Shown one piece after another: positions 1-64,000 of a DNA stretch of 64,000 nucleotides. Position numbers and translations under genes: made by a program. How positions within the stretch are numbered: position 1 is the stretch's first letter; the number at the start of each line of letters is the position of its first letter. Below the pieces are notes generated by a model. It was not told where the DNA came from and made no database searches. It saw only the letters and a list, made by a program, of their open reading frames with translations. The stretch spans positions 64,001 to 128,000 of the forward strand of contig CBDDBZ010000025.1 in assembly GCA_965225945.1 (NCBI GenBank), given 5' to 3'. This stretch comes from Alphaproteobacteria bacterium (GTDB lineage: Bacteria > Pseudomonadota > Alphaproteobacteria > GCA-2731375).

Positions 1-1010
1 ATCTCGAACAGCATCTGCCCGCCGACCTGGGCGGTGTTGGTGGTGGCGTCGTATTGCGGCGCCACCTCGACGACGTCGCCGCCGACGATGTCGAGGCCGT
101 CCAAGCCCTGAAACAGGATCTGCACCTCGCGCGGGCTGAGACCGCCCACCTCCGGCGTGCCGGTGCCGGGCGCGAAGGCGGGATCGATGCCGTCGACGTC
201 GAGCGAGATGTAGCAGGGCCCCTCGCCGATCACGCGGCGCGCCTCGGCGATCACGGAATCGACGCCCATGCGGTGAAAGCTCTCGGCGTGGATCACCGTC
301 ATGCCGGCCTGGTAGGAAAACTCCCAGAGGTATTCGGCCGAGCCCCGAATGCCGATCTGGATCGCCCGCTCCGGGTCCAGGGCACCGGCGAGGACGGCGT
401 GGCGGAAGGGGCCGCCGTGGTGGAACTTGGTGTCCTCGAACTGGCCGCCGGTATCGCAATGGGCGTCGATATGGACCATGCCGACGGGCCGTTTCCGGCC
501 GAGCGATTTCAGGATCGGATAGCTGATCGAATGGTCGCCGCCGACCGAAAGCGGGCGTATGCCCGCCGCCACCAGGCGATCGTAGAAGGCCTCGATGTCC
601 TCCAGCGAGCTATCCAGGCTATAGCGGCTGCGGAACGGGACATCGCCGATGTCGGCGATGCGGGCCTGCAGGCGGGGCGCGATCCGGTGGACATGGTGGA
701 AGGGGCCGATCCGTTCCATCGCGCGGATCGAGCGCGGCCCGAAGCGGGCGCCGGGCCGGTTGGTGACGCCCAGGTCCATCGGCACGCCGATGAGCGCGAT
801 ATCGATCTCGCCGAAGTCCGTGCCGTCGGCCGGCGCCGGCAGATAGGGCGCGTCCAGCAGCGTCGGCACGCCGCTATAGGGGAAGCTGCGCTTGCCGGTG
901 GCGTCGAACACGCCTTCGGCGACGCGGCGGAGTTCCGGATCATCGATCTGGTCGGCGCCGGCCTCGCCGTACTTCTCGCGCAGTCGCGCCAGTTTTTCCT
1001 CGGACGTCAT
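1..1010 (-). CDS. speB: Agmatinase/ureohydrolase family protein (3' end runs off the window)
   Basis: Manual translation from ATG 1010 (MTSEEKLARL...) gives the arginase-family motifs GGDHS, DAHCD, SLDVDGIDP.APGTGTP and EVAP; this ORF is missing from the supplied track. Confidence 0.85.
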   Translation of the reverse strand, partial: MTSEEKLARLREKYGEAGADQIDDPELRRVAEGVFDATGKRSFPYSGVPTLLDAPYLPAPADGTDFGEIDIALIGVPMDLGVTNRPGARFGPRSIRAMERIGPFHHVHRIAPRLQARIADIGDVPFRSRYSLDSSLEDIEAFYDRLVAAGIRPLSVGGDHSISYPILKSLGRKRPVGMVHIDAHCDTGGQFEDTKFHHGGPFRHAVLAGALDPERAIQIGIRGSAEYLWEFSYQAGMTVIHAESFHRMGVDSVIAEARRVIGEGPCYISLDVDGIDPAFAPGTGTPEVGGLSPREVQILFQGLDGLDIVGGDVVEVAPQYDATTNTAQVGGQMLFE

Positions 1011-1119
1011 GGCGTGCTTCGCTCCTTGGAATCTCGATCGGCGATTGTAACGCCTCGCCGAACTTCCGCCAGACGCTATGATGGCTATCGATGCACCAGA
1101 CCTGGGCGGAGAAAAGACC

Positions 1120-2022
1120 ATGGCCGAAGCGATCAGCTTCCATAGCGAAGGCTTCAAACTGATGGGTGACGTCTATCTGCCGGACGGCCTGGAGCCGGGG
1201 GAACGCCGCGCCGCCATCGTGCTCTGCCACGGCTATACCGGCGTCAAGGACCTCTACCTGCCTGATAACGCCCGGGTCCTGAAGCAGGCCGGCTACGTGG
1301 TCCTGGCCTTCGACTACAAGGGTTGGGGCGAGAGCGAGGGGCCGCGAACCCGGCTCAGCCCGCACGGCCGCGTCGCCGACGTGCAGGCGGCGCTGACCTA
1401 CCTCGCGCACCGGGGGGAGGTCGATGCCGACCGCCTGGGCCTCTACGGCACGAGCTACGGCGGCGCCACGGTGGTCTGGGTCGGCGCCCTCGACCCCAGG
1501 GCCAAATGCATCGTCAGCGTCGTCGGCATCGGCGACGGGCGGCGCTGGATGCGGAGCGTGCGCCGGCGCGACGAATGGGTCGACCTGCTGGAGCGCTCGG
1601 CCGGCGATCGGGAGCGGCGGATGCGGACGGGGGAATCGGAGTCCGTCGAGCGTTCGGAGGTGCTGCTGGCGGACCGCCAGTCGGCCGAGCTGGCGGCGGC
1701 GGCCCGCAGAGATGTGCCCACGGCGCTCAACACCCTACCGCTCGAATTTATCGACGACACGCTCGGCTTCCACCCCGAATGGGTGGTCGACAAAATCGCC
1801 CCCCGGCCGATCCTCTTCATCACCACCGACGACGACCGCCTGGTGCCGCCGGAGGAATCGATCGCGCTCCACGCCAAGGCCGGCGAGCCGAAGAAGCTGG
1901 TCATCCTGAAGGGTTACGGCCACTACGAGGTCTATGTAGAGCCAGCCTTCGGCGAGGTGATGGCGGAGACGCTGGCCTGGTACGAGACCCATCTGCCGGC
2001 GCGCTCTCAGCCTCGGGGATAG
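1120..2022 (+). CDS. Alpha/beta hydrolase
   Basis: CHGY, nucleophile elbow GTSYGG, DDRLV and GHY; GGAGA RBS upstream. Confidence 0.85.
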   Translation: MAEAISFHSEGFKLMGDVYLPDGLEPGERRAAIVLCHGYTGVKDLYLPDNARVLKQAGYVVLAFDYKGWGESEGPRTRLSPHGRVADVQAALTYLAHRGEVDADRLGLYGTSYGGATVVWVGALDPRAKCIVSVVGIGDGRRWMRSVRRRDEWVDLLERSAGDRERRMRTGESESVERSEVLLADRQSAELAAAARRDVPTALNTLPLEFIDDTLGFHPEWVVDKIAPRPILFITTDDDRLVPPEESIALHAKAGEPKKLVILKGYGHYEVYVEPAFGEVMAETLAWYETHLPARSQPRG

Positions 2023-3290
2023 GCCTCCGGACAGCTCTCGGGCCCGGGGGCGAAAATCTCCTTCGGCTCGCGCACGCCGCGCAGCGCATGGAATCCGAGC
2101 GAGACGAGCCCTTCATGGCCATGCGCCTCGGCGAATGCGGCGGAGGCGAGGAGCGGCCGGTCGAGCACCTTGCAGAGCGCTTCCATCCGTGACGCCTCGT
2201 TTACCGCCGGGCCGATCACGGTGAAGTCCAACCGCTCGCGGGCGCCGATATTGCCGTAGCGCACCTCGCCGGCGTGGAGGCCGATGCCGCAGCGGATCTC
2301 GGGCTGGCCCTCGCCGGTCCGCTCAACGTTCTCGGAGGCGAGCCGTTTCAACGCGCGCCTGGCGGCCGAGAGCGCCCTGGTGCTGTCCTCGGCCAGGCTC
2401 GAGCCCTCGGCGAAGATCGCCAAGACCCCGTCGCCCATGAACTTGAGGATCTCGCCGCCGGCGCTTTCCACCGCCTCGACCTGGATCTCGAAGAAATCGC
2501 CGAGCAGTGCGATGATCGCCGGCGCCGGCATGCGGTCCGAGAGGCGGGTGAAGCCCCGGATATCGCTGATCCAGATCACCGCGCGGAGGCTTTCGACCTG
2601 GGCCCGGCGCACGGTGCCGGCGAGCACGCGCCGCGTCGGCTCCCGCCCGAGATAGGTGTTGAGCAGGGTGCGGGTCTCTTCGTGCGCCGTCTCCACCTCG
2701 ACCCGGAGCGCGATCAACGGTAGCAGATCGTAAAGCAGGGTCAGTTGCGCGGTGGTGAAGCCGCCGGGCGACAGGGTCGCTCAGGAAATGAAGTTGATCT
2801 CTCCCGTCGAATGCACGATCGGCATGATCACATAATCGGTGCAGCCCATTTCCACCAGATCGTGCAGCACCGGAAAATCCAGCGTCGGCGACGGCCCCTC
2901 CAGACGGCGCCGGATCGCCCCGGCGCCCTCGTGAATGAGCCGTGCCGGCGAATCGAGATAGGGCGACGCCGAGCGGGTGCCGTAGCTCATGTCGTGGAAG
3001 GGAATACCGGCCTCGCCATGGCGCCAGGCGGCGGTGCGGGCCACGACCTCGGGATGGCGCGAGCTGACCGAGAGGTTGACCCGGCGGAGCGGGATGCCCT
3101 GGTCCACCAGTTTCAGACAGAGCCGCTCCAGCAGTTGGGCGAGATCGATCCGTGTCCCGCGATGCTCGACCAGCCAGTCGGCTACCGGATTGGAGGACCA
3201 ACTGGGGTGGATATGGACCAGCGTCGAGTCCGAATCGGCCGCCTCGGCGTCGCCCTCGCCCACCTCCTCGATCCGTCGACCCGTCGTCAT
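2007..3290 (-). pseudogene. Class III adenylate/guanylate cyclase with N-terminal GAF-like region, broken by an in-frame TGA at 2781-2783
   Basis: DIRGFT, KFMGDG, GIGLHAGEV and DFTVIGPAVNEASR motifs; the two ORFs are in the same frame and read ...EINFIS*ATLSPGGFT... Confidence 0.8.
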
Positions 3291-4638
3291 CGTCTCGGCC
3301 AGCAGCCCTGATTTCGTAAGTTTACATTTTCGTAACTGCCCAGGTACATGGTGGCCTTTTAGGCGGCGTGGAGACGCTCGATCAGGGTTTCGGGATTTTC
3401 CATGAGCGCCTGGATGATGTTCCAGCCCTGTTTTCTGGCGGTCGAGATGAAGCCGCGGACGGTGGCAAAGTCTTCGGCGCCTTTCTGGCTGCGGAAGCCG
3501 CCGGAGATTTTCTGCTTGACCTTCATCATGCGCCCGTCCTGCTCGGCCTGATTGTTGGTGAACGGCACGGCGAAATTGATGAGGAAGCGCAGCGCGTCTT
3601 CCTTGTGTGTCTGAAGGCGCCGGAGAAGGTTGTGCCCGGTGCGGCGCGGCTTGCTTCCCCGGCGCTTGGCCTTGCTCGATCTGGGCGCAAGAGGAGGTTG
3701 TGCCTCGTGAAAGGCGATGCCCTCGGCCGTGATCGCGTCGTAACACCCTCGGAAGCGCTCGACGAGGCCTGGTTTCAGCGCCACGCCCCGCTCCCGGGCG
3801 AGATTTACCGCGTGGCAGGCGCGGCGCAATAGTCTCTGCATCTTGCGTGCCCAGCCCTCCTTCTCGATCTCGATCAGGGCTTGCAACTCGCGCAGGTGAT
3901 GGGCGTTGCACAGCGCGTGCCGTACGCCCTCCATCGTAAAGTACGGCTTCCAGTGGTCATGGACGACGATGCCGCCGACTCCGCCGAGCAGGCTGCCGCG
4001 TCGCTCCGAGACCCGATAGAAGGTCAACCGCGCGGTCGAGGCGACGTGCAACCATTGGGTCCGCCCGGCGATCCGCAAGCCGGTCTCGTCCATGTGCTTG
4101 ACCGGCGCCGATTTCACCAGTTCGCGGATCACATCGACGACGCCTTGGACGGACTCGGCGCTGTTCCCGCCCATCCGCGCGAGGCTCGCCGGAGACAGTT
4201 CCGCCCCGAACAGATCCTTCATCAATTCAGCCAGGCGGTCCTCGGGCAGGAGTTGGTAGTGCGACAGGTAGACCACCATGGCTCCGATCCGAGCGCCGTA
4301 TTGAACCGGGCCGGTGATGGCGACGGGAAAAGAAGCCCGAGTGTACGTGCCGCAATGCCCGCAACGGCAGCGATGCGCCCGATGCTCCGTGACCACCAGG
4401 GGCCGGGGCTCGGGTAGATCGAAAACCTGGCGGGCCCCATGGCCGGTAGCCATATCCGGCGTCAATCCCGAACCACACCACTGGTACGTCTCGGGATAAT
4501 GGTCGACGGTGGCGTCGGGATCGGCGACTTGGCGCAGGGTCTCGCCCTTGTGGCCCTTTTGCCCGCCCGGCTTGCGGGCCGATTTCTTACGGAGGCTCCT
4601 GGTGCGCTTCTTTTTACCCGCCGGTGGCTTGTTCAATC

Positions 4639-5393
4639 CATGCCTATCCGGTTATCACCCACACCCACTATATGTAGTGTGTCTCCTTGGACTGCAGGCA
4701 AGGGCCGGCGCAGGCGCATTGAGGAGGCGATCCGGCTAATTCTTGATTGTTCTGAAAACCGAACCGGAGTTTAATTCACGTCACGTACTTAACATCGGGG
4801 GACGGAACGGTGGCGACCAAGGGAAAAACGAAGAAACCCACGGCCAGACGGGAAGCTGCTGATGAAACGACATCGTCTGAGCGATTGACGGCACTAGTCG
4901 AAGAAAGCGACGCGCTGGCACGAATCGTTGCGAAGAACCCGTCCGCGCCTGTTAGTCTCCTGCGCGTTTTGAGTCGCAGCGAAGACGAAGCGACACGCAA
5001 GAACGTGATCCTCAATCCGTTTACTTCATATGACGTATTGAGCGAACTTGAAAACCAGTTCACAGAGCTATTTGTGAATAATCCGGCACTCGAATCCTAC
5101 AATTCAATGAAGCTCTGATTTCCTGGAATATTCCATCGGTGTCGTTCACCTCCGATTTCAGATAAATTTCAATGAAGTGACGGTCCTTTATGCAACGTGG
5201 CGTTTTGCCAAATCCGACTCAATGATTAGGATTTCCACCACGCTAAAGTGTCGCCTAAAAGGCGCTACAATGCCGTCCGAGTCCCTGCTCGGCATCGCCG
5301 GAGATATCTCCGCTTCGACCTGCACCGAGCTTTACTCAGGAAAATGGGTGCACACTACATATAGTGGGTGTGGGTGATAACCGGATAGGCAAG
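4639..5393. mobile_element. Non-autonomous mobile cassette (MITE/MIC-like) carrying a passenger gene
   Basis: 41-bp perfect inverted repeats at 4641-4681 and 5351-5391; duplicated target GTTCAATC(CAT) at 4631-4641 and 5394-5404; visibly AT-richer interior; no transposase. Confidence 0.88.
4810..5118 (+). CDS. Small leucine-rich-repeat-variant/HEAT-like helical repeat protein (cassette passenger)
   Basis: 102 aa with repeated VAKNPSAPVSLLRVL / VILNPFTSYDVLSEL / VNNPAL units; purine-rich RBS before GTG. Confidence 0.6.
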   Translation: MATKGKTKKPTARREAADETTSSERLTALVEESDALARIVAKNPSAPVSLLRVLSRSEDEATRKNVILNPFTSYDVLSELENQFTELFVNNPALESYNSMKL

Positions 5394-5892
5394 GTTCAAT
5401 CCATCGCTCGACGGTGGCTTGCCGCTGTTCGTGCTGTTCAGGCCAAGCCGGCGCTCGAGTTCACCAAGCCGGAGTTCGAACTCGGCGAGCCGCGACCCTT
5501 GGGCCAGCACCACATCGATCAGCTCGTCTTTCGACAAAAAGGCAAGAACATCCCTATCCATCGAATCCTTAGAATCGACCAACCACCCTATGTCAAACGA
5601 AATCTAGGCCGTCAGCGCCCCAAACCCACAAAATCTGCCCCCAGAGACCCAATCCGCAGCCTCATCGAAATCAGCTACCTGGGCAGTTACACATTTTCTT
5701 TAATATTTTGTGCTGCGCGGTCCCACGCATAGTGATATAGGGCGCGCGGGGAGGACGGCGGCCGCTCTTCAGATGGGTGCGCCGTCGAGGCGACACAAGG
5801 GTTGGGCAGGCCGTCCATCGGGCGGCGCCGTCGCCGGTCGGTGAAGCGAATATCGGAGGGGCCGCCTGGCGGCGTTGGCGTCGAGTTTTCCA

Positions 5893-6861
5893 ATGAACAG
5901 GCTTTCAGTGTGCGCCGGGGCGGTGATCGCCCTGGGCCTCGCCATGATCACCGTCGCGGCGCGGTCCGGAGAAGCCGTCCGCTCCGGCGACGAGGCCGAG
6001 CTGCGTCGGATCGCGACCGGTGAGAATTACGCGGGCAAGCGGCGGGCGGGGACGAAGCCCCGGGTTGTCGGCCGGCTGGACGCGCGGCGGCTGCAGGCCC
6101 GATTTCGCGCTCTCGGCTACGATCTGGAGAAGGTGCGGGCGCGGACACGCCCGGTACCCCAAATCTTCCTCGCGGCATTACCGGAGGATCTGGGGCGGCT
6201 CCGCTTGGTGAGCCAACGCAAGCGGCTGTTCATAGGGGCCGTGCTGCCGCTGGTGCTGCGCGCCAACGCGGAGGTCGGCCGCGAGCGGCGCTTCCTGCTC
6301 GAGCTGCGGACGCGGCTCCATGCCGGGGATGAGCTCGCGGTGGCGGAGCGTCGGCGCCTCGAGGATCTGGCGCTCGGCTACGAGGTCGAATCGGGCGATC
6401 TCGACGCGCTGTTGCGCCGCGTCGACGTGGTGCCGCCTTCGCTCGCGCTGGCGCAGGCGGTGGAGGAATCGGGTTGGGGAACCTCCCGCTTCGCGCGCCG
6501 TGGCAATGCCGTCTTCGGCCAGCGCACCTGGCGGAGCGGCGGCGGGATGGTGCCGCTGCGGCGCGAGAACGGCAAGCGCCACGAAGTGGCGGCCTTCGGC
6601 GCGCTCTACGCGTCGGTCCATGCCTATCTCCGCAACCTGAACAGCCATCCGGCCTATCGCGACTTCCGCCGCCTCAGGGCACGAGCCCGGGCGCGCGGCG
6701 GGACTGCTACCGCCGCTGCCCTCATCCGCACAATGACCCGCTATTCCGAGCGGGGGCCGGCATATATCCGGGCCATTCTCGCCATTATCCGCGTCAACCG
6801 GCTGGGTGCTTACGACAAGGCGCGCCTGGCGCCGGATACGAGCGTCGGGATCATGCTCTAA
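5893..6861 (+). CDS. Bax-like glucosaminidase-domain (GH73-type) protein
   Basis: N-terminal hydrophobic anchor; LALAQAVEESGWGTSRFA, NLNSHPAY and YSERGPAY motifs. Confidence 0.85.
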   Translation: MNRLSVCAGAVIALGLAMITVAARSGEAVRSGDEAELRRIATGENYAGKRRAGTKPRVVGRLDARRLQARFRALGYDLEKVRARTRPVPQIFLAALPEDLGRLRLVSQRKRLFIGAVLPLVLRANAEVGRERRFLLELRTRLHAGDELAVAERRRLEDLALGYEVESGDLDALLRRVDVVPPSLALAQAVEESGWGTSRFARRGNAVFGQRTWRSGGGMVPLRRENGKRHEVAAFGALYASVHAYLRNLNSHPAYRDFRRLRARARARGGTATAAALIRTMTRYSERGPAYIRAILAIIRVNRLGAYDKARLAPDTSVGIML

Positions 6862-7919
6862 GGCGAGATCACGAACTGCAGGCCGAACCAGCGCCAGCGG
6901 TCGTCGCCGGCGGGCATGGTGCAGTTGATCCGCCCGCGCGGCGGGCGGAACGGCGCCGAGAGGCCTATCTCCACTTCCCGGTGCCCGACCCTGCGGATCG
7001 GCGCGGCGCCCTTGGCGTTGGAGGCATAACAGCGCAACGAATCGATCGCGCCGGACCTGGGCGCCACCCGGAAGCCGATCGTCGGTGGATTGCTCGCCTC
7101 GTCGAGCACCGTCTCGAGTGGCCTCAGGCCTTCCAGGTAGAGCGGCAGGGCGTTGGCGGCGAGGCAAAACCGGCCCGTCTGACCGAAGGCCAGGTTCATC
7201 GCGAAGCGGGGCAAGCCGAAAAGATCGGCCTCTGCGTGGGCGACGCCGGAATGCTGTCCGAAGGCGGCCTGGAAGCCGGCCTCCCGCGCCAGGCGCCTTT
7301 CCCTGAGGCCGTATTCCCCGAAGGGATAGGCCAGCAGCGTCGGCGCGAAACCCAGTTCCTCGCGGATGCGGTGGATCGAGCGGGCGAGCTCGTCGCGCGC
7401 GTCCTCCTCGCCGAGCCGCGTCAGGTGCGGATGGCCGGCGGTCTGACTGCCAATACCGACGCCGCCGGCCGCCATCTCGCGGATCTGGTTCCAGGTCATG
7501 TAGTCCGGGCGGCGCTGATCGATCGCGTCGGTGGCGACGAAGAGGGTCGCCGGAATGCCGGCCTTGCGCAGCCGGGGCCAAGCGTTGCGGTAGGCGCTGG
7601 CGAAGGCGTCGTCGATGGTAAAGGCGATCGCGCGCTCCGGCAGCGTATCGCGGCGCCGCAGCGCCTGCACGATCCGCTCCAGCGGCAGCGCGACGAGGCC
7701 CGAGCGCTCGACCTCCCCGAGATGGGCGTCGAACTGGGTGAGCGTGGTGTTGGTGCTCGGATGCCGGTCGGCGCCGAAGCGGTGGTAGGTAAAGACGACG
7801 GCGGAGTCGGCGCCGAGCACCGGCGCGGCCAGCAGCGAGGCGGCCATCGCGGCGGCCACGGCCCCCCACCGGGGCCGCGACCGGGCCGCTCGCCGCGCCT
7901 TCAGCCCGTCGCGCCGCAC
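6858..7919 (-). CDS. Polysaccharide deacetylase family protein
   Basis: YHRF, TIDDA, HPHL and AYPFGEY motifs; GTG at 7919 with GGAGG RBS. Confidence 0.85.
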   Translation of the reverse strand: MRRDGLKARRAARSRPRWGAVAAAMAASLLAAPVLGADSAVVFTYHRFGADRHPSTNTTLTQFDAHLGEVERSGLVALPLERIVQALRRRDTLPERAIAFTIDDAFASAYRNAWPRLRKAGIPATLFVATDAIDQRRPDYMTWNQIREMAAGGVGIGSQTAGHPHLTRLGEEDARDELARSIHRIREELGFAPTLLAYPFGEYGLRERRLAREAGFQAAFGQHSGVAHAEADLFGLPRFAMNLAFGQTGRFCLAANALPLYLEGLRPLETVLDEASNPPTIGFRVAPRSGAIDSLRCYASNAKGAAPIRRVGHREVEIGLSAPFRPPRGRINCTMPAGDDRWRWFGLQFVISP

Positions 7920-8069
7920 GCGCGTCCTCCCCACCCCTCGCTCCGGCCGGCTGGGAGTATATCGCGCGCCTTGCCGCCCGGGCCCACGGAAAGTAAATAG
8001 ACTGGGAATCGACCAATCATGGGTCCGAACCGCTTGGTTCGGCGATATTCGAGGAGGCGCCGCGGCCCG

Positions 8070-8654
8070 ATGCTCAACGACGCCGGCATGGACCTGATTT
8101 TCCGCAACGCGCGCACGCATTCGTTCTGGCTCGACAAGCCGGTCTCGGACGTCACGCTCGAGGCCTTGCACGAATTGCTGCGCCATGGCCCGACCAGCGC
8201 CAACTGCTCGCCGGCGCGTTTTCTCTTCATCCGCACGCCCGAGGGCAAGGCGCGCCTCTCGCCCCATCTGAGCGAGGGCAACCATGACAAGACGATGGCC
8301 GCGCCGGTCACCGCCATCGTGGCCTACGACCAACGTTTCTACGAGCTCCTGGACAAGCTCTTCCCGCACAATCTCGAGGCGCGGAGCTGGTTCGAGGGCA
8401 AAGACGAGGTCGTCTTTACGACGGCGTTCCGCAACGGCACGCTCCAGGGTGGCTATCTGATCGTCGCCGCCCGGGCGCTGGGTCTCGATATCGGCGCGAT
8501 GAGCGGCTTCGACAACGCCGGCGTCGATGCCGAGTTCTTCGCCGACGGCCGGTTCAAGTCGAACTTCCTGTGCAACATCGGCTACGGCGATCATAGCCAA
8601 ATGCCGCCCAAGAACCCCCGGCCCGACTTCGACGAGGTCTGTCAACTGCTCTGA
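8070..8654 (+). CDS. rutE: Malonic semialdehyde reductase (nitroreductase family)
   Basis: ARTH, GPTSANCSPARF, RNGTLQGGY and MSGFD motifs. Confidence 0.85.
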   Translation: MLNDAGMDLIFRNARTHSFWLDKPVSDVTLEALHELLRHGPTSANCSPARFLFIRTPEGKARLSPHLSEGNHDKTMAAPVTAIVAYDQRFYELLDKLFPHNLEARSWFEGKDEVVFTTAFRNGTLQGGYLIVAARALGLDIGAMSGFDNAGVDAEFFADGRFKSNFLCNIGYGDHSQMPPKNPRPDFDEVCQLL

Positions 8655-8675
8655 GGTCGGCCCTCGCGCCGCGCC

Positions 8676-9323
8676 ATGCGCATCCTAGCCCTCGATACCG
8701 CGCTCGATGCCTGTTCGGCCGCCGTGCTCGCCGCGGGCCGTCCGCTCGCGCGACGCTTCGAGAACCGCCCGCGTGGCCATGGCGAGCGAATCGCCGCGAT
8801 GGTCGTCGAGGTGCTGGAGGAAGCCGAGGTCCGCGCGGGAGAGCTGGATCGGATCTGCGTCACGATTGGACCCGGCAGCTTCACCGGCGTGCGGATCGGT
8901 CTCGCCACCGCCCGGGGCTACGGCCTGGCGCTCGGGCTACCGGTGGTCGGCATCACGACGCTGGCGGCGGTCGCGGCGCCGCATTGGTCGGAGGGTGCCG
9001 TCTTGGCCGCGCACGATGCCCGCCGCCGCCAAGTCTACGTTCAGGTCTTCGCCGCCGGTGGGGCACCGCTCGCCCGCCCGGCGGCGATGGCGCCGGCAAC
9101 GGCGGCGAAAACGCTGGCGGGTGGCGCGGCGACGATCGTCGGCTCCGGCGCGCATCTGGTGGCGGAATACCTGGCAGACGTCGGTGACGATCGGCTGGTC
9201 GAGGCGCGCCCGGAGGCGGCGATCTTCGGCCGGTTGGCGGCGGCACTGCCGGCGCCGGCGGGGCCGCCCGAACCGCTTTATCTTCGCACGCCCGATGCGA
9301 TGCCGCGCGACGGCAGGGCGTGA
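8676..9323 (+). CDS. tsaB: tRNA threonylcarbamoyladenosine biosynthesis protein TsaB
   Basis: LALDT, GPGSFTGVRIG and DARR motifs. Confidence 0.93.
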   Translation: MRILALDTALDACSAAVLAAGRPLARRFENRPRGHGERIAAMVVEVLEEAEVRAGELDRICVTIGPGSFTGVRIGLATARGYGLALGLPVVGITTLAAVAAPHWSEGAVLAAHDARRRQVYVQVFAAGGAPLARPAAMAPATAAKTLAGGAATIVGSGAHLVAEYLADVGDDRLVEARPEAAIFGRLAAALPAPAGPPEPLYLRTPDAMPRDGRA

Positions 9324-9768
9324 TCCACCCCGTCGGCATCGCCGCCTCGGCCCGCTTGGCGAGGCTCCACGCCCGTTGCTTCGAGGTCGGCTGGACACGG
9401 CGGGAATTCGCCGCTGTGTTGCGGGGGCGAGGCGTCCGCGCGCTGCTCGCCGGCCGGCCCGAGCGGCCGGCCGAGGATCGTGGCCTCGCGCTCTTGCGCG
9501 CGATCGAGGACGAGGCGGAAATCCTCACCATCGCCGTGGTGCCAGGGTCGCGCCGTGGGGGGACCGGACGGCTGCTGCTGGCCGCCGTCGAGGAGCTCTG
9601 TCGCGACCACGGCCCGCGGCGCCTCTTCCTCGAAGTGGCAGTCGATAACGTGGCGGCCAGGCGTCTCTACGAGGACGCCGGCTTTGCCGTGCGCTCGCGC
9701 CGCGACGGTTACTACGAGAGCCCGGACGGGGGCAGGTCGACGGCCTGGTCATGAGCAAGGATCTATAA
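9320..9768 (+). CDS. rimI: RimI-like GNAT acetyltransferase, apparent frameshift near the C-terminus
   Basis: EAEILTIAV and FLEVAVDNVAARRLY motifs; the ORF stops at 9754 but the expected tail VDGLVMSKDL* lies in another frame ending at 9768. Confidence 0.8.
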
Positions 9769-9777
9769 CCGAACAAC

Positions 9778-10026
9778 TTAGTTTTTTCTTACCCTTAATA
9801 GATGCACACCATCGGCGTCTTCCGCTTCCGGCTCCAGATAAAGGATCTGGTGGCCGTGCTCGCGGAGCGAGCGCGGGACGTTGCGCAGCGGCTCACCCGC
9901 GTTCAACCGCACCTCGGCGACGGCGCCGAGGGGAATGCGCTCGATTAGCAATTTGGTGCGAACAAAGGTCATCGGACAGACCAAATTGGTAATATCTAGA
10001 AAATGTTCCGGTTCGTCGGCGAGCAT
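9778..10026 (-). CDS. tusA: Sulfurtransferase TusA family protein
   Basis: LDITNLVCPMTFVRTKL motif (CPxP-like). Confidence 0.8.
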   Translation of the reverse strand: MLADEPEHFLDITNLVCPMTFVRTKLLIERIPLGAVAEVRLNAGEPLRNVPRSLREHGHQILYLEPEAEDADGVHLLRVRKN

Positions 10027-10147
10027 TTCTGAACTCCTTCAACAAATGGCTGAATCAATTCTTCCGGCCAACATTGATGATTCGATGCCTTGGTCCTATA
10101 TTCGCCTCAATAACAGACGGCCAATGCCGTGGGGAGGAACCAATACC

Positions 10148-10570
10148 ATGAGCGAACGGCAAGAACGGTCGCTGGAAGTCCTGCAGTTGACCGCCGACAT
10201 CGTCGCCAGCCATGTCGCCAACAACTCTGTGCCCATCGCCGAGATGCCGCAACTGATCCAGCAGGTCTACGACAGCCTGGCGGGGCTAGGCGGCGGCGAG
10301 GTTCGCGAGGAGAGCGACCGTCCCGAGCCGGCCGTGTCGATCCGCAAGTCGATCACACCCGAATATATAATCTGCCTCGAGGATGGCAAGAAGCTGAAGA
10401 TGCTGAAGCGCCACCTCAAGACCGCCTACAACATGACGCCGGAGCAGTATCGCGAGCGTTGGGGGCTGCCGGTCGACTATCCCATGGTCGCGCCCAACTA
10501 CGCGGCCCAGCGGCGCGAGTTGGCGAAGAAGATCGGCCTCGGAACCACGCGGCCCCAGAACGACGCCTAG
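10148..10570 (+). CDS. mucR: MucR/Ros transcriptional regulator
   Basis: CLEDGKKLKMLKRHL and YPMVAPNY motifs. Confidence 0.95.
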   Translation: MSERQERSLEVLQLTADIVASHVANNSVPIAEMPQLIQQVYDSLAGLGGGEVREESDRPEPAVSIRKSITPEYIICLEDGKKLKMLKRHLKTAYNMTPEQYRERWGLPVDYPMVAPNYAAQRRELAKKIGLGTTRPQNDA

Positions 10571-10603
10571 CGCGCCGGCCCGAGCCCGCACCGGATCGTG
10601 GTG

Positions 10604-11050
10604 ATGCGAGGCAGCTTCGAGCGGCTCTGCGCCGAGAAGGGCATTCGACTGACCGGGAAGCGGCGTCTGGTGGGACGGATTCTGGAAGCGGCGGACGATC
10701 ACCCCAACATCGAGGAGCTGCATCGCCGCGCGAGCGCGAGCGATCCGCGGATTTCACTCGCCACCATCTATCGCGCGGTTCGCCTGTTCGAGACCGCCGG
10801 GCTGCTGGCGCGACACGACTTCGGCGACGGCCGGGCCCGCTACGAGCTGGAGCCGCGCCAGCATCACGACCACCTGATCGACACCACCACCGGCGAAGTC
10901 ATGGAATTTCAGAGCGCGCAGATCGAGCGGCTGCAGGTCGAAATCGCGCACGAGATGGGCTATCGCCTCGTCGGGCATCGGTTGGAGCTGTTCGGCGTGC
11001 CGCTGGCGGAAGACGCCGGGCGGCGTCGCGGCGGCCGTTCGACGTCGTAG
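10604..11050 (+). CDS. fur: Fur family transcriptional regulator
   Basis: ISLATIYR, HHDHLID and HRLELFG motifs. Confidence 0.9.
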   Translation: MRGSFERLCAEKGIRLTGKRRLVGRILEAADDHPNIEELHRRASASDPRISLATIYRAVRLFETAGLLARHDFGDGRARYELEPRQHHDHLIDTTTGEVMEFQSAQIERLQVEIAHEMGYRLVGHRLELFGVPLAEDAGRRRGGRSTS

Positions 11051-11318
11051 TCGACGGCGGGTCGCGGAGAGGTCGGGACGGTCGCGACGAGGCATGATCG
11101 CCTGCGAAGCTGCCCTACCTTTTTGAAGAATAGGGCAATTTTATCCAAACGGATGGAATCGTACCGGTTCCATCCGTTCGGATATTGCTCTAGCTTGATC
11201 GGCGCGACGGCTTCGTGTAAACGGCGGCTCTTTCGCGGAACGGGCTCGGTGGGGCCCCGGCGAACGCGGCGATACGAAAGCACCGGGCGAAATCGCGAAC
11301 CACGTTGACAGGTCGGCC

Positions 11319-12704
11319 TTGGCCAAATCGCTCTTCATCCGAACATACGGCTGCCAGATGAACGTCTACGACTCCGCGCGGATGGCGGATGTCCTGGCGC
11401 CGCTGGGCTACGCTCTGGTAGACGCGCCGGACGATGCCGACATGGTCATCGTCAACACCTGCCACATTCGCGAGAAGGCGGCGGAGAAGACCTATTCCGA
11501 ACTCGGCCGCCTGCGCCGCCTGCAGGAGCGCAAGGCGACGGCCGGCGGGCGCATGGTGCTCGCCGTGGCCGGCTGCGTCGCCCAGGCGGAGGGCGAGGAG
11601 ATCCTGCGCCGCGCGCCCAACGTCGACATCGTGCTGGGCCCCCAGACTTATCACCGCCTGCCGGAGATGCTGGCCCGCGCGCGGCGCGCCGCCGACCAAC
11701 GTGATGGCCGGGCGAGGCTCGGCGTGCTCGACACCGAGTTTCCGATCGAGGCGAAATTCGATCATTTGCCGAAATCCGAGAGACCGGCGGCCCCGAGCGC
11801 CTTCCTCACCGTGCAAGAGGGCTGCGACAAGTTCTGCACCTTCTGTGTCGTGCCCTACACCCGGGGAGCCGAATATTCCCGGCCGGTCGCGCGGATCCTG
11901 GCCGAGGCGCGCGATCTGGTGGCCCGGGGCGCGCGGGAGATCACCCTTCTCGGCCAGAACGTCAACGCCTACGCGGGCGAGGCGCCGGCGGGCGATAGCT
12001 GGGATCTCGCCCGGCTCTGCCTGGCGCTGGCCGAGATCGACGATCTCGCGCGCATCCGCTACACCACCTCGCACCCCCGTGACATGAACGAGGCCCTGAT
12101 CGCGGCGCATCACGATTGTCCGAAGCTGATGCCCTATCTGCATTTGCCGATCCAGTCCGGCTCCGACCGCGTCCTCGCGGCGATGAATCGGTCGCATCGG
12201 GTCGAGGATTATTTGGCGACGGTCGCCCGGCTGCGCGCGGCCCGGCCCGATCTGGCGCTCTCGGGCGATTTCATCGTCGGCTTCCCGGGCGAGGGCGAGG
12301 CGGATTTCCGCGCCACTCTCGATCTGGTGGCGGAGGTCGGCTACGCCCAGGCGTTTTCCTTCAAGTACAGCCCCCGGCCCGGCACCCCGGCGGTGGCGAT
12401 GGAGGGACAGGTGCCCGAGGCGGAAAAGGCCGAGCGGCTGGCCCGCCTCCAGGCGCTGCTGGCGCGCCAGCAACGGGACTTCAACCAGGCCATGCTCGGC
12501 CGCGAGCTGGAGCTTCTGCTGGAGCGCCCGGGGCGCCATCCGGACCAGCTCGTCGGCCGCAGTCCTTACCTCCAGGCGGTGCATCTAGACGCCGACGGCG
12601 CCCGGGTCGGCGATCTGGTTCGCGCCCGTATCGTCGAGGCCGGCCAAAACAGTCTCGCCGGCCGACGGCTCGGCGCCGAGGCCTTGGAGGCGCCCCTCCC
12701 GTGA
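11319..12704 (+). CDS. miaB: tRNA-2-methylthio-N6-dimethylallyladenosine synthase
   Basis: [15 protein letters not shown] radical SAM motif, C-terminal TRAM domain. Confidence 0.96.
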
Positions 12705-13693
12705 GTTCGGATTCGCGCCAGCCGCATCTCGTCGTCGAGTTTCAGGACAACCGGCTCCTGCCGGCGCTCTATGGCGAGCACGACCAAAACCTCGCGCGGA
12801 TCGAGCAGAAGCTCGGCGTCCGGGTGGTGCCGCGCGGCAATCGCGTCTCGATCCAGGGGGAGGAGAGCGCGGCGGCCGCCGCCAGCGCGGCATTGAACGA
12901 GCTCTATCGGCGCCTGCAACGCGGTCAGGCGCCGGGCCTGGGCGACGTCGACGGCGCCGTTCGCATGGCGAGCGCGGAGGATACCACGGCCGAGGGCCGA
13001 GGCGCGGGCGAGGACGAGGCGATTCGCACGCAGAAGCGCGTGATCTGGGCCCGTTCGCCGGTCCAAGCCGACTACGTTCGCGCGCTCCGGAGCGATCCCC
13101 TGGTCGTCGCCCTCGGCCCCGCCGGCACCGGCAAGACCTATCTCGCCGTCGCCGTCGCGGTGTCGATGATGCGCGAGGGGCGCGTCGATCGGATGATCCT
13201 CACCCGCCCGGCGGTCGAGGCCGGCGAGCGGCTGGGCTTCCTTCCCGGCACCTTGGAGGAGAAGGTCGACCCCTATATGCGTCCAATGCTCGACGCGCTG
13301 TTCGATATGATGCCGGGCGAAATCGTGGTAAAAAGGCGGGAGGAAGGCGTCATCGAGGTGGCACCGCTCGCTTACATGCGGGGACGCACGCTCGCCAACG
13401 CCTTCATCATTCTAGACGAGGCACAGAACACGACGCCAATTCAGATGAAGATGATTTTGACGCGCATGGGTGAGAACGCCCGCATGGTGGTCACCGGCGA
13501 TCCGAGCCAGGTAGACCTGCCGCTCGGCATCAAGTCGGGTTTGGTCGACGCGATAGAAATTATCGGCGGCATCGAGGATGTGGGCATCATCGAGTTCACC
13601 CACGCCGACGTCGTGCGCCATCCCTTGGTGACGCGGATTGTCAAGGCCTACGACGCCCGCGACTGCGGCCTGTTGGGCGAGGCGGACTCGTGA
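12701..13693 (+). CDS. phoH: PhoH family ATPase
   Basis: [19 protein letters not shown] and DEAQN motifs; GTG start overlaps the miaB stop. Confidence 0.95.
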
Positions 13694-16029
13694 GCGACGC
13701 CAACCTCCAGCCTCGCGACGACCTGCTGCGCGCGCGCGAGGAACTTCGCCAGCGTGCCGAGCGGGCACTCGGGCAGGGCCGCTGGCGGCGGTGGCGGCCG
13801 GCCCTCGATCTCACCTTGCTGGCGGCCTTTGTGGTGCTGTTGACCGCGCTGTTGGCGCCGCCCGTGCCCGGCGTGCTGCCGATACCGGCGCTCGACAGCG
13901 TCGCGCAAACGACGATCCGGGCCGAGCGCGACGTGCTGGTCGAGGATCGCAAGGCCACGGCGCTGCGCCGGCAGGAATCGGCGGCCGGCGTGCTGCCGGT
14001 CCACGACTACGATTCGGAGCTCTACTTCACCCTCGGCGATCGGGTCTCGGCGGCCGTCGGCAAGATGGTGCGTCGCCGCGACCAGTCCGAGGCCACCGAG
14101 GTGGCGCGCCGGACGGCCTTCGAGAGCGACATCGGAGTGCCGATCAAGCCGGGTGTCTTTCCGCTGGTCGAGAAGCTGGAAGACCCGCTCGACATCGCCA
14201 TCGCGGTCAATTTCTTCCTCAATATGGGCCTCGACCGGATGATCATCGCCAACCGCGCGGAGCTGCCGCAGTCGGGCGGCATCGAATCGGTCGATCTCGC
14301 GACCAATCGCTCGATCCGGCTGTTCTATCTGGGCGGCATTCTCGACCTCCGACAGTTTCGCCGCTTGATCCAGGCCCGTTCGGGCGACGCGCCGTACGGC
14401 ACGGCGCGTATCGTCCGCTCCTGGATCTTCGAGACGGCGATGTTGCTGGTCGGGGCGAACCTGCGCGCCAACGAGGCGGCGACCCGCAAGCTGCGCGAGG
14501 ACGCGGCGGCGGAGATCGAGCCCGTCTTCGTGCAAATCAAGGCGGGAGAGGTTCTGGTGCGCCGGGGCGACCGGGTGACGCGATCGGTGCAGGAGCGAAT
14601 GCGCTGGTTGAACGAGAGCGCGGGCGGCCGCCAGCGCTGGGGCGAGACGGCGGCGATGGCGCTGCTGCTGAGCGGCGTCATCCTGCTGGCGGGCATCTTC
14701 TTCCGCCGGGGCCGCGTCGCCCACGATCTCGATCGCAAGCAGATCCTGGTGACGCTCACCATCGTGCTGATCGCGGCGGCCTTCGCGATTGCCATGTACT
14801 ACGCCGGCCGGGGTCTTGCCGAGGGCCTGGCGATTCCGCCGGAGACCGCGACCCTGCTGATACCGCTGGCGCTCGCCACCGTGCTGGTCTCGTTGCTGGT
14901 CGACGCGCGCACCAGCTTGCTGGTCGGGATCGGCATGACGATCCTGGTGGCCTACCGGGTCGACGGCGACATCGGCCTGGTGACCTATTACGTGGTCGGC
15001 GTGCTGGTCGCCGGCATCGCCGCCCGGGGTTGCCGGCGGCGGACCGACCTGTTGCGCGCGGGACTGATGGTGGCTCTGGCGCAGATGGCGGTGCTGCCGC
15101 TCACCACGCTCCTGGCGGGCGAGAGCTTCGGTCCCTCGAAGCTGCCGGAACTCGGTGCCGCCGCCGCCTCCGGCCTGATCGTCGCGGTGTTGGCGCTCGG
15201 CCTGCTGCCGGCCTTGGAGCACCTGTTCGACCAGCCGACGGACATGCGCCTCCTGGAACTCGCCTCGAGCGACCATCCCTTGCTGAAGCGCCTGGCTCTG
15301 GTGGCGCCGGGCAGCTACTACGCCTCGGTGCTGGTCGGCAATCTCTCGGAGGCGGCGGCCGACGCGATCGGCGCCAATGGGCTCCGCGCCCGAGTGATGG
15401 CGCTCTATCACGATATCGGCAAGATCGTGCGTCCGGGCTACTTCGCCGAAAACCAGCGCGATCACAACGAACACGATCGCCTGGCGCCGGAGGTCTCGGC
15501 CCGGATCATCCTCGGTCATGTCCAGGACGGCATCGAAATCGCCCAGCGCGAGCGGCTGGGGCCGGTGGTGCTGGAGGCGATCACCCAGCACCAGGGAACG
15601 ACGCTGTTGAAGTGGTTCTACGCCAAGGCGTTGGAACGGGCGGAGGCGGCGAAGGGCGAGATCGCGGAGGAGGACTTCCGCTATCCGGGGCCCAAACCGC
15701 AGAGCCGCGAGGCCGGCATCCTGCTCTTGGCCGACTCGGTCGAGGCGGCGACCCGCGCGCTCGGCAACCCGGCGCCCGCCGAGGTCCGCGCCCGGGTCTC
15801 GGACGTGATCGCCGAAAAGGTCGCCGACGGGCAGCTCGACGAATGCGAGCTCACCTTCCGCGATTTGACCGTGGTGGAGGAGGCGTTCGCCCGCACGCTC
15901 ACCCTCGGCGTTTACCACAACAGAATTGAATACCCGGCCCTGCCGGCCAGGCCCAAGCAACATGGCGAGAGCGAGAATGAGGATCGAGGTTCGGATCGAG
16001 TGTCCAACCTGGGCGACCGATCGGCCTGA
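13690..16029 (+). CDS. 7TM-HD (PgpH/YqfF-like) membrane protein with a degenerate HD active site
   Basis: N-terminal TM helix, large extracytoplasmic domain (IKAGEVLVRRGD), about 7 TM helices, then YHDIGK, FAENQ, FRYPGPKP and ADSVEAA. Confidence 0.9.
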   Translation: MSDANLQPRDDLLRAREELRQRAERALGQGRWRRWRPALDLTLLAAFVVLLTALLAPPVPGVLPIPALDSVAQTTIRAERDVLVEDRKATALRRQESAAGVLPVHDYDSELYFTLGDRVSAAVGKMVRRRDQSEATEVARRTAFESDIGVPIKPGVFPLVEKLEDPLDIAIAVNFFLNMGLDRMIIANRAELPQSGGIESVDLATNRSIRLFYLGGILDLRQFRRLIQARSGDAPYGTARIVRSWIFETAMLLVGANLRANEAATRKLREDAAAEIEPVFVQIKAGEVLVRRGDRVTRSVQERMRWLNESAGGRQRWGETAAMALLLSGVILLAGIFFRRGRVAHDLDRKQILVTLTIVLIAAAFAIAMYYAGRGLAEGLAIPPETATLLIPLALATVLVSLLVDARTSLLVGIGMTILVAYRVDGDIGLVTYYVVGVLVAGIAARGCRRRTDLLRAGLMVALAQMAVLPLTTLLAGESFGPSKLPELGAAAASGLIVAVLALGLLPALEHLFDQPTDMRLLELASSDHPLLKRLALVAPGSYYASVLVGNLSEAAADAIGANGLRARVMALYHDIGKIVRPGYFAENQRDHNEHDRLAPEVSARIILGHVQDGIEIAQRERLGPVVLEAITQHQGTTLLKWFYAKALERAEAAKGEIAEEDFRYPGPKPQSREAGILLLADSVEAATRALGNPAPAEVRARVSDVIAEKVADGQLDECELTFRDLTVVEEAFARTLTLGVYHNRIEYPALPARPKQHGESENEDRGSDRVSNLGDRSA

Positions 16030-16489
16030 CCCGACGGGCCTGGTCGAGGTCGCGCTCGCCGAAGCCGGCGAGGTGATCGACGACACAGGCCTGCGAGGCC
16101 GCGAGGTCTGCGTGGTGTTGGGCGACGACGCGTTCTCGCGCCGGCTGAACGATACCTGGCGCGGCCGCGACGGTACGACCAACGTGCTGGCCTTTCCGAC
16201 CATGGCCCCCGGGGCTTGGCGGGAAATTCCGGCAGAGGTCGAGGAGAGCCTGGGCGATATCGTGCTGGCGCGCGATGTCGTGGTCGAGGAGGCGCGGGTC
16301 CAGGGCAAGCCGCTGGCCTGGCATTTCACCCATCTCGTACTACATGGATATTTGCATCTTCTGGGCTACGATCACGGCGACGATGGCTCGGCGCGGGAGA
16401 TGGAGGACATGGAGCGTCGGATATTGGCGCGACTTGGAATTCCGGACCCCTATGAGATCGAAGCGGACCGGGCGTCGGCAATCCTATGA
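15977..16489 (+). CDS. ybeY: rRNA maturation endoribonuclease YbeY
   Basis: TNVLAFP, LGDIVL and HGYLHLLGYDH motifs. Confidence 0.93.
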   Translation: MRIEVRIECPTWATDRPDPTGLVEVALAEAGEVIDDTGLRGREVCVVLGDDAFSRRLNDTWRGRDGTTNVLAFPTMAPGAWREIPAEVEESLGDIVLARDVVVEEARVQGKPLAWHFTHLVLHGYLHLLGYDHGDDGSAREMEDMERRILARLGIPDPYEIEADRASAIL

Positions 16490-16498
16490 GCCAAGGTG

Positions 16499-17422
16499 AT
16501 GAACGACGACTCCTCTAAAAGTAGATCGCCCCGGCAACCCGGGGCCAACTCCGACAATTCGACGACGTCACTGGGCGAGATACTGAAATCCTGGCTCCGC
16601 GGCATATTTGGCGGCGGCGAGGGCGATCTCCGGGAGAGCCTCGAGGACGTGATCGAGGAGCACGGCGAGAACGGCGGCTTGCTCGATCCCGAGCAGCGGA
16701 CCATGCTCTCGAACATCCTGGGCTTCGGCGAACTGCAGGCCGACGACATCATGGTGCCGAGGGCCGACATTGTCGCGATCGACGTCGCCAATGGCCTCGC
16801 GGAGGTGATGGGGACCTTCCGCGAGGGGCGCCATTCGCGCCTGCCGGTCTATGGCGAGAACCTGGACCAGGTGATCGGCTTCATCCACATCAAAGACATC
16901 CTCGACTTCTGGAGCGACGGCGAGGGGTTCTCGGTCGCCAAGATCGTCCGCGAGCCGTTGGTGGTGCCGCCTTCGATGCCGGCGCTCGACCTCTTGGAAC
17001 GGATGCGGGCGACCCGGATCCACATGGCGTTGGTGGTCGACGAGTACGGCGGCGTGGACGGCCTGATCACCATCGAGGACGTTGTCGAGGAGATCGTCGG
17101 CGAGATCGAGGACGAGCACGACGAGGAGAGCGACAACGTCATCACCGCGCTCTCGGAGGATTGCTTCGAGGCCGACGCGCGGGTCGAGATCGAGGTCTTC
17201 GAGAGCCGCTTCGGCGTCGATCTTCTGCCCGACGAGCACGACGAGGACATCGAGACCCTGGGCGGCGCCGTCGTCGCTCTGCTGGGCCGCTTGCCGCGCA
17301 CCGGCGAGCGGGTCCGCCATACCGCCGGCTTCGAGTTCGAGGTCGTGGATGCCGATCCGCGCCGCATAAAGAAACTCCGCATTCACCGCGCCGCCGAGGC
17401 GCGCGCCGCCTCGGCCGACTAG
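16499..17422 (+). CDS. corC: HlyC/CorC family CBS-domain protein
   Basis: MVPRADI, HSRLPV and VVDEYGG motifs; CorC_HlyC C-terminus. Confidence 0.9.
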   Translation: MNDDSSKSRSPRQPGANSDNSTTSLGEILKSWLRGIFGGGEGDLRESLEDVIEEHGENGGLLDPEQRTMLSNILGFGELQADDIMVPRADIVAIDVANGLAEVMGTFREGRHSRLPVYGENLDQVIGFIHIKDILDFWSDGEGFSVAKIVREPLVVPPSMPALDLLERMRATRIHMALVVDEYGGVDGLITIEDVVEEIVGEIEDEHDEESDNVITALSEDCFEADARVEIEVFESRFGVDLLPDEHDEDIETLGGAVVALLGRLPRTGERVRHTAGFEFEVVDADPRRIKKLRIHRAAEARAASAD

Positions 17423-17426
17423 GGCG

Positions 17427-19016
17427 TTGTCTGCTCGCGCGGAATTGCCTACTCCGGCCGGATCGGACAACCTATCGCCAACCCGCCTCGCCGCCGCCGT
17501 TCAGGGCCCGCGGGGCTGGCGCCGCGCGGCTCTCGCCACCGGGCTCGGGGCGCTCGCGGCCTTGGCCTTGCCCCCATTTCATCTGGTGGTGCTGCTGATC
17601 CCGGCCTTCGTCGGCCTGCTCTGGCTGATCGACGGTTGCCGAGGGATCAAGGCGGCGGCGGCGATCGGCTGGCTCTTCGGTTTCGGCTATTTCCTCGTGA
17701 GCCTGCATTGGCTCGGTAACGCCTTCCTGGTCGACGCCGATCGGCACGCCCTGGTGATGGCGCCGGCGGTGTTGGGGCTGGCCGCCGGTATGGCAATCTT
17801 TCCGGCCCTGGCGAGCGCGCTCGCCCGTTTCGCGCCGGGGACCGGCTGGCGACGCCTGCTCGCACTCGCCGCAGCGTGGATCCTCGTGGAGTGGTTTCGG
17901 GGCTGGTTCCTGACCGGCTTGCCCTGGAGCCTGGTCGGCCATGCCTGGGCGGTTTCGGACGAGATGCTGCAGGCCACCGCCGTGGTCGGGGTTCCCGGTC
18001 TCGGTGCGATGACGCTGGTCGCGGCGCTGTCCCCGGCCCGTGTCCGGGGGCGCCGGGATCTGCTTGTCGTGGCGGCTCTCTTCGCGATGTTGGCCATGCT
18101 CTGGGTCGGCGGTCGCGCACGCCTCGCCGCGCCCGGCCCCGACGATTCGACCGACCATCGCGTGCGCGTGGTCCAGCCCAACATTCCCCAACGGTTGAAA
18201 TGGCGGCGGGATATGCGCCAGGCCAACTTCGCGCGACACCTGGCGCTCGCCTATTCGAGGCCGCTCGCACCCGGCACCCTGGTGATTTGGCCCGAGACCG
18301 CGACGCCCTTCTTCTTGGAGGAGCGGTCTCCGGCGTTACGACGGATCGCGGAGGGCTTGCCGCAGCACGGCCTCGCTCTCGTGGGCTCGCCCCGGCGGGC
18401 CCCGGGCGGCGAGCGGCGGCTCTGGAACAGCCTTCTTGTGGTGGCGCCGCCGGGCCGCGTGGTCCTGCGCTACGACAAGCAGCATCTGGTACCATTTGGC
18501 GAATATTTACCTTTTCGTGCTCTCTTGAGGCGACTCGGCCTCGCCAAAGTCGCGGCGGGATCGATCGACTATTCCGCCGGACCCGGCCCTCGGGTTCTGC
18601 GCCACCCAGACCTACCGGAGCTCCAGCCGCTAATATGTTTCGAAGCGATTTTTCCCGCCGAGCGGCCGCCGGAGCGGCCGCGTTGGCTGCTCAACATCAC
18701 CAACGATGCCTGGTTCGGCGATTTCGCCGGACCACGCCAACACTTCGAGATTTCGCGCCTTCGCGCGATCGAACGGGGAATTCCGTTGGTTCGCGCCGCC
18801 AATACCGGCATTTCGGCGGTGATCGATGCCCATGGCCGCGTTCGCGCCGCCTTGCCATTGGGGGAGGCGGGTGTCCTGGACGAGGCCCTGCCCTCGCCCC
18901 TGCCCGCGCCGCCGCCTTACGGCCGCTTCGGCGATCTCACCTGGATGCCGGTTGTGGTCTTGATCTTGATACTCACGATCGCGGGTCGGCGGCGCGAGCA
19001 TGCCAACGCATCCTAG
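17427..19016 (+). CDS. lnt: Apolipoprotein N-acyltransferase
   Basis: QPNI, WPET, KQHLVPFGEY, ICFE, NDAWF and ANTGIS motifs. Confidence 0.94.
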   Translation: MSARAELPTPAGSDNLSPTRLAAAVQGPRGWRRAALATGLGALAALALPPFHLVVLLIPAFVGLLWLIDGCRGIKAAAAIGWLFGFGYFLVSLHWLGNAFLVDADRHALVMAPAVLGLAAGMAIFPALASALARFAPGTGWRRLLALAAAWILVEWFRGWFLTGLPWSLVGHAWAVSDEMLQATAVVGVPGLGAMTLVAALSPARVRGRRDLLVVAALFAMLAMLWVGGRARLAAPGPDDSTDHRVRVVQPNIPQRLKWRRDMRQANFARHLALAYSRPLAPGTLVIWPETATPFFLEERSPALRRIAEGLPQHGLALVGSPRRAPGGERRLWNSLLVVAPPGRVVLRYDKQHLVPFGEYLPFRALLRRLGLAKVAAGSIDYSAGPGPRVLRHPDLPELQPLICFEAIFPAERPPERPRWLLNITNDAWFGDFAGPRQHFEISRLRAIERGIPLVRAANTGISAVIDAHGRVRAALPLGEAGVLDEALPSPLPAPPPYGRFGDLTWMPVVVLILILTIAGRRREHANAS

Positions 19017-19107
19017 AAACGTCGTTATCCTCTTGCGCCCTCAAGTGGCATACGCCAGTATGCAGCATGTCGCCACGCATCCTCGGCGCGGCTTTAGCAG
19101 GTGTGGC

Positions 19108-19530
19108 ATGAAAAGACGTAGCTCGGAGCATCCGGACCCCGTCGATATTCATGTAGGGGGACGGGTTCGGCTTCGCCGCACGCTGCTGGGCATGAGTCAG
19201 GAAAAACTCGGTGGCGCCTTGGGTCTGACCTTCCAGCAGGTCCAGAAATACGAGCGCGGGGCCAATCGGATCGGCTCGAGTCGGCTCTATCACTTGAGCC
19301 ACATCCTCGACGTGCCAGTCTCTTTCTTCTTCGACGACATGCCGGTCGAGGCCGCCGGCGGTGGCTTCGCTGAGGGCGGCCAGCAGGTCTACGATCAGGA
19401 GAAGCTCTCCCGACGCGAAACCCTGGAGCTGGTGCGCGCCTACTACCAGATCGAGGACCCGGAGGTCCGCAAGCGGATGTTCGAGCTCGTCAAGGCGATC
19501 GCGGGCGAGCGCTACGTGCCCAGGATCTGA
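19108..19530 (+). CDS. XRE-family HTH transcriptional regulator
   Basis: PVDIHVGGRVRLRR and TFQQVQKYERGANR motifs; usual position between lnt and metK. Confidence 0.9.
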   Translation: MKRRSSEHPDPVDIHVGGRVRLRRTLLGMSQEKLGGALGLTFQQVQKYERGANRIGSSRLYHLSHILDVPVSFFFDDMPVEAAGGGFAEGGQQVYDQEKLSRRETLELVRAYYQIEDPEVRKRMFELVKAIAGERYVPRI

Positions 19531-19632
19531 ACCGTTGCCGCGCTTGACCCGCCACGAGCGAACCCCTTAAAGAGGTCCGCGCGGTGTCGGATTGCCGACG
19601 CCATCCTTGCCATGTGTGAGAAGGAAGCGAGC

Positions 19633-20811
19633 GTGGCGCGAGAAAGCTATCTCTTCACCAGCGAATCCGTATCCGAGGGCCACCCGGACAAGGTTTGCGA
19701 TCAGATCTCCGACCGCATCGTCGACATGTTCATGGCGGCGGACCCGGAGCATGCGCGCGTCGCCTGCGAGACTCTCTGCACCACCAATTTGGTGGTGATG
19801 GCGGGCGAGGTCCGCGGCCCGAGCGACGTCATCAACGACGTCGAGGGCATGGAGGCCCGGGCGCGCGAATGCATCCGCGACATCGGCTACGAGCAGGACG
19901 GCTTTCACTGGGAGACCGCGCGGGTCGAGGTTCTTCTGCATCCCCAGTCGGTGGATATCAGCCAGGGGGTCGACGCCAGCGGCAACAAGGAGATGGGCGC
20001 GGGCGATCAGGGCATCATGTTCGGCTACGCCTGCAGCGAGACCGAGGAGTTGATGCCGGCGCCGATCTCCTATTCGCATCGCATCCTGGAGCGCATGGCC
20101 GAGGATCGCCACGCCGGCCGAGCGCCCGGCTTCCGCCCGGATTCCAAGAGCCAGGTGACGCTGCGTTACGAGAAGGGGCGGCCGGTGGGCGCAACCTCGG
20201 TCGTGGTCTCGACCCAGCATGACCCGGCGCTCGACCAGGCCGATGTTCGCGAACTGGTTCGCCCCTACGTGCTGGAGGTGCTTCCCGAGGGCTGGATGTG
20301 CCCGGAGGACGAGTTTTACGTCAACCCGACCGGCCGCTTCGTGATCGGCGGGCCCGACGGCGATGCCGGCCTCACCGGTCGCAAAATCATCGTCGACACC
20401 TATGGCGGCGCGGCGCCGCATGGCGGCGGTGCCTTTTCCGGCAAGGATCCCTCCAAGGTCGATCGCTCGGCCGCCTATGCCGCCCGCTATTTGGCCAAGA
20501 ATATCGTCGCCGCGAACCTTGCCGATCGCTGCGCGATCCAGCTCGCCTACGCCATCGGCGTGGCCAAGCCGCTGGCGCTCCAGGTCGACACCTACGGCAC
20601 CGGACGCGCCGACGAGGCTCGGCTGGAAGTGGCCCTGGGCGAGATGGTGAATCTCAGCCCCGGCGGCATTCGCCGCCACCTAAATCTCACCCGGCCGATC
20701 TACGGCCGCACCGCCGCCTACGGCCATTTCGGTCGGCCGACCAGCGAAGATGGCGGCTTCTCCTGGGAGCGCACGGACCTGGTCGAGGAGCTGTCCGCGT
20801 TGTTCGGTTGA
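19633..20811 (+). CDS. metK: S-adenosylmethionine synthetase
   Basis: [17 protein letters not shown] and GGGAFSGKD motifs. Confidence 0.97.
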
Positions 20812-20830
20812 GGACACGCAGCTGGAGGCC

Positions 20831-21550
20831 ATGACGGGGAAAGGCGACGAGGGCTCGCCGAGGGCGCGGCGCATGCTGCATGGCCGTCGGCGCGGCAAGC
20901 CGATGCGGGCCGGACGGCGCGCTGCCTTCGAACGTCGACTGCCGGAGCTTCGAATCGAGCTGGATGGCGTGGCGCCGGGCGCGCTCGATCCCTCGAAGCT
21001 GTTCGCCGTGCTCCCGGCCGAGGTTTGGCTCGAGATCGGCGCCGGCAACGGCGAGCACCTGGCCTGGCAGGCGGCGGCCCATCCCGAGCACGGCCTGATC
21101 GCGGCCGAACCCTATCTCGCCGGCGTCGGCCGCGCCATCGGACACATCGATGCGGGCGGGCTCGCCAACGTCCGCTTCTTCGTCGACGACGCGCGCCTGC
21201 TGCTAGACGCCCTGGCCGAGGGCAGCATCGGCCGGCTCTTCATTCTGTTCCCGGACCCCTGGCCGAAGACGCGACACCACAAGAGGCGGATCGTCGCGCC
21301 GTCGACGCTACCCGCCATCGCGCGGGTGCTGGCCGACGGCGCCGAGCTGCGCCTCGCCACGGACGACATGAATTATTGTCGCTGGATGCTGGCGCTTCTG
21401 TGCCGCGCGCCGGCGTTCGAATGGCTCGCGCGGGGGCCAGCGGACTGGCGGCGACGCCGGGCGGACTGGCCGGCGACGCGTTACGAGGAGAAGGCGATCG
21501 CGCAGGGCCGAGAGCCGGCCTACCTCCGCTTTCGCCGCCGCCGGCGCTGA
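20831..21550 (+). CDS. trmB: tRNA (guanine-N7)-methyltransferase
   Basis: LEIGAGNG, FPDPWPK and TRYE motifs. Confidence 0.93.
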   Translation: MTGKGDEGSPRARRMLHGRRRGKPMRAGRRAAFERRLPELRIELDGVAPGALDPSKLFAVLPAEVWLEIGAGNGEHLAWQAAAHPEHGLIAAEPYLAGVGRAIGHIDAGGLANVRFFVDDARLLLDALAEGSIGRLFILFPDPWPKTRHHKRRIVAPSTLPAIARVLADGAELRLATDDMNYCRWMLALLCRAPAFEWLARGPADWRRRRADWPATRYEEKAIAQGREPAYLRFRRRRR

Positions 21551-21650
21551 GCCGGAATCGGCCGGAAAGCGCTTGCGGCGCGGGATCGCATGACTATTAT
21601 GGCGCCAAATTCGTCTCGCCCTTTCGATCCGAGACGAGGGCTTGCGAAGC

Positions 21651-21673
21651 GGTGGGCCGGCGCCCACCTTTTT
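21651..21673 (+). terminator. rimP leader terminator-like hairpin
   Basis: GGTGGGC-CGGC-GCCCACC followed by TTTTT just upstream of rimP; such leaders are known before rimP-nusA-infB. Confidence 0.7.
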
Positions 21674-21685
21674 AGTATTCGGAAC

Positions 21686-22210
21686 ATGGATAGATCGCGG
21701 AGACAGGATCGGCTCGCCCGTGTCGAGGAATTGATCGCGCCGTCGGTTCGGGCGCTGGGGTACGCCCTCGTGCGCTTGAAGATGATGGGCGGCAAGGCCC
21801 GGCCGACGTTGCAGATCATGGCCGAGCGGGACGACGGCGTGGAGATGACGGTGGACGACTGCGCCGAGTTGAGCCGCGCGATCTCCGCCCTGCTCGACGT
21901 CGAGGATCCGATCCCGAGTGCTTACGAGCTCGAGGTGAGCTCACCCGGGATCGACCGGCCGTTGGTCCGGCTCGAGGACTTCGAACGCTTTGCCGGCCAT
22001 GTCGCCAAGGTGGAGCTGGCGCGGCCGATCGACGGTCGCAAACGCTATCGCGGTCGCCTGCTGGGCCGCGAGGGCGAGATCGTTCGCATCGCCCTCGAGG
22101 ACGGCGACAGCCCGGTGGCGGAATTACCCTTCGCCGAGGTGTCCGAGGCGAAATTGGTCCTGACGGACGAGCTGATCAGGGCTGCACTGAAGGAAAGTGA
22201 GCGACGATAA
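21686..22210 (+). CDS. rimP: Ribosome maturation factor RimP
   Basis: YELEVSSPGIDRPL motif. Confidence 0.95.
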   Translation: MDRSRRQDRLARVEELIAPSVRALGYALVRLKMMGGKARPTLQIMAERDDGVEMTVDDCAELSRAISALLDVEDPIPSAYELEVSSPGIDRPLVRLEDFERFAGHVAKVELARPIDGRKRYRGRLLGREGEIVRIALEDGDSPVAELPFAEVSEAKLVLTDELIRAALKESERR

Positions 22211-23802
22211 TGCAGGAAACGGTGGTCGGCGCGAATCGGCTGGAACTGCTGCAGATCGCGGACGCGGTCGCGCGCGAGAAGGTGATCGACCCGGAAATTG
22301 TCATCGAGGCGATGGAGGAGGCGATCCAGCGGGCGGCACGCTCGAAATACGGCATGGAGAACGAGATCCGGGCCGAAATCGATCGCAAGAGCGGAGACAT
22401 AAAGCTCCAGCGTTTGCTGGAGGTGGTGGAGGCAGTGGAGAACGATGCCGCCCAGATCTCGCTCCCCGCCGCCCAGCGACGCAATCCCGACGCCCGCGTC
22501 GGCGATCTTCTGTCCGACCAACTTCCGCCGATCGACTTCGGCCGCATCGCGGCGCAGACGGCGAAACAGGTGATCTTTCAGAAGGTCCGTGACGCCGAAC
22601 GCGCGCGCCAGTACGAGGAGTACAAGGACCGCGTCGGCGAAATCGTCAACGGGATCGTCAAGCGGGTCGAATACGGCAACGTCATGGTCGATCTCGGCCG
22701 GGCCGAGGCGATCGTCAGGCGCGACGAGTTGCTGCCCAGGGAGAGCTTCCACAACGGCGACCGCCTCCGCGCCTATATCTATGACGTGCGCCAGGAAACC
22801 CGGGGCCCGCAGATCTTCCTCTCGCGCACCCATCCGCAGTTCATGGCGATGCTGTTCGCCCAGGAAGTGCCGGAAATCTACGACAGCATCATCGAGATCA
22901 AGGCGGTGGCGCGCGACCCCGGAAGCCGGGCCAAGATCGCCGTGGTCAGCCGCGATTCCAGCATCGATCCGGTGGGGGCCTGCGTCGGCATGCGTGGCAG
23001 CCGGGTCCAGGCCGTGGTCAGCGAACTGCAGGGCGAGAAGATAGACATCATTCCCTGGTCGCCGGATTCCGCCGCCTTCCTGGTGAACGGCCTGGCGCCG
23101 GCGGAGGTTACCAAGGTGGTGATGGACGAGGTGGTCCACAAGTTCGAGGTCGTGGTGCCGGACGAGCAGTTGAGCCTGGCAATCGGGCGCCGTGGCCAGA
23201 ACGTCCGCTTGGCCTCGCAGCTCACCGGCTGGGATATCGATATCCTGACCGAATCCGACGAGAGCGAGCGCCGCCAGGAGGAGCTGCGCCAACGCAGCTC
23301 GATGTTCATGGATTGCCTCGACATCGACGAGATGATGGCGCAATTGTTGGCGACCGAGGGCTTCGCCGTGGTCGAGGACGTGGCCTATGTGTCGCTGGAG
23401 GAACTGGCCGGGCTCGAGGGCTTCGACGAGGATTTGGCCGAGGCGCTGCAACGGCGCGCCCACGATTATCTCGATCGACGTGACCAGGAGTTGGATCTGG
23501 AGCGGCGTGAAATGGGGGTCGGTGATGATCTCGCCGCGATCGAGGGCTTGACGCCGGGGATGTTGGTCCGTTTCGGCGAGGCCGATATCAAGACGTTGGA
23601 CGATTTGGGCGACCTCGCTTCCGACGAGTTGACGGATCCGGTCGAGGGCGTTCTCGCCGACTTCGCCCTCACCGAGGAGGAGGCCAACGCCATCATCATG
23701 GCGGCCCGGGCGCACTGGTTCGACGACGAGGCGCCGGCCGAGCCGACACCGGAGAGCGAGGATGACGCGCCGTCGAGTGGCGCCCAGGGCGAAGCGACCT
23801 GA
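22210..23802 (+). CDS. nusA: Transcription termination factor NusA
   Basis: FGRIAAQTAKQ, ARDPGSRAK and AIGRRGQNVRLA motifs. Confidence 0.97.
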   Translation: MQETVVGANRLELLQIADAVAREKVIDPEIVIEAMEEAIQRAARSKYGMENEIRAEIDRKSGDIKLQRLLEVVEAVENDAAQISLPAAQRRNPDARVGDLLSDQLPPIDFGRIAAQTAKQVIFQKVRDAERARQYEEYKDRVGEIVNGIVKRVEYGNVMVDLGRAEAIVRRDELLPRESFHNGDRLRAYIYDVRQETRGPQIFLSRTHPQFMAMLFAQEVPEIYDSIIEIKAVARDPGSRAKIAVVSRDSSIDPVGACVGMRGSRVQAVVSELQGEKIDIIPWSPDSAAFLVNGLAPAEVTKVVMDEVVHKFEVVVPDEQLSLAIGRRGQNVRLASQLTGWDIDILTESDESERRQEELRQRSSMFMDCLDIDEMMAQLLATEGFAVVEDVAYVSLEELAGLEGFDEDLAEALQRRAHDYLDRRDQELDLERREMGVGDDLAAIEGLTPGMLVRFGEADIKTLDDLGDLASDELTDPVEGVLADFALTEEEANAIIMAARAHWFDDEAPAEPTPESEDDAPSSGAQGEAT

Positions 23803-24421
23803 GGCCGATCCGGCGCGGGAATCGGGCCTCAGGCGCTGCATCGTCTCCGGCGAGAGCCGCGAGCGCGCGGCATTGGTGCGTTTCGTCGTCGGGCCGGACG
23901 GCGAGATCGTGCCCGATCTGGCCAATCGATTGCCGGGACGGGGCCTCTGGGTCGCCGCCGATCGCGTTAGCATCGCCCAGGCGGTCGAGCGTCGGCGCTT
24001 CCAATACGCTGCGCGGCGCTCACTCTCCGTGGCGCCGGATCTAGTGGATCGGGTCGAGGCCCTGCTGGCGCGGCGCGCGCTCGAGTTCCTCGGTCTGGCG
24101 CGCCGGGCGGGCGAAGTGGTGGTCGGTTACGAGAAGACCCGCGCCTGGCTCGAGGCCGGACGTTGCGCCGTCCTGCTCGCGGCGCGGGACGGCGCCGCCG
24201 GGGGCCGCGACAAGCTCGCCCGCCTGGCCGGCGACGCGGTTATCGTTTCGCTGTTCGACTCGGGGGAATTGAGTTTGGCATTGGGTCGGCAAAATGTGGT
24301 ACATGCTGCCCTTTGCCACGGTGGGCTCGCCGGTCGATTCTGCGTGGAAATGTTACGATTGGGCGGGTTTCGTGAACTCGGCGCGGTTTCGGCGGCGCCG
24401 GCGAAAGAGGACGTCACGTGA
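23762..24421 (+). CDS. YlxR (DUF448)/L7Ae-like RNA-binding protein
   Basis: [19 protein letters not shown] and LGLARRAG motifs; lies between nusA and infB. Confidence 0.88.
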
Positions 24422-27141
24422 GCGAGACGGGTGAGAACTTGAGCGAGACGGGTGAGAACTTGAGCGAGACGGGTGAGAACTTGAGCGAGACGGGTGAGAA
24501 CTTGAGCGAGACGGGTGAGAACTTGAGCGAGACGGGTGAGAACTTGAGCGAGACGGGTGAGAAGAAGACGCTGAGCCTGACCAAGGAGCCCAGGCGAATG
24601 GAGCTCCGTGGTAGCGGTGACACGGCTCAGGTCAAGCAGAGCTTCAGCCACGGCCGCAGCAAGACCGTCCAGGTCGAGGTCCGCCGCAACCGCGCGGCCG
24701 CCCGCGCGCCGGCGCTTCAGCCCGTGCCCGTGCCCGAACCCGCCGCGCCGCCGGTCGAGGCGCTGCCGATCGTCGAACAGGCGCCGGGCGACGAAGGGCG
24801 CATTCGCCACGTCCTGCCAACACTCAGCGAGGCGGAGAAGGCGACGCGTGCCCGCGCGCTCGACGTTGCCCGCCGCGCCGACCAGCAAGCCCGCGAGAAC
24901 ATAGAGGAACAGGCCCGCCTCAGGACGCTCGAGGAGAAACGGCTGCAGGCCGAGAATGAAGCGGCGGAGATACGGCGCAAGTCGGAGGAAGATCGCAGAC
25001 GCACCGAAGTGGAGTCGCGCCAGCGGGCCGAGGAGGGGGCGGAACGCAAGCTCCGCGAGCAGGAGGCGCGAAGTCGCGAGGACGACGAAGGGGTCGTGGG
25101 TGCGGCGCCGGGCGGGCTTAAGCTGCCAGGCGGCTTGAGCGGACGCCAGGCGATCGACGCCGAGGAGGAGAGCGCGCGTGGCCGCCGGACGCCACCGGGT
25201 CGGCGCACGCCCGCCCCGAAGCGCAACGAGCCGCGCCGCCGCTCCGGTCGCATGACCATCAATCAGGCGCTCGACGTCGACGACAGCGACGCCAGGGTGC
25301 GTTCTCTCGCCTCCGTCCGCCGCGAGCGGGAGCGACTGCGTCAGGCCCGCGCCGACCGCGTGGCGAGCGGTGCCGCGCCGCAGAAGATCTATCGCGAGGT
25401 CGTGATCCCCGAGAGCATCACGGTCCAGGAACTCTCCAACCGAATGGCGGAGCGGGCGACCGACCTCATTCGCGCGCTGATGAAGCTCGACGTGATGGCG
25501 ACGATCAATCAATCGATCGATTCCGACACCGCCGAACTTCTCGTGAACGAATTCGGCCACACACCCAAGCTGGTCAGCGCCGCCGACGTCGAAATCGGCC
25601 TTGTCGGAGCCGACGATATGGAGGGCGATTTGCAGCCCAGACCACCCGTCGTCACGGTGATGGGCCACGTCGATCACGGCAAGACATCGTTGTTGGACGC
25701 GCTTCGCGAAACCAACGTGGTCGCCGGCGAGGCGGGCGGCATCACGCAGCACATCGGTGCCTATCAGGTCGAGGGCGAGAGCGGGAAGATCACCTTCATC
25801 GACACGCCCGGCCACGAGGCATTCACCCAGATGCGGGCCCGCGGCGCCGGAGTGACGGACATCGTCGTGCTCGTCGTCGCCGCCGACGACGGCGTGATGC
25901 CGCAGACGGTGGAGGCGATCAACCACGCCAAGGCGGCGGAGGTACCGATCATCGTCGCGGTCAACAAGATCGATCGCAAGGGCGCCGACCCAGAGCGCGT
26001 GACGCGCGAGCTGTTGCAGCACGAGGTGGTGAGCGAGAAGTTGGGCGGCGACGTGCAGGTGATCGAGGTTTCGGCGACCGAGCGGATCAATCTCGACAAG
26101 CTGGAGGAGGCGATCACGCTGCAGGCCGAGATCCTGGAGCTCGGCGCGAATCCGAACCGCGAGGCCGAGGGCGTGATCGTCGAGGCCAAGCTCGATCGTG
26201 GTCGCGGACCGGTGGCCACGGTGCTGATCCAGCGCGGCACGCTCCGCGTCGGCGATATCTTCGTCGCCGGCTTCGAATGGGGTCGGGTGCGCGCCCTGAT
26301 CGACGGCCACGGCCGCAATATCGAGGAGGCCGGCCCCTCCATGCCGGTCGAGGTCCTGGGACTGAACGGCACGCCGCTCGCGGGCGACCACTTCACCGCG
26401 CTCGACAGCGAGGCGCGAGCCCGCGAGGTCACCGCGTATCGCCAGGCGACGGAGCGTGATCGCCGCGCCTCCCAAGGCGCGCGCAGTTCGGTGCAACAGA
26501 TGTTCGCTGAGATCACGGCCGGCGAGCGCCAGGAGTTGCCGATCGTCATCAAGGGCGACGTGCAGGGCTCGGTCGAGGCGATCGTCGGCGCGCTGGAGCG
26601 ACTGGGCACCGACGAGGTGGCGGTGCGCGTGCTGCACAGCGGCGTCGGCGGCGTCACCGAATCCGACGTGACGCTGGCCGCCGCTTCCGCGGCACCGATC
26701 CTGGGATTCAACGTTCGCGCCAATGCGCAGACCCAGGCGCACGCGAAGCGGGACGGCGTCGAGCTTCGCTACTATTCTGTCATCTACGAGCTGGTCGACG
26801 ACATCAAGGCGGCGTTGAGCGGCATGCTGGCGCCGGAGCGGCGGGAAGAAATGCTCGGTACGCTGGACGTGCTGGAGGTCTTCTCGATCACCAAGGTCGG
26901 TCGTATAGCCGGTTGCCGCGTCTCCGGCGGCGTGGTGCGTCCGGGTGCCCGGGCGCGGTTGCTGCGCGACAGCATTGTGGTGCATGACGGCAATCTGAAG
27001 TCCCTCAGGCGCTTCAAGGACGACGTGCGCGAGGTCCGCGAGGGCAACGAGTGTGGCGTCGCGCTGGAGAACTACCAGGATCTGCAGCCCGGCGACGTCC
27101 TGGAAGTCTATGAAGTCGAGGAGATCGAGCGGGTGCTCTGA
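24418..27141 (+). CDS. infB: Translation initiation factor IF-2
   Basis: [22 protein letters not shown] and NKID motifs. Confidence 0.97.
24419..24563 (+). repeat. Perfect 21-bp tandem repeat TGAGCGAGACGGGTGAGAACT, 6 full copies plus 19 bp
   Basis: Units start at 24419, 24440, 24461, 24482, 24503, 24524 and 24545; encodes (SETGENL)6-SETGE. Confidence 0.97.
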
Positions 27142-27302
27142 TCGGCACCCACGCCCTGAATTTTGGCCGATGGGCATTTAGAGCCCGTTATTGTTGTCCG
27201 ACCCGACCGAGGCTCCCGTTCACGCGATCGCTGGGTGTGCTCGGGGTCGGTGGGCGAGGCGTATCGCGGCCGCGAATCATGCTATGGGGCGGTTGGAACA
27301 TC

Positions 27303-27737
27303 ATGGCCAGGGAACGCAATGAAGCACGCGTGGAAGGCCCAAGTGCGCGTAGTCAACGTCAGCTTCGCGTCGGCGAATTGATCCGCCAGGCCCTTTCGGA
27401 GGTGTTGGCGCGCGAAGACGCGCGCGATCCGTCCCTCGCCGGCGTGTCAATCACCGTCAGCGAAGTGAGGCCCACGCCCGACCTGCGAGACGCGACCTGC
27501 TTCGTCATGCCGCTCGGCGGCGAAGGGCGCGAGGACGTGATGGTGGGCCTGGCCCGCACCGCGCCGTGGCTCTCCGGCCAAGTGGCCAGGCGGGTGCGGC
27601 TCAAATACGCGCCCAGGCTACGCTTCGAGCTGGATCGGAGTTTCGACGCCGCCAATCGGGTCGACAGGCTGTTGCGCCGGGCGGACGTGGCCCGCGACCT
27701 CGGGCCCGGCGAGGCGGGGGAGACGGATGGCGCGTAG
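27303..27737 (+). CDS. rbfA: Ribosome-binding factor A
   Basis: SQRQLRVGELIR, TPDLRDA and LKYAPRLRF motifs. Confidence 0.95.
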   Translation: MARERNEARVEGPSARSQRQLRVGELIRQALSEVLAREDARDPSLAGVSITVSEVRPTPDLRDATCFVMPLGGEGREDVMVGLARTAPWLSGQVARRVRLKYAPRLRFELDRSFDAANRVDRLLRRADVARDLGPGEAGETDGA

Positions 27738-28629
27738 ACGGCGGGGTCGGGCCGTCAGTGGCTGGGTCGTGCTCGACAAGCCGGAGGGAATGACCTCGAC
27801 CCGGGCGGTCGGCGCCGTTCGCCGGCTGTTCGACGCGGCCAAGGCGGGCCACGCCGGCACTCTCGACCCGCTGGCCAGCGGGCTGCTGCCGATCGCCCTC
27901 GGCGAGGCGACCAAGCTTGCCGGCCGGCTCATGGACTCGCCCAAATGCTATGCCTTCACCGTGCGTTGGGGCGAGGCGCGCGATACCGACGACGCCGAGG
28001 GCGAGATCGTGGCAACCAGCGATCGGCGGCCGAAGAGGGCGGATATTCGCGCGCTGTTGCCGGATTTCCTGGGTGACATCGAGCAACGTCCGCCGGTCTA
28101 TTCCGCGATCAAGGTCCAGGGCGAGCGGGCCTACGATCTCGCCCGCTCGGGCCGGCCGGTCGAGTTGCGGCCGCGTCGCGTGCGCATCGACCGCTTCGAA
28201 TTGCTGGAGCACGACGGCGGCGATTGCGATCATGCCAGCTTCGAGGTCGATTGCGGCAAGGGCGCCTATATCCGCGGTCTCGCCCGTGACCTCGGCGCGC
28301 GGCTAGGCTGCTTCGGCCATGTCGTCAAGCTTCGTCGCGCGCGGGTCGGACCTTTCGATCAGAGCGATGCGATTTTTCTGGATAAACTCGAAGACTTGCG
28401 TCATAAGGGGGCGCTCGATGAGACTCTGTTCCCGATCGAGGCGGCGCTGGACGACATCCCGGCGCTGGTCGTGACGGAAACGGAGGCCGCCCGACTCAGA
28501 AATGGGCAGGCGGTTCGGGTCCCCAGCACCAAGGCAGGTACCGTGTGCGTTATGGCCGATGGACGGCCGGTGGCGCTCGCCGAAGTGGAAGGTGGGGAGG
28601 TACGGCCGGTGCGGGTGTTCAACCTTTGA
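27727..28629 (+). CDS. truB: tRNA pseudouridine(55) synthase
   Basis: KAGHAGTLDPLASG and PPVYSAIK motifs. Confidence 0.96.
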   Translation: MARRRRGRAVSGWVVLDKPEGMTSTRAVGAVRRLFDAAKAGHAGTLDPLASGLLPIALGEATKLAGRLMDSPKCYAFTVRWGEARDTDDAEGEIVATSDRRPKRADIRALLPDFLGDIEQRPPVYSAIKVQGERAYDLARSGRPVELRPRRVRIDRFELLEHDGGDCDHASFEVDCGKGAYIRGLARDLGARLGCFGHVVKLRRARVGPFDQSDAIFLDKLEDLRHKGALDETLFPIEAALDDIPALVVTETEAARLRNGQAVRVPSTKAGTVCVMADGRPVALAEVEGGEVRPVRVFNL

Positions 28630-28657
28630 AGGCCTGGCGTCGAAGACCTGGGAGTAA

Positions 28658-28930
28658 ATGATGTCGATCACCGCCGAGCGGAAATTGGAGTTGGTAAAGG
28701 AATATCGTCGCGGCGACGACGACACCGGGTCCCCGGAAGTGCAGGTCGCGATCCTGACGGAACGCATCGTCAACCTGACCGGACATTTCAAGACGCATCA
28801 CAAGGACAACCACTCGCGTCGCGGGCTCCTGAAAATGGTGAGCCAGCGTCGCCGTTTGCTTGATTACCTGATTAGCAAGGACCAGGAGCGCTATCAATCG
28901 CTCATCCAGAGCCTGGGACTCCGGCGATAG
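28658..28930 (+). CDS. rpsO: 30S ribosomal protein S15
   Basis: [13 protein letters not shown] and [10 protein letters not shown] motifs. Confidence 0.97.
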
Positions 28931-29109
28931 CCGGGCCAGGGCGCATCACCGTGACCGTGTCGGACACGGTCTCATATCCGATAACACGACGAGCTCGCGC
29001 GCGGATCACGCGCGCGCCTCGACGGCTGTCGCGCGCATGGGGCGCGGCGACGGCGTCGAGCCGGGCGGCGGCGCCATGGGGGCGCCGCGCGCCATGAAGG
29101 AAGGAAGAT

Positions 29110-31245
<2,136 letters not shown>

Positions 31246-31272
31246 GCCGAAGTCCAACCAGGGGCGGGCGTC

Positions 31273-31950
31273 ATGCGCCGGATCGTCGATTTGTCCATCG
31301 ACCATGAGGCTCATTTCCGCTGGGGGGTTGAGCGCAGCGTGAGGCGGGAGACGCTGCCCGACGGCGGGGTCTTCACCATCACCAGCATCTCGACCACGGT
31401 GCATGCCTTCACCCATATGGATGCGCCCCGCCACGTGGTCGAGGACGGGCCGACCACGGACGACATCTCGCTCGACCGGGTGGTGGGCGAGACGGCGGTG
31501 GTCGACCTGCTCGACATCGCCGACGGCGAGGCGATCACCGAGGCGCGGCTGGCCGAGCGGGCGGACCACGTGACGCCGGGCGACATGGTGATCGTGAAGA
31601 CCGCCTGGGACACCCGGCGCGATATCGCCACGCCCGCCTATTGGCGCGACGCCCCCTACATGACGCGGGAGGCGAGCGAATGGCTCCGCGCCAAGGACAT
31701 TCGCGCGATCGGCTTCGATTTTCCCCAGGACTATCCCATCCGCCTGATGCTCGACGGCGAGCGGCGCGCCATGGTCGAGATGGTGACGCACGACGTGCTG
31801 CTCAGGAACGGCGTCATCATGTTCGAGTATCTCGGCAATACCGCCGCGCTCAGCGAGGCACGCAGCTTCGTCTGCGCCCTGCCGATGAAGCTGCCCGGGT
31901 CCGACGGCGCGCCCGCCCGCATCATCGCCATCGAGGGTCTGCTGGGCTGA
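31273..31950 (+). CDS. Cyclase family (kynurenine formamidase-like) metal hydrolase
   Basis: HAFTHMDAPRH and DGAPARIIA motifs. Confidence 0.85.
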   Translation: MRRIVDLSIDHEAHFRWGVERSVRRETLPDGGVFTITSISTTVHAFTHMDAPRHVVEDGPTTDDISLDRVVGETAVVDLLDIADGEAITEARLAERADHVTPGDMVIVKTAWDTRRDIATPAYWRDAPYMTREASEWLRAKDIRAIGFDFPQDYPIRLMLDGERRAMVEMVTHDVLLRNGVIMFEYLGNTAALSEARSFVCALPMKLPGSDGAPARIIAIEGLLG

Positions 31951-31996
31951 GCGCCGCCGTGCTATCCTGCCCGTGTCGAGGCCAAGGAGGGACGGC

Positions 31997-33190
31997 ATGC
32001 GCAAGGTGATGGTCGGCGGCGTCGGAATGACGCGCTTCGGTCGATTTCTCGACCGCAGCCTCGGCGATCTCGCCTGCGGCGCGGTTCGCCAGGCCCTGGA
32101 CGACGCCGGGCTCGAGGTCGCCGACATCGGCCTCGTCGCGTTCGGCAACGCCGCCGCCGGACTGTTGAATTCACAGGAGTGTATCCGCGGCCAGACCGCG
32201 CTCCGCCGCCTCGGCCTCGAGGGCGCGGCGGTCATCAACGTCGAGAACGCGTGCGCCTCCGGCTCGACCGCCTTCCACCTCGCCCGCTTAGCGGTCGGCG
32301 CCGGGCAGTGCGACGTCGCCGTCGCCGTCGGTGCCGAGAAGATGTACAACGAGGATCGCCTGGTAGCCCTCCGGGCGCTGGAGGCGGCGGCGGACGCGGA
32401 GGAACTGCGCGAACTGAAGCGCCGCATCGGGGCGCCGGAGGACGAGCCCACCGGCTCCGTCTTCATGGACCTCTATTCGAGTGTCGCCCGGGGCTACATG
32501 GAGAAGAGCGGCGCCACCGTCGAGGATCTCGCCGCCGTCTCGGTCAAGAGCCGCCGGGCCGGCGCGCGACACGAGCGGGCCCAGTTCCGCCAGACGGTGG
32601 ACGCCCGGGCGGTGCTGGCGAGCCGGATGATCAGCGATCCCTTGACCTTGATGATGTGCTCGCCGATCGGCGACGGGGCCGCCGCGTTGGTGCTGACCAG
32701 CGAGGATTTCGCCGCTCGCCACGCCATCGCCGGTATCGAGGTCAAGGCCTGCGCCATGGCCTCCGGCATGCCGGCGCACCCCGAGGCGGCGCCGGTCGCC
32801 GTCCGCGCCGTCGCCGCTGCTTACGAAGAGGCCGGCCTCGGCCCCGAGGACCTCGACGTCGTGGAGCTGCACGACGCCGCCGCGCCGGCCGAACTGGTGC
32901 TCTACGAGGAACTGGGGCTCTGCCCGCCCGGTGGTGGACCCGATCTCTTGCGCAGTGGCCGTACCTCGTTCGGCGGCGATGTGCCGGTCAACGCCGGCGG
33001 CGGCCTGTTGAGCCGGGGCCACCCGGTTGGCGCCTCCGGCTGCGCCCAGCTCGTGGAACTGACCGAGCAGCTACGCGGCACGGCAGGCGCGCGCCAGCGC
33101 GAGGACGCGGCAATCGCGCTGGCCGAGAACGCCGGTGGCTGGATGGGGAACGACGCGGCCGCCACGGTGGTCACCATCCTCGCCGCCTGA
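31997..33190 (+). CDS. Thiolase family protein (SCP2/lipid-transfer type)
   Basis: NVENACASGS, VELHDA and GHPVGASG motifs. Confidence 0.88.
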   Translation: MRKVMVGGVGMTRFGRFLDRSLGDLACGAVRQALDDAGLEVADIGLVAFGNAAAGLLNSQECIRGQTALRRLGLEGAAVINVENACASGSTAFHLARLAVGAGQCDVAVAVGAEKMYNEDRLVALRALEAAADAEELRELKRRIGAPEDEPTGSVFMDLYSSVARGYMEKSGATVEDLAAVSVKSRRAGARHERAQFRQTVDARAVLASRMISDPLTLMMCSPIGDGAAALVLTSEDFAARHAIAGIEVKACAMASGMPAHPEAAPVAVRAVAAAYEEAGLGPEDLDVVELHDAAAPAELVLYEELGLCPPGGGPDLLRSGRTSFGGDVPVNAGGGLLSRGHPVGASGCAQLVELTEQLRGTAGARQREDAAIALAENAGGWMGNDAAATVVTILAA

Positions 33191-33202
33191 CGCGCCTCGG
33201 GC

Positions 33203-34168
33203 TCAATCGAGGTCGGGGTTCCGGGTCTCGCGGTAACGGTCCTCGATCGCGTCCCAGATCTCGCCGGCGAGGTCGGAGTCGTCGAAGCGGCTGACCTCCT
33301 GGATGCCGGTGGGCGAGGTGACGTTGATCTCCGTCATGTAGTCGCCGATCACGTCGATGCCGACGAAGATCAGGCCCTGGGCCTTGAGCGTCGGTCCGAT
33401 GGCTTCGCAGATCAGCCGGTCGCGGGGCGTCAGCGTCGAGCGCTCGGCCGTGCCGCCGACATGCAGGTTGGAGCGCGCCTCGCCCTCCTTCGGCACCCGG
33501 TTGATGGCACCGGCAGCGCGGCCGTCGATCAGGATCACCCGCTTGTCGCCCTGCCGCACCTCCGGCAGGTAGAGCTGGGCGATCAGCGGCTCACGCGAGA
33601 TCTGGGTGAACATCTCGATCAGCGCGTTCAGGTTCTCGTCGCCCGGTGTGACGTGGAAGACGCCGGCGCCACCGTTGCCGAACAGCGGCTTGATGATGAT
33701 GTCTTGGTACTGCTCGCGGAAGGCGCGGACCTCGTCCATGTCGGCGGTGATCAGCGTCGGCGGCATCAGCTCGGGGAAGTGGGTGACGAAGAGCTTCTCC
33801 GGCGCGTTCCGGACGTTTTTGGGATCGTTCACCACCAGGGTCTCGGGATGGATCCGTTCCAGGAGATGCGTGGCGGTGATGTAAGCCATGTCGAAGGGCG
33901 GGTCTTGGCGCATCAGCACCACGTCCATGGTGGCGAGGTCGACCGGCTCCATCTGGCCAAGCGTGGCGTGATTGCCCGGCTCGCGGCGGACCTCGAGCGG
34001 GCGTACCTTGGCGACCACGCGGCCCGCCTTCATCGAGAGCTCGCGAGGCAGGTAGTGATAGACCCCGTGACCCCGCGCCTGCGCCTCCAGCGCCAGCGCG
34101 AAGGTGCTGTCGGCGTCGATATCGATGTTCTCGACCGGGTCCATCTGGATGGCGACGGCGAGGCTCAT
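33203..34168 (-). CDS. gshB: Glutathione synthetase
   Basis: [12 protein letters not shown] and EINVTSPTG motifs. Confidence 0.96.
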
Positions 34169-34308
34169 GGCCGAATTCCCCTTGTGAGAAAGTCCTTCGC
34201 TTCGCTCAGTATACTTTTTCACCTTCTCGAAACGGCGAAAATGCGGCTCGGCGGCCGCTCGACCGGCGACGACAGCGCCTCGAGGCTCTCGCCGCGACCC
34301 TCGCCGCT

Positions 34309-35994
34309 CTAGAACAGCCCCTCGATCCGGCCCTGGTCGTCGATGTGGATCGCCTCCGCCGCCGGGACCCTGGGCAGGCCCGGCATGGTCATGATCTCGC
34401 CGCAGATCACCACCACGAATTCGGCGCCGGCCGATAGCTTCGCCTCGCGGATCGGTATCACGTGATCGGAGGGCGCGCCCTTCAGGTCGGGATCGGTGGA
34501 GAAGCTGTATTGCGTCTTGGCGATGCAGACGGGCAAGTGGCCGAAGCCCGCGTCCTCGAACTGCTTGAACTGGTCGATGACCCGCTTCTCGGCCGAGACG
34601 TCGGCGGCGCCGTAAATCTTGCGCGCCACCGTCCGTGCCTTCTCCATGAGCCCCATATCGTCCGGGTACAAGAGCTGGAAATCGGCGCCGCCGCCCTCGG
34701 CCAGTTCCGCCACCGTGTGGGCCAGGTCCTCGGCGCCGGCGCCGCCCTCGGCCCAGTGGCCGCAGACGTGCGCTTGGACCCCGCGCGCGGCGCAGAACTC
34801 GTGGATGGCTTCCATTTCCGCGCTCGTGTCGGCAATGAAACGGTTCACCGCGACCACCGCCGGCACGCCGAAACGGGCGATGTTGTCGAGATGGCGGGCG
34901 AGGTTCTCCAGCCCCGCCACCACCGCCTGGACGTTCTCCCGCGCAAGCGCGTCGCGGGCGATGCCGCCGTGCATCTTCAACGCCCGCGCGGTGGCGACGA
35001 TGACCACCGCCGCCGGCCTGAGCCCGGCCTTGCGGCACTTGATGTCGAAAAACTTCTCGGCCCCGAGATCGGCGCCGAAGCCGGCCTCGGTGACCACGTA
35101 GTCGGCGAGCTTCAGCGCGCTTCTGGTGGCGATCACGCTGTTGCAGCCATGGGCGATGTTGGCGAAGGGGCCGCCATGGATGAAGGCCGGGTTGTTCTCC
35201 AGCGTCTGCACCAGGTTGGGCGCGAGCGCATCCTTCAGAAGCGTGCTCATCGGGCCGTCGGCCTTCAGCTCGCGCGCGCTCACCGGCTTCCTCTCGCGGG
35301 TGTAGCCGACGACCATGTTGCCGAGCCGGCGCTCCAGATCGGCGAGGTCGGAGGCCAGGCAAAATACCGCCATCACCTCCGAGGCGACGGTGATGTCGAA
35401 GCCGTCCTCGCGCGGGAAGCCGTTGGCCACGCCGCCGAGGTTGACGACGATCGAGCGGAGCGCCCGGTCGTTCATGTCCACCACCCGGCGCCAGGTGATG
35501 CGCCGCGGGTCGAGGCCGAGCGCATTGCCATAATAGATGTGGTTGTCGAGCATCGCCGCCAGCAGGTTGTTGGCCGCGCCGATGGCATGGAAATCGCCGG
35601 TGAAGTGGAGGTTGATGTCCTCCATCGGCACCACCTGGGCATAGCCGCCGCCGGCCGCCCCGCCCTTGACGCCGAAGCAGGGCCCGAGGCTCGGCTCGCG
35701 CAGGCAAATCAAGGCCTTCTTGCCGATCCGGTTGAGCCCGTCGCCGAGACCGACGGTGGTCGTCGTCTTGCCCTCGCCGGCGGGCGTGGGGGTGATCGCG
35801 GTGACCAGGATCAGTTTGCCGTCGCCCTGGTCGCGGAGGCCGTTCAGGTAGCCGAGATCGATCTTCGCCTTGGTCGGCCCAAACCGGTAGAGCTGGGTCG
35901 CGGGGATCTCCAGCCGTTCGGCGATCGCCTCGATCGGCTTCGTGGTCGCCTGGCGGGCGATCTCGATATCGCTCTCGAGCTTGCTCTCGGTCAT
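34309..35994 (-). CDS. fhs: Formate--tetrahydrofolate ligase
   Basis: [17 protein letters not shown] and GPFANIAHG motifs. Confidence 0.97.
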
Positions 35995-36271
35995 GGTTTT
36001 CCCCTCTCGAATACTGCCTTTGGTCTTGCCCGGGCGGGCGAGGGCGCATCATGCGAGGGGACGCGCCGTCTGTCGATATCGCGCCGCCTCATGGCCCCTC
36101 CACGTCGCCCCCGCCGCCGTCCCTGGTCGATCGAGGGGCTTGGTCATGCGCCTCGGCGCGGGCGCGGCCCGCCGGGTCGAGATAAGTCCCGGTCGTCGAG
36201 TCGGCCATTTGACCGCGACCAAATTAGTGTATTAAGGGAGCGGTCGATGTTGATGATGGGAGGATGTGGCG

Positions 36272-36997
36272 ATGGCGAGCAGGGATTGGTCGATCGAGGG
36301 CCGTTATGTCGAATGTTGCAGTTGTGTCGTCGGCTGCCCGTGCGAATCGATGGCGGACCCGAGCGAGGGCAGCTGCACCGGCCTGGTGGCGTTTCAGATC
36401 GACAAGGGACATTGAAGGGACATTGCGACGGCGCCTCTCTCGACGGCATGAAGGTGGTCGCGACCTTCTACTTCCCCCGCGCCATCCACCATGGTGACGG
36501 TCACATGCAGCCGATCCTTTGGAGGAGAGTGGCGGCACATCAGCGACTGCATGATCAACTCCCCGATCCGATGGCGATGTCCAGAGCAGCGCGACGCGAT
36601 CTTCTACATCCTGAGCGGTGAGGATCAGCCCGTCGGCACCATGTTCCAGATCTTCAGCATCATCGTCGAGCATCACCACGATCCGATCTCCACCAAGATC
36701 GATTTCGAGTGGGACATCGAGAAGCGGACCTCGCACGTCGAGATGCCGAACCTGTTGAAACTACGTTCGGAGACCATCCGCAATCCGGTCACCGACGCGG
36801 AGCATCGGATGATCACCGTTCTGCCCGACGGCTGGATGTTCCACGAGGCGGAGAACGCGGCCGGCTTCGCCAAGAGCGTCGGGGATCTGAAGTTCGATCT
36901 CAACCACACCCACAGCTCGCTGGCCTATGTCGCCTGGGGGCCGGAGGGCCTGAAGTACGACCTGGCGGGATCCCGCGAGCGTTTCCCCCTCGTCTAG
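36272..36997 (+). pseudogene. DUF1326-family Cys-rich protein, frameshifted
   Basis: Starts MASRDWSIEGRYVECCSCVVGCPC...CTG; 11-bp tandem duplication at 36404-36425 and further disruption near 36515-36580; C-terminal half ...EQRDAIFYILSG... is intact. Confidence 0.75.
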
Positions 36998-37017
36998 GGG
37001 GCGATCCGCTCCGCCCC

Positions 37018-38403
37018 TCAGCTCGGCAGCATCTTGCCCGGGTTCATCAGGTTCTCGGGATCGATCGCCTGCTTCAGCGCGGCCATGACGTCGACCGCGT
37101 CGCCGTGTTCCGCCCGCATGTACTTGATCTTGCCCATGCCGATGCCGTGCTCGCCGGTGCACGTCCCCTCCATCGCCAGCGCCCGCTTGGCCAGCCGGTC
37201 GCAGATCCACTCGAGCTCCGCCACCGCGCTCTCGTCCTCCGGATCGAAGGGCACGGCGAGGTGGAAGTTGCCGTCGCCGACGTGACCGACGATCGGCGCG
37301 ATCAGGCTGGTCTGGGTCAGATCCTCGCTGGTCTCCCTGATGCACTCCGTCAGGCGGCTGATCGGCACGCAGACGTCGGTCGCCAGGATGCGGCCGCCCG
37401 GCAGCAGCGCCTTAACCGCATAGGCGACGTCGTGGCGGGCCTGCCAGAGCTTGCTGCGCTCTTCCGCGCTGGTGGTCCATTGAAACGCGCCGCCACCGTT
37501 CTCGCCCGCGATCTCGCCAAACATCTCCACCTGTTCGCTCACCCCCGCCTCGGTGCCATGGAACTCCAGGAAGAGCGTCGGCTCGACCGGATAGTCGAGC
37601 CCGGAATACTTGTTGATGATGTCGATCTGGACCGCGTCGCAGAGCTCGATCCGGGCCACCGGAATGCCGCACTGGATGGTCATGATCACCGTGTCGACGG
37701 CGCCGTCCAGGGTCTTGAACGGGACCACGGCGGCGGTAATCGTCTCCGGGATGCCGTGTAGACGCAGCGTGATCTCGGTGATCACGCCGAGCGTGCCCTC
37801 GGAGCCGACGAAGAGGCGGGTCAGGTCGTAGCCCGCCGCCGATTTCCGCGCGCGGCGCGCGGTTCGGATGATCCGCCCGTCGGGCAGCACCACCTCGAGG
37901 CTCAACACGTTCTCCCGCATGGTGCCGTAGCGGACCGCGTTGGTGCCGGAGGCGCGCGTCGCCGCCATGCCGCCGATCGAGGCATCGGCGCCGGGATCGA
38001 TCGAGAAGAAGAGCCCGGTATCGCGCAAATATTCGTTCACCTGCTTGCGGGTGATGCCGGGCTGCACGCGGCAGTCCATGTCCTCGGCATTGACTTCCAG
38101 GACCTGGTTCATCTCGCCCAAGTCGATGGAAACGCCGCCCTGCAGGGCCTGAATGTGCCCCTCGAGCGAGGTGCCGGTGCCGTAGGGGATGACCGGGGCA
38201 CCATGGCGGGCGCAGATCTCGACGATCTTCGAGACCTCTTGCGTGCTCCTCGGAAAGACCACGGCGTCGGGCGGCATGGTCTCGACCCAGGCCTCGTCGT
38301 GGCCGTGGGTCTCGCGCATCGAGGCCGAGGTGGAGACGCGATCTCCCAAGAGCTCGCTCAACTCCTCGACGAGGCTCCTGACTTCGTGGACGGCGAGGCT
38401 CAT
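37018..38403 (-). CDS. FAD-linked oxidase (D-lactate dehydrogenase/GlcD family)
   Basis: GTSLEG, GSEGTLG, HVGDGNFH, GEHGIG and MNPGK motifs. Confidence 0.9.
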   Translation of the reverse strand: MSLAVHEVRSLVEELSELLGDRVSTSASMRETHGHDEAWVETMPPDAVVFPRSTQEVSKIVEICARHGAPVIPYGTGTSLEGHIQALQGGVSIDLGEMNQVLEVNAEDMDCRVQPGITRKQVNEYLRDTGLFFSIDPGADASIGGMAATRASGTNAVRYGTMRENVLSLEVVLPDGRIIRTARRARKSAAGYDLTRLFVGSEGTLGVITEITLRLHGIPETITAAVVPFKTLDGAVDTVIMTIQCGIPVARIELCDAVQIDIINKYSGLDYPVEPTLFLEFHGTEAGVSEQVEMFGEIAGENGGGAFQWTTSAEERSKLWQARHDVAYAVKALLPGGRILATDVCVPISRLTECIRETSEDLTQTSLIAPIVGHVGDGNFHLAVPFDPEDESAVAELEWICDRLAKRALAMEGTCTGEHGIGMGKIKYMRAEHGDAVDVMAALKQAIDPENLMNPGKMLPS

Positions 38404-38522
38404 GGCGTCCCTCTCGCGGGCATGGTTGATATCGGCGCCAATCTACGCGTGCGCTCCGATCGCGGCAAGCGAGCCGGCTCGCCGGCCTTGTTCCGGCGTG
38501 CGCCGAAGCTATCATCGCCACC

Positions 38523-39047
38523 ATGAGCACGCTTTCCGTCCCCTTCGATCCGGCCCGCGAGACGCCGCCGGCGGCGCCCATCGATATCCACCATACGCGG
38601 GTGAAACCCGAGTGGATCGACTACAACGGCCATCTGAACGTCGGCTACTACGTCGTCGCCTTCGACAACGCCACCGACCATCTGCTGAACTTACTCGATG
38701 TCGGCGAGGCGCACGCCAAACGCACCCGGCAGGGCTGTTTCGTGCTGGAGACGCACGTCACCTACGTCCGCGAGGTGGCCCGCGACGATCCCCTGCGCTT
38801 CACCGCCCAGATGCTGGACGCCGATGAGAAGCGGATCCACTATTTTCTCGAGATGCACCACGGCGAGCAGAACTACCTCGCAGCCACCTCGGAGCAGATC
38901 GTCATGCTGGTCGACCTGGAAGCGCGCCGCCCGGTGGCCTTCCCCGAGGCCGCGATGCGACGGATCGAGGTGCTGGCCGAGGCGCACCGCCCACTGCCCC
39001 GCCCGGCGCAGGCCGGCAACCGGATCGCCATCCGGCGGAAGGGCTGA
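38523..39047 (+). CDS. Thioesterase family (hotdog fold) protein
   Basis: WIDYNGHLNVGYY motif. Confidence 0.85.
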   Translation: MSTLSVPFDPARETPPAAPIDIHHTRVKPEWIDYNGHLNVGYYVVAFDNATDHLLNLLDVGEAHAKRTRQGCFVLETHVTYVREVARDDPLRFTAQMLDADEKRIHYFLEMHHGEQNYLAATSEQIVMLVDLEARRPVAFPEAAMRRIEVLAEAHRPLPRPAQAGNRIAIRRKG

Positions 39048-39182
39048 CGCGTTTTGCGATGGCACGGGCGGGCCGCCGGATTGCGTGACGGCAGTAGCGA
39101 GAGATCGAGCTTCACGATCCGTGACTTCGCCAGGCCGCGCCGCGTGCTATCCTCGACGCCGTGAAGCGATGGTGACAGTGCC

Positions 39183-39413
39183 ATGTTCGGTGATTCTACC
39201 GTGACCTATCTGATCGCCAACGCCGCCTCGGTGGCGGCCTTCGTCGTCGTCGGTATGTTGATCTTCCGCGGCCATCGTTGGCGCGGCATCATATTCGGGC
39301 TCTTCCTCGGCTTCACCATTGGCCCGATGATCGTCGACGCCGCCCTCGTCGAGTCGACCCCCGCGCCCGAAGCCCAGGACCGCCGGGCGCTGTCACCGAT
39401 CAAGCTCCAATAA
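39183..39413 (+). CDS. Small hypothetical membrane protein
   Basis: 76 aa, two hydrophobic segments, fills the intergenic gap. Confidence 0.5.
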   Translation: MFGDSTVTYLIANAASVAAFVVVGMLIFRGHRWRGIIFGLFLGFTIGPMIVDAALVESTPAPEAQDRRALSPIKLQ

Positions 39414-39489
39414 CCGCGCCCGTCTTGCGCGCCGCCATCGGCCGCGCCATGTCACTTCGAGTGCGGCAACCGACGAAGGGAGGCCTCGT

Positions 39490-39999
39490 GTGATCGGCAG
39501 TGGGCACGTGGCCGTGATGGCCGACTACAACAAGTGGCAGAACGAGAACCTCTACACCGCCGCCGGCGGGCTGGACGAAGCGGCGCGGCGACACGAGCGA
39601 GGTGCCTTCTTCGGCTCGATCCACGCAACCCTGAGCCACCTGCTCTGGGGCGACCGGATCTGGATGAGCCGCTTCGCCGGCACGCCCAAGCCGGAACAGC
39701 CCGACATTCCCGCCTCGATCCACGAGGCCGGCGAGTGGCCGGCGCTGGTCGCGGCCCGGCGCGTGATGGACGAGGCGATCGTCGCCTGGGCCCGGGGCCT
39801 CGACGAGGCGTCGCTCGCCGGCGACCTCACCTGGTTTTCGGGCGCGCTCGGCGCCGAGGTCTCGAAGCCGCTCTGGCTTCTGGTCACCCACTTCTTCAAC
39901 CACCAGACCCACCACCGGGGCCAAACCCACGCCATGCTCACCGCCGCCGGCGCCAAGCCGGGCGACACCGACCTCTTCATCATGCCCTCGCTCGCCTGA
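39490..39999 (+). CDS. DinB family protein
   Basis: YNKWQN, FFGSIHATLSH and HFFNHQTHHRGQ motifs. Confidence 0.9.
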   Translation: MIGSGHVAVMADYNKWQNENLYTAAGGLDEAARRHERGAFFGSIHATLSHLLWGDRIWMSRFAGTPKPEQPDIPASIHEAGEWPALVAARRVMDEAIVAWARGLDEASLAGDLTWFSGALGAEVSKPLWLLVTHFFNHQTHHRGQTHAMLTAAGAKPGDTDLFIMPSLA

Positions 40000-40021
40000 G
40001 CGCGAGCCAACGGAGACCCCT

Positions 40022-40474
40022 ATGACCGAGCACCCCAAGCCGCGCGCCGTCGGTTTCAACCACGTCGCCCTCGAAGTCGGCGACATGGACGAGGCGCTGG
40101 CCTTCTACGGCCGGATCTTCGACTTCACGCTCCGGAGCCGGAGCGAGAACATGGCCTTCATCGATCTGGGCGACCAGTTCTTGGCGTTGCAGACCGGCCG
40201 GCACCAGGGGCCGGACGACGGCCGCCATTTCGGCCTGGTGGTCGACGACAAGGCGGCGGCGCGTACCGCGCTCGAGGCCGCCGGCGTCGAAATTTTGCCG
40301 GGCCGTTTTCTCGACTTCCGCGATCCCTGGGGCAACCGGATCGAGATCGTCGGCTACGACAACATCCAGTTCACCAAGGCGGCGGACGTGCTGCGCGGCA
40401 TGGACCTCGCGCATCTCGAGAAGAACGAGAACGCGCTCGGCGAACTCGCCGAAAAGGGCATGGCGCCGGAATAG
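40022..40474 (+). CDS. VOC/glyoxalase family protein
   Basis: NHVALEV, HFGLVV and DPWGNRIE motifs. Confidence 0.88.
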   Translation: MTEHPKPRAVGFNHVALEVGDMDEALAFYGRIFDFTLRSRSENMAFIDLGDQFLALQTGRHQGPDDGRHFGLVVDDKAAARTALEAAGVEILPGRFLDFRDPWGNRIEIVGYDNIQFTKAADVLRGMDLAHLEKNENALGELAEKGMAPE

Positions 40475-40569
40475 GGCGTCGGGACTTGGGGCGCGCGCCG
40501 CCGCTTGCCGCCGCGCCCGCTTCGCGTCATCCTTCGTCCAGATGGCGAGAAACGACAAGGAGCGGTGTC

Positions 40570-41628
40570 ATGGCGAGCAAGAAGGGCAACGGCAACGGCG
40601 GAGCGGCTTACGTCTATGCGGGACTGGCGGGGGAGAGCGCGCCGGGACGCATTGTCGACAGCGGGCTCTATCGCCTCACGGATGGTAGCGAGGAATGGGA
40701 GGCGCTCTCGGGCGGCTTGCCCGATGAGCCGGCGATCCGCGCACTCGCCGTCCATCCCGCCAGACCGGAGGTGGTCTACGCCGGCACTCAGGACGGCCCC
40801 TACCGGAGCGAGGATCACGGCGCCACCTGGGCGAAGGTGGCGGTACCGGATCACGGCCTGCCGGTCTGGTCGGTGCTGTTCCACCCGCGCGATCCCGAGG
40901 TGATCCTGATCGGCTACGAGAACGCCGAGATTTATCGCAGCGACGACGGGGGTGAGAACTGGCGGCGCCTGCCGGTCCACGTCCGCTACCCCGACATCAC
41001 CACCGCGCCCGGCTCCAACCCCGCGAAGCGCGTGTTGATGCTGGACGCGAGCCCGACCGACCCGCAAGTGCTCTACGCCGCGATCGAGGTCGGCGGCACG
41101 ATCCGCTCGAGCGACGGGGGCATGAGCTGGGAAAACCTTTCCGACGGGCAATACCTGAACGACGATCCGGTCGATATGCACGGCGTCTTGGCCAGCCGCT
41201 GGCGGCCCGGCAACGTCTACGCCATCGGCCGCGCCGGCATGTTCCACAGCGCCGACGGCGGCGATCATTGGCGCCTCGTGCCGCTGGAACCATTGAACGA
41301 GAAGGGCCAGATCTACTGCCGCGACATCGCCGAGGTGCCGGGCAATCCGCGCTGCCTCTGGGTCGCGGCCGGCGGCAACTTCCAGAGTGACGTCGGCGTC
41401 CTGCTGAATAGCGCCGACGGCGGCGATACCTGGCGCCGGGTCGACATGGGGCTCAAGCCCGAGAACACGCTCTTCGCGCTCGCCTTCGACGAGCGGCGGC
41501 CGGAGCGGATGTCGTGCGCCACCAACGCCGGCCAAGTGTTCACCAGCCTCGACGGCGGCGATAGTTGGGCCGACCTGCCACCGCTCCCTTGCGACGGCGG
41601 GCAGATCTACGCGCTCGCCCGGGGCTGA
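40570..41628 (+). CDS. BNR/Asp-box repeat beta-propeller protein
   Basis: Repeated SxDGGxxW motifs; no clear signal peptide. Confidence 0.85.
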   Translation: MASKKGNGNGGAAYVYAGLAGESAPGRIVDSGLYRLTDGSEEWEALSGGLPDEPAIRALAVHPARPEVVYAGTQDGPYRSEDHGATWAKVAVPDHGLPVWSVLFHPRDPEVILIGYENAEIYRSDDGGENWRRLPVHVRYPDITTAPGSNPAKRVLMLDASPTDPQVLYAAIEVGGTIRSSDGGMSWENLSDGQYLNDDPVDMHGVLASRWRPGNVYAIGRAGMFHSADGGDHWRLVPLEPLNEKGQIYCRDIAEVPGNPRCLWVAAGGNFQSDVGVLLNSADGGDTWRRVDMGLKPENTLFALAFDERRPERMSCATNAGQVFTSLDGGDSWADLPPLPCDGGQIYALARG

Positions 41629-41647
41629 ACCGCGCGCGAGGGGCGCG

Positions 41648-42760
41648 ATGGCGATGATCATCGATTCCCACGCCCATATCTTCGAGAAGTGGTCGGGCGC
41701 CTGCGGCCTGGCCTCGCGGGCGCTCCACTGGCGCTATATTCAGAAGAACGTCACCCGCCCGGCGGCCAAGGTCTATCGCTCGGCCGACGGCGCGCCGGGC
41801 GACGCCTCGGCGCTCTCCCGGCCGGGCGAGGGCACTTGGGCCGGTCTCAGCGACGACGTCGACTTTCGCGTCGGACCATATGGCCGACTGGAGTTCGCGA
41901 TCGACGGCGAGGACCATTACGTTCAGTACATGCCGGTCGGCATGGCCGAGATCGAATCCACGCCGGAATTCATGCTCACGCAGATGAACGCGGCCGGCGT
42001 CGATCACTGCGTCCTGCAGGCGGGTTTCGCCTATGGCGCCATGAACGACTACAACGCGCTGGCCCAGAGGCAGTTCCCCGCGCGTTTCACCGGGCTTTTT
42101 CATGTCGACGAGGCGCGCGCCGACGAAGCGGGCTGGATGGCCGAGGCGCGCCGCGCGGTGGAGCGACTGGGGCTGCGGGGCCTCTACTATTCGCTGGAGC
42201 AATTCAGCCGCTACGGCTTCGACGTCTGGTTCGACGACCGCCGCTTCGATGCTTTCTGGGACCTGATCCAGGGCCACGACCTACCCGTCTTCATCGAGTT
42301 CTCCTCGATTCCGAGCTACGACCGGGCCGGTTACATGAACGTCGTCGGGCGCTTCGCCGGCCTACTTGACCGCTTCCCCTCGATCCGCTGGCTGTTGGTG
42401 ATGGCGCCGCCCGTGCAATATTTCGCAACCGACGGCCGCTGGGACTTCCCCGAGCTGGCGGCGGAGGTCTATGGCCGCGATAACGTCAGCCTGGAGATGT
42501 GCTTTCCCATCACCTGGGGCGGCGTCTGGGACTACCCTTACCCGGAAGCGCGAGCGCTGATCCGCGACCTGCGCGACCGTTATGGCGCGGGCAAGCTCGT
42601 CTGGGGCTCCGACATGCCCAACCTCGAGCGCTTTTGCACCTATCGCCAGGGCGTCGACTATATTCGCCGCCATTGCGATTTTCTCTCCGCCGAGGAGAAG
42701 GATCGAATTCTGGGCGGCAATCTGGCGGACTTGCTGGGAATCGCACCCGGCGGCGCCTAG
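41648..42760 (+). CDS. Amidohydrolase family (amidohydro_2) protein
   Basis: IDSHAH, WGSDMP and ILGGN motifs. Confidence 0.85.
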   Translation: MAMIIDSHAHIFEKWSGACGLASRALHWRYIQKNVTRPAAKVYRSADGAPGDASALSRPGEGTWAGLSDDVDFRVGPYGRLEFAIDGEDHYVQYMPVGMAEIESTPEFMLTQMNAAGVDHCVLQAGFAYGAMNDYNALAQRQFPARFTGLFHVDEARADEAGWMAEARRAVERLGLRGLYYSLEQFSRYGFDVWFDDRRFDAFWDLIQGHDLPVFIEFSSIPSYDRAGYMNVVGRFAGLLDRFPSIRWLLVMAPPVQYFATDGRWDFPELAAEVYGRDNVSLEMCFPITWGGVWDYPYPEARALIRDLRDRYGAGKLVWGSDMPNLERFCTYRQGVDYIRRHCDFLSAEEKDRILGGNLADLLGIAPGGA

Positions 42761-42779
42761 ATCCGCCCCCTCCCCGGCC

Positions 42780-43328
42780 TCACCCGACCTCCGTCACCGC
42801 CTCCCGGCCCAGGGTGATCAGGCGGAGCGTGCCGCCGTCGGTCTCGAAAGTCGTAATCGAGCCGTTGTCGGGGCGGAAGACGCGCACGCGGTCCTCGCCG
42901 GTGGCGTGGCCGACGGCGACGTTGATGGCGATGAAATGGCTGAAGATCACCGCATCCCGTTCCAATCCCCTGACATAGTCGACCACGCCCCGGCGCCAGG
43001 CCAGCAACTCCGGCGCCACCACGCTCCAGCCGCCGGCCATCACCGAACCGAGCCAGGCGCGGCGCGCCCCCAAATCCACAGCCCCCGAGGGGATCTCGGC
43101 CACTTGCCGAGCCACCACCGGCGCCACCCCCCAGCGCGCGGCCAAGGGCGCCGCCGTCTCTCGCGCGCGTAGCAACGGGCTGGTCAGCAGCGCGCATGGG
43201 CGCAAGGGCGCCAGTTCCGCCGCCACCGCCTCGGCCTGGGCGCGGCCCAGGTCGTCGAGCCCGGGGTCGAGTTCGGCGTTGAAACCCGCCCCGTCCTTGC
43301 CGTGGCGGATCATGTGAATGCGCACCAT
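42780..43328 (-). CDS. Histidine phosphatase family protein
   Basis: RHG, SPLLRARET and SH motifs. Confidence 0.85.
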   Translation of the reverse strand: MVRIHMIRHGKDGAGFNAELDPGLDDLGRAQAEAVAAELAPLRPCALLTSPLLRARETAAPLAARWGVAPVVARQVAEIPSGAVDLGARRAWLGSVMAGGWSVVAPELLAWRRGVVDYVRGLERDAVIFSHFIAINVAVGHATGEDRVRVFRPDNGSITTFETDGGTLRLITLGREAVTEVG

Positions 43329-43335
43329 CGCTCGC

Positions 43336-43959
43336 TCAATAGAGCTTCGTGCGGAGGCTTTTCTGTACCATGGCCTCGGCCTCCTCGGCCGACGAGCCGT
43401 CGGCGACCTGATCGGTGATCATCTGGCCGAGCGTGGGGAGTACCGAGCGTTCGATCCGGTAGTCGTCGTTCCAGAGGCGGGAGCGGCGAAGCGCCTTCGA
43501 GCATTGGAACATCACTTCCTCCACCGTCACCTCCAGCGCGCTTCGCGGCACCTTGCCTTGAGCCGCCAGCGGCGCCAGCACGGCGGGATCGCGGACGATC
43601 CGCGCGCTACCGTTGACGCGCAGCGTCTCCTCCACCCCCGGGATCATGAAGATCAGTCCGACGCGCGGGTTCTCCACGATGTTGGTGAGGGAGTCGACCC
43701 GGTTGTTGCCCCGCCGGTCGGGGATCAGCAGGCGTTTGTCGTCCAAGACCTCGACGAAGCCCGGCGCGTCGCCGCGCGGCGAGACGTCCAGGCGGCCCTC
43801 GGCGTCGGCGGTGGCGAGGCAGAGGAAGGGCGAGAGGGCGATGAAGTTGCGGCAGTGTTTCTCCAGCCGGTCGATGCATTTCACGGCCGCGAGCCGGCTC
43901 GGCCGGCCATAGATCTCGCCGAGACACCGGGCATCGCGAATTTCGCTGGCGTCGGTCAT
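43336..43959 (-). CDS. Pyridoxamine 5'-phosphate oxidase family FMN-binding protein
   Basis: SPRGDAPGF, PDRRGNNR and ETLRVNG motifs. Confidence 0.88.
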   Translation of the reverse strand: MTDASEIRDARCLGEIYGRPSRLAAVKCIDRLEKHCRNFIALSPFLCLATADAEGRLDVSPRGDAPGFVEVLDDKRLLIPDRRGNNRVDSLTNIVENPRVGLIFMIPGVEETLRVNGSARIVRDPAVLAPLAAQGKVPRSALEVTVEEVMFQCSKALRRSRLWNDDYRIERSVLPTLGQMITDQVADGSSAEEAEAMVQKSLRTKLY

Positions 43960-44114
43960 GTTGGGGGCTCCGAGGGTTCCGTCCGGCGGCCAATCTAGCC
44001 CGCCGCCGAGCGCCCGGCAAATCACGCCGCCGGCGCGCTTTTCGTGCTATGAGAGCGCCGCCCGACCGAGGCGCGGCCCGGCGAGCAACGATTTTCGCGG
44101 AGGAGGAACGCCAC

Positions 44115-46199
<2,085 letters not shown>

Positions 46200-46246
46200 G
46201 GCGGTTTCGACCGGGCCAGGTGATTCCGCGTGAGCGGAAATTATCG

Positions 46247-46720
46247 TCACCGTCCGTGTTGGCGCTGGAGGCTCTCCCACAGCCGGCGACGGCGGTCGGC
46301 CTCGGCCAGTAGACGGCGGGCCTCGGCGGCCACGCGGCGGTCCTGGGCCGAGGGTCGCTTCGGCGCCAGTGCCGCGATGATGGCAATTTTCAGTGGCGCC
46401 CCCCGCCTGAGCCGGACGCAGCCACCGGTCCGGTAGATCTTCCCATAGAGCTTGATCGTGTCGTATTCCGGCTTCGAGCCCCAGCCCTTCGCCGCGTAAT
46501 AATGGGTCAGCTCGTGCTCCGTCACCTCGCGGTGAATACGCCTGAGTCGATAGATGATGTAGGCGAGCTGCTCCTGGCTCTGGACGTTGAGCAGCGCCGT
46601 GTTGAGCGACCGGCGGAAGGCGGCGGTGAATTCGTGGTGGGTCTCGCAGCCGGCGGCCACGGCCGATACCGGCGCCAACGCGGTCCAGGCCAAGATGAGA
46701 ACTGCGACGAGGCGGAGCAT
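46247..46720 (-). CDS. Hypothetical secreted protein
   Basis: Signal-peptide-like MLRLVAVLILAWTALAPVSA; no family recognised. Confidence 0.55.
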   Translation of the reverse strand: MLRLVAVLILAWTALAPVSAVAAGCETHHEFTAAFRRSLNTALLNVQSQEQLAYIIYRLRRIHREVTEHELTHYYAAKGWGSKPEYDTIKLYGKIYRTGGCVRLRRGAPLKIAIIAALAPKRPSAQDRRVAAEARRLLAEADRRRRLWESLQRQHGR

Positions 46721-46827
46721 ATCGACATGATCCCACGCAAATCCCGACCTTGTCAGTGACGGCCGACACTCGGGCAAGCGTAACAGAGTTCACGAGACGA
46801 GTGTATTCAGGCCGGTCCCGGCTGGCT

Positions 46828-48234
46828 TCAGCCGGCCCCCGATCGGCGTGCGGCGTCGTCCATCCGTAAGAGCGCCGCCGGGGGCCGGATCACCTCGGTG
46901 TCCTCGTCCCTGGCCGGGCTCGGCGGCGGGGCCAGCAGCTTCGGCGCGCCCGGCGGACGGCCCCACTCGATGCGGTCGAAGGCGCCGCAGTTCGGGCAGC
47001 TCGCTTGCCAAGTCTCGCCGCGCCAGCCACAGGCGCCGCAGCGCCAGGCGAGGCCGTCACCGAGGTGGGCGGCCCGCTCCAGCCATTCGCGGGCGGCCGC
47101 CTCGCCGCCCTCGGCGGCCAGCGCCAACGCGGCGCGCAAGCGATAGACCCGCGCGTCCGGGCCGTCGGCGAGCGCCGCCTCCAACGACTGGCGCGCGTCA
47201 TCCCAGGCCTCGGCGGCGAGCGCCGTTTGCGCCAGCAACAGCCGGCTTTCGAGGTGATCGGGGCGGCCGGCGACGGTCTGTTTCGCCTCCTTCAGGCGCG
47301 AGGCCGCGTCGAGCCCGGCCCACAGTGTCCGCGCCGCGTCGGCCAGTTCCGGGTCGGGCGTCGCCGCCCAGGCGTCGCTCAGCAGGCGCCGTCCGCGCTT
47401 GAGGTCGCGGGCGAGGGCATGCAGGCGCACCATCAGCGCTGCCGCGCTGGCGATGTCTGGCACCAGCTCGCGGGCCTTGCCGGCGGCATCCATGGCTTGG
47501 CGCGTCTCGCCCGCTTCCAAGTGGTGGCGGGCCCGGCCGATCAGCGCCACGCCGCGCCGCCGGGCGAGCGCCTCACCCCGGATCGCCTTGTGCCGTTGGG
47601 CTTCCTCGAGGGTCGCGAGCGCGCCGGCCCAATCCTCCTCCGAAATTTGGATCTGATAGAGCTCGAGCACTGCCCAGGTCGCGTCGGGCCTGAGCGCCAA
47701 CGCTTCGCGGGCGAGCGTGCGGGCGCGATCGATATCACCGTCGCGCTGCGCCAGGACCAGCAAGCCCCGGGCGCCGAGGAAGGCGCTGTCCGAGTTCTCG
47801 CGCAGTCGTTCGAAGTGCTGCTTGGCTCGAGCCTCGTCGCCGTCGAGCTGTGCCGCTTGCGCCGCCAGGAGCTGCGTCAGCGGTTCGCCCTCCAGCAGCA
47901 TCCGGGCGCGGCGCGCCAGTTTCCCACCCTCGGCTGTATCACCGGCGGCGACGGCGACGAGGCCGCGCGACAGTACCTCGTAGCCGCGTTCGCGACGACG
48001 CCGGACGCGATTTCGCCGCCAGGTGCTCGGCCGCAGGCCGATCCATTGCAGGACGCGGAAAATGGCGATCGCCACCGCGATCAGCACCAACAGCGCCGCC
48101 AGCGCCACGCCGATCGAGGTTTGGATCCGCCAAGCCGCCAGATCCAGCGTCAGGCGGCCCGGATAGTCGGCGAAATAGGCCGCGAGCCAGGCGACCGCCG
48201 CGAGACAGAGAAAATAACCGACGGCGCGGATCAT
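46828..48234 (-). CDS. hemY: HemY-like TPR membrane protein
   Basis: Two N-terminal TM helices, LLAAQAAQ, C-terminal WRCxxCG...CPNC; follows mic60. Confidence 0.85.
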   Translation of the reverse strand: MIRAVGYFLCLAAVAWLAAYFADYPGRLTLDLAAWRIQTSIGVALAALLVLIAVAIAIFRVLQWIGLRPSTWRRNRVRRRRERGYEVLSRGLVAVAAGDTAEGGKLARRARMLLEGEPLTQLLAAQAAQLDGDEARAKQHFERLRENSDSAFLGARGLLVLAQRDGDIDRARTLAREALALRPDATWAVLELYQIQISEEDWAGALATLEEAQRHKAIRGEALARRRGVALIGRARHHLEAGETRQAMDAAGKARELVPDIASAAALMVRLHALARDLKRGRRLLSDAWAATPDPELADAARTLWAGLDAASRLKEAKQTVAGRPDHLESRLLLAQTALAAEAWDDARQSLEAALADGPDARVYRLRAALALAAEGGEAAAREWLERAAHLGDGLAWRCGACGWRGETWQASCPNCGAFDRIEWGRPPGAPKLLAPPPSPARDEDTEVIRPPAALLRMDDAARRSGAG

Positions 48235-48241
48235 TACCGCC

Positions 48242-50293
48242 TCACCCGGCGCCGAGAAGCGCGATGGCGCGCGCGCCCAACACATCGAGCGCGCCGTTGG
48301 CGGCAAGCCAGGCTTCCGCCTCCGCCCGCCAGGGGGCGAGCGCCTCGCCGGCGCCACCGTCGAGCCCCCGGACCGCCTCCAGCGCGCCGCCGACGTCGCT
48401 CCGCTCGAGCCGCGCTTCCGCCCGCGCCAGCGCCGCCTGGGCGTCCTCGCCCGCGACCTCGCCTCGTCGGCGAACGGTGACCAGTCCGGCGATCCGGTGC
48501 CACATATAGTCCCACCATTCGTCCTTGCCGGGTCGGCCCTCGGCCTCGAGGCTCGCCTCGATCAGCGGCTGGAAACTGGCGCGCAGCCGCGCCGGCGTGG
48601 CGATGCCGCCGGCGGCCTTGGCCTCGAGCGTGGCGAGCGCGGCCGCGATCTCGGCGTCACCCTCGGCGAGTGGGGTGATCGTCGTCAGGACCTTGGCGTA
48701 GGCGCGCCCGGATCGGACCGCGTTGTCGAGCTGGCCGACCGCCAGAACCAGGGCTTGGCGGCGCGCCGAATTCCGTATCTCGGCCCGCGCTTCCGTCAAG
48801 TCCTTCACGCTTCCGTCCAGGGCATCGAGGCGGCCGGCGAGTGCGGTCGTCTGGTCGACCACGCCCTCGAGCCGGCCCGCCAACGCTTGCGTGCGTTCGG
48901 CCGCCTCGCTCTCGCCCGTGGTGGCGGACGCCGGCATGCTCCGAAGCTCGGCGATGGCGCGATCGATGGCCGCGAGACGCGCCGTGAACTCGATCGTATC
49001 CGCGGCCCCCGCCTTACCCGCCGCCGCGACGGGCACTGGGCGGGCCTCGATCGCCGTGAGCCGCTTCTCCAGCTCGACGAGGGTGCCGGCGAGCGCGGGA
49101 TCGGCGGCCGAGGCACCTTGGGCGGCGCCCTTCAGGCTCTTTTCCACCCGGTCCAGGCGACGGGCGAGTTGGCGTGCCGGGGCCGGGTCGCTCGGGGTCA
49201 GGGTGGCGACGCGGGCCCCCAGGCTCTCCAATCGCGCTTCCAGCGCCGCCAGCCGCAGCACCCTCGGGTCCTGCAGGAAGTCGGGGAGATAGGGCAGGAG
49301 GTACGGCGACGTCGCCGGCCAAATCAACATGCCGACGATGAAGGCGACCAGCAGGGAAGCGATCCAGGCGAGCTTGACGCCGTGACCGCCGAACGGTCCC
49401 CGGGATGGCGCGTTCGGGCCGTCTCCGAGGGGCGGCTCGCTCCCCTCGTTCGCCCGGCCGGCGGTGTCGGACCCGGTGAAGGGCGTCTCGGTGGACTCCG
49501 CCGAAGTCGTTTCGCTCTTCGTCTCTGCGGGCACGGCCTCGGCGGTCGGATCGTCTTCGGATGGTCCCGGCGTCCTTGCCAATGCGCCCTCCTCCAAGGT
49601 TTCGAGCAGGCCTGCCTCGGTCGGTTCGGCCGCGGTTCTTAACGCCCGCCAATGTATTTCCGCCAGCTCCCGCGCCACGGCGGGGGAGAGGCAACAGGCG
49701 ACGACGTCGCGACACGTGCCCACCAGGTTCGCGCCGCGCACGAGACTAGCAAAGGCGGCGGCGGTGCGCGGCGAAAAAAACAGCGCCGCGTCGATTTGCC
49801 CCTCGACGAGCGCGCGCGCGGCCTCGACCGGCAACGTCGCGGCGGTACGCGCCTCGTAGAGCGTGGCGCGGCGCACCTCAAAGCCGGCGGCCCGCAGCGT
49901 GCCGGCGAGATCGCCGGCGAGATCGCCGGCCGCGATGTGCAGCACCGCGCCGTCGGCGGGCGTCAGGCGCGATTGGACCAGCGCCGCCAGCGCTTGGACA
50001 TCGCCGCCCGCGCTCTCCACCGCTTTGAAGCCGAGTTCGCGGGCCGTTCTCGCCGTGGCGTCACCGACGGCGAGGAGCGGCGGCCGAAGCGGCTTGCCGG
50101 CAACCCGGGCGAGCGCGCGGACGCCGTTGGCGCTGGTCGCCAGGATCGCCTGGATGCCGTCCAGCTCCAGCGTGACGCTATCGTGGAAGTAGATTTCCAA
50201 GAGCGGCGCCCGGACCACCTCGTGACCGAGTCCCTCCAGCCTTTCGACCAGAAGCTGAGCGTCCGCTTGCGCGCGCGTGACCAGGAGACGCAT
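48242..50293 (-). CDS. hemD: Uroporphyrinogen-III synthase fused to mitofilin-domain (alphaMic60) protein
   Basis: N-terminal LLVTR, TSANGV and FFSPRTA (HemD), then linker, TM helix, coiled coil and C-terminal LVTVRR...ARAE...W mitofilin-like domain. Confidence 0.85.
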   Translation of the reverse strand: MRLLVTRAQADAQLLVERLEGLGHEVVRAPLLEIYFHDSVTLELDGIQAILATSANGVRALARVAGKPLRPPLLAVGDATARTARELGFKAVESAGGDVQALAALVQSRLTPADGAVLHIAAGDLAGDLAGTLRAAGFEVRRATLYEARTAATLPVEAARALVEGQIDAALFFSPRTAAAFASLVRGANLVGTCRDVVACCLSPAVARELAEIHWRALRTAAEPTEAGLLETLEEGALARTPGPSEDDPTAEAVPAETKSETTSAESTETPFTGSDTAGRANEGSEPPLGDGPNAPSRGPFGGHGVKLAWIASLLVAFIVGMLIWPATSPYLLPYLPDFLQDPRVLRLAALEARLESLGARVATLTPSDPAPARQLARRLDRVEKSLKGAAQGASAADPALAGTLVELEKRLTAIEARPVPVAAAGKAGAADTIEFTARLAAIDRAIAELRSMPASATTGESEAAERTQALAGRLEGVVDQTTALAGRLDALDGSVKDLTEARAEIRNSARRQALVLAVGQLDNAVRSGRAYAKVLTTITPLAEGDAEIAAALATLEAKAAGGIATPARLRASFQPLIEASLEAEGRPGKDEWWDYMWHRIAGLVTVRRRGEVAGEDAQAALARAEARLERSDVGGALEAVRGLDGGAGEALAPWRAEAEAWLAANGALDVLGARAIALLGAG

Positions 50294-50300
50294 GGCGCCC

Positions 50301-51236
50301 TCACGGTCCGTCGACGAAGAAGTCCGGTCCCGCGCGGCGCAACAGCTCCAGCCCTGCCTCGCGGCCGAGCGCCGGCCCGTCCGCCGCCGGACCGCGCCGC
50401 GAGGTGGCGTGCCGCGCGCGCCCGTCGGGCGAGAGGATCTCGCCCTGGAAGGCGATCAACCCCTCGGCGTCGAGACTGGCGAGGCCGGCGATCGGGGTCC
50501 GGCAGGAACCGTCGAGCGCGGCGAGAAAAGCCCGTTCGGTGGCGACGCGAAGCGCCGAGGGCGCATCATCGATGGGTGCCAGCAGCGCCCGCGTGGCCGC
50601 GTCGTCGGCGCGGATCTCTATACCGATGGCGCCTTGCGCCACCGCGGGCAAAATCTCCGCCGGCGCCACCGGGACGCCGTACCGGCCGCCGAGGCCGAGG
50701 CGCCGGAGCCCCGCCTCGGCCAGCAGCATCGCGTCGGCCTCGCCCGACTCGAAGCGCGCCAAGCGGGTCCCCAGATTGCCCCTGTTCTCGATGATCCGGA
50801 GGTCCGGGCGGCAATATAGCGCCTGCGCGCGGCGGCGCAGCGAGGAGGTGGCCAGCACCGCGCCCTCCGCCAGCCCGTCGAGCGTGTCCGCATCCCGCGC
50901 CAGCAGGACATCGCGCGGGTCTTCCCGGGGCAAGACGCAGGCAATCTCCATGCCGTCCGGCAGCACCGTCGCCACGTCCTTCATGGAATGGACCGCGAGG
51001 TCGATCTCGCCGGCCGCGAGCGCCGCCTCGATCTCCTTGGTGAAGAGGCCCTTGCCGCCGACTTCGCGCAGCGGCTTGTCTTGAATACGGTCGCCGCTGG
51101 TGGCTATGGCAACGACGGCGATCGCGCCCCGATCGAGCCCGTGCGCCACGGCCAGGCGGTCGCGCACCTCCTCGGCCTGGGCCAGGGCGAGCGGGCTGCC
51201 GCGGGTGCCGATGCGAAGCGTCGGTTGCGGGCTCAT
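50301..51236 (-). CDS. hemC: Hydroxymethylbilane synthase
   Basis: [26 protein letters not shown] and GSCRTP motifs. Confidence 0.96.
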
Positions 51237-51314
51237 GCCCCCGGTGCTAAGCGCTTCGGTGGCTCGGCGCAAGGCGGAATCGGAGCCCGCCCGCCGGCCC
51301 CGGGAGAGCCAGGC

Positions 51315-52373
51315 GTGAACGACCCCACGATCCGCGTCCTCGGCATCGAGACCAGTTGCGACGAAACCGCGGCGGCGCTCGTCAGGGGCGACGGCCGCAT
51401 CCTCGCCGAGCGGTTGGCGAGCCAGACGGCCGAGCACGCGCCCTACGGCGGCGTGGTGCCGGAGATCGCCGCGCGCGCCCATGTCTCGCGGCTGGACCAT
51501 CTGATCGCCGATGTGATGGCGGAAGCGAAGCTGCCGTTGGGTGAAATCGACGCGGTCGCCGCGACCGCCGGCCCCGGCCTGATCGGCGGCCTGCTGGTCG
51601 GTCTCTCGACGGCGAAGGCGATCGCCTCCATCCTCGCCAAGCCCCTGCTCGCGGTCAACCACCTGGAAGGCCATGCCTTGAGCGCCCGCCTGGTCGCCGA
51701 GGTGCCGTTTCCCTATCTGCTGCTGCTGGTCTCGGGCGGGCACTGCCAGTTGCAGCTGGTGCGCGGCGTCGGGCGCTACGATCGCCTGGGCACGACGATC
51801 GACGACGCGGTGGGGGAGGCCTTCGACAAGACCGCGATCCTGCTCGGCCTCGGCTTTCCGGGCGGGCCGGCGATCGAGCGGGCGGCGGTGGACGGTCGGG
51901 CCGACGCCTATCCGCTGCCCCGCCCGATGCGGGCGCGCGAGGGTGCCAATTTCTCCTTCTCCGGCCTGAAGACGGCGGTGCGCTACCTGCTGGAGCGCGA
52001 GCCCGGAGCGCGGCCGGCGGACGTGGCGGCGAGCTTTCAGGCGGCGGTGGTCGAGGTGCTGGTGGACCGCACTCGCCGGGCCATCGCCATGGCCCGCGCG
52101 CGCGACGGCGCGACGGCGCATCTGGTCGTCGCCGGCGGTGTCGCCGCCAACCGCGCGATTCGTGGCGCAATGGCGGAGCTCGCAGGCAGCGAAGGCTTGG
52201 ACCTGGTGGTGCCGCCGCCCCGGCTCTGCACCGACAACGCGGTGATGATCGCCTGGGCCGGGGTGGAGCGCCTGCGTCTCGGGCTGATAGACGACCTCTC
52301 GGCACCTGCCCGGGCCCGCTGGCCGCTCGACCCCGACGCCAAGCCCGCGCCCTTCGCGGGCGTCAAGGCATAG
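51315..52373 (+). CDS. tsaD: tRNA N6-adenosine threonylcarbamoyltransferase
   Basis: [19 protein letters not shown] and CTDNAVM motifs. Confidence 0.96.
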
Positions 52374-52395
52374 CGCTGGGCGTCCGCCCCCGGCG

Positions 52396-53157
52396 CTATC
52401 CGATACCCGCGCGTCGGCGGAAGGCGGGGTCGGCGAGGGAGATCTCCTGGCCGCTCAGGTCGCGCGCCGCCGGGGTGCAAAGATAGACGATGGCCCGCGC
52501 GGGATCGTCGAGCGAACCCAGATTCTCGCGGGGAATCCGGCTTACCGGGTTGATCCCCGAGGCGCGGATTTGCACCTGCATGTCGGTGTCAACCGTGCCG
52601 GGAGAGAGACCATGGACGCGAATTCCATCGCCGCCGGCCTCCAGCGCCAGCGAGCGCGTCACCATGGCCAAGCCGGCCTTGCCCGCGCAATAGGCGCTCC
52701 AGCCCTCGAGGGGGCGGTGGGCGGCGCCGGAGGACAGGTTGATGATGGTCCCCCGACCGGCCGCGCGCATGGCCGCCAGCACGGCATGAATGCAGTTGTA
52801 GGCACCGATCAGATTGATCTCGATATTGCGGACCCAGGCCGAGGGATCGCCGTCGCCGAGCCGGCCGATCGGCTCGACCACGCCGGCATTGTTGACCAGT
52901 GCCTCGATCGGCCCGAGCCGGTCGCGGGTGGCCCGGACCATGGCCACGACCTGAGCCCAATCGGCGACGTCCGTGGCCATGGCTTCGGCCCGGCCGCCGG
53001 CGTCGCGAATTCGCCGGGCGACGGCCTCGGCCTGGGCGCCGTTGCGGGCCGCGAGCATGACCGCCGCGCTCGCCGCGCCCAAGGCCCTCGCCGCGGCGGC
53101 GCCGATCCCTCGGCTCGCCCCGGTGACGACGACCACTTGCCCGCCCAACCCATCCAT
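52396..53157 (-). CDS. SDR family oxidoreductase
   Basis: TGASRGIG, NNAG and YCAGK motifs. Confidence 0.9.
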   Translation of the reverse strand: MDGLGGQVVVVTGASRGIGAAAARALGAASAAVMLAARNGAQAEAVARRIRDAGGRAEAMATDVADWAQVVAMVRATRDRLGPIEALVNNAGVVEPIGRLGDGDPSAWVRNIEINLIGAYNCIHAVLAAMRAAGRGTIINLSSGAAHRPLEGWSAYCAGKAGLAMVTRSLALEAGGDGIRVHGLSPGTVDTDMQVQIRASGINPVSRIPRENLGSLDDPARAIVYLCTPAARDLSGQEISLADPAFRRRAGIG

Positions 53158-53267
53158 ATTCGTCGCTCCCTCGCATTCTCGTCCCTCGGGCGGCGGCGTA
53201 TGGCGCCGCATTTTCAGGTCCTTGTCGGTTTCGATTGCCGCGCCGTCCCGCTCGGCGGAGGGCGGGC

Positions 53268-54086
53268 TCAATTCGCGTGGATCCACCAGAGCAGGCCGCC
53301 GCCCAGGATCAGGCGGTAGATCACGAAGATCGTGTAGCTGGAGTGGCGCACCCAGAACATCAGGAAGGCGATGGCGAGCAGCGCCGCGACGAAGGCCAGC
53401 GCACCGGCCACGAGCACGGATATACCGAACTGGAGATCGCCGCTCGCCGCCACCTCGACCGTGGCGTAGCCGCCGGCGGCGAGGATCGCCGGGATCGACA
53501 GCAGCATCGAGAAGCGCGCCGCCGCCGCCCGCTCCATCCCCAGCAGGCGGCCGCCGATGATGCAGGCGCCGGCCCGGCTGGTGCCCGGAACCAGCGCGAA
53601 ACACTGAATCAGGCCGATGAGCAGCGCGCCGCGCCAGGTCAGCTGGTCGAACGCGCCGGTGGTCCGCCCCGTTAGATCGACGGTATAGAGGACGGCGGCG
53701 AAGACGATGGTGGCCCAGGCGATCACCTCGAGCGAGCGCAGCATCTCGTCGATACCGAAGCGGGTCAGAGCCACGCCGGCGACGATCAGCGGGATCGTGC
53801 CCACCGCGAGCAGAACCAGGAGCGGCGTGTCCGGCGTCGCCTGGCCGCGGGCCAGCGCCAGGAGCGCGCGCAGCAGGCGGCGAACCTCGTCGCGGAAATA
53901 GATCCCCACCGCCCCGAGGGTGCCGACATGGACGGCGATGTCGAGCTCGATCCCCTGGTCCGGCCACTCGGCGATCACCGGCACCAGGATCAGATGGGCC
54001 GACGAGCTTATCGGCAGAAATTCGGTGATGCCCTGGACCAGCGCCAGGACGACAATCTGCACCAGCCCGACCGGACCTTCCGCCAT
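53268..54086 (-). CDS. uppP: Undecaprenyl-diphosphate phosphatase
   Basis: QGITEFLPISSSAHL and PGTSR motifs. Confidence 0.95.
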   Translation of the reverse strand: MAEGPVGLVQIVVLALVQGITEFLPISSSAHLILVPVIAEWPDQGIELDIAVHVGTLGAVGIYFRDEVRRLLRALLALARGQATPDTPLLVLLAVGTIPLIVAGVALTRFGIDEMLRSLEVIAWATIVFAAVLYTVDLTGRTTGAFDQLTWRGALLIGLIQCFALVPGTSRAGACIIGGRLLGMERAAAARFSMLLSIPAILAAGGYATVEVAASGDLQFGISVLVAGALAFVAALLAIAFLMFWVRHSSYTIFVIYRLILGGGLLWWIHAN

Positions 54087-54185
54087 GGTGTCCCCTCGTT
54101 GGCGCCGTTACCGTCGCATTCGGCAGCGTCCGGTGTTCTTCCTAAGTCCTTTATACCACGGGGATTCTGGTCCGACTCGCGGAAT

Positions 54186-54971
54186 TTAATCTCGATTTGA
54201 CTCGATAGCCGCTAGACATGCCGTGTCGACGACGAGTTCGCGGAGCAGGCGGCGGAGATCGCCGAAATTTTCGAAGGTCGCGTCGGGCGCCGCCTCGCCC
54301 GCGCCGATCGAGACCTCGGGGCGGCGCATCTGCAGCGCCGTGATGCCGAAGCCGCGGGCGCCCTGGATATCTTTCACCGGATCGTCGCCGATCATCCAGA
54401 CCTCGGCCGGCGAGACGCCGAGCTTGTCGATCACCAGCCGGAAGGGCGCGAAGGCCGGCTTGTCGGCACCCGCCTCCTCCGAGGTCACGACGAAGTCGAA
54501 GGCCCCCTCGAGGCCGAAGTAGATCAGCTTGCGGAACTGGATTTGGGCGGTGAGGTCGGTGAGGACCGCCGTCGCGATCCCGGCGCTCCGGAGGTCGCGG
54601 ACAAAGTCGTCGACCTCCGCGAACAAGCGCGCATGCGCCAGAAAGGCCCGCCAGTAGGTCTGCTCCAGGTCCAGGCTGGTCAGCGGCCGGCTCTTCATGC
54701 CGAGTAATTCGACGGCGCGGTGGTAGTAGAGCAATCGGTTGTGGGAGCTCGCGGTATCGCCCAACTGCGACTTCACCGCCGCGCGCCCTCGTGCCACCGC
54801 CTCGCGGAACGCCCCTCGCTCGACGCCCAGCAATTGGACCGCCTTCTCCTCGACGATCTCGCTCGCCGCCTCATGCGCGGGTGCGTAGGCGTAAAGGGTG
54901 TCGTCGAAATCGAGGATCACCGCGGCCGGCGCCTTGGCCAGCGCATCCGGGGTCAATCGCTTCACCGCCAT
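54186..54971 (-). CDS. HAD-superfamily hydrolase
   Basis: DFDDTL, KP and GDDPVKD motifs. Confidence 0.88.
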   Translation of the reverse strand: MAVKRLTPDALAKAPAAVILDFDDTLYAYAPAHEAASEIVEEKAVQLLGVERGAFREAVARGRAAVKSQLGDTASSHNRLLYYHRAVELLGMKSRPLTSLDLEQTYWRAFLAHARLFAEVDDFVRDLRSAGIATAVLTDLTAQIQFRKLIYFGLEGAFDFVVTSEEAGADKPAFAPFRLVIDKLGVSPAEVWMIGDDPVKDIQGARGFGITALQMRRPEVSIGAGEAAPDATFENFGDLRRLLRELVVDTACLAAIESNRD

Positions 54972-57043
54972 GTTCGGTCCCTCAACGCTTGCTCGATCTC
55001 GACCAAGGTGACGAGCTGCATGATACCGCCCATTCGCCCGCTCCATGTCGGCGAGCGGTCCAACAGCTCGTCAAGCCGGGGTACCAGCATTTGCGCGGCG
55101 AGCGCGATATCCGCCGCCGCCACCTCGCCGTCGACCGTGAAGGCGACCGTGGCCTCGTGGTCGATCTCCTCGACATCGACCCTGAGGCCGCAGACCCCGA
55201 TCAGGACTCGCGACAACTGTTCGTAGTAGAGCCCTTCGCGCAGCCGGACGTGCAGCTTCACCCGGGTTTCGTCGATTCCCCGCTCGTCGCGGAGCATATC
55301 GGGGTGGACCGGCAGGAGGGTGAAGACGAGGTCGGCGTGGCGTGCCTGGGGCTGGATGTAACGCGCGCCGTCAGGTCGGCGGCGTTCGATCGAGGCGGTG
55401 ACCGCCGCCGGATCATGCCCGCGCTCGCCGACGTCGCGGGCGATCTTCCAATGGCGACGCAGGTCTTCCTCGGTGGCGACGAAGATGGCGAGGTCGAGGC
55501 GGCTCCGGAGCTCCGGCGGATAGAGCGTGTGCAAGCCGGAGACGATGACCACGTCGTTCGGCGGGATCACCTCGGGCGCCGTGAACCGCCCGGTGGCGTG
55601 ATCGTAGCGCCGGGCGACGACCCGGCGACCCTCGATCATGCCGAGCGCGTCCTCGGTGAACCGCCGGAGGTCGTTGGCGCGTGGGTCGAGATGGGTCAGC
55701 GCGCGCCACATCGGCTCCTGCCGTTCCCAGTTGTGATAGTCGTCGCCGGTGACATGGGTCACCGCCCGCTCGCCGAAGAGCCCGGCGATCGCCAACGCCA
55801 ATGTGCTCTTGCCGGTGCCGGAATCGCCGGCAATGCCGATCGCCAGCGGGCGGCGGCCGAGCCGGTGGAAGTCGTTGCCGGTGATCCCGCGCCGGTACAT
55901 GCCCACCGCCAACACGACCCCGAGCGCGGTGACCAGGGTGAGCCAGAGCGAGCGCGCGTGCGGCGTCACATGGGCGGCGAACTCCGCCCCCTGCCAGGTG
56001 TAGTCGAGGCCGAGGAACGGCACCCCGGCGCCCTGCGAATAGAGCAGGTGATAGGGGATCAGCAGCAGCGCGAAGACGCTGGTCAGGAAGACGGCGTTGC
56101 CGCCCACTCGGAGCTGGTGGAGGGCGAGGAAAGGCAGCACCCAGAGGTACCAGCCGACCGAGGCCGGCGTCATCAAGACGACGACGACGAAGACGACGCC
56201 GAGGATCGCCAACAGCAGCTCGAAATTCTGCCGGCGAAACCGCCAGACGACGTAGAGCACCAGGAGATAGACCAAGGGCGTCAGATAGATGCCGAGGCCC
56301 GGCGCGAGGTCGATCGAGAGCTGATAGACCTTGCCGATCTCACGGCTGCCGAAGACCATCTGGGTGAAGCCGGGCGAGAGTAGCCAAGGCCCCTGGGCCG
56401 CCAGCAAGGTGGCGGCGGCGGCGGCGGCGAAGGGGATCGCCAGGTCGCGCGTCCGCTTGTTGACCCAGAGGTAGAGCAGCAGGAAGGGTGCCGCGAGCAC
56501 CATCGACAGCTTGGCGACGATGGCGAGGCCGGTGGCGATGCCGGCGGCATGCGGCCTGGCGCTCTTCAGATAGAGCAGCGCGCCGAGCAGAAAGGCGACC
56601 GGCACCACGTCGGTCTGGCCGTGCCAATAGGTGATGTAGAAGGAGAAGGGCGAAAGCCAGTAGAAGATCAGGATCTCGCGCGGACGGTCGTCGACGATTC
56701 GGGTCAGCAACAGCAGTGCCCAGACGTCGGCGAACAACAGGCTCGCGCGGAATCCGACGCCGGCCAGATAGTCGATATTCAGCAGTTGATCGGCCAGCAT
56801 CCCGACGGCGACCGACGGCAGGTGCGCCAGCAGCATAACGGTGCCATAGGGAAAGGCGAGCGCATCGCCGCCCTGGGCGATGAAGTCGGTCCAGGGGTCC
56901 GCGCTCGGCGAGGTCACCAGGAATTGGACGAAGGGCAGGAACCATTCTCGCTGCACCTCCGGCACCACCAGGGCGACGAGCAGCAGCTTCGCCACCAAGC
57001 CCGCCCGGAAGAGCGGCTGTCGCGAGAGCGCCTTCAGGTCCAT
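54962..57043 (-). CDS. GT-C-like multi-pass membrane protein fused to a phosphoribulokinase/uridine kinase-family domain
   Basis: About 10-12 hydrophobic segments with FPYG, HGQTD and AK motifs; then GDSGTGKST, DDYH, RDVGERGH and YIQPQ. Confidence 0.8.
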   Translation of the reverse strand: MDLKALSRQPLFRAGLVAKLLLVALVVPEVQREWFLPFVQFLVTSPSADPWTDFIAQGGDALAFPYGTVMLLAHLPSVAVGMLADQLLNIDYLAGVGFRASLLFADVWALLLLTRIVDDRPREILIFYWLSPFSFYITYWHGQTDVVPVAFLLGALLYLKSARPHAAGIATGLAIVAKLSMVLAAPFLLLYLWVNKRTRDLAIPFAAAAAATLLAAQGPWLLSPGFTQMVFGSREIGKVYQLSIDLAPGLGIYLTPLVYLLVLYVVWRFRRQNFELLLAILGVVFVVVVLMTPASVGWYLWVLPFLALHQLRVGGNAVFLTSVFALLLIPYHLLYSQGAGVPFLGLDYTWQGAEFAAHVTPHARSLWLTLVTALGVVLAVGMYRRGITGNDFHRLGRRPLAIGIAGDSGTGKSTLALAIAGLFGERAVTHVTGDDYHNWERQEPMWRALTHLDPRANDLRRFTEDALGMIEGRRVVARRYDHATGRFTAPEVIPPNDVVIVSGLHTLYPPELRSRLDLAIFVATEEDLRRHWKIARDVGERGHDPAAVTASIERRRPDGARYIQPQARHADLVFTLLPVHPDMLRDERGIDETRVKLHVRLREGLYYEQLSRVLIGVCGLRVDVEEIDHEATVAFTVDGEVAAADIALAAQMLVPRLDELLDRSPTWSGRMGGIMQLVTLVEIEQALRDRTWR

Positions 57044-57074
57044 CACGGCAAGCCTGGCGCGCGCGAGCTTCGGA

Positions 57075-57659
57075 TCAGCGCCAAAGCTCGGGCGCCTTGG
57101 TGCAGACCGCCTCGGCCCGGATGCCGCGGTTCGCCAGCAGTCGCCGCATGTCGGCGATTTCGGAGGTCTCGCGCCCCTGCAATTCGGGCGAGACCAGGCA
57201 GAGGCGGAAACCGGCGGCCTGCAATGATTCGGCCTCAGCACGGCACAGCGGGAACTTGGTGAAACAGTCGACCCAGGCCCACTCGATCATGCCGGCGAGC
57301 GCCAGCGCGGTATCGAGCGTCTCGTATTCCGACACGCGGACGGCGCAGCGCCTCTCGCCCGCCCGTGCGGTGCGGATCAAGAATGGGAAGGACTGGTCGA
57401 GGAAGAAGAAATTTTCAATTCCCTCGGCCGCCACCGCCGCCAGCACGTGCGTCTCCAGCCCTTCTTCCTTGACGTTCAGGATCAAGGTGCCGTGCGCATA
57501 GGCTTGAAGCCAGTCCTCGAACCGCTCACCGACGACGAAGGGGTCGTGGTGGATCACCAAGTCGTCGCCCTGGCTGCGGATGTCGACTTCGATGCCGAGC
57601 TCGCGCGGTGTCGCCTCCAGCTCGGCCCGGGTGTTGCGGCGATGGCGGATCAGGATCAT
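57075..57659 (-). CDS. Short GDPD/PI-PLC-like phosphodiesterase-fold protein
   Basis: HRRN, GIEVDIR, HHDP, LNVKEEG and VCTK motifs. Confidence 0.7.
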   Translation of the reverse strand: MILIRHRRNTRAELEATPRELGIEVDIRSQGDDLVIHHDPFVVGERFEDWLQAYAHGTLILNVKEEGLETHVLAAVAAEGIENFFFLDQSFPFLIRTARAGERRCAVRVSEYETLDTALALAGMIEWAWVDCFTKFPLCRAEAESLQAAGFRLCLVSPELQGRETSEIADMRRLLANRGIRAEAVCTKAPELWR

Positions 57660-58369
57660 GCGGCTTCCCTCAAGCGCCGGCGGAGTTCCAGGCTGTAGCT
57701 CATGGTGCGGTGGATGAAGCGCGCCTTGGCCTTCCAGTCGACGTTCCAGCGCGAGATGCCGTGCGCCCGCGGGCCGAAGCGGACGGGAAAGCGCCGCACC
57801 TCCAGGCCGGCGATCCGGGCCTGATAATAGGCGTAGAGATCGAGCGAGAAATCCCCCGGCGGCGCCCGCCAGCTCTCGAAGAAGGCGCGGGGGAACATGG
57901 TCGGTTGGGCGTTGATGTCCCACATCGCGCGCGCCAGCAGCATGGTCTCGAAGGCGGCCATGCCCACAGTGAAGGCGACGTCGGCCAGCGGCCGGCCGAA
58001 GCGGCGGCCCTTGACGAAAAGCTGCTCGGGCCGCACCGCCGCCTCGAACAGCGCCAGGCCCCTGAGCGCGTCCTCCGGATCGGTCTGCATATCGGCGTGG
58101 GTCCAGGCGAGGATGTCGCCCTTGGCCACGGCGAGCCCGGCGAGGACGCCGTTGCCGTAGCCCTGGTTGATCTCGACGCGGGTGGTTTCGAGGAAGCCGT
58201 GTTCCCGCGCCGCGGCCGCCAGAATCGCGTCGCTGCCGTCGGCGGAGCCGTTGTCCACCAGCACGACCTCGACGTCGTCATGGCCCATCACCTCGGCCAG
58301 GCGGCCGATCAGCAGCGGCAGGTTGGCCGCCTCGTTGTAGCAGGGGATGACCAGCGACAGGGCCGTCAC
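57656..58369 (-). CDS. Glycosyltransferase family 2 (polyprenyl-phosphate glycosyltransferase-like)
   Basis: VIPCYNE, VDNGSADG, NQGYG, HADMQ and RAHGISRW motifs. Confidence 0.9.
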   Translation of the reverse strand: MTALSLVIPCYNEAANLPLLIGRLAEVMGHDDVEVVLVDNGSADGSDAILAAAAREHGFLETTRVEINQGYGNGVLAGLAVAKGDILAWTHADMQTDPEDALRGLALFEAAVRPEQLFVKGRRFGRPLADVAFTVGMAAFETMLLARAMWDINAQPTMFPRAFFESWRAPPGDFSLDLYAYYQARIAGLEVRRFPVRFGPRAHGISRWNVDWKAKARFIHRTMSYSLELRRRLREAA

Positions 58370-58612
58370 GGGCGACCTCCGGGCAAGCACCGCGAATCGC
58401 GGACCAAGGGTAGCATATCGACGCTGACGAGCCGCCACTCGGCACCCTTCGTCTCGAGGGTGTGGGATCGCCCGGGTCCAAGGGCAAAGAGGTCACCGTG
58501 AGATGATGGGCGCACGCCGCGCCTCGCGATTGCTGCTCGAGGACTCCCGGACGTCGGAGGCGATAGACTGGCCTCGGACCAACGCGCCCGAGTTGCGGGG
58601 AGATCGCCTTTC

Positions 58613-59845
58613 ATGTCGATGCTGGTAATCGAGAACTGTCGGCTGCTGGATCCCGCCCGGGGCGAGGCGGTCGAGCGGGCCCATGTGCTGGTGGAAGACG
58701 ACCGCATCCGCGAAATCGCCACCAGGCGGATCCGCGCCGGCCGGATCCGGCGCCTGAACGCCGAGGGCCGCACGCTGATCCCGGGCTTGATCGACGCTCA
58801 TGTCCACCTCATCGCCACCAGCCTCGACCTCGGCCAGATCGATCGGGAAAGCGCAATGCTGACCGGCGCCCGCGCGCGGCTGATCATGGAGGCCATGCTG
58901 GACCGCGGCTTCACCACGGTGCGCGACGCGGGCGGCGCCGATTGGGGCCTCGCCAAGGCGGTCGAGGCCGGCCTGATCCGGGGCCCCCGCGTCTTCTTCG
59001 CCGGCCATGCCTTGAGCCAGACCGGCGGTCACGGCGATTTTCGCCCCCTCACCTGGTCGGGCGACGGTTGCCCGGCCTGCGCCGGCGAGACCTTCGCCGT
59101 CATCGCCGATGGGGTCGACGCGGTGCGCAAGGCGGCCAGGGAGGAGCTGCGCCGCGGCGCGCACCAGATCAAGATCATGGCCTCGGGTGGCGTCGCCTCG
59201 CCCAGCGATCCGATCTGGAACCTGCAGTATTCGGAGGAGGAGATCGCCGCCGCCGTCTGGGAGGCCAAGTCGTGGAAGACTTACGTCATGGCGCACGCCT
59301 ATACGCCCGAGGCGATCGGGCGCGCCGTCCGCCTCGGCGTCCGCTCGATCGAGCACGGCAACCTGCTCGACGGCGACACCGCCCGGCTGATGGCCAGCCG
59401 GGGCGCCTTCCTGGTGCCGACGCTCGCCACCTACGAGGCGCTGGCGCGGGACGGTGAACGATTGGGCTTCCCCGCCGCCTCGATCGCCAAGATCGAGGAC
59501 GTGCGCGAAGTCGGCCTGCGCAGCCTGGAGATCGCCCGCGAGGCCGGCGTCGAGACCGGCTACGGCACCGACCTCCTGGGCGCATGCCACGAGCATCAGT
59601 CCGACGAGTTCACCATCCGCGCTCGGGTCTTGGCGCCGCTGGAGGTGCTGCGGAGCGCCACCTCGACCAATGCCCGGCTGCTGAACCGGGCCGGCGAGCT
59701 CGGCACCATCGCCGAGGGCGCAATCGCCGATCTGTTGCTGGTCGACGGCGATCCCTTGCGCGATTTGGCCCTGTTGCAGGGCCAAGGCCGGCACCTGAGC
59801 CTGATCATGCAGGGCGGGCGACTCCACAAATCGACCTTGGACTAG
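58613..59845 (+). CDS. Metal-dependent amidohydrolase (prolidase-like subgroup)
   Basis: PGLIDAHVH, TGGHGD, AHAY, SIEHG and GTD motifs. Confidence 0.9.
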   Translation: MSMLVIENCRLLDPARGEAVERAHVLVEDDRIREIATRRIRAGRIRRLNAEGRTLIPGLIDAHVHLIATSLDLGQIDRESAMLTGARARLIMEAMLDRGFTTVRDAGGADWGLAKAVEAGLIRGPRVFFAGHALSQTGGHGDFRPLTWSGDGCPACAGETFAVIADGVDAVRKAAREELRRGAHQIKIMASGGVASPSDPIWNLQYSEEEIAAAVWEAKSWKTYVMAHAYTPEAIGRAVRLGVRSIEHGNLLDGDTARLMASRGAFLVPTLATYEALARDGERLGFPAASIAKIEDVREVGLRSLEIAREAGVETGYGTDLLGACHEHQSDEFTIRARVLAPLEVLRSATSTNARLLNRAGELGTIAEGAIADLLLVDGDPLRDLALLQGQGRHLSLIMQGGRLHKSTLD

Positions 59846-59859
59846 GGAGACGGCGCGTC

Positions 59860-61476
59860 ATGGCGAAGCTGCGAAAAGCGATGATCTCGGCCGCCCAGCC
59901 GGAGGCGGTGGAGGCCGGCGCGGTGGTGCTGCAAAGGGGCGGCAACGCGGTCGACGCGGCGATGGCCTGCGCCCTGGTACAGGGCGTGGTCGATCCGCAG
60001 ATGTGCGGCATCGCCGGCTTCGGCAGCCTGCAGGTCCATCTGCCCGAGCGCGGCGTCCATGAATGCATCGACTTCCACGGCAAGACACCCGCCGCCGCCA
60101 CCGAGGGCATGTGGGAGAAGCTGGTCATCAGCGAAACGCGGGACGGCTTCGGCTTCATCCTGGAGGGCCGGGTGAACGAGGTCGGCCATCAGTCGATTAC
60201 CGTGCCCGGCAGCCTCTTGGCCTACCACGAGGCGCAGAGCGAATGGGGTACCTGGGACTGGGCCGATATCGTCCAGCCGGCGATAGAGCAGGCCGAGCGA
60301 GGCTTTGCCGTCCGCCCCCACGTCTACAATTGGTGGACCGAGCCGGGCCTCTTCGACCGACTGGAGACGACCGATAGGCTGCGTCACACCGAGGACGGGC
60401 GGCGGATCTATTTCCATCCCGACGGCACGCTCAAGCGGCCGGGCGAGCGGGTCGAGAACCCCGACATGGCGCGCACGCTGCGGCGGATCGCCGATGGCGG
60501 GGCCGAGGTCTTCTATAGCGGCGAGATCGCCGAGGAGATCGTGGCCGACATGAAGGCGAACGGGGGCCTGCTGAGCGCCCGGGACCTCGCCGACTTTCGC
60601 ACCACGCGCACGGCGCCGCTGCGGGGCACCTACCGGGATTTCGAGATCGCCACCAACCAGCCCCCCGGCGGCGGCATCATGGTGCTGCAGATGCTGAACA
60701 CGCTGGAGAATTTCGATCTCGCCAGCCTCGGCCACAACGCGGCGGAATACCTGCGCGTCGTCGCCGAGGCGATGAAGCTCGCCACCATCGACAAGGAGGC
60801 CCGCGTGGGCGATCCCGCCTTCGTCGAGGTGCCGGTCGAGGAGCTGTGCGGCAAGGCCTACGCGGCCGAGCTCGCGACGCGGATCCGGCTCAGGCAGAAG
60901 GCGCACGTGAGCCGGCTCCAGGGCCCGGCGGAATCCAAGCAGACCACCCAGGTCTCGGTCGTCGACCGGGACGGCAACGCGGTCTCGATGACCCATTCCC
61001 TCGGCATGCCGTCGGGCGTGATCACGCCGGGTTTGGGCTTCATGTACAACGGCTGCATGTCGGTGTTCGATCCCCGGCCGGGCCGGGCCGGCTCGATCGC
61101 GCCGGGCAAGAGCCGCTTCAGCGCCATCTGCCCCTCGATGGTCTTCCGTGACGGCGAGACCCGCCTCGTCATCGGCGCGCCGGGCGGCACCCAGATCGTC
61201 ATGGGCGTGTTGCAGGCGATGCTCAACGTCTTGGAGTTCGACATGGGAATCGTCGAGGCCATCGTGGCGCCGCGCTTCTCCGCCACCAGCGACGTGCTCG
61301 AGGTCTCCAACCGCATCCCGCGCTACGTGACCGACGTGCTGAAGGGGCAGGGCTACGAGATCGGCCGCTCTCACCTGAGCTATCCCTTCGCCGGCGTGCA
61401 CGGCATTCGGATCGACGACGGCATGCCCACCGGCTTCGCCGACCCCAACCACGACGGCATGGCGCTGGGCGTGTGA
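59860..61476 (+). CDS. ggt: Gamma-glutamyltransferase family protein
   Basis: GGNAVDAA, autoprocessing site TTQVSVVD and GAPGG motifs. Confidence 0.9.
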   Translation: MAKLRKAMISAAQPEAVEAGAVVLQRGGNAVDAAMACALVQGVVDPQMCGIAGFGSLQVHLPERGVHECIDFHGKTPAAATEGMWEKLVISETRDGFGFILEGRVNEVGHQSITVPGSLLAYHEAQSEWGTWDWADIVQPAIEQAERGFAVRPHVYNWWTEPGLFDRLETTDRLRHTEDGRRIYFHPDGTLKRPGERVENPDMARTLRRIADGGAEVFYSGEIAEEIVADMKANGGLLSARDLADFRTTRTAPLRGTYRDFEIATNQPPGGGIMVLQMLNTLENFDLASLGHNAAEYLRVVAEAMKLATIDKEARVGDPAFVEVPVEELCGKAYAAELATRIRLRQKAHVSRLQGPAESKQTTQVSVVDRDGNAVSMTHSLGMPSGVITPGLGFMYNGCMSVFDPRPGRAGSIAPGKSRFSAICPSMVFRDGETRLVIGAPGGTQIVMGVLQAMLNVLEFDMGIVEAIVAPRFSATSDVLEVSNRIPRYVTDVLKGQGYEIGRSHLSYPFAGVHGIRIDDGMPTGFADPNHDGMALGV

Positions 61477-61535
61477 TACCAAACGACGTAAGTCCCGACC
61501 GCCCCGCCGTGGCGGTCGAGATTGGACGCCATCAC

Positions 61536-62156
61536 CTATCCGTATACGAACAACAGGACGGCGACGATGATCACCAGACCGGTGACCCAGATCCAGGTCG
61601 GCAATCCCTCGCGTATCGGCGCGGGCGCCGCGAGCGGCGTCTCGAGCGCGTCCTCCTCGAGCGTGGGCGGCGCGGCCCCCGGGGCGAGGGCGGCCGGCGT
61701 CACGGCCGCGGCGGGCACCTGGGCCGCCCGCGCGCTGAAGCTGGTGAAGAACTCGTCGGCGAGCTTGCGGGCGGTGCCGTCGATCAGGCGCGAGCCGAGC
61801 TGGGCCAGCTTGCCGCCGACGGCGGCCTGGGCCTGGTAGCTCAGGATCGTCATGTCGCCGTCCTCGTCGAGCCTCACCTTGGCGCCGCCCTTGGCGAAGC
61901 CGGCCGCGCCCCCCTTGCCCTCACCAGTGATGGTGTAGCTGTTCGGTGGATCGAGCTCGGAGAGCGTGACCTCGCCCTTGAACTTGACCTTCACCGGGCC
62001 GACCTTGGAGGTCACCGTGGCCTCGAAATGGGTGTCGTCCTTCTTCTCGAGGGTGTCGCAACCCGGGATACAGTCCTTCAAGACAGCCGGATCGTTGAGC
62101 GCCGCCCACACCTGCATCCGGCTAGCCGGAATGCGATATTCGCCGGTCAGTTCCAT
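61536..62156 (-). CDS. CoxG/SRPBCC family protein
   Basis: VWAALNDP, CIPGC and GGKLAQLGSRLI motifs; C-terminal TM helix. Confidence 0.88.
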   Translation of the reverse strand: MELTGEYRIPASRMQVWAALNDPAVLKDCIPGCDTLEKKDDTHFEATVTSKVGPVKVKFKGEVTLSELDPPNSYTITGEGKGGAAGFAKGGAKVRLDEDGDMTILSYQAQAAVGGKLAQLGSRLIDGTARKLADEFFTSFSARAAQVPAAAVTPAALAPGAAPPTLEEDALETPLAAPAPIREGLPTWIWVTGLVIIVAVLLFVYG

Positions 62157-62332
62157 CGCCGGATCTCGCTTTCGTGTTGTCGCCGTTGGGGCCAGGGTAG
62201 TCCCGCCTCCCGGGGCCGACAAGCGACGCGACGCAACGGCCTCGGTGCCCGACAGATAAGTCCTCGAAGCCGGCCCCCTCCCCCGACTTCCTCCGCTGGC
62301 CAAACCGCCCCGCGGTTGCCTCGCCAACTTCG

Positions 62333-62364
62333 GGACAAAACAGGAACATATGGCGGTATGTCAA
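62333..62364 (-). promoter_or_regulatory. Putative sigma70 promoter overlapped by an alphaproteobacterial LexA-box-like site
   Basis: TTGACA on the minus strand at 62364-62359; GGAC-AAAACAG-GAAC at 62333-62347 has one mismatch to GAAC-N7-GAAC. Confidence 0.45.
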
Positions 62365-62393
62365 GCGCGTCATTTTGGTGGCGGGCGCGCGGT

Positions 62394-62424
62394 CTTGATC
62401 GTCGCGGCGCCGACACTACATCTA
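62394..62424 (+). promoter_or_regulatory. Putative RpoH (sigma32) promoter of hsp20
   Basis: CTTG-N18-CTACATCT resembles the alphaproteobacterial RpoH consensus. Confidence 0.55.
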
Positions 62425-62429
62425 GCGTA

Positions 62430-62524
62430 TGGCGGCGCCCTCGGGGCCGCCGGCGGAGGCCGCTTCGGCTCCGCGGGTACATGACGAAGCCATGCTTGCT
62501 CGCGCTGGAGGAGGTGGTTCGATG
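62430..62524 (+). promoter_or_regulatory. ROSE-like RNA thermometer in the hsp20 5' UTR
   Basis: Two GC-rich hairpins, then TTGCT positioned to pair with the GAGGAG Shine-Dalgarno. Confidence 0.65.
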
Positions 62525-62986
62525 AACCGTTTGTCTGCGTTCAACTCTCCGTTGCTGCTCGGATTCGATCATTTCGAGCGCATTCTCGAGCGGGCCACCA
62601 AGGCCGGCAGCGACGGCTATCCCCCTTACAACATCGAGCGGGTCGGCGAGAACGGTCTCCGCATCGTGCTGGCGGTGGCCGGCTTCGGCGAGGAGGACCT
62701 CAAGATCACGCTGGAGGACAACCAGCTGATGATCCGCGGCAAGCAGGGCGAGGAGGGCGAGGAGGCTGGCAGGATCTACCTCCATCGCGGCATCGCCGCC
62801 CGCCAGTTCCAGCGCGCCTTCGTGCTGGCCGAGGGCATCGAGGTCGCCGGGGCAGAGCTCGACAAGGGCCTGCTGGCGATCGACTTGGTCCGTCCGGCAC
62901 CGACCCCCAACGTCCGCACCATCGAGATCGGTGGGGGATCGGGGCGCGGCGGCGCCGGCAAGTCCATCGATCTCAAGCGCGCGTGA
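62522..62986 (+). CDS. Small heat shock protein Hsp20
   Basis: YPPYNIE, LAVAGF, YLHRGIA and GLLAIDL motifs. Confidence 0.94.
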   Translation: MNRLSAFNSPLLLGFDHFERILERATKAGSDGYPPYNIERVGENGLRIVLAVAGFGEEDLKITLEDNQLMIRGKQGEEGEEAGRIYLHRGIAARQFQRAFVLAEGIEVAGAELDKGLLAIDLVRPAPTPNVRTIEIGGGSGRGGAGKSIDLKRA

Positions 62987-63034
62987 ACGCCCGCGCCAGC
63001 TCGCGAACGGATGTGTAGCCGAGGGGTGAATGAG

Positions 63035-63262
63035 ATGCGAAAGCCCGACACGAGGACGGCGGACCGATCCGTCGTCACCATGCAACAGCTCTTCCAAATC
63101 GGCCTGAGCGAAATTGCCTACGTCAAGGCGGTGGACGACGAGAGCGGCCGCAACTACGCGATCCATACGGCCGACGGCAACGAGATCGCGCACTTCGCCG
63201 ACCGCGACGTCGCCTTCGCGGCCTGCCGCCAGCACGACCTGGAGCCGGTCAGCGTCCACTGA
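63035..63262 (+). CDS. DUF1150 family protein
   Basis: IAYVK, AIHTADG and PVSVH motifs; usual partner of hsp20. Confidence 0.85.
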   Translation: MRKPDTRTADRSVVTMQQLFQIGLSEIAYVKAVDDESGRNYAIHTADGNEIAHFADRDVAFAACRQHDLEPVSVH

Positions 63263-63361
63263 CCGCCGCGCGTTCTGCCCAGGCCACCCGGCACGGCGAC
63301 CACCGCCACGAAACGGGCGCCCGGCGCGCCTGAGCGAAGCGAAGGACATTTTCACGGGGAC

Positions 63362-64000
63362 TCACTCGAGGCGGGCGCTCACCGCCTCGGAAAGCACCGT
63401 GTGGAGGCCGCCGCCGTCGGCGCCCGGCCGCAGCAGGCGGTATTGCGCGCTATAGCGACCCGCCGGCCAGGTTTTGCCGCTGCGCCTGCGCGAGCCGATG
63501 TAATGGCGCTGGATCGCTCGGTTCTTGCTTGCAGGGGGAAACCGCTTCTCGGCCAGGACGCGACCCGCCGGCGCCACCATCCGCATGACCTCGACGTCGC
63601 CGCTGCGAAGGCCGAAAACCTCGACCCAGAAGAACAGCTTACTGCCGCCGGCGGCCAGCTCCCCCTGGCGATAGGCGCCGGCGCGGACCTTGTCCCATTC
63701 GGGTTGCTCGAGGCTGAAGCCGGCGCCGAGCAGACCGCTGAATCGGTAGCCGAGCCGCGCCATCGTCTCCCGTGACCAAAGCGGCTCGGCCCCCGACATG
63801 CCGTCGCAAGCCCCATCGGCGAGGCGTCCGGTGTAGGGGTCGACCGGCCGCTTCTTCACAGCCACGCCGAAGTGGAGAGGCGGGAAATCCGTCCGGCCGG
63901 AGAGCCCGATCCGGCCCAGCACATGGCCGGCCTCGACCCGCTCCCCCACGGTCACGCGAATGGAGCCCTTCCGCATATGGCAATAGAGGCTCGTCCAACC
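63362..64000 (-). CDS. M23 family peptidase-like protein (5' end outside the window)
   Basis: YCHMRKGSIRV..G..V..G..LG.IGLSG and VDPY motifs; HxH motif reads PLH. Confidence 0.8.
   Translation of the reverse strand, partial: GWTSLYCHMRKGSIRVTVGERVEAGHVLGRIGLSGRTDFPPLHFGVAVKKRPVDPYTGRLADGACDGMSGAEPLWSRETMARLGYRFSGLLGAGFSLEQPEWDKVRAGAYRQGELAAGGSKLFFWVEVFGLRSGDVEVMRMVAPAGRVLAEKRFPPASKNRAIQRHYIGSRRRSGKTWPAGRYSAQYRLLRPGADGGGLHTVLSEAVSARLE

Follow-up and report, generated by a model that had tools for sequence, protein, structure and literature searches.

Based on the analysis of a 64,000-nucleotide stretch of alphaproteobacterial DNA (the window), we identified a 755-bp cassette that interrupts the transposase gene of an IS66-family insertion sequence (IS) and carries a small ORF, matching the LRV_2 family, between IS-type inverted repeats (IRs). 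We hold with high confidence that the cassette derives from an ISAcr1-like IS (IS1595 family) and is a mobile insertion cassette (MIC) with an LRV_2 ORF, probably mobilised in trans by a partner IS. Most non-autonomous transposons of bacteria are MITEs without coding sequence, or else cassettes, which are rare and have haphazard cargo. The present element is a variant of the known MIC architecture, with IS1595-family ends, and its ORF is coding and under purifying selection between family members.

Structure of the nested insertion

The IS66 element is bounded by perfect 15-nt IRs (GTAACTGCCCAGGTA) and gave Pfam matches to DDE_Tnp_IS66 (E 7e-43), zf-IS66 and DUF6444. Its transposase gene is split into two ORFs, 5355-5582(-) and 3359-4636(-), which end and begin at ...SSDGLN and NKPP..., respectively. 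Elsewhere in the genome 18 full and 6 partial uninterrupted IS66 copies were found, and the one at C37:318589-320184 (1596 bp) holds a single open frame of 493 aa reading ...SSDGLNKPPAGKKK..., which bears out the proposal of the initial annotation that removal of the insert restores the frame.

That annotation had also described a perfect 41-nt IR around an AT-richer insert in the IS66 transposase gene, in agreement with our repeat search, GC analysis and ORFs. The 41-nt repeat occurs at exactly two sites of the window, 4641-4681 (+) and 5351-5391 (-), with 0 mismatches, and none of 100 shuffles contained a match (0/100); in the repeat search the arms stretched to 44 nt at 98%. The GC content rises from 0.41-0.585 inside the insert to 0.61-0.67 in the IS66 sequence on either side, and is 0.65-0.75 outside the IS66 element. 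The insert is thus real, but each of its ends lies 2 nt beyond the annotated position, and the true element runs from CTTGCC to GGCAAG (Table 1). The left end of the window copy reads CATGCC, a single T>A change from the consensus CTTGCC, and this change at element position 2 is the sole difference from the 755-nt consensus of 61 copies. A target duplication had been claimed as well, with a length of 8-11 bp. The duplication exists, but the ambiguity does not: it is 8 bp (GTTCAATC), as the flanks overlap by exactly 8 bp when compared to the empty sites in 24 other IS66 copies, and 47 of 61 cassette copies have perfect duplications of this length.

Table 1. Features of the nested insertion, with window positions and the basis of each assignment
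Feature	Position	Strand	Basis
Host IS66 left target duplication, 8 bp, ACATTTTC	3324..3331	.	Direct reading; identical 8 nt at 5691-5698
Host IS66-family IS, split by the cassette	3332..5690	-	Terminal IRs 3332-3346 and 5676-5690; Pfam
Interrupted IS66 transposase, C-terminal part	3359..4638	-	ORF list, Pfam, continuity in intact copy
Cassette left target duplication, GTTCAATC	4631..4638	.	8-bp overlap of empty sites in 24 IS66 copies
Non-autonomous IS1595-family cassette, 755 bp	4639..5393	+	69 matches in the genome, each 700 bp or longer
Left terminal inverted repeat, 43 nt	4639..4681	+	Consensus T at position 2 replaced by A
Leader: conserved blocks; GGGGGA, resembling a Shine-Dalgarno motif, ahead of the start codon	4682..4809	+	Family alignment
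Cargo ORF, 102 aa, GTG start	4810..5118	+	Single LRV_2 helical-repeat unit; basic disordered N-terminal tail
Parental IS 3'-end remnant, final transposase codons running into the right IR	5268..5393	+	77% match to partner IS
Right terminal inverted repeat, 43 nt	5351..5393	-	41/46 nt match ISAcr1 right end
Interrupted IS66 transposase, N-terminal part (DUF6444 region)	5394..5582	-	ORF list, Pfam, intact copy
Cassette right target duplication, GTTCAATC	5394..5401	.	Direct reading; empty sites; duplications of other copies
Host IS66 right target duplication, ACATTTTC	5691..5698	.	Direct reading

The nested arrangement might be an assembly artefact of collapsed or mis-joined repeats, given that IS66 and the cassette are both multi-copy and that none of the short-read contigs of four runs bridges either IS66/cassette junction, an absence that is meaningless for repeats in short-read contigs. 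We consider this very improbable, because the exact 8-bp duplication is of a sequence present once at the empty site, the assembly resolved 61 cassette copies with their own flanks, and similar nesting was found at three other IS66 copies (C35, C30 and C37), at different or homologous positions. The empty-site joint 4630>5394 was present in four of the four short-read runs.

Abundance and target preference of the cassette

Additional copies of the cassette were detected in the genome, together with an IS that has the same termini. Near-full copies of the cassette (at least 700 bp) number 69, and 52 of them round to 100% identity. Both ends are present in 61 copies, of which 46 are exactly 755 bp long; among these 46, 22 are identical to the consensus and another 18 deviate by 1 nt. 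Perfect 8-bp duplications flank 47/61 two-ended copies, and in another 4/61 the duplication has one mismatch. Such copy numbers and clean duplications, together with the partner IS, support the view that this is a recently moved, transposase-less cassette with an unrelated ORF. Discordant flanks were seen for the other 10/61, which may reflect recombination between copies.

The 47 perfect duplications showed a target bias, with G at position 1 in 35/47, T at position 3 in 33/47 (genome T is 17%) and C at position 8 in 31/47, and the consensus G-W-T-C-G-A-W-C is palindrome-like. A 91%-identical IS66 relative (C35) has a second cassette insertion at the same GTTCAATC. In the census of termini the CATGCC form was found only twice in the genome, whereas the common CTTGCC forms accounted for 73 and 61 identical termini. 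No cargo other than the LRV-ORF cassette was found between cassette-type termini in this genome.

The changes among the near-identical copies comprised 6 nonsynonymous and 1 synonymous substitution, a small sample from the 46 exact-length copies, to which the count was restricted because indel-bearing copies spoiled the 61-copy set. No constraint was visible on individual cassette copies after insertion.

The partner IS and assignment to the IS1595 family

The IS that has its termini in common with the cassette is 1105 bp long and present in 10 full-length copies in the same genome (C35:51447-52553 type). Its single 339-aa transposase combines an N-terminal zinc ribbon (Zn_ribbon_IS1595, PF12760, 6.9e-14, residues 23-69) with a C-terminal DDE domain (DDE_Tnp_IS1595, PF12762, 3.3e-37, residues 145-297), matched NCBIfam IS1595 (NF033547, 1.2e-56) and was 81.7% identical to the ISAcr1 transposase. 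The first 15 nt of the cassette are identical to both ends of the partner IS, the left IR matches the left end of the IS at 28/30 nt, and the right 126 bp match IS positions 984-1108 at 97/126 nt (77%). In this right part ORF 5177-5377 ends ...SLLGIAGDISASTCTELYSGKWVHTTYSGCG, compared to ...SLLGIAGDTSAPTYAELYSGEWRHPTCSGHGR at the C terminus of the transposase, and of the IS1595 transposase frame the final ~30 codons are kept. The earlier claim that the cassette has no transposase therefore held in that no intact gene is present, but it overlooked this 3' end of an IS1595-family IS. As no transposase with a DDE_Tnp_IS1595 domain is encoded, the cassette is an IS1595 derivative and not itself an IS.

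Similarly, the right IR matches the right end of ISAcr1, an autonomous element of ~1.1 kb annotated as 'IS1595-like element ISAcr1 family transposase' on Acidiphilium plasmids (e.g. NC_009468.1). ISAcr1 has the same terminal CTTGCCTATCCGGTT... and an 8-bp duplication (ATATATTG in its record), but it carries a transposase gene where the cassette has the LRV_2 ORF. The plasmid records with matches to the cassette number 11, and none of them (0/11) covered at least 80% of it. The ends (nnnGCnTATC) and the size of 1.0-1.1 kb presumably place these IS in the ISSod11 subgroup within IS1595. The IRs thus match a known, ISAcr1-like family, one half of a finding that the initial annotation had named as refuting its reading; the other half, an interior consisting only of a deleted transposase, was not what we found, since the interior holds more than that. 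An 8-bp target duplication is the norm in the IS1595 family (PMC8101967), and the cassette shows it both in 47/61 copies and at the empty sites, in addition to terminal repeats like those of the partner IS and ISAcr1.

The initial annotation had linked the cassette to IS231, which would make it a MIC of the IS231 group (IS4 family), moved by an IS4-type transposase recognising CATGCC. The left end of the window copy does read CATGCC, and MICs were first described for IS231, as cited in excerpts of PMC3129680 and PMC2266710. However, CATGCC is a private point change, found at only 2 termini, and T stands at position 2 in the 61-copy consensus, so that the consensus end is CTT and not the 5'-CAT of the IS231 subgroup; the repeats are 8 bp long, compared to 10-12 bp for IS231 (both according to Table 1 of PMC2266710); and the IS sharing the termini encodes an IS1595-type and not an IS4-type (YREK) transposase. 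An IS231/IS4 identity, to which we attach a negligible probability, is ruled out by these three findings. With its partner IS of the IS1595 type and the retained 126-bp 3' end, the cassette is therefore an IS1595 MIC.

Very probably the cassette moves by means of a transposase supplied in trans. From the clean duplications, the burst and the co-occurrence with the IS we infer that the partner transposase is the one that mobilises it. The resident partner IS is nevertheless not the direct parent of the cassette, judging from sequence comparison: identity over the shared 3' ends is just 77%, and in the IRs 8/41 positions on the right and 2/30 on the left are not those of the IS. The genome contains 149 DDE matches of the IS1595 type, which fall into several kinds, and the cassette could therefore be mobilised by another resident transposase. 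In the origin that we propose, the LRV_2 ORF would have replaced the transposase gene between two 43-nt IS repeats, leaving the 126-bp 3' remnant in place. The zinc-ribbon/DDE transposase of the partner would recognise the shared termini, whose first 15 nt are identical, and insert the cassette by an 8-bp staggered cut at the palindrome-like target. The window copy may then have entered the IS66 transposase gene during the recent burst that yielded ~70 copies.

The encoded LRV_2 protein

The product of the cargo ORF matched Pfam LRV_2 (PF25591) over residues 12-64 (E 2.6e-8, 34.1 bits, gathering threshold 27). It had 234 homologues, and among the 120 listed nearly all were ~102 aa long and most had PF25591; a profile search found 5990 LRV proteins. 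In the protein atlas it fell with LRV/LRV_2 clusters only. No match was found in NCBIfam or PADLOC, the one match in PHROGs had an E value of 0.34, and Rfam gave no match at E<=1 over 4500-5500. The AF2 model has six helices (pLDDT 71). Foldseek returned 0 matches at E<=0.001 for this model against the PDB, the best being VHS, HEAT or ARM-like repeats at E>=0.67, which shows the likeness of the predicted structure to be that of a generic alpha-solenoid and nothing more. Longer or fused forms of the ORF amounted to only 12 single-member proteins, which we read as read-through calls at insertion sites.

Purifying selection is evident from the comparison of family members, where dN/dS was 0.17-0.34 in 10/10 pairs while dS reached 0.5-1.3. 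Conservation at the three codon positions was 0.859/0.925/0.807, with the third position least conserved, and the position of the start codon is kept across the family as ATG, GTG or TTG. When 31 related elements were aligned with the window cassette, the leader blocks were 0.84-0.89 conserved, with GGGG..GACGGA before the start. The promoter scan predicted no site of the sigma-70 consensus type within the leader. Its calls, a single site at 5205-5232 and a single terminator-like site, did not exceed those in shuffled sequences. Contigs from the RNA library covered the cassette at ~10 times the depth of the flanks, but the ratio in the DNA run was the same, so this is no evidence of transcription.

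An ordinary internal-deletion MITE, with a 102-codon frame that arose by chance or was left over without function and that owes its conservation to recent spread alone, would agree with the retained 3' remnant of the transposase, with copies in this genome too alike to speak on constraint, with the equal RNA and DNA ratios, and with database searches that, beyond LRV_2, gave no function-bearing family. Yet the ORF is not transposase-derived and has no sequence similarity to the transposase, it scores above the curated LRV_2 cut-off and belongs with the LRV proteins found by profile, and its dN/dS values stay low between family members at a dS of up to 0.5-1.3. The ~102-aa length kept in nearly all listed homologues also speaks against a leftover, as does a compact form of the element, 512-578 bp in 49 of 81 related loci, that consists of little beyond IR, leader, ORF and IR. 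We therefore regard this explanation as improbable. The cassette, at 755 bp and with a 102-aa ORF under purifying selection, is not the miniature, non-coding element that the term MITE denotes, and it shows the features of a MIC: IS-type IRs without a transposase gene, and a coding sequence unrelated to the transposase.

Relatives in other genomes

In 52/81 related loci this ORF is again enclosed by the cassette repeats, and the compact form is common. The initial annotation had proposed exchangeable cargo; as worded this was not supported, since a single 102-aa LRV_2 ORF was found here and between the same repeats elsewhere. The terminal family of the cassette also bounds the IS itself and, in one genome (G041), 264-bp MITEs with no ORF.

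The cassette and the IS co-occur in G000, G218, G041 and G042. In G218, a genome of another family, at least 24 partner transposase copies of 99% aa identity are found, and the cassette copies have 98.8-99.6% nt identity, with perfect duplications in 4/4 fetched. G041 and G042 hold 80-81% identical partner transposases beside 530-bp cassettes. The MITEs of G041 are like the cassette in their termini, 8-bp duplications (3/3 fetched), many copies and lack of a transposase. However, they are internal deletions with only an N-terminal remnant of the transposase, whereas the cassette is three times longer and coding. As these ORF-less MITEs are numerous, mobilisation itself does not depend on the ORF.

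IS231-MIC231 elements are said, in the title of one study, to be modular, and the cargo of MIC231 is reportedly modular and variable, whereas that of the window cassette is single and conserved. 'Transporter IS' of the IS1595 family with passenger genes were reportedly described by Siguier, Gagnevin and Chandler in 2009; they keep the transposase, which the cassette has lost. According to excerpts of PMC3129680 and PMC3281130, MIC231 from Bacillus cereus resembles the cassette in having IS ends, no transposase, an unrelated passenger ORF and, probably, mobilisation by a cognate IS of the same genome, but it belongs to IS4 and not IS1595, has duplications of 10-12 bp instead of 8 bp, and occurs at a far lower copy number. 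'Transporter IS' share with the cassette the IS1595 family and the presence of transposition-unrelated genes between the IRs, as described in excerpts of PMC3129680.

Possible role of the LRV_2 protein

Our committed guess is that the ORF product would help the cassette lineage to persist or spread and would not be required for cutting and joining. The 102-aa LRV protein might be an element-encoded factor with an effect on transposition, a suggestion to which we give a rather low probability. As adaptor or modulator it could bind to the IS1595 transposase, to the ends or to some host factor. Such a protein could bias the borrowed enzyme towards the cassette or aid its establishment after horizontal transfer. 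Complex prediction for the partner transposase and the LRV protein gave 0.01 and 0.02 compared to a mark of 0.32, which counts neither way for binding. In the literature searched, no such two-player arrangement is described for bacterial elements of the MITE or MIC type.

Alternatively, the cassette is as described here and its ORF is a host-beneficial passenger, e.g. a helical-repeat protein for host-associated life, with selection acting on the bacterium. Purifying selection between genomes fits this, as do ORF-less MITEs that move well with the same ends, runs with cassette sequence that are labelled sponge metagenome, and related long LRV proteins that are ordinary chromosomal genes in cyanobacteria. 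However, ~70 copies would be an odd dosage for a beneficial gene, and the elements with the cargo ORF belong to different lineages and to sources labelled as soil, marine and sponge, among which no shared host niche is apparent. Moreover, carriers number only 2 among 400 other sampled alphaproteobacterial genomes, a distribution as patchy as that of a parasite. We judge host benefit unlikely on balance, at a probability of about one part in four put loosely.

Biological significance

Taken as a family, the cassettes keep one small gene under purifying selection, spread among unrelated bacteria and have produced a burst of ~70 copies here. As a pair, the cassette and the partner IS break short-read assemblies and inactivate other ISs, and they are markers of horizontal transfer that took place recently between bacterial families. 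For the IS1595 transposases, which have been little studied, they provide a defined 8-bp palindromic target preference. Should the protein serve the host, gene dosage would be set by transposition. If instead it serves the element, this would add a new layer to parasite-on-parasite interactions among mobile elements, and if it does so as a helper, the cassette would be a non-autonomous bacterial transposon with its own helper, parasitising the catalytic enzyme of another element.

The insert and its boundaries

The 41-nt repeat occurs exactly twice in the window, once on each strand and with 0 mismatches (Table), and was matched in 0 of 100 shuffled sequences. A repeat search lengthened the arms to 44 nt, with 98% identity. 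The insert has a GC content of 0.41-0.585, which is below that of its flanks (0.61-0.67) and of the DNA beyond them (0.65-0.75), so that both the perfect inverted repeats and the AT-richer insert described in the initial annotation were confirmed. A minus-strand transposase gene of the IS66 family is divided in two by the insert; based on Pfam, one piece matches DUF6444 and the other zf-IS66 and DDE_Tnp_IS66 (E 7e-43). An empty copy of this IS elsewhere in the genome is 1596 bp long with a single 493-aa frame reading ...SSDGLNKPPAGKKK..., which is the frame that had been predicted to be restored by removal of the insert.

Features of the cassette and its host element in the window
Feature	Position	Strand	Description
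Host IS66 element	3332-5690	transposase gene on -	15-nt perfect IRs; own 8-bp duplication ACATTTTC
Cassette	4639-5393		755 bp; ends CTTGCC...GGCAAG; CT before and AG after the core in nearly all copies
41-nt repeat, left	4641-4681	+	
Cargo ORF	4810-5118	+	102 aa; GTG start; Pfam LRV_2 34.1 bits (cut-off 27), E 2.6e-8
41-nt repeat, right	5351-5391	-	

The flanking direct repeat had been estimated at 8-11 bp. It is present, but its length is only 8 bp (GTTCAATC), and empty sites gave the same 8-bp overlap of left and right sequence in 24 IS66 copies, of which 18 have the left part complete and 6 in part. In the window copy, a single base departs from the 755-nt consensus, A for T at position 2. 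This change, together with a CAT beyond the target site, creates the apparent 11-bp repeat. It also creates the CATGCC end from which an IS231-type element had been proposed; the consensus reads CTTGCC, so that this affiliation was not upheld. The same T>A change was observed in a copy at another locus (C36:113426; C numbers denote contigs of the window's genome), and as it is common to both loci, the copy bearing it has probably transposed again. Across the wider family this position varies, with CG, CT and CA all observed.

Copies and target sites in the genome

Using blastn with the 753-bp cassette core on the genome (6.27 Mb, 39 contigs), we found 69 matches of 700 bp or more and 44 shorter, partial ones (100-699 bp). 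The rounded identity of the 69 was 100% for 52, 99% for nine, 98% for four, and 97, 95, 84 and 82% for one each. Both ends could be aligned in 61 copies, of which 46 are exactly 755 bp; 22 of these are identical to the consensus, 18 are one base off, and the remaining six differ by 2, 3, 3, 5, 8 and 17 bases. The copies thus stem from a recent burst in this genome. The duplication was perfect in 47 of the 61, had one mismatch in 4 and 2-7 mismatches in 10, and the discordant flanks suggest recombination between copies by inversion, deletion or duplication. Some discordant flank words recur: GTCTGATC is common to two copies 4 kb apart (C24:55786-56540 and C24:60415-61169), and GTTGAAGC stands left of three copies; discordant examples include C32:60181, C33:252803 and C38:119472.

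The 150 cassette-type termini in the genome enclose the LRV cassette only. Pairs of termini were spaced at exactly 755 bp (45 pairs), 738-787 bp (14), 448 bp (one) and 1504-2353 bp (five), the last being read as cassettes with nested insertions. As the same ORF also lies between the repeats at other loci, the exchangeable cargo suggested in the initial annotation was not found.

The 47 clean duplications have a palindrome-like consensus, GWTCGAWC-like (G1 in 35, T3 in 33, C4 in 23, G or A5 in 37, A6 in 25 and C8 in 31). Outside the duplication, A or T was found one base further left in 40 of the 47 and, on the right, at the second base in 44, in a genome with only 17% A and 17% T. An IS66 relative at C35:217498-219865, 91% identical to that of the window, has a cassette at the homologous GTTCAATC, with a core identical to that of the window copy; this fits either a second independent insertion at a preferred site or conversion between the two copies. 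Two more IS66 copies, on C30 and C37, also contain cassettes.

An IS1595-family partner

The last ~110 bp of the cassette also match, at ~79%, the ends of longer repeats in the genome, which are copies of an 1105-bp IS (10 full-length, 97-100% identity). Its 339-aa transposase matches Pfam Zn_ribbon_IS1595 (6.9e-14) and DDE_Tnp_IS1595 (3.3e-37) and NCBIfam NF033547, 'IS1595 family transposase' (1.2e-56); in PMC8101967, the IS1595 family is described by these zinc-ribbon and DDE domains plus an 8-bp duplication. The first 15 nt are the same at both ends of this partner IS and both ends of the cassette, and the left IR of the cassette matches its left end in 28 of 30 nt. A partner with the same ends, which had been named as support for a mobilized cassette, is present in the genome. 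The cassette contains no intact transposase, as had been stated, but its right 126 bp retain the 3' end of the IS (77% identity), including the last transposase codons.

Among annotated plasmids, 11 records match the cassette, 8 of them at the end of an 'IS1595-like element ISAcr1 family transposase' gene, in Acidiphilium and Acidithiobacillus; the matching part is the right end of the cassette. ISAcr1 itself (in NC_009468.1) has CTTGCCTATCCGGTT termini as in the cassette and an 8-bp duplication too. At its right end 41 of 46 nt agree with the cassette IR, and the transposases of ISAcr1 and the partner IS are 81.7% identical.

The IS load of the genome is extreme, with ISs repeatedly nested in one another. 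Its IS1595-type matches comprise several distinct types with open frames of ~296-359 aa, and about two dozen 1596-bp IS66-family copies were observed. A second terminus family (38 termini, CGTCCCTATC(C/T)GGTTAA...) resembles that of the cassette at the core CCTATC-GGTTAA and presumably belongs to another IS1595-family IS. At six loci (C1:44067-45701, C14:57694-59328, C15:7570-9204, C27:160121-161699, C33:95821-97478 and C38:177697-179356) an inverted partial copy of the right half of the partner IS (604-1109) lies ~20 bp beyond its left end, so that each structure is 1.6 kb long and has a right end facing outward on either side. Two more copies of the partner IS, at C19:59701-60823 and C34:188809-189932, have right-end sequence at both of their termini, and their transposase frame is missing its N-terminus.

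Distribution in other genomes and metagenomes

We compared 81 loci encoding relatives of the cargo ORF, 15 of them in species genomes and 66 in metagenomes. At 49 of them the same terminal repeats flank both sides at 512-578 bp, essentially as IR, leader, ORF and IR. Three have a spacing of 750-751 bp, like the window form, and three of 1024-1970 bp, including L017, in which ~1.4 kb separates the halves of the ORF match. At the other 26, one or both repeats are absent, the locus being at a contig end or a distant homologue. No transposase gene was found inside the repeat pair at any locus, only the C-terminal remnant in the 750-bp forms. The duplications of 31 such elements were perfect in 11, had one mismatch in 1 and were discordant in 19; chimeric joins may account for discordant flanks in metagenome contigs. 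Record titles of the relatives name Alphaproteobacteria, a Rhodospirillales MAG and one Dehalococcoidia MAG, the last to be taken with caution as only an 8.7-kb binned contig.

The cassette travels together with its partner. Of 40 relatives of the window's genome, 3 had matches, all of them fragments, and an even sample of 400 other alphaproteobacterial species genomes gave 2 with a match at E<=1e-15. One of these, G218, from a different family, has 755-bp copies at 98.8-99.6% nucleotide identity, with perfect duplications in all 4 fetched; the partner transposase is present there too, in at least 24 full copies with 99% amino acid identity. Two other genomes, G041 and G042, have 530-bp cassettes beside ISs with transposases 80-81% identical to that of the partner. 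G041 also has many 264-bp MITEs that share the termini of the cassette and contain an N-terminal transposase remnant; the three that were fetched all had clean duplications. It holds 145 such termini in all (loci L100-L102); another genome, G045, has 354, with a partner IS at 98.9% amino acid identity but the LRV ORF as fragments only.

The stretch was present in 20 of the 24 sequencing runs listed, from 8 studies, some labelled sponge metagenome. Four runs were compared with the window, all as contigs. Each of the four contained a joined form skipping 4631-5393, which is the uninterrupted IS66, and no contig bridging the IS66/cassette junctions was found in them. In the DNA run the cassette interior was a separate contig at ~10 times the flank depth (604.6 versus 54-64). 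As RNA libraries gave the same ratio (50 versus 5.5 and 99.6 versus 9.5), their coverage was not counted as transcription.

The cargo ORF

With a limit of E<=0.001, 234 homologues of the cargo were found among 5.8 billion proteins. Of the 120 that were listed, nearly all have ~102 aa and 74-99% identity, most being on contigs of 0.5-2 kb, which is expected as the sequence is a repeat. A search for longer forms gave only 12 single-member proteins. With a 47-member profile, 5990 proteins were found at E<=0.001, the best being 400-2200 aa with 5-20 matching stretches, so that the cargo corresponds to a single unit of a repeated module. Cyanobacterial relatives (43-49% identity) match as the N-terminal module of long LRV proteins. 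In the cyanobacterial locus L019 (4368-5294), two adjacent long LRV-type ORFs are followed by an ORF with, by eye, a Walker-A-like GAPGIGKS.

As judged from its substitution pattern, the cargo ORF is a real coding sequence under constraint between family members. Among five members, dS was 0.13-1.32 and dN/dS 0.17-0.34 in all 10 pairs, and mean conservation at codon positions 1, 2 and 3 was 0.859, 0.925 and 0.807 in a DNA alignment of 32 sequences. The start is kept as ATG, GTG or TTG, downstream of a conserved GGGG..GACGGA motif. Near-identical copies within the window's genome had 6 nonsynonymous versus 1 synonymous change; in this small sample, the copies are without constraint after insertion. 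In an AlphaFold2 model (pLDDT 71.4), residues 1-22 form a disordered, basic tail, and there are six short helices; a PDB structure search with the model gave no significant neighbour.

Mobilization and relation to known systems

The data best fit a mobile insertion cassette (MIC) of an ISAcr1-like IS1595-family IS. The transposase of the co-resident partner IS would bind the termini that the two elements have in common and, with a stagger of 8 bp, insert the cassette at sites resembling GWTCGAWC. We infer this transposase to be the mobilizing enzyme; as the IS1595 DDE domain has 149 matches in this extremely IS-rich genome, a different resident enzyme may be the mobilizer instead.

As an MIC, the cassette resembles MIC231 of Bacillus in how it works, but its IS family and duplication length are different and its cargo is single and fixed. 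Passenger genes are reportedly also carried by the IS1595 elements of Siguier et al. 2009, to which the cassette is related, but it has no transposase. Since it has a protein-coding gene, it does not count as a MITE sensu stricto. No earlier description of this cassette was found in the literature searched, and one may exist elsewhere.

As ORF-less MITEs with the same ends proliferate, the cargo ORF is dispensable for mobilization itself. We guess that it helps the cassette lineage to persist or spread; alternatively, it may benefit the host.

Follow-up and report, generated by a model that had tools for sequence, protein, structure and literature searches.

A PgpH-type 7TM-HD protein with two replaced metal ligands, encoded between phoH and ybeY in an alphaproteobacterium in which no diadenylate cyclase was detected

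Introduction

The literature regards PgpH as a c-di-AMP phosphodiesterase, a label that databases pass on to its relatives. A gene of this type on a 64,000-nt stretch of alphaproteobacterial DNA (contig CBDDBZ010000025.1, here called the window) raises the question of what such a protein does when two ligands of its metal site are replaced. A preliminary description of the sequence had proposed a targeted loss of ligands without general decay and, from this, a non-catalytic sensor or scaffold, perhaps binding (p)ppGpp or a cyclic dinucleotide and acting with PhoH and YbeY. Here, we analyzed the anatomy of the protein, its conservation and genomic context, and the occurrence of diadenylate cyclase (DAC) in its hosts.

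Results and Discussion

An intact 7TM-HD protein

The ORF on the plus strand translates without internal stop, and the profiles PF07697, PF07698 and PF01966 all match above the Pfam cut-off and in the expected order, which is the three-domain architecture of the PgpH/YqfF 7TM-HD family (Table 1). The HD domain also matches the NCBIfam HDIG domain TIGR00277 (E 1.6e-15) and aligns in phmmer with 46% identity over 224 aa to PgpH of Listeria (4S1B). An AF2 model of the domain (pLDDT 91.7) was superimposed on 4S1C/4S1B, the top four Foldseek matches, with TM scores of 0.92–0.95 (normalised to target) and rmsd values of 1.5–2.2 Å, the best fit being 4S1C (TM 0.95, rmsd 1.5 Å); alignment, model and structural match all point to the PgpH HD fold. 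Judged by its sequence, the window gene encodes a PgpH/YqfF-type 7TM-HD membrane protein, and the family topology given in the available text of a review (PMC10117814) would place its HD domain in the cytoplasm. A longer ORF of 893 aa on the opposite strand (13648–16329) was rejected as a high-GC artefact because all Pfam and PDB matches lie in the plus-strand frame.

Table 1. Features of the 7TM-HD gene and its neighbors (positions in the window; PgpH residues in brackets).
Feature	Position	Strand	Basis
miaB, first gene of the conserved block	11319..12704	+	Pfam UPF0004 + Radical_SAM + TRAM
phoH (PhoH/YbeZ-type ATPase)	12701..13693	+	Pfam PhoH, E 1.2e-88
7TM-HD (PgpH/YqfF-type) gene, 779 aa	13690..16029	+	ORF translation, Pfam, junction sequence
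Extracytoplasmic 7TMR-HDED domain, aa 69-302	13894..14595	+	Pfam PF07697, E 3.1e-24
Seven-transmembrane module, aa 322-517	14653..15240	+	Pfam PF07698, E 3.4e-30
Cytoplasmic HD domain, aa 526-749	15265..15936	+	Alignment to PgpH 4S1B, E 4.6e-61
A545, codon GCC, at ligand position (H514)	15322..15324	+	Alignment to PgpH
Retained HD dyad H574-D575 (H543, D544)	15409..15414	+	Alignment
Retained ligand H610 (H580)	15517..15519	+	Alignment
Retained ligand H634 (H604)	15589..15591	+	Alignment
Q635, codon CAG, at 'seventh ligand' position (H605)	15592..15594	+	Alignment to PgpH
Retained ligand D682 (D648)	15733..15735	+	Alignment
ybeY endoribonuclease gene	15962..16489	+	Pfam YbeY, E 1.6e-25
corC/tlyC-type gene (CBS + CorC_HlyC), downstream in block	16496..17422	+	Pfam, synteny

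The closest characterized system is the c-di-AMP phosphodiesterase PgpH of Listeria monocytogenes (Lmo1466; 4S1B/4S1C), which has the same 7TMR-HDED, 7TM and HD architecture and an HD domain 45–46% identical to that of the window protein. Both share five ligands as well as the HDIGK, ENQ, RYxGPxP and DxxEA motifs. Unlike Listeria PgpH, the window protein carries Ala at H514 and Gln at H605, its host has no diadenylate cyclase, so that its substrate must differ, and its gene belongs to a miaB-phoH-X-ybeY-corC block, linked there through overlapping codons.

Two of seven metal ligands are replaced

The available text of a review (PMC8177086) lists seven metal ligands of PgpH: H514, H543, D544, H580, H604, H605 and D648. 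We anchored the numbering on the sole HD dyad, with H543/D544 of PgpH corresponding to H574/D575 of the window protein. The two variant motifs named in the preliminary description, APGSYYAS (aa 539–546, nt 15304–15327) and QHQGT (aa 633–637, nt 15586–15600), were confirmed; the phmmer alignment to 4S1B/4S1C places them opposite apgtyhhs and qhhgt, respectively. The motifs that it gave as retained, YHDIGK (aa 573), ILGHV (607) and ADSVEAA (681), are all found in the intact frame. Five of the seven ligands of a PgpH-type c-di-AMP phosphodiesterase are thus present. The core H...HD...D motif of the HD superfamily is incomplete, its first His being A545 while HD (574–575) and D682 are kept, and the Pfam HD match begins at profile position 5, immediately past the first His. 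A degenerate HD domain would have lost the dyad, the terminal Asp or most of its ligands; here, dyad and Asp are intact.

The same two residues are found in both other genomes of the genus, which excludes a sequencing error. Replacement of His by Ala at position 545 takes two base changes (CAC to GCC), and no compensating new Asp, Glu or His was found in the A545 clade, so that the loss of H514 resembles a deliberate removal of the ligand. The systematic differences of this clade are limited to T542S, R534, A567, V611 and V729; S542, which replaces Thr beside A545, co-varies with it in 23 of 23 sequences of the clade versus none of 114 elsewhere. HD enzymes mutated at the first His are as a rule severely impaired. 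A literature search for mutational data on the PgpH ligands (H514A, H543A, D544A) found nothing. Two of seven ligands are gone, among them the canonical first His, which was lost through two base changes with no substitute ligand; this argues for a true pseudo-enzyme, whose HD domain would hydrolyze nothing. It would instead be a receptor for a nucleotide, perhaps with the help of metal, or a membrane scaffold that relays a 7TM-sensed signal to PhoH/YbeY. We regard this idea as plausible but unproven, and as somewhat short of an even bet.

The remaining site is conserved and under selection

Among 142 canonical relatives, 43 columns of the HD domain are each at least 93% conserved. The window protein departs from this consensus at exactly two of them, both among the seven ligand columns, for which the probability by chance is (7/43)x(6/42) = 0.023. 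The first His is found in all 142 canonical and all 114 H/Q relatives. The other five ligands are unchanged in all 114 H/Q alphaproteobacterial sequences and in all 23 sequences of the A545 clade, which has a summed tree length of ∼5.2 substitutions per site. In comparisons within the genus (three genomes), dN/dS is 0.11–0.16 for the whole gene and 0.076–0.103 for the HD domain, lower than in either of the other two regions measured. Targeted loss without general decay, as first proposed, is therefore borne out by the two changed columns of 43, the intact frame and the low dN/dS of the HD domain. Moreover, the invariance of the five ligands and of the other conserved pocket residues across the deep A545 clade indicates continuing selection on the metal site, and speaks against a pure scaffold, in which they would be expected to drift.

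Such drift is seen in one lineage (L037/P0003), in which 13 of the 43 conserved columns are changed, including D575R, H610P, H634Q and D682S/G, and whose branch length is 1.09 versus a median of 0.14, compared with an ordinary branch for the window protein. This lineage is degenerate in the above sense and shows what real decay of the HD site looks like. Nevertheless, the gene of its nearly ligand-free protein has kept its place in the operon, flanked by phoH and ybeY, indicating that a catalysis-independent role exists in the clade, which favors a pseudo-enzyme in this respect.

Some relatives can dispense with the gene: in one genus of the family it is missing and phoH and ybeY are immediate neighbors, and in one genome (G010) it lies in four pieces in different frames. 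This could be taken to mean that the window gene is also decaying, with selection relaxed and the substitutions restricted to its strain. We give this reading practically no credence, since it is already contradicted by the intact frame, by the dN/dS values (0.11–0.16 for the gene, 0.08–0.10 for the HD domain), and by the occurrence of the same residues in 20 of 129 close protein clusters as well as in all three genus genomes; the substitutions are a clade-level trait and not strain-specific.

A conserved operon with phoH and ybeY

The 7TM-HD gene lies on the same strand as and between phoH and ybeY, and its GTG start overlaps the phoH stop (GTGA), just as the likely GTG start of phoH overlaps the miaB stop (GTGA). 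The ybeY start (ATG at 15962 or 15977; homologue alignments begin at residues 2–8) lies inside the 3′ end of the 7TM-HD gene. We found the order phoH-7TM-HD-ybeY at 38 loci in 34 alphaproteobacterial genomes (PhoH in 36, two loci being cut by contig ends) and at 30 loci of a sister class (YbeY match in 28). In Bacillus, the order is phoH-yqfF-ybeY. A literature search found no paper linking PgpH with YbeY and none treating PgpH in Alphaproteobacteria. This invariant coupling speaks for a functional tie to PhoH and YbeY, whether of a remodelled enzyme or of a pseudo-enzyme that relays a signal to them. A receptor role would also fit the inhibition of PgpH by (p)ppGpp, described in the available part of a review (PMC10117814), together with the single RelA/SpoT gene in the genome of the window.

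Q635 is older than A545

The two substitutions did not arise as one event. Gln at 635 dates back to the ancestor of the whole alphaproteobacterial clade and alternates there with His, while A545 arose later and is confined to one deep subclade. A genome tree of 42 rows requires two changes to A545; on a tree of 123 rows, however, the A545 sequences form one clade (support 91), and a single clade is not rejected by an AU test (p 0.51). On the basis of these phylogenies, we settled on one origin of A545, or at most two. Of the four reversions from Q to H at 635, three took place within the A545 clade, to which 18% of the total tree length belongs (P = 0.021, from four events only). This hints that the reversions may reflect selection to retain metal affinity after the loss of H514. 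Among the genomes searched, the genus of the window is the sole group without both His.

No diadenylate cyclase detected in the alphaproteobacterial genomes searched

A search for the DAC domain (PF02457) gave no match in the genome of the window (96.55% complete), in 33 genomes of the family, or in 11 other alphaproteobacterial carriers (0/44 alphaproteobacterial genomes overall, all of them from carriers of the gene or their close kin), whereas the control search recovered the domain from 11 of 14 reference genomes. In the sister class, borderline matches of at most 28.7 bits were seen in three of 30 genomes. Likewise, the c-di-AMP riboswitch RF00379 was not found in the genome of the window. 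By these searches, the host does not make c-di-AMP, and the physiological ligand or substrate of its 7TM-HD protein thus cannot be this molecule.

The earlier suggestion that the YA/HQ signature might define a clade lacking DAC genes does not hold, as DAC was found in none of the alphaproteobacterial genomes searched (0/33 and 0/11), including those where all seven ligands are kept. Seven-ligand orthologues are found in genus g3 and at 17 of the 30 sister-class loci, that is, in genomes without DAC or, for the class, with at most borderline matches, which indicates that the HD site serves another substrate. In contrast, an ordinary c-di-AMP phosphodiesterase that tolerates the substitutions would need a substrate from an unrecognized cyclase or from outside the cell. 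Its 46% identity to PgpH and the same fold speak for such an enzyme, as does the label 'cyclic-di-AMP phosphodiesterase PgpH' given to relatives by some sources. Given the DAC counts, the missing riboswitch and the cytoplasmic position of the HD domain in the family topology (PMC10117814, available text), we consider this very improbable.

Absence of c-di-AMP also counts in favor of a pseudo-enzyme, for which related proteins provide precedents. In the accessible portions of two reports (PMC13700151, PMC9259658), PDEPg of Porphyromonas gingivalis (PGN_0521), likewise a 7TM-HD protein whose HD domain resembles that of PgpH, is described as a regulatory pseudo-phosphodiesterase without measurable c-di-AMP hydrolysis. 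According to these portions, however, PDEPg has kept the catalytic residues of its HD domain and comes from a c-di-AMP-producing host, in which its gene lies near a DAC gene, whereas the window protein has replaced ligands in a genome without DAC.

The passages of the review on metal sites available to us (PMC8177086) state that six ligands, H..HD..H..H..D, are enough for a dinuclear site in YqeK, that the His beside the last one contributes a further, seventh ligand, and that in class I PDEs a single Asp, together with water molecules, coordinates the second metal. Given Q635, this six-ligand pattern is the most that the window domain could have; unlike YqeK, which is a weak fold match (Foldseek E 0.08), it also lacks the first His and is left with five.

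HD-GYP proteins, a sister branch of HD phosphodiesterases, have the same H..HD..H..HH..D seven-ligand motif but form a separate family that carries a GYP motif and acts on c-di-GMP. As far as the available text of a preprint goes (10.1101/2021.11.05.467447), RpfG of Xanthomonas/Lysobacter lacks a key His, and a close relative hydrolyzes c-di-GMP robustly; one lost His alone is thus no predictor of inactivity. HnoD, ECA3548 and Bd1817, in contrast, are HD-GYP variants with incomplete ligands that are inactive, and HnoD and ECA3548 act by binding or protein contacts. As outcomes vary, these precedents do not decide the case of the window protein.

A proposed remodelled metal site

Taken together with the selection on the pocket, we see about an even chance that the metal and nucleotide site of the HD domain is remodelled but still used, acting on or sensing something other than c-di-AMP. 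The metal center would be altered rather than abandoned, with the HD dyad, two more His and the terminal Asp kept. Replacement of the first His by Ala and of the 'seventh' His by Gln would reduce the protein ligands to about three per metal and free additional coordination positions. Such a domain would still bind metal together with a phosphate-bearing ligand, another nucleotide or an RNA-derived phosphodiester, with turnover probably slowed or the metal requirement altered. Translated together with phoH and ybeY from a single operon, the protein could act as a signal-controlled hydrolase or sensor whose function is tied to the PhoH-YbeY module of RNA and ribosome maturation. While anatomy, conservation, selection, absence of DAC and synteny are observed directly, metal occupancy, ligand, residual catalysis and the tie to PhoH/YbeY are inferred. 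Several observations sit less easily with a remodelled enzyme: the hallmark M1 ligand, the first His, is gone through a two-base change that no new ligand makes up for, the genus of the window stands alone in lacking both His, the degenerate L037/P0003 protein is retained, and PDEPg is, in the portions of the reports cited above, a pseudo-phosphodiesterase.

A broader scenario, which we offer tentatively and regard as possible though unlikely, covers one old proteobacterial branch of PgpH-type proteins, which includes the alphaproteobacterial clade and the sister class (with a Magnetococcus protein). This branch may have been free of c-di-AMP for all its history and wired into the PhoH-YbeY operon, and its extant members may represent stages from an enzyme to a signal-transducing pseudo-enzyme, with seven ligands, six (Q at 605), five (additionally A at 514, in the genus of the window) and almost none (L037/P0003). 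The window protein would then be a non-hydrolyzing, metal-assisted nucleotide receptor, e.g., for (p)ppGpp or an RNA-decay product, that couples an envelope signal to the activity of YbeY/PhoH.

A proteobacterial clade keeps this protein under strong selection without DAC, and many of its members have a perfect seven-ligand site, which points to a second, undescribed substrate or role in the family. In annotation, genes of the DAC-less clade should not be named c-di-AMP phosphodiesterases. The natural series of seven, six, five and almost no ligands between phoH and ybeY provides ready-made variants for probing the HD site and the need for catalysis, and could illuminate the poorly understood PhoH(YbeZ)-YbeY module. 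A lineage with a further replacement of H514, by Ser (P0059, P0118, P0135), is represented by a single genome among 73 loci fetched (L065, a 1.3-Mb MAG of unknown completeness); this genome gave no DAC match (0/1), compared with matches in three of four canonical neighbors, a sample too small to carry weight.

Two metal ligands are replaced in an otherwise conserved HD domain

Domain searches of the window protein revealed the three Pfam domains of a PgpH/YqfF-type 7TM-HD protein, all above their curated cut-offs, and NCBIfam additionally matched an HDIG domain. Listeria PgpH (Lmo1466), through its HD domain (4S1B/4S1C; E 4.6e-61 over aa 526-749), is the sole solved relative by sequence. For aa 520-779, an AlphaFold2 model from a 68-row alignment (mean pLDDT 91.7) superimposed on 4S1C with a TM-score of 0.95, normalised to the target, and an rmsd of 1.5 Å; the next best fold matches were HD-GYP and dNTPase HD domains with E-values of 0.02 or worse. 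On the minus strand, an 893-aa ORF (window 13648-16329) spans the whole gene, and several more long ORFs overlap, a pattern typical of high-GC DNA.

Features of the 7TM-HD gene and its junctions in the window
Feature	Position	Strand	Remark
7TM-HD gene	13690-16029	+	uninterrupted ORF, 779 aa
7TMR-HDED extracytoplasmic domain	aa 69-302	+	Pfam, first in order
7TM-7TMR_HD membrane module	aa 322-517	+	Pfam, second in order
HD domain		+	Pfam, third in order
APGSYYAS	15304-15327	+	pairs with apgtyhhs of PgpH (HMMER alignment)
QHQGT	15586-15600	+	pairs with qhhgt of PgpH (HMMER alignment)
miaB stop / phoH GTG overlap	12701-12704	+	GTGA
phoH stop / 7TM-HD GTG start overlap	13690-13693	+	GTGA
ybeY start inside 7TM-HD gene	ATG 15962 or 15977; 7TM-HD stop 16027-16029	+	53-68 nt overlap

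The metal ligands of PgpH, as listed in a review (PMC8177086), are H514, H543, D544, H580, H604, H605 and D648. With residue numbering anchored on the HD dyad, the window protein carries A545 at H514 and Q635 at H605 and keeps the other five (H574, D575, H610, H634 and D682); exact coordinates and alignment thus bear out the two altered motifs reported in the preliminary description. Among 284 HD domains, 43 columns are at least 93% conserved in the 142 canonical (H/H) members, and the window protein departs from consensus at two of these, both ligand columns (chance about 0.023, by simple arithmetic on the column table). The His-to-Ala change requires two base changes (CAC to GCC), and His and Gln differ by one base.

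Ligand states across the alphaproteobacterial clade and its relatives

Conservation analysis found orthologues in 23 of the 24 other genomes of the window's family; few alphaproteobacterial families beyond it carry them, and of 401 genomes class-wide, 15 had a PF07698 match above the cut-off. The 25 family sequences show four states at PgpH positions 514/605: A/Q in the window's genus (three rows), A/H in genera g8 and g7 (four), H/Q in several genera (16) and H/H in genus g3 (two). Among the closest 90%-identity clusters (129 rows), Ala occupies position 545 in 20 and Gln position 635 in about 116. Across 150 family-wide representatives plus the query, the 514 His is replaced in only four (three Ser and the query) and the 605 His in ten.

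In trees, the alphaproteobacterial sequences form a single clade (support 100) whose sister is P0004, a protein labelled Magnetococcus massalia by a source, and whose inferred ancestral state at 635 is Gln. The Ala-545 sequences, 19 of 117 rows, group together with support 91 and require a single change; two changes are needed in a 42-row genome tree, and an AU test did not reject a single Ala-545 clade (p 0.51). Position 635 underwent four Gln-to-His reversals, three of them inside the Ala clade, which spans 18% of tree length (P = 0.021).

In the sister class, from the same phylum (30 loci, L121-L150), His 514 is present in all; 17 loci have His at position 635 and the other 13 have Gln. Five representatives that are 32-39% identical to the query (P0088, P0108, P0112, P0117 and P0130), and are placed outside the alphaproteobacterial clade by this lower identity, likewise carry Gln opposite H605 (HQGT/HQGK), so that the H-to-Q change is recurrent in the family. 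An unrelated lineage (P0059, P0118, P0135 and locus L065), whose relatives are labelled Omnitrophota or Planctomycetia MAGs, has exchanged H514 for Ser (motif YQSS) and kept the other six ligands.

The altered domain is under purifying selection

Pairwise Nei-Gojobori comparison of the three genomes of the window's genus gave a dN/dS of 0.11-0.16 for the whole gene and, lowest of three regions, 0.076-0.103 for the HD domain. Relaxed selection and a strain-specific accident, which the preliminary description had named together as counting against its view, are excluded, since the substitutions are targeted, ancient and maintained, with A/Q in all three rows of the genus. Throughout the Ala clade (23 sequences) every other conserved column is kept, save F643I in five sequences; this includes the five ligands, K578, E587/N588, H595, S603, R664/Y665, E685 and H743/R745/Y748. 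T542S is the sole column switching with A545 (23/23 versus 0/114), and comparison of these 23 and 114 sequences found no replacement acidic or His residue in the Ala clade.

One orthologous lineage, metagenome cluster P0003 and genome locus L037 (G054:C2:359847-363437), has truly decayed. It is altered at 13 of the 43 conserved HD columns, with ligand losses (HD to HR, H610P, H634Q, H635Q/R and D682S/G) and further changes (K578E, Y584A and H595L), on a branch of length 1.09 versus a median of 0.14. Although almost all of its metal site is gone, the L037 orthologue is full length (792 aa, 42% identical) and retains its place between phoH and ybeY in a 98% complete genome; it stands as a clear candidate for a pseudo-enzyme within the window protein's own clade. 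In genome G010 (genus g3, 87% complete) the orthologue was matched as four pieces in different frames (G010:C28:58809-61106; L026, L030 and L031), the longest frame missing the YHDIGK stretch; the gene is either frameshifted and a pseudogene, or misassembled.

The protein's hosts lack a detectable c-di-AMP synthase

Searches for the DAC domain (PF02457) gave no match in the window's genome, which is 96.55% complete, in any of 33 genomes of its family or in any of 11 other alphaproteobacterial carriers, and the control search matched 11 of 14 reference genomes. A c-di-AMP riboswitch model likewise had no match in the window's genome. Three of the 30 sister-class genomes gave DAC matches over the cut-off, all borderline (at most 28.7 bits), compared with 138 bits for clear DAC genes in unrelated MAGs. 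The L065 genome of the H514-to-Ser lineage, a single 1.3 Mb MAG, had no DAC match, three of its four canonical neighbours being matched. The preliminary description had asked whether the YA/HQ variant (A545 with Q635) defines a clade lacking DAC genes; as the absence extends to members with all seven ligands, it is no hallmark of this variant.

(p)ppGpp is available, as the window's genome encodes one RelA/SpoT gene. Source labels of close relatives conflict and include "Ribonuclease Y", "cyclic-di-AMP phosphodiesterase PgpH", "putative nucleotidyltransferase with HDIG domain" and "HD family phosphohydrolase". Of these, the PgpH name probably does not fit hosts that lack DAC.

Proposed readings: a remodelled metal site or a non-catalytic receptor

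According to the review (PMC8177086), a set of six ligands (H..HD..H..H..D) is diagnostic of a dinuclear site, to which PgpH and HD-GYP proteins add a seventh, the His adjoining the last His. Q635 by itself is therefore unlikely to disable the metal site, and its long persistence with all else invariant agrees with this. A545 is the stronger change, as the canonical first His is gone. The same review describes class I PDEs whose second metal is held by one Asp and waters, and notes that non-canonical residues are tolerated in the HD motif.

Three observations argue for probable continued use of the metal and phosphate site: across a deep clade, the five other ligands and all of the pocket are strictly conserved; Q-to-H reversions are enriched within the Ala clade; and the truly degenerate lineage offers a contrast. 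On these grounds we favour, at even confidence, a remodelled and still functional predicted centre that would act on or sense a ligand other than c-di-AMP. The main rival, a receptor or scaffold without any catalysis, is a real though lesser possibility, and precedents point both ways: RpfG-type HD-GYPs without a key His can be active, whereas HnoD and ECA3548 are described as degenerate and acting through protein contacts (preprint 10.1101/2021.11.05.467447), and a P. gingivalis PgpH homologue has been reported to be a pseudo-phosphodiesterase with a regulatory role (PMC13700151).

Literature on PgpH and Alphaproteobacteria was, by titles and abstracts, unrelated to this question, and searches for 7TMR-HD, YqfF and COG1480 returned nothing on it; the primary PgpH paper, outside their scope, may discuss homologue distribution. 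A proteobacterial PgpH clade that lives without c-di-AMP, beside phoH and ybeY, and shows graded ligand loss is the part most deserving experiment.

Conserved operon context

The gene order miaB-phoH-7TM-HD-ybeY-corC is found in all 38 loci from 34 alphaproteobacterial genomes, PhoH being seen in 36, as two loci end at contig edges. phoH-7TM-HD-ybeY is kept in the sister class, with a YbeY match in 28 of 30 loci. The overlaps in the window suggest that the miaB/phoH/7TM-HD/ybeY block may be translationally coupled. A putative functional tie to PhoH and YbeY rests on synteny and codon overlap, and a literature search found nothing linking PgpH with YbeY. One genus of the family is without the 7TM-HD gene: in its 100% complete genome (L120, G007:C120:2322-6251), miaB, phoH, ybeY and corC follow one another directly, about 40 nt separating phoH from ybeY.

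Follow-up and report, generated by a model that had tools for sequence, protein, structure and literature searches.

Organization of the locus

The window, by which we mean the whole stretch of 64,000 nucleotides that was analysed, carries on its minus strand the following genes and domains:

57656..58369, minus strand: GT2 glycosyltransferase, 237 aa (ORF listing; GTG start)
57075..57659, minus strand: GDPD/PI-PLC-fold TIM-barrel protein, 194 aa, without signal peptide (ORF listing, fold)
54962-57043, minus strand: GT-C::PRK fusion, whole ORF (ORF listing)
55859..57043, minus strand: GT-C (GT87-like) polytopic membrane domain, fusion residues 1-395, N-terminal (PF09594)
54962..55858, minus strand: phosphoribulokinase (PRK) domain, fusion residues 396-693, C-terminal, predicted cytoplasmic (PF00485)
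54186..54971, minus strand: HAD-IA phosphatase, 261 aa, predicted ribulose-1,5-bisphosphate 5-phosphatase (PF00702, NF053830)
53268..54086, minus strand: uppP/bacA undecaprenyl-diphosphatase, a neighbour outside the conserved set (PF02673, NF001393)

The first-pass annotation had described four tightly coupled minus-strand genes followed by uppP, and the ORF listing and the domain matches confirm this layout with its junctions: the GT2 and GDPD-like genes overlap by 4 bp (57656-57659), a gap of 31 bp separates the latter from the GT-C::PRK gene, this gene overlaps the HAD gene by 10 bp (54962-54971), and uppP lies 99 bp downstream of the HAD gene on the same strand. We call the first four genes the cassette. 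Their GC content is 65.6-69.6%, to be compared with 66.3% for the genome, and this comparison showed no signature of foreign DNA. A scan of positions 52300-58800 returned no promoter-like site and a single terminator-like site, located inside uppP (fewer than in shuffled sequences); both results are uninformative on co-transcription. In two metatranscriptome runs, short near-identical contigs cover parts of the GT2 gene, of the GDPD-like gene and of the 5' end of uppP; such contigs are not a proof of transcripts, DNA carry-over is possible, and the uncovered parts are uninformative. The other neighbours in the window, judged by eye from their translations, are an SDR, an amidohydrolase and a gamma-glutamyltranspeptidase, none of them a glycan gene; the downstream SDR is missing beside the cassette in the 10 genome loci compared.

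Conservation and distribution

As well flanked we count those metagenome loci (n=26) whose flanks measure 5 kb or more on both sides. The four cassette genes occur together on one strand in all 26, GT2, GT-C, PRK and HAD each being found in 26/26, and wherever a locus had any family match, all of its matches lay on one strand (78/78). This arrangement of four genes is far beyond chance. The canonical operon adds a class II aldolase-family enzyme (25/26), two paralogous sugar-phosphate nucleotidyltransferases, NTPa and NTPb (25/26), and a GtrA (22/26). In the present genome these additional genes lie on a separate contig (C38:425984-429097), where GtrA occupies 428732-429097 (PF04138, 63.9 bits). 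The first-pass annotation had noted that neither GtrA nor a nucleotidyltransferase is in the window and had supposed that the pathway is either non-canonical or completed elsewhere; both genes do occur elsewhere in the genome. In relatives, the GtrA, aldolase and nucleotidyltransferase partners, which the annotation had named for a neighbourhood check, all co-occur with the cassette (22-25/26). Its more general proposal of a lipid-carrier unit with added donor enzymes is supported: the four genes make up a conserved functional unit of the GtrA/GT2/GT-C kind, with predicted donor-making enzymes of its own. Among the genome loci, L001 has no GDPD-like gene within 11.8 kb.

A search of 301 genomes from the class found the full-length GT-C::PRK fusion in five, all of which also have the nucleotidyltransferase pair. 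Strong GDPD-like matches are confined to the same five genomes and one 71%-complete genome. One carrier genome, G164, gave no cassette-type aldolase; its best match is a 713-aa ORF on another contig. A complete annotated operon is carried by an E. coli IncR plasmid and by the A. brasilense plasmid p5; on the latter it adjoins ABC-transporter permease and ATP-binding genes (probably wzm/wzt), gmd and GT1 O-antigen genes. Near and distant DNA searches of complete E. coli genomes found the cassette in 2 of 5426, both times on plasmids of ~33 kb, a count which is mute on a diverged copy in O95/O97 strains. These data suggest a mobile, widely distributed system of 8-9 genes, of which the window would hold the core half.

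A second version was found on viral contigs. There the soluble part (PRK, aldolase, both nucleotidyltransferases and GDPD-like protein) stands next to GT61 glycosyltransferases: among 29 loci, the nucleotidyltransferase pair was counted in 27, the aldolase in 26, PRK in 26 and GT61 in 25, and HAD was recognisable in only 4. GT2, GT-C and GtrA occur in none of the 27 viral loci that remain when the bacterial-type L106 and L107 are set apart. Two loci (L111 and L108) carry an NCLDV capsid gene. The viral PRK is fused to an N-terminal domain of ~210 aa, for which neither Pfam nor PDB gave a match. As bacteria and Nucleocytoviricota share it, this sugar-nucleotide module may be old or may have been exchanged.

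The case of uppP is different. The gene itself is well assigned (PF02673, 236.2 bits; NF001393, 284.5 bits, which passes the cut-off of 284), and the first-pass annotation had made it part of the system. That it should be an integral fifth gene regenerating Und-P for the pathway would agree with the shared strand, with the absence of any terminator-like site found in the 99-bp gap and with Und-P being the predicted carrier. However, uppP stands beside the cassette in 0/10 genome loci, 0/80 metagenome loci and 0/29 loci of the viral collection, and no second BacA-type gene was found in this genome. Because it is beside the cassette in none of the 26 well-flanked loci and is the sole copy found, we regard it as a bystander. 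Moreover, the GtrB-type cycle of Gtr-type systems releases Und-P and not Und-PP, so that a pyrophosphatase is not needed. On conservation and copy number we rejected the membership of uppP as very improbable; it would be a housekeeping gene next door.

Predicted functions of the proteins

The GT2 protein matches PF00535 with 73.8 bits, and its homologues align from residue 1-4, in line with the chosen GTG start. Its nine PDB sequence matches are all polyprenyl-phosphate glycosyltransferases (ArnC 9hwj at 5e-11, DPMS 5mlz and GtrB 5ekp among them), the alignment being limited to the N-terminal ~105 residues. It is a predicted polyprenyl-phosphate sugar synthase of the GtrB/ArnC/DPMS class. Residues 93-293 of the fusion match the GT87 family PF09594 (36.6 bits, cut-off 25), while the ESM-atlas feature matches are the GT87, MptA_B and PIG-U clusters at 0.96-0.98; on both counts the N-terminus of the fusion appears to have the GT-C fold of Gtr-type systems. 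This domain has ~10 hydrophobic segments and an acidic first loop, and in the family alignment Y66 and D145 are invariant and D106 near-invariant. A variable polytopic membrane protein, which resembles GtrII/DUF2029, usually accompanies the canonical operon. These partners cluster as 8, 4, 4, 2, 2, 2 and 12 singletons and match no family of Pfam or NCBIfam, except for the A. brasilense partner (NF046093, 190 bits).

Residues 402-579 of the fusion match PF00485 with 131.6 bits (cut-off 22), and the best PDB matches of the PRK domain are the cyanobacterial phosphoribulokinases 6gve (3.7e-44) and 6hzk (4.1e-43). The motifs GDSG.GK (P-loop), (D)DYH...R, YDH..G, RD...RG, PD and PQ are invariant or near-invariant in 16/16 aligned members and align with 6gve/6hzk; we take them to be the motifs of ribulose 5-phosphate (Ru5P) binding and catalysis. 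In NCBIfam the domain scores 202.9 bits with the PRK model NF005655, under the cut-off of 236, and 84 bits with uridine kinase. By its motifs it seems PRK-like, yet it is no certified equivalog of NF005655. A Calvin-cycle role beside RuBisCO is not borne out, as PF00016 was found in 0/5 carrier genomes, and in 5/14 genomes by a control search.

The HAD protein matches PF00702 (81.1 bits), and its best NCBIfam model is that of the ribulose-1,5-bisphosphate (RuBP) 5-phosphatase NF053830 (E 5.9e-54, positions 3-232 of 234), which it matches with 183.2 bits without reaching the cut-off of 330; the next-best family, at 93 bits, is ~90 bits behind. The prototype of this model is described, in the accessible part of the source, as strict for RuBP, yielding cyclised ribulose-1-phosphate (Ru1P), and operonic with a class II aldolase (PMC9700705). 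The class II aldolase-family protein retains the set GGGN.S, PS.E..H, H.H and NHG. Since both PRK (203 against 236) and HAD (183 against 330) stay below the curated equivalog cut-offs, the identity of the substrate is not guaranteed. A pentulose phosphate appears to be the best candidate intermediate; the first-pass annotation had suggested it, and the likeness to cyanobacterial PRK and the nearness of the HAD protein to the RuBP 5-phosphatase model argue in the same direction.

The GDPD-like protein is the most conserved member of the gene set. None of 20 family members matches Pfam, even at E<=10, the protein has no match in NCBIfam, and the family profile found nothing below E 0.67 among PDB sequences. 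An AF2 model has a pLDDT of 95.3, and GDPD structures rank on top of its matches, which include GlpQ (a single-sequence model of the 194-aa protein, with a pLDDT of 59.6, was set aside). In this model one can recognise a probable GDPD/PI-PLC architecture: a TIM barrel that has a His-Arg pair near the N-terminus, a metal site of Glu and Asp, and a further His. The invariant residues of the family include H6, R7, N9, E24, D26, R28 and H38, and the His/Arg/Glu/Asp set presumably is a phosphodiesterase-type motif. In 6 of 149 family representatives the protein is fused to the nucleotidyltransferase pair, to a GT2 or to a GT61, fusions with the pair occurring in both orders; a word-index search for longer fused forms gave 7 proteins only. 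We predict a soluble phosphodiester-handling enzyme of the sugar-nucleotide branch.

Proposed pathway

We propose, with a probability of about 0.6, that the cassette is half of a system for surface-glycan decoration, which works from the periplasm and attaches a Ru5P-derived sugar. Every step given here is based on sequence, fold and gene context. The cytoplasmic PRK domain would convert Ru5P into RuBP, from which the HAD protein would strip the 5-phosphate; the product Ru1P, unlike Ru5P, is able to close a furanose ring. The class II aldolase-family enzyme (here on contig C38) would probably act as an epimerase, 4-epimerisation leading to L-xylulose-1-phosphate. Together with the GDPD-fold enzyme, the nucleotidyltransferase paralogues, two in number, would then give a nucleotide-activated pentulofuranose, probably ribulo- or xylulofuranose, which GT2 would load on undecaprenyl phosphate and GtrA would flip. 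Finally, the GT-C domain, the variable GT-C-like membrane neighbour or both would transfer the sugar to an acceptor that is likely to be an O-antigen or a polymer of that kind.

Some points speak against this scheme. C1 of a ketose 1-phosphate is not anomeric, hence the ordinary product of a nucleotidyltransferase would be no glycosyl donor. The role of the GDPD-fold protein and the need for two nucleotidyltransferases are explicable only with extra assumptions, and it is odd that the first enzyme (PRK) should be fused to the presumed last one (GT-C). The scores of PRK and HAD under the equivalog cut-offs, the missing aldolase of G164, the missing GDPD-like gene of L001, the rarity of HAD in the viral loci and the lack of a glycan gene among the window's neighbours count against it as well. 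A tentative and rather doubtful extension is that the soluble enzymes form a general new route to ketofuranosyl nucleotide donors, a "phosphate walk". A ketose-1,omega-bisphosphate would be trimmed to the ketose-1-phosphate, which the first nucleotidyltransferase would turn into an NDP-1-ketose; on the PI-PLC/GDPD-fold enzyme, the anomeric 2-OH would expel NMP and give a ketofuranose 1,2-cyclic phosphate, then the 2-phosphate, from which the second nucleotidyltransferase would make the true donor, an NDP-2-ketofuranose. If the input is Ru5P and the aldolase-family enzyme acts as a 4-epimerase, the donor would be NDP-L-xylulofuranose.

Other explanations

The same system might deliver an aldopentofuranose (D-Araf, D-Ribf or D-Xylf), provided that either the GDPD-fold barrel or the aldolase-family enzyme isomerises Ru1P to an aldose-1-phosphate, which a nucleotidyltransferase would activate for passage to Und-P. 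By type the nucleotidyltransferases belong with those acting on aldose-1-phosphates (RmlA/GlmU), and plant GT61 enzymes transfer arabinofuranose and xylose. Periplasmic three-component addition of such sugars is established according to the available part of PMC11127046, where the known bacterial routes start, however, from PRPP and not from RuBP. No ketose-1-phosphate/aldose-1-phosphate isomerase of a known family appears in the Pfam-scanned loci, the GDPD-fold protein has what we take to be a phosphodiesterase set rather than an isomerase set, and two nucleotidyltransferases would still be unaccounted for; we consider this explanation unlikely. Activation of a ketose-1-phosphate by NTP would naturally give a non-anomeric NDP-1-ketose resembling CDP-ribitol, which leads to another possibility: a phosphodiester-linked, teichoic-acid-like unit (ribulose- or xylulose-1-phosphate) would be added from this phospho-sugar donor, the GDPD-fold enzyme editing or recycling the phosphodiesters. 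GDPD enzymes hydrolyse such bonds, GlpQ is among the structural matches and the nucleotidyltransferases give weak IspD/TarI-type matches. Yet TagF, LicD or CDP-alcohol-transferase-type enzymes are present in none of the scanned loci, GT2, GtrA and GT-C together are the signature of glycosyl transfer through an Und-P-sugar, and the viral module is paired with GT61 glycosyltransferases in 25/29 loci, so that we hold a phosphodiester unit to be quite improbable.

One may also suppose a shunt, catabolic or anaplerotic, made up of PRK, HAD and aldolase (Ru5P to RuBP to Ru1P to DHAP and glycolaldehyde) and lying merely beside unrelated glycosylation genes. [quoted passage not shown] (2022, PMC9700705) has it. 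The HAD protein is indeed near the RuBP 5-phosphatase model and in the canonical operon adjoins a class II aldolase-family gene, and RuBP would likewise give cyclised Ru1P; but the haloarchaeal route, as described in that part, is catabolic and obtains RuBP from nucleosides via R15P isomerase, whereas in the proposed scheme PRK would supply RuBP, and nucleotidyltransferases and glycosyltransferases would take up the products. Spending ATP to cleave Ru5P would be pointless where the pentose-phosphate pathway exists. The three enzymes are locked to the nucleotidyltransferase pair, the GDPD-like protein and a glycosyltransferase (25-26/26 in bacteria, 26-27/29 on giant-virus contigs), and PRK is physically fused to GT-C. 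A mere shunt is thus hardly credible.

Comparison with known systems

Among the known systems closest to the pathway proposed from Ru5P to a periplasmic decoration is Gtr-type O-antigen modification, in which a GtrA flippase, a GtrB GT2 making Und-P-glucose and a serotype-specific GtrC GT-C are encoded by Shigella and Salmonella phages. The gene set has GtrA, a GT2 predicted to be of the polyprenyl-phosphate class and one or more GT-C proteins, it pairs a conserved donor side with a highly variable polytopic membrane partner, and it is mobile (plasmids, patchy distribution). It differs in that Gtr-type systems draw on UDP-glucose, whereas the gene set brings a predicted five-enzyme donor pathway from Ru5P, the dedicated PRK/HAD/aldolase/nucleotidyltransferase/GDPD-fold set being locked to it in 25-26/26 loci. 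Unlike GtrB, its GT2 is without C-terminal membrane helices; one of its GT-C proteins is conserved and fused to a kinase; and a search of cultured phage genomes, with 0 GDPD-like matches, did not reveal it. The heptose pathways offer another parallel. In the ADP-/GDP-heptose logic a kinase is followed by the HAD phosphatase GmhB and a nucleotidyltransferase, so that C1 is phosphorylated, a HAD enzyme takes off the distal phosphate and the 1-phosphate is nucleotidylated, as proposed here; the proposed route differs by its ketose substrate with a non-anomeric C1, by the extra GDPD-fold enzyme and by the second nucleotidyltransferase.

The Citrobacter youngae system (Kelly et al. 2024, PMC11127046) comprises, in the accessible part of the article, a polyprenyl-phosphoribose synthase, a MATE flippase, a GT136 GT-C and an optional epimerase. 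It resembles the proposed one in adding a five-carbon furanose side branch in the periplasm after polymerisation, from a lipid-linked donor and with an auxiliary epimerase that diversifies the sugar; it differs in making the lipid donor straight from PRPP without a nucleotide sugar and in using a MATE flippase and GT136, where the gene set has PRK, HAD, aldolase, nucleotidyltransferases and GDPD-fold protein, GT2, GtrA and a GT87-like GT-C. The article nowhere uses the terms xylulose, ribulose, ketose, phosphoribulokinase or GT87. Conversely, a UbiA-type polyprenyl phosphoribose synthase and a MATE flippase are absent among 70 + 30 Pfam-scanned proteins from 11 loci and in three annotated plasmid regions. 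A literature search, with subscription journals outside its scope, found no match to a characterised pathway, as the first-pass annotation had supposed, nor any description of a PRK-GT-C fusion, of an NDP- or Und-P-pentulose or of PRK in giant-virus glycan clusters.

Significance

The gene set is widespread, common to bacteria and giant viruses, and from its sequences seems to make from Ru5P an activated sugar of five carbons, which may be the donor long sought for cell-surface xylulose. In the accessible parts of the sources, a review of 2019 on the O antigens of E. coli states that the clusters lack genes for NDP-Xulf, with no nucleotide precursor known (PMC7685785), a 2024 study of Yersinia enterocolitica O:10 reports no Xulf genes beside the D-rhamnan cluster (PMC11380512), and chlorovirus glycans are stated to contain Xulf of a configuration not known (PMC9614988). 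If true, the phosphate walk would explain the donor-less Xulf branches on D-rhamnan O-antigens (Y. enterocolitica O:10; E. coli O95/O97) as well as the Xulf of chlorovirus N-glycans, and a distant paralogue module (nucleotidyltransferase, GDPD-like, HAD, nucleotidyltransferase; without kinase) could serve fructose or other ketoses from central bisphosphates. Finally we must note that ketofuranosides are acid-labile, so that LPS structures determined after mild acid hydrolysis may have failed to show the modification. The activation of ketofuranoses such as xylulose in bacteria and giant viruses is an open question, for which the cassette, with its cultured carriers (A. brasilense MTCC4039, Hirschia baltica ATCC 49814) and its plasmid version, would be a concrete candidate pathway, compact and amenable to testing. 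It hints at a function of PRK beyond CO2 fixation and at a novel task for the GDPD fold.

Gene cluster and its conservation

The first-pass annotation had described five consecutive minus-strand genes, four of them tightly coupled and followed by uppP; ORF listing and family scans reproduced all five, and the junctions (a 4-bp overlap, a 31-bp gap, a 10-bp overlap and a 99-bp gap) are all exact. The gene starts chosen match the positions where homologue alignments begin.

Genes of the cluster and its flanks (positions in the window)
57656-58369, minus: GT2 glycosyltransferase (PF00535)
57075-57659, minus: GDPD-like protein, 194 aa (no Pfam or NCBIfam match)
54962-57043, minus: GT-C::PRK fusion, 693 aa (PF09594, 36.6 bits, residues 93-293; PF00485, 131.6 bits, residues 402-579)
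54186-54971, minus: HAD phosphatase (ORF listing and family scans)
53268-54086, minus: uppP (ORF listing and family scans)
52396-53160, minus: SDR-like flanking gene (translation judged by eye)
58613-59845, plus: amidohydrolase-family-like flanking gene (translation judged by eye)
59869-61476, plus: gamma-glutamyltranspeptidase-like flanking gene (translation judged by eye)

None of the three flanking genes is glycan-related, as judged by eye.

The genes from GT2 to HAD form a conserved unit, as had been supposed. We scanned metagenome contigs with a GDPD-like profile and kept the best-scoring 80 loci, whose GDPD-like proteins are 60-74% identical, so that it is the closer relatives that are sampled. 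Gene presence was counted in the 26 loci flanked by 5 kb or more in both directions. All 26 have GT2, GT-C, PRK and HAD; 25 have a class II aldolase-family gene, the paralogous sugar-phosphate nucleotidyltransferases NTPa and NTPb (usually fused, as NTPab) each occur in 25, and GtrA in 22. The family matches lie on a single strand in all 78 metagenome loci which have any; the aldolase gene comes after HAD in 26 loci and before NTPa in 9. In ten genome loci, GT2, GDPD-like gene, fusion and HAD occur in identical order in four genomes and are rearranged or partial in the rest, and full-length relatives of the fusion are found in Azospirillum, Teichococcus, Magnetofaba, Burkholderiales and many metagenome proteins. 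Whole-genome searches agree: within the class, 5 of 301 genomes carry the full-length fusion, all five having NTPab, and it is absent from two genomes of the same family; a class-wide search gave strong GDPD-like matches in these five and in one 71%-complete genome. The membership proposed for uppP did not survive. Neither uppP nor the downstream SDR gene occurs in any of the ten genome loci with cassette genes, and uppP is found in none of the 26 well-flanked metagenome loci. As it is the sole BacA-type gene found in the 96.6%-complete genome of the window, it is best read as a housekeeping copy, and we dropped the link.

Partner genes and plasmid versions

The suggestion that the pathway is completed elsewhere in the genome held: an aldolase-family gene, a fused NTPab gene and GtrA are grouped on another contig, C38 (425984-429097), which supplies the co-occurrence with GtrA, aldolase/epimerase and nucleotidyltransferase genes that had been proposed as a check. 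Directly upstream (C38:423261-425999; 4262-7003 of the extracted locus L020) lies the gene of a 913-aa polytopic membrane protein for which we found no family; a homologue with 42% identity follows HAD in another carrier genome (G164, locus L016), and there is a partial paralogue on contig C36 (C36:244922-247988). This protein may be the acceptor-specific transferase of the genome.

The annotation of a 33-kb IncR plasmid of E. coli gives an NTP transferase, GtrA, GT2, a PI-PLC/GDPD family protein, a "uridine kinase", HAD, a class II aldolase and a 586-aa hypothetical protein. Two E. coli strains, the sources being human stool and a bullfrog, have such a complete eight-gene cassette on IncR plasmids of ~33 kb (L021, NZ_CP145712.1 6022-14984; NZ_JCAPUP010000005.1), where an IS26 transposase adjoins it; among 5426 complete E. 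coli genomes only 2 carry the cassette. On plasmid p5 of A. brasilense a complete set adjoins ABC-transporter permease and ATP-binding genes, probably wzm/wzt, together with gmd and GT1 genes, and this neighbourhood is an ABC-transporter O-antigen locus. In Hirschia baltica ATCC 49814 the core is on plasmid pHbal01. It stands there (L135, 57630-77651) amid two GtrA genes, a second glycosyltransferase, a UDP-glucuronate decarboxylase, a methyltransferase and a pair of large hypothetical proteins, a content which suggests that two systems for lipid-carrier modification lie next to each other.

The GDPD-fold protein and the viral loci

The label "GDPD-like", given by eye, proved correct as to fold. 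The predicted fold (pLDDT 95.3 with a 20-sequence alignment) has glycerophosphodiester phosphodiesterases at the top of both structure searches, with a Foldseek TMq of 0.70-0.74. By sequence the protein is outside Pfam GDPD, which matches 0 of 20 family members even at E ≤ 10.

From a viral collection we took 29 loci on viral contigs that contain a GDPD-like gene, two of them bacterial-type full cassettes; several are near-duplicates, so fewer than 29 are independent. An NCLDV major capsid protein gene occurs in two of the loci, and four bear a giant-virus MAG label. NTPab is present in 27 of the 29, the aldolase-family gene and PRK each in 26, and a GT61 glycosyltransferase in 25, with FkbM methyltransferases and other glycosyltransferases around the module. 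GT2, GT-C and GtrA are found in none of the 27 loci other than the bacterial-type ones. This means that the GDPD-fold enzyme would act on soluble intermediates and not on the lipid carrier. The fusions seen among the best 149 of 2079 representatives of the GDPD-like family (GDPD-like::NTPa-NTPb, NTPa-NTPb::GDPD-like, GDPD-like::NTPa, GT2::GDPD-like, GDPD-like::GT61 and GT61::GDPD-like) carry the same message. We concluded from these gene contents that the soluble enzymes are a putative sugar-nucleotide module, for which the viral collection is the decisive clue. Both nucleotidyltransferase halves retain the G.G.RF...PKP, D and K motifs, which makes it likely that nucleotidylation takes place twice or that the halves form an obligate heterodimer.

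The giant-virus contigs of the IMG/VR loci L110-L134 (for example L111 7527-11680 and L114 6270-14440) have the genes GT61, NTPa-NTPb, GDPD-like, class II aldolase and PRK as a compact module, near the major capsid protein. Only 4 of the 29 viral loci have a recognisable HAD. Viral PRK is fused to a conserved N-terminal domain of ~210 aa (L114:13796-14440, L111:11066-11680 and relatives), which sits where the bacterial fusion has GT-C, has no Pfam or PDB match, and keeps G12, R15, R109, R111, D113, N156-D157-Q158 and S185-E186 invariant; it might substitute for the missing HAD. In a few database proteins (P0242, P0245) a single ORF spans the GDPD-like domain and the GT87 (and PRK) domains that follow it, whether by genuine fusion or by frameshift in the gene call.

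Probable substrate of the soluble enzymes

The PRK domain is far closer to true phosphoribulokinases (PDB 6gve, 3.7e-44; 6hzk, 4.1e-43; NCBIfam PRK, 203 bits) than to uridine kinases (3asy, 2.5e-21; udk, 84 bits). Its P-loop, DDYH..R, YDH.G, RD...RG and PQ motifs, which we take to be the residues for catalysis and for binding ribulose 5-phosphate (Ru5P), are invariant in 16 diverse family members. RuBisCO was found in 0 of 5 carrier genomes; the ribulose-1,5-bisphosphate (RuBP) is therefore not for CO2 fixation. The best model for HAD is the haloarchaeal RuBP 5-phosphatase, with 183 bits, 90 bits ahead of the next and below the equivalog cut-off of 330. The prototype of this model is an enzyme strict for RuBP, whose product is cyclised ribulose-1-phosphate and whose operon includes a class II aldolase (PMC9700705). 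For the aldolase-family protein the closest match is the aldolase half of the rhizobial rhamnulose-1-P aldolase/dehydrogenases; bacterial and viral versions alike retain the phosphate-binding, Glu and three-His zinc signature.

In the chemical rationale that we propose, a ketopentose 5-phosphate is barred from furanose ring closure by its esterified O5. PRK and then the 5-phosphatase would shift the phosphate to C1 and free O5, and a retro-aldol enzyme that 4-epimerised D-ribulose-1-P would give L-xylulose-1-P. Two variant modules speak for a ketose-1-phosphate as the shared intermediate. In a small genome of 25.7% GC (L025, G187:C7 4306-10264), GT2, GDPD-like gene and NTPab stand on either side of an FGGY kinase, an ASRT-family protein and a homologue of rhizobial-type L-rhamnose isomerase (556 bits), a kinase/isomerase-type set which replaces PRK, HAD and aldolase; LPS-core GT9 and GT1 genes adjoin. 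The other, a distant paralogue found in two genomes, has a nucleotidyltransferase, a GDPD-like gene, a beta-PGM-type HAD and a second nucleotidyltransferase, sometimes with a cupin (fused or separate); lacking kinase, GT2 and GT-C, it adjoins WavE, GT10 and capsule-synthesis genes, amid glycosyltransferases for LPS or capsule.

Distant paralogue module
L023, G290:C1, about 2504243-2507300
L024, G057:C1, about 151883-154620

Proposed lipid-carrier branch and function

The nearest solved relatives of GT2 are polyprenyl-phosphate glycosyltransferases in 9 of 9 cases (ArnC, DPMS, GtrB). Such a GT2 together with GtrA and GT-C follows the standard undecaprenyl-phosphate (Und-P)-sugar logic: the Und-P-sugar would be made inside the cell, flipped, then used outside. 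A rough hydropathy profile of the fusion puts about ten segments in the membrane, shows the first loop as acidic and places PRK in the cytoplasm if the N-terminus is inside; it fits this model without proving it. A polytopic membrane protein (at least 6 hydrophobic segments) abuts the cassette on the same strand in 25 of the 35 loci with room to see one. These partners fall into mutually unrecognisable groups of 8, 4, 4, 2, 2 and 2, plus 12 singletons; that of A. brasilense is NCBIfam "AZOBR_p60025 cell surface glycopolymer formation protein", and the E. coli type resembles, as a lead, ESM atlas clusters named GtrII, DUF6056 and DUF2029. The Gtr serotype-conversion systems show this pattern of a constant donor side and a membrane partner that varies.

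We consider a Ru5P-fed, Und-P-mediated glycan decoration system the probable function of these gene families (roughly 0.7). That the sugar is a ketopentofuranose is a tentative reading, at slightly under even odds. One route would use every enzyme: a phosphate walk, in which the PI-PLC-like enzyme would make a 1,2-cyclic phosphate, bracketed by the two nucleotidyltransferases. This is speculation, and we hold it to be improbable.

The Gtr three-component modifier works alike, but its donor chemistry differs. The PRPP-based pentofuranose system of Kelly et al. 2024 resembles the cassette but shares neither donor chemistry nor protein families; a term search of that paper found no mention of xylulose, ribulose, ketose, PRK or GT87. 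In the literature outside subscription journals we found neither a PRK-GT-C fusion described, nor a pentulose linked to NDP or Und-P, nor PRK in the glycan loci of giant viruses. The cassette is real and conserved, and undescribed within the literature searched. Glycans with xylulofuranose (Xulf) provide leads, not tests, which fit it. E. coli O95 and O97 contain D-Xulf, the donor genes being given as not known (PMC7685785). Y. enterocolitica O:10 bears L-Xulf-(beta2->2) on a D-rhamnan whose wzm/wzt, gmd, rmd cluster has no genes for Xulf (PMC11380512), and the A. brasilense cassette adjoins a cluster of just such a type. Chloroviruses MT325 and TN603 have Xulf on their capsid glycans (PMC9614988). 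With function inferred throughout, the cassette would extend the three-component glycan-modification theme by a new donor pathway attached to it.

Follow-up and report, generated by a model that had tools for sequence, protein, structure and literature searches.

A phosphoribulokinase-type kinase fused to a GT-C-fold membrane domain in a conserved, probably glycan-related gene cassette

The fusion gene and its operon partners

Within the window, a 64,000-nt stretch of an alphaproteobacterial contig (CBDDBZ010000025.1), translation of the reverse strand gives an open frame of 693 codons plus a stop at 54962..57043 (Table 1). The first-pass annotation had described its product as a phosphoribulokinase (PRK) type domain fused to a GT-C-like membrane protein, and Pfam, PDB and fold matches confirm this architecture, with a GT-C fold membrane domain in residues 1–395 and a PRK-type P-loop kinase in residues 396–693. 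Every motif string listed in that annotation (AGDSGTGKST, DDYH, LDPRANDL, YDHATG, SGLH, WKIARDVGERGH and RRPDGARYIQPQARHAD) is found in the 693-aa translation. An alternative, GTG-started ORF reaches 57241. Since homologue lengths (631–722 aa for the 120 of 217 homologues listed) and coverage (100% for the closest of those listed) match the 693-aa form, and the GTG-started ORF runs into the upstream gene, translation likely begins at the ATG at 57043. A full-text literature search, with subscription journals outside its coverage, returned no description of the fusion or of the gene cassette around it.

Table 1. Features of the fusion locus, in window coordinates
Feature	Position	Strand	Evidence
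GT2 glycosyltransferase, 260 aa, no C-terminal membrane helices	57656..58438	-	Pfam Glycos_transf_2, E 2.6e-20
Minimal GDPD/PI-PLC-fold protein, 194 aa	57075..57659	-	Foldseek, AF2 model
Fusion residues 1-395, GT-C fold polytopic membrane domain	55859..57043	-	Pfam GT87, AF2, Foldseek, VIA
Fusion residues 396-693 + stop, PRK-type P-loop kinase	54962..55858	-	Pfam PF00485, NCBIfam, PDB phmmer
HAD-IA phosphatase	54186..54971	-	Pfam Hydrolase/HAD_2
UppP/BacA undecaprenyl-diphosphatase	53268..54086	-	Pfam BacA, E 6.6e-70

The fusion gene lies in a tightly coupled operon in the order GT2, GDPD-fold protein, fusion, HAD. The GT2 stop overlaps the start of the GDPD-fold gene as ATGA, a 31-nt gap separates the GDPD-fold and fusion genes, and direct reading of the sequence gives a 10-nt overlap between the fusion end and the HAD start. 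The best NCBIfam match of the GT2 protein is ArnC, and its nine matches in the PDB include three ArnC, one Pyrococcus DPMS and three Synechocystis sll0501 entries; the protein is likely a polyprenyl-phosphate sugar synthase of the GtrB/ArnC/DPMS type. The 194-aa protein has no Pfam or NCBIfam match. Its AF2 model (pLDDT 95.4) retrieved glycerophosphodiester phosphodiesterases in Foldseek (best 3ks5, E 6e-08, TMq 0.72), 21 sequences share H6, R7, N9, E24, D26, R28 and H38 without exception, and 5002 relatives were found at E<=0.001, mostly ~70% identical. For the HAD protein, the best NCBIfam match is NF053830, ribulose-1,5-bisphosphate 5-phosphatase, over model positions 3–232 of 234; at 182.8 bits the score is under the curated cut-off of 330, yet twice that of the next family (92.6).

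The uppP gene lies 100 bp downstream of the HAD gene on the same strand. No UppP match was found in the 87 related loci examined, and UppP is a local neighbour outside the conserved cassette. Contigs from two metatranscriptome runs of one study matched parts of the GT2, GDPD-fold and uppP genes at >=99% identity, and none from these runs fell on the body of the fusion gene; because DNA can occur in such libraries, we draw no conclusion on expression.

Family and catalytic residues of the kinase half

The kinase half matches Pfam PF00485 (PRK) over residues 402–579 (E 4.3e-38). When it was compared with the PDB by phmmer, cyanobacterial PRK 6gve scored 154.7 bits and archaeal PRK 5b3f 120.4, with Thermus uridine kinase 3w8r at 79.8 and R. 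sphaeroides PRK 1a7j at 23.1. The NCBIfam model for cyanobacterial-type PRK (PRK07429; NF005655) gave 202.9 bits, which is under its curated cut-off of 236, and was matched at positions 6–220 of 326 by protein residues 397–615, leaving the last ~80 residues unmatched. Both NCBIfam udk models were missed (84.4 bits versus a cut-off of 180, and 69.7 versus 220.3), and proteobacterial PRK15453 reached 49.5 bits. By these scores, the kinase half does fit cyanobacterial/plant PRK better than uridine kinase or CbbP, as had been proposed. In a 65-row tree, the fusion-type kinases formed their own clade beside named dimeric-type PRKs. Because this tree held no cyanobacterial or plant PRK sequence, the label "cyanobacterial-type" reflects bit scores only, and the part of the assignment that the tree could address points to a separate clade next to the dimeric-type enzymes. 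On a branch 3.59 long, the CbbP rows fell inside the fusion-clade polytomy, which we treated as a long-branch effect, and kinship of CbbP with the fusion clade was rejected.

The first-pass annotation had suggested a PRK/uridine kinase phylogeny as a check, and in this tree no grouping with uridine kinases was seen; the two udk rows were separated from the rest with an SH-aLRT of 100. Many sources name relatives of the protein "uridine kinase", and no second PF00485 gene was found in the source genome (96.55% complete), both of which would suit a uridine/cytidine kinase supplying local synthesis of nucleotide sugars with UTP or CTP. We consider such a role extremely improbable, as the udk cut-offs are missed by far, the udk rows split off at this support, and the motifs are PRK-type, with DDYH, LDPRAN and Y-D-H where the two udk rows show D-x-Y-Y, FDHP and Y-x-[FY].

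Dimeric PRKs from plants, cyanobacteria and archaea (6gve, 6hzk, 5b3f) have the PF00485 P-loop fold in common with the fusion kinase, which keeps their DDYH Asp, Y-x-H, Ru5P-phosphate Arg, R-D loop and RRPD..PQ; judged by eye, roughly half of the aligned residues are identical to those of cyanobacterial PRK over ~200 positions. In two reports, Asp57 and His105 are the catalytic dyad of CrPRK, Arg64 and Tyr103 act on the Ru5P phosphate, and the Arg159/Asp160 loop is given a role too (PMC9978339, 10.1101/422709). The equivalent residues, assigned by motif alignment and not by structure, are kept in nearly all of the 227 family members (D434 in 223, H482 in 215, R441 in 221, Y480 in 227, R536 in 215 and D537 in 215). 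Q566 is invariant (227/227), and K412 of the Walker A P-loop, GDSGTGKST in the window protein, is kept in 218/227; GK-D stands in place of GK-S/T in 179/227.

The fusion kinase differs from dimeric PRKs in its position behind a 395-aa GT-C domain, in having no RuBisCO partner, in its separate clade, and in a Ser in place of the Walker-B-like Glu. This last difference had been noted earlier as SGLH instead of the usual EGLH, and it is real in the window protein but not particular to one gene. Position 502 is S in 167, T in 21, A in 12 and N in 12 of the 227 members, and the equivalent residue is E in all 19 out-of-clade rows (15 dimeric-type PRK relatives, 2 CbbP and 2 Udk). The Glu of EGLH is presumably a Mg-ATP ligand. 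Since the clade is without it (S/T/A/N in 212/227), catalysis or substrate may differ.

The kinase might therefore act on another substrate, either a different sugar phosphate (xylulose 5-phosphate or ribose 5-phosphate, for example) or a later pathway intermediate. RuBP would then be no intermediate, although a surface sugar would remain the product of the cassette. The clade-wide loss of the Glu, the frequent GK-D variant, the separation of the clade from named PRKs and the scores under both the PRK and the RuBP-phosphatase cut-offs speak for this account. Against it, the residues assigned to Ru5P binding and catalysis are all kept, and the nearest named family of the HAD protein acts on RuBP; we regard another substrate as possible although unlikely.

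As the top PDB and NCBIfam matches are PRKs, we also considered an ordinary Calvin-cycle or RuBisCO-linked PRK that is membrane-anchored by chance. The earlier observation that no RuBisCO gene lies nearby holds genome-wide, with no RuBisCO large subunit found in the 96.55% complete source genome, and the genes around the fusion are glycan genes, not cbb genes. In contrast, the real PRKs that we retrieved, from plasmids of Mycobacterium, Cupriavidus and Sinorhizobium, have rpe, tkt or fbp as neighbours. A role in carbon fixation is on this evidence very improbable.

The GT-C domain and the conserved gene cassette

The N-terminal domain matches Pfam PF09594 (GT87) over residues 93–293 (36.6 bits versus a cut-off of 25, E 5.3e-09), a match that is precomputed for part of the family members only. 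Its AF2 model (pLDDT 93.6) has a GT-C fold, as had been proposed for this region. Foldseek and VIA matched it to PIG-M, ALG3, ALG6, PIG-U, ArnT and PimE, with VIA Z scores of 26.1 for GPI mannosyltransferase I (PIG-M; 9wno), 24.0 for ALG3 (9s6r), 23.3 for ALG6 (6snh) and 18.7 for ArnT and PimE (5f15, 9dm5). All 43 VIA rows at Z >= 9.7 are GT-C proteins, and the next row, at Z 4.5, is unrelated. PimE (GT87), PIG-M, ALG3 and ALG6 share the fold over 327–361 aligned residues (Z 18.7–26.1), but their identity to the fusion domain is 10–14% and they carry no kinase. The loop charges fit an N-in/C-in topology, with one K/R and five D/E in loop 29–65 and five K/R in loop 384–399, and the kinase half is expected to be cytoplasmic.

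GT-C enzymes usually carry a conserved acidic catalytic residue, an Asp, in the first outer loop. In this family, first-loop D49 is kept in 154/227 members and D60 in 119/227, while D106, D145, K178, Y139 and Y66 are each kept in 210–225 of 227 (acidic at D106 in 225 and at D145 in 216; K178 in 212). The usual first-loop Asp is moderately kept, and the GT-C domain may be catalytically competent.

The operon is part of a conserved set of seven genes in the order class II aldolase fold, double nucleotidyltransferase, GtrA, GT2, GDPD, fusion and HAD. We scored synteny in 80 metagenome loci, counting each gene only where the locus has room for it. GDPD adjoins the fusion in 60/63 loci, GT2 lies upstream of it in 51/51 and HAD downstream in 60/61; GtrA was present in 29/44, the nucleotidyltransferase in 27/28 and the aldolase fold in 19/20. 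In the source genome the cassette is divided between two contigs and has no adjoining acceptor genes. The aldolase-fold, nucleotidyltransferase and GtrA genes lie together on the other contig, where the nucleotidyltransferase is 54% identical (E 2.6e-204) to that of a related locus, L001. In that locus and in another, L011, similar ORFs of 599 aa proved unrelated.

On Azospirillum brasilense plasmid p5, all seven genes are consecutive in the RefSeq annotation, with ABC-transporter, GDP-mannose dehydratase, GDP-fucose synthase and GT1 genes as neighbours, and cassette genes also flank relatives in Gemmataceae, Treponema and Pseudobdellovibrionaceae MAGs. The gene set is widespread. Among 200 other genomes of the same class, two carry the full fusion and four an unfused PRK-type gene; since these genomes are a sample, the count of 2/200 indicates patchiness rather than absence. 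The other cassette enzymes look active. The aldolase-fold protein, which is not close to FucA-type enzymes, carries an H-x-H stretch (LHTHS), NHG and the PSIETT Glu; by comparison with FucA, these would be the residues that bind zinc and the catalytic Glu of class II aldolases. Both nucleotidyltransferase halves retain G-x-G-x-R, and the PDB relatives of the GT2 are the ArnC, DPMS and sll0501 entries named above.

The kinase half occurs alone in 69 of 71 loci on viral contigs, the other two having the full fusion. Its companions in these loci are the aldolase fold (64), the nucleotidyltransferase (55), GDPD (35) and HAD (32), counts that are lower bounds because the queries were bacterial; with these queries, HAD was not detected in 39/71 loci and GDPD in 36/71. 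GT2 and GtrA were found only in the two loci with the full fusion, and GT61 or GT47-like Leloir transferases are present instead in two viral loci that we inspected. The extra N-terminal domain of the viral kinases showed no similarity to the HAD or GDPD protein of the window. The soluble and membrane modules are thus separable and, because the viral kinase travels with the aldolase-fold and nucleotidyltransferase genes in the absence of GT2, GtrA and GT-C, the kinase belongs to the soluble sugar-activation module.

These data bear on whether the GT-C domain could be an anchor or scaffold, like PIG-U, for the kinase and perhaps the GT2, with another enzyme performing the final transfer. Non-catalytic PIG-U accounts for four of the seven best fold matches (Z 21.1–23.2), the first-loop D49 is incompletely kept, and the kinase is unfused in almost all viral loci. 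However, Y66, D106, Y139, D145 and K178 are kept nearly throughout the family. In addition, the product of GT2 and GtrA needs a GT-C enzyme on the periplasmic side to use it, and both genes accompany the fusion but are missing from the viral loci wherever the GT-C domain is absent. We find a purely scaffolding domain quite improbable.

A possible route to a surface sugar

We favour, with a probability of roughly 0.6, the explanation that ribulose 5-phosphate (Ru5P) enters a nucleotide-sugar pathway through the kinase and that the resulting sugar reaches a surface glycan by way of a Gtr-type lipid-carrier system. The first-pass annotation had proposed a Calvin-cycle-type kinase repurposed for envelope glycan synthesis, and the conserved gene context fits that proposal, which we keep as such. 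In Gtr-type systems (GtrA/GtrB/GT-C; ArnC/ArnT), a cytoplasmic polyprenyl-phosphate sugar synthase works together with a small flippase and with a GT-C transferase that faces the periplasm, as would be the case here; the three components (GtrA, GT2 and GT-C) are encoded together in related loci and all are annotated on p5. For the scheme that follows, we infer the substrate, the order of the steps, the sugar and the acceptor. The cytoplasmic kinase would add a phosphate at C1 of Ru5P, or of a very similar pentulose phosphate, to give a 1,5-bisphosphate, from which the adjacent HAD phosphatase would strip the 5-phosphate. The aldolase-fold enzyme, the two-domain nucleotidyltransferase and the GDPD-fold enzyme would then convert the 1-phosphate to a nucleotide-activated five-carbon sugar. 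The GT2 would transfer this sugar to undecaprenyl phosphate, GtrA would flip the lipid-linked sugar across the membrane, and the GT-C domain of the fusion would hand it on to an acceptor in the periplasm, which is probably an envelope polysaccharide such as O-antigen.

PRK places its phosphate on C1, and in a ketose C1 is not the anomeric carbon, whereas the nucleotide sugar required by an ArnC/DPMS-type GT2 is an anomeric one. A cassette enzyme would have to close this chemical gap between the C1-phosphorylated ketose and an anomeric donor. Several other findings weigh against the explanation: the kinase and HAD scores under their cut-offs, the loss of the Walker-B-like Glu, the moderate conservation of D49, the presence of PIG-U among the best fold matches, the viral loci without a detected HAD or GDPD gene, and the split of the cassette in the source genome. 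In a more specific proposal, which strikes us as distinctly unlikely, RuBP is a committed intermediate of glycan biosynthesis and the cassette makes a new nucleotide-activated C5 sugar through a pathway common to bacteria, large phages and giant viruses. The donor could then be a ketopentofuranose, either ribulose or xylulose, for which the phosphate would move from O1 to the anomeric O2 by way of the first nucleotidyltransferase half, a cyclising phosphodiesterase of the GDPD fold and the second half. Alternatively, the aldolase-fold enzyme could form an aldopentofuranose 1-phosphate, so that lipid-linked arabino- or ribofuranose would be made independently of PRPP.

If the favoured explanation is true, the enzyme that typifies the Calvin cycle also serves widely to start sugar activation for surface glycans. 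Genes annotated as "phosphoribulokinase" in heterotrophs, on plasmids and in viruses would then need a different interpretation; one paper lists a phage PRK under carbon fixation (PMC10732071). The explanation would also predict a hitherto unrecognised sugar on the surfaces of bacteria and viruses, and provide a gene marker with which to find it. As the fusion joins the precursor kinase to the final transferase, the pathway is directly testable.

The ADP-/GDP-heptose pathway consists of the HldE kinase, the GmhB HAD phosphatase and a nucleotidyltransferase, by which C1 is phosphorylated, the omega-phosphate is removed and the nucleotide is joined. The logic proposed for the cassette would be the same, but the heptose-pathway kinase is from an unrelated family and acts on the anomeric carbon of an aldose, whereas the cassette kinase would act on C1 of a ketose. 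A haloarchaeal HAD RuBP 5-phosphatase, encoded beside a class II aldolase, has been shown to make ribulose 1-phosphate (PMC9700705). This non-carboxylating pentose bisphosphate pathway has the same pairing of HAD and aldolase-fold proteins as the cassette, and its phosphatase family is the one that the window HAD protein matches best. The haloarchaeal pathway is catabolic: ribose 1,5-bisphosphate isomerase supplies its RuBP, and DHAP and glycolaldehyde are its end products (PMC9700705). In the cassette, the source of RuBP would be a kinase, and nucleotidyltransferases and glycosyltransferases accompany the genes.

The three-component pentofuranose system of Citrobacter youngae also uses a HAD domain to remove a pentose 5-phosphate; it starts from PRPP and relies on a UbiA-like synthase, with a MATE flippase and a GT136 enzyme as its other components (PMC11127046). 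Ribulose, xylulose, GT87 and phosphodiesterase are not mentioned in that paper, and "kinase" occurs once, for WbdD. The cassette instead combines a PRK-type kinase, a GT2, GtrA and a GT87-like domain with aldolase-fold, double nucleotidyltransferase and GDPD-fold genes.

Structure and family of the kinase–GT-C fusion

The first-pass annotation had described a phosphoribulokinase (PRK)-type kinase joined to a GT-C-like membrane protein. The gene translates as an open frame of 693 codons, and every kinase motif quoted in that annotation is present in the translation. An upstream GTG start would give 759 residues but overlaps the preceding gene; the closest homologues, among the matches listed, span the 693-residue form end to end, and the 120 homologues listed of 217 are 631–722 residues long. 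In Pfam, residues 402–579 match PF00485 (PRK/uridine kinase; E = 4.3e-38) and residues 93–293 match PF09594 (GT87; E = 5.3e-09, over its cut-off). The fusion of a PRK-type kinase to a GT-C domain is confirmed as real and conserved.

An AlphaFold2 model of residues 1–400, built with 40 aligned sequences, has a mean pLDDT of 93.6, and its significant Foldseek matches are GT-C proteins only. VIA-align returned GPI mannosyltransferase I at the top (Z = 26.1), along with ALG3 (24.0), ALG6 (23.3), PIG-U (21.1–23.2), and ArnT and PimE (both 18.7). The first unrelated entry (Z = 4.5) appears after 43 GT-C entries, which upholds the GT-C fold suggested for the N-terminus. Loop charges are consistent with an N-in, C-in topology, and thus the kinase half fits a cytoplasmic location. 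The GT-C domain is likely to be catalytically competent, as D106, D145 and K178 are conserved in 210–212 of 227 family members; the first-loop Asp, which usually acts as the base in GT-C enzymes, is D49 here and is conserved in only 154.

Against NCBIfam models, the kinase half scored 202.9 bits for cyanobacterial-type PRK (cut-off 236), 84.4 and 69.7 bits for two uridine kinase models, and 49.5 bits for proteobacterial PRK. Solved structures ranked in the same order: a cyanobacterial PRK at the top (154.7 bits), 9qkn, a 321-residue entry named uridine kinase (123.7), an archaeal PRK (120.4), a Thermus uridine kinase (79.8) and a Rhodobacter PRK (23.1). The kinase tree, built without cyanobacterial or plant sequences, has 65 rows: 40 fusion kinase domains, 16 unfused relatives, four unfused genes from the same class, a Mycobacterium plasmid PRK, two CbbP and two Udk. 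The Udk rows separate from the rest with support 100. The kinase is therefore closer to PRK than to uridine kinase and, from the scores, to the cyanobacterial type than to the proteobacterial one, as first proposed. Fusion domains and six unfused sequences lie within a 48-row group (support 84), beside a group of 15 dimeric-type PRK relatives (support 81) that includes the PRK-named sequences of Sulfobacillus, Mycobacterium and Methanothrix. Both CbbP rows are placed within the 48-row group, but on a very long branch, and we distrust this placement as a sign of kinship. Four same-class genomes (L015–L018) encode unfused PRK-type proteins of 314–320 residues with the Walker-B Glu intact, which group with the Mycobacterium plasmid PRK (support 98) and are ordinary PRK relatives outside the cassette clade.

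According to passages of two reports on PRK structures (PMC9978339; 10.1101/422709), catalysis relies on an Asp/His dyad, the phosphate of ribulose 5-phosphate (Ru5P) is bound by an Arg and a Tyr, and an Arg-Asp loop provides additional binding. By motif alignment the equivalents are D434, H482, R441, Y480, R536 and D537, conserved in 215 to 227 of the 227 full-length family members. The change from EGLH to SGLH, noticed earlier in this protein, is clade-wide: the position before GLH is Ser in 167/227 members, Thr in 21, Ala in 12 and Asn in 12; each of the 19 rows that lie outside this clade has Glu there. Asp follows the P-loop Lys in 179/227 members; the window protein has Ser at both positions. 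The conserved Ru5P residues, the clade-wide change before GLH and the frequent Asp in the P-loop indicate a kinase whose sugar-phosphate site is intact and whose metal/ATP site is altered; we class it as PRK-type rather than as an established PRK.

The operon and its seven-gene cassette

The operon comprises four genes, in the order GT2, glycerophosphodiester phosphodiesterase (GDPD)-fold protein, fusion and HAD phosphatase. The first two overlap as ATGA, 31 nt separate the GDPD-fold gene from the fusion gene, and the last two overlap by 10 nt.

Features of the operon and its surroundings (window coordinates)
Feature	Position	Strand	Remarks
GT2	57656..58438	-	solved-structure relatives ArnC, archaeal dolichol-phosphate mannose synthase, Synechocystis sll0501
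GDPD protein	57075..57659	-	194 aa; predicted barrel fold
Fusion	54962..57043	-	693 codons
HAD phosphatase	54186..54971	-	best family ribulose 1,5-bisphosphate (RuBP) 5-phosphatase
UppP/BacA undecaprenyl-diphosphatase	53268-54086	-	100 bp downstream of HAD gene
Uroporphyrinogen-III synthase-like fusion, porphobilinogen deaminase-like, TsaD-like and short-chain dehydrogenase genes	48242-52373		from translations only

The translated GT2 lacks C-terminal membrane helices, and its relative sll0501 is presumably GtrB. The 194-residue protein had no Pfam or NCBIfam match; its predicted structure (pLDDT 95.4) is a glycerophosphodiester-phosphodiesterase-type barrel with conserved H-R..E-D..H residues. 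The HAD protein scored 182.8 bits for the haloarchaeal RuBP 5-phosphatase family, double the next family and below the cut-off of 330. Relative to the window, a 7953-letter contig of one DNA run has a 20-letter insertion behind position 54224, close to the HAD gene's 3' end, probably a strain difference. The position of UppP would suit a carrier-lipid pathway; UppP adjoined the fusion in 0 of 87 related loci. The genes at the foot of the table appear to be of housekeeping type, unrelated to glycan synthesis.

Related loci hold three further genes, encoding a class II aldolase-fold protein, a two-half nucleotidyltransferase and GtrA. Among metagenome loci with enough flank, drawn from the best 80 of 375 relatives and so biased towards closer kin, the fusion was accompanied by GT2 in 51/51, GDPD in 60/63, HAD in 60/61, nucleotidyltransferase in 27/28, the aldolase-fold gene in 19/20 and GtrA in at least 29/44 (a lower bound from one distant query). 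Since the remaining three genes lie together on another contig of the window's own genome, the cassette there is complete but split over contigs. On Azospirillum brasilense plasmid p5, RefSeq annotates all seven genes consecutively, adjoining ABC-transporter, GDP-mannose dehydratase, GDP-fucose synthase and GT1 genes, neighbours that may be read as an O-antigen-like cluster.

An H-x-H stretch, NHG and the PSIETT Glu are present in the aldolase-fold protein; by analogy with FucA, these are taken as the zinc ligands and catalytic Glu of a class II aldolase. Both nucleotidyltransferase halves retain G-x-G-x-R. In a Treponema MAG (L004, 4342-5940) these halves are separate adjacent genes; a DegT-type aminotransferase upstream of them hints at lineage-specific tailoring.

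The kinase might instead serve carbon fixation or salvage. This is argued against by the genome (96.55% complete, 5.58% contamination), in which the fusion is the sole PF00485 gene (neither a uridine kinase nor a CbbP-type PRK is encoded separately) and no RuBisCO large subunit was found, extending genome-wide an absence first noted nearby. The true PRKs used for comparison, moreover, adjoin rpe, tkt or fbp genes. On one annotated Mycobacterium intracellulare plasmid the genes run rpe, tkt, PRK, HAD-IA hydrolase, so ordinary pentose-phosphate/CBB-type loci, too, can pair a PRK with a HAD gene.

Viral loci and a proposed pathway

A fusion relative is encoded in 71 IMG/VR loci, as the full fusion in two and as the kinase half only in 69. 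Using the same bacterial queries, we found the aldolase-fold gene in 64/71, nucleotidyltransferase in 55/71, GDPD in 35/71 and HAD in 32/71, with GT2 and GtrA confined to the two full-fusion loci. In two inspected loci (L110, L132), GT61 and GT47/RXYLT1-like transferases adjoin the kinase. From this co-occurrence without GT2/GtrA and these neighbours, the kinase belongs to a soluble sugar-activation module, which can supply Leloir transferases in the cytoplasm or, in the bacterial case, a carrier-lipid route through GT2, GtrA and GT-C. The unfused kinases of these two loci (L110:7425-8753; L132:7380-8810) have an extra N-terminal stretch of ~190–215 residues, with no Pfam match and no similarity to the window HAD or GDPD protein.

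We infer six steps for the bacterial cassette. The kinase half would phosphorylate Ru5P at C1, and HAD would remove the 5-phosphate, a reaction demonstrated for the haloarchaeal RuBP 5-phosphatase in a passage of PMC9700705. A nucleotide sugar would then arise through the aldolase-fold enzyme, both halves of the nucleotidyltransferase and the GDPD-fold enzyme; GT2 would load it on undecaprenyl phosphate, GtrA would flip it and the GT-C domain would transfer it externally. Because the phosphate added by PRK sits on a non-anomeric carbon, one or more steps of this route must be without precedent. The ADP-heptose pathway offers a parallel, as it too combines a kinase, a HAD phosphatase and a nucleotidyltransferase.

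Relation to known systems and distribution

A full-text literature search found no published description of the fusion or cassette. The nearest published system is the three-component pentofuranose pathway, which in the available passages of PMC11127046 uses PRPP and enzyme families other than those of the cassette; a GT-C/PRK-type fusion goes unmentioned in those passages. The fusion is an unstudied variation on Gtr-type surface glycosylation, probably supplied by a PRK-based sugar pathway.

Within its class the gene is patchy, occurring, besides the window's own genome, in 2 of 200 sampled genomes and in neither of the two sampled from the same family. The 90% clusters contain at least 217 full-length relatives, and among the 150 best 50% clusters most are full-length as well. 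Named carriers include Azospirillum, Teichococcus, Magnetofaba and Burkholderiales, and distant relatives occur in Gemmataceae, Treponema and Pseudobdellovibrionaceae MAGs.
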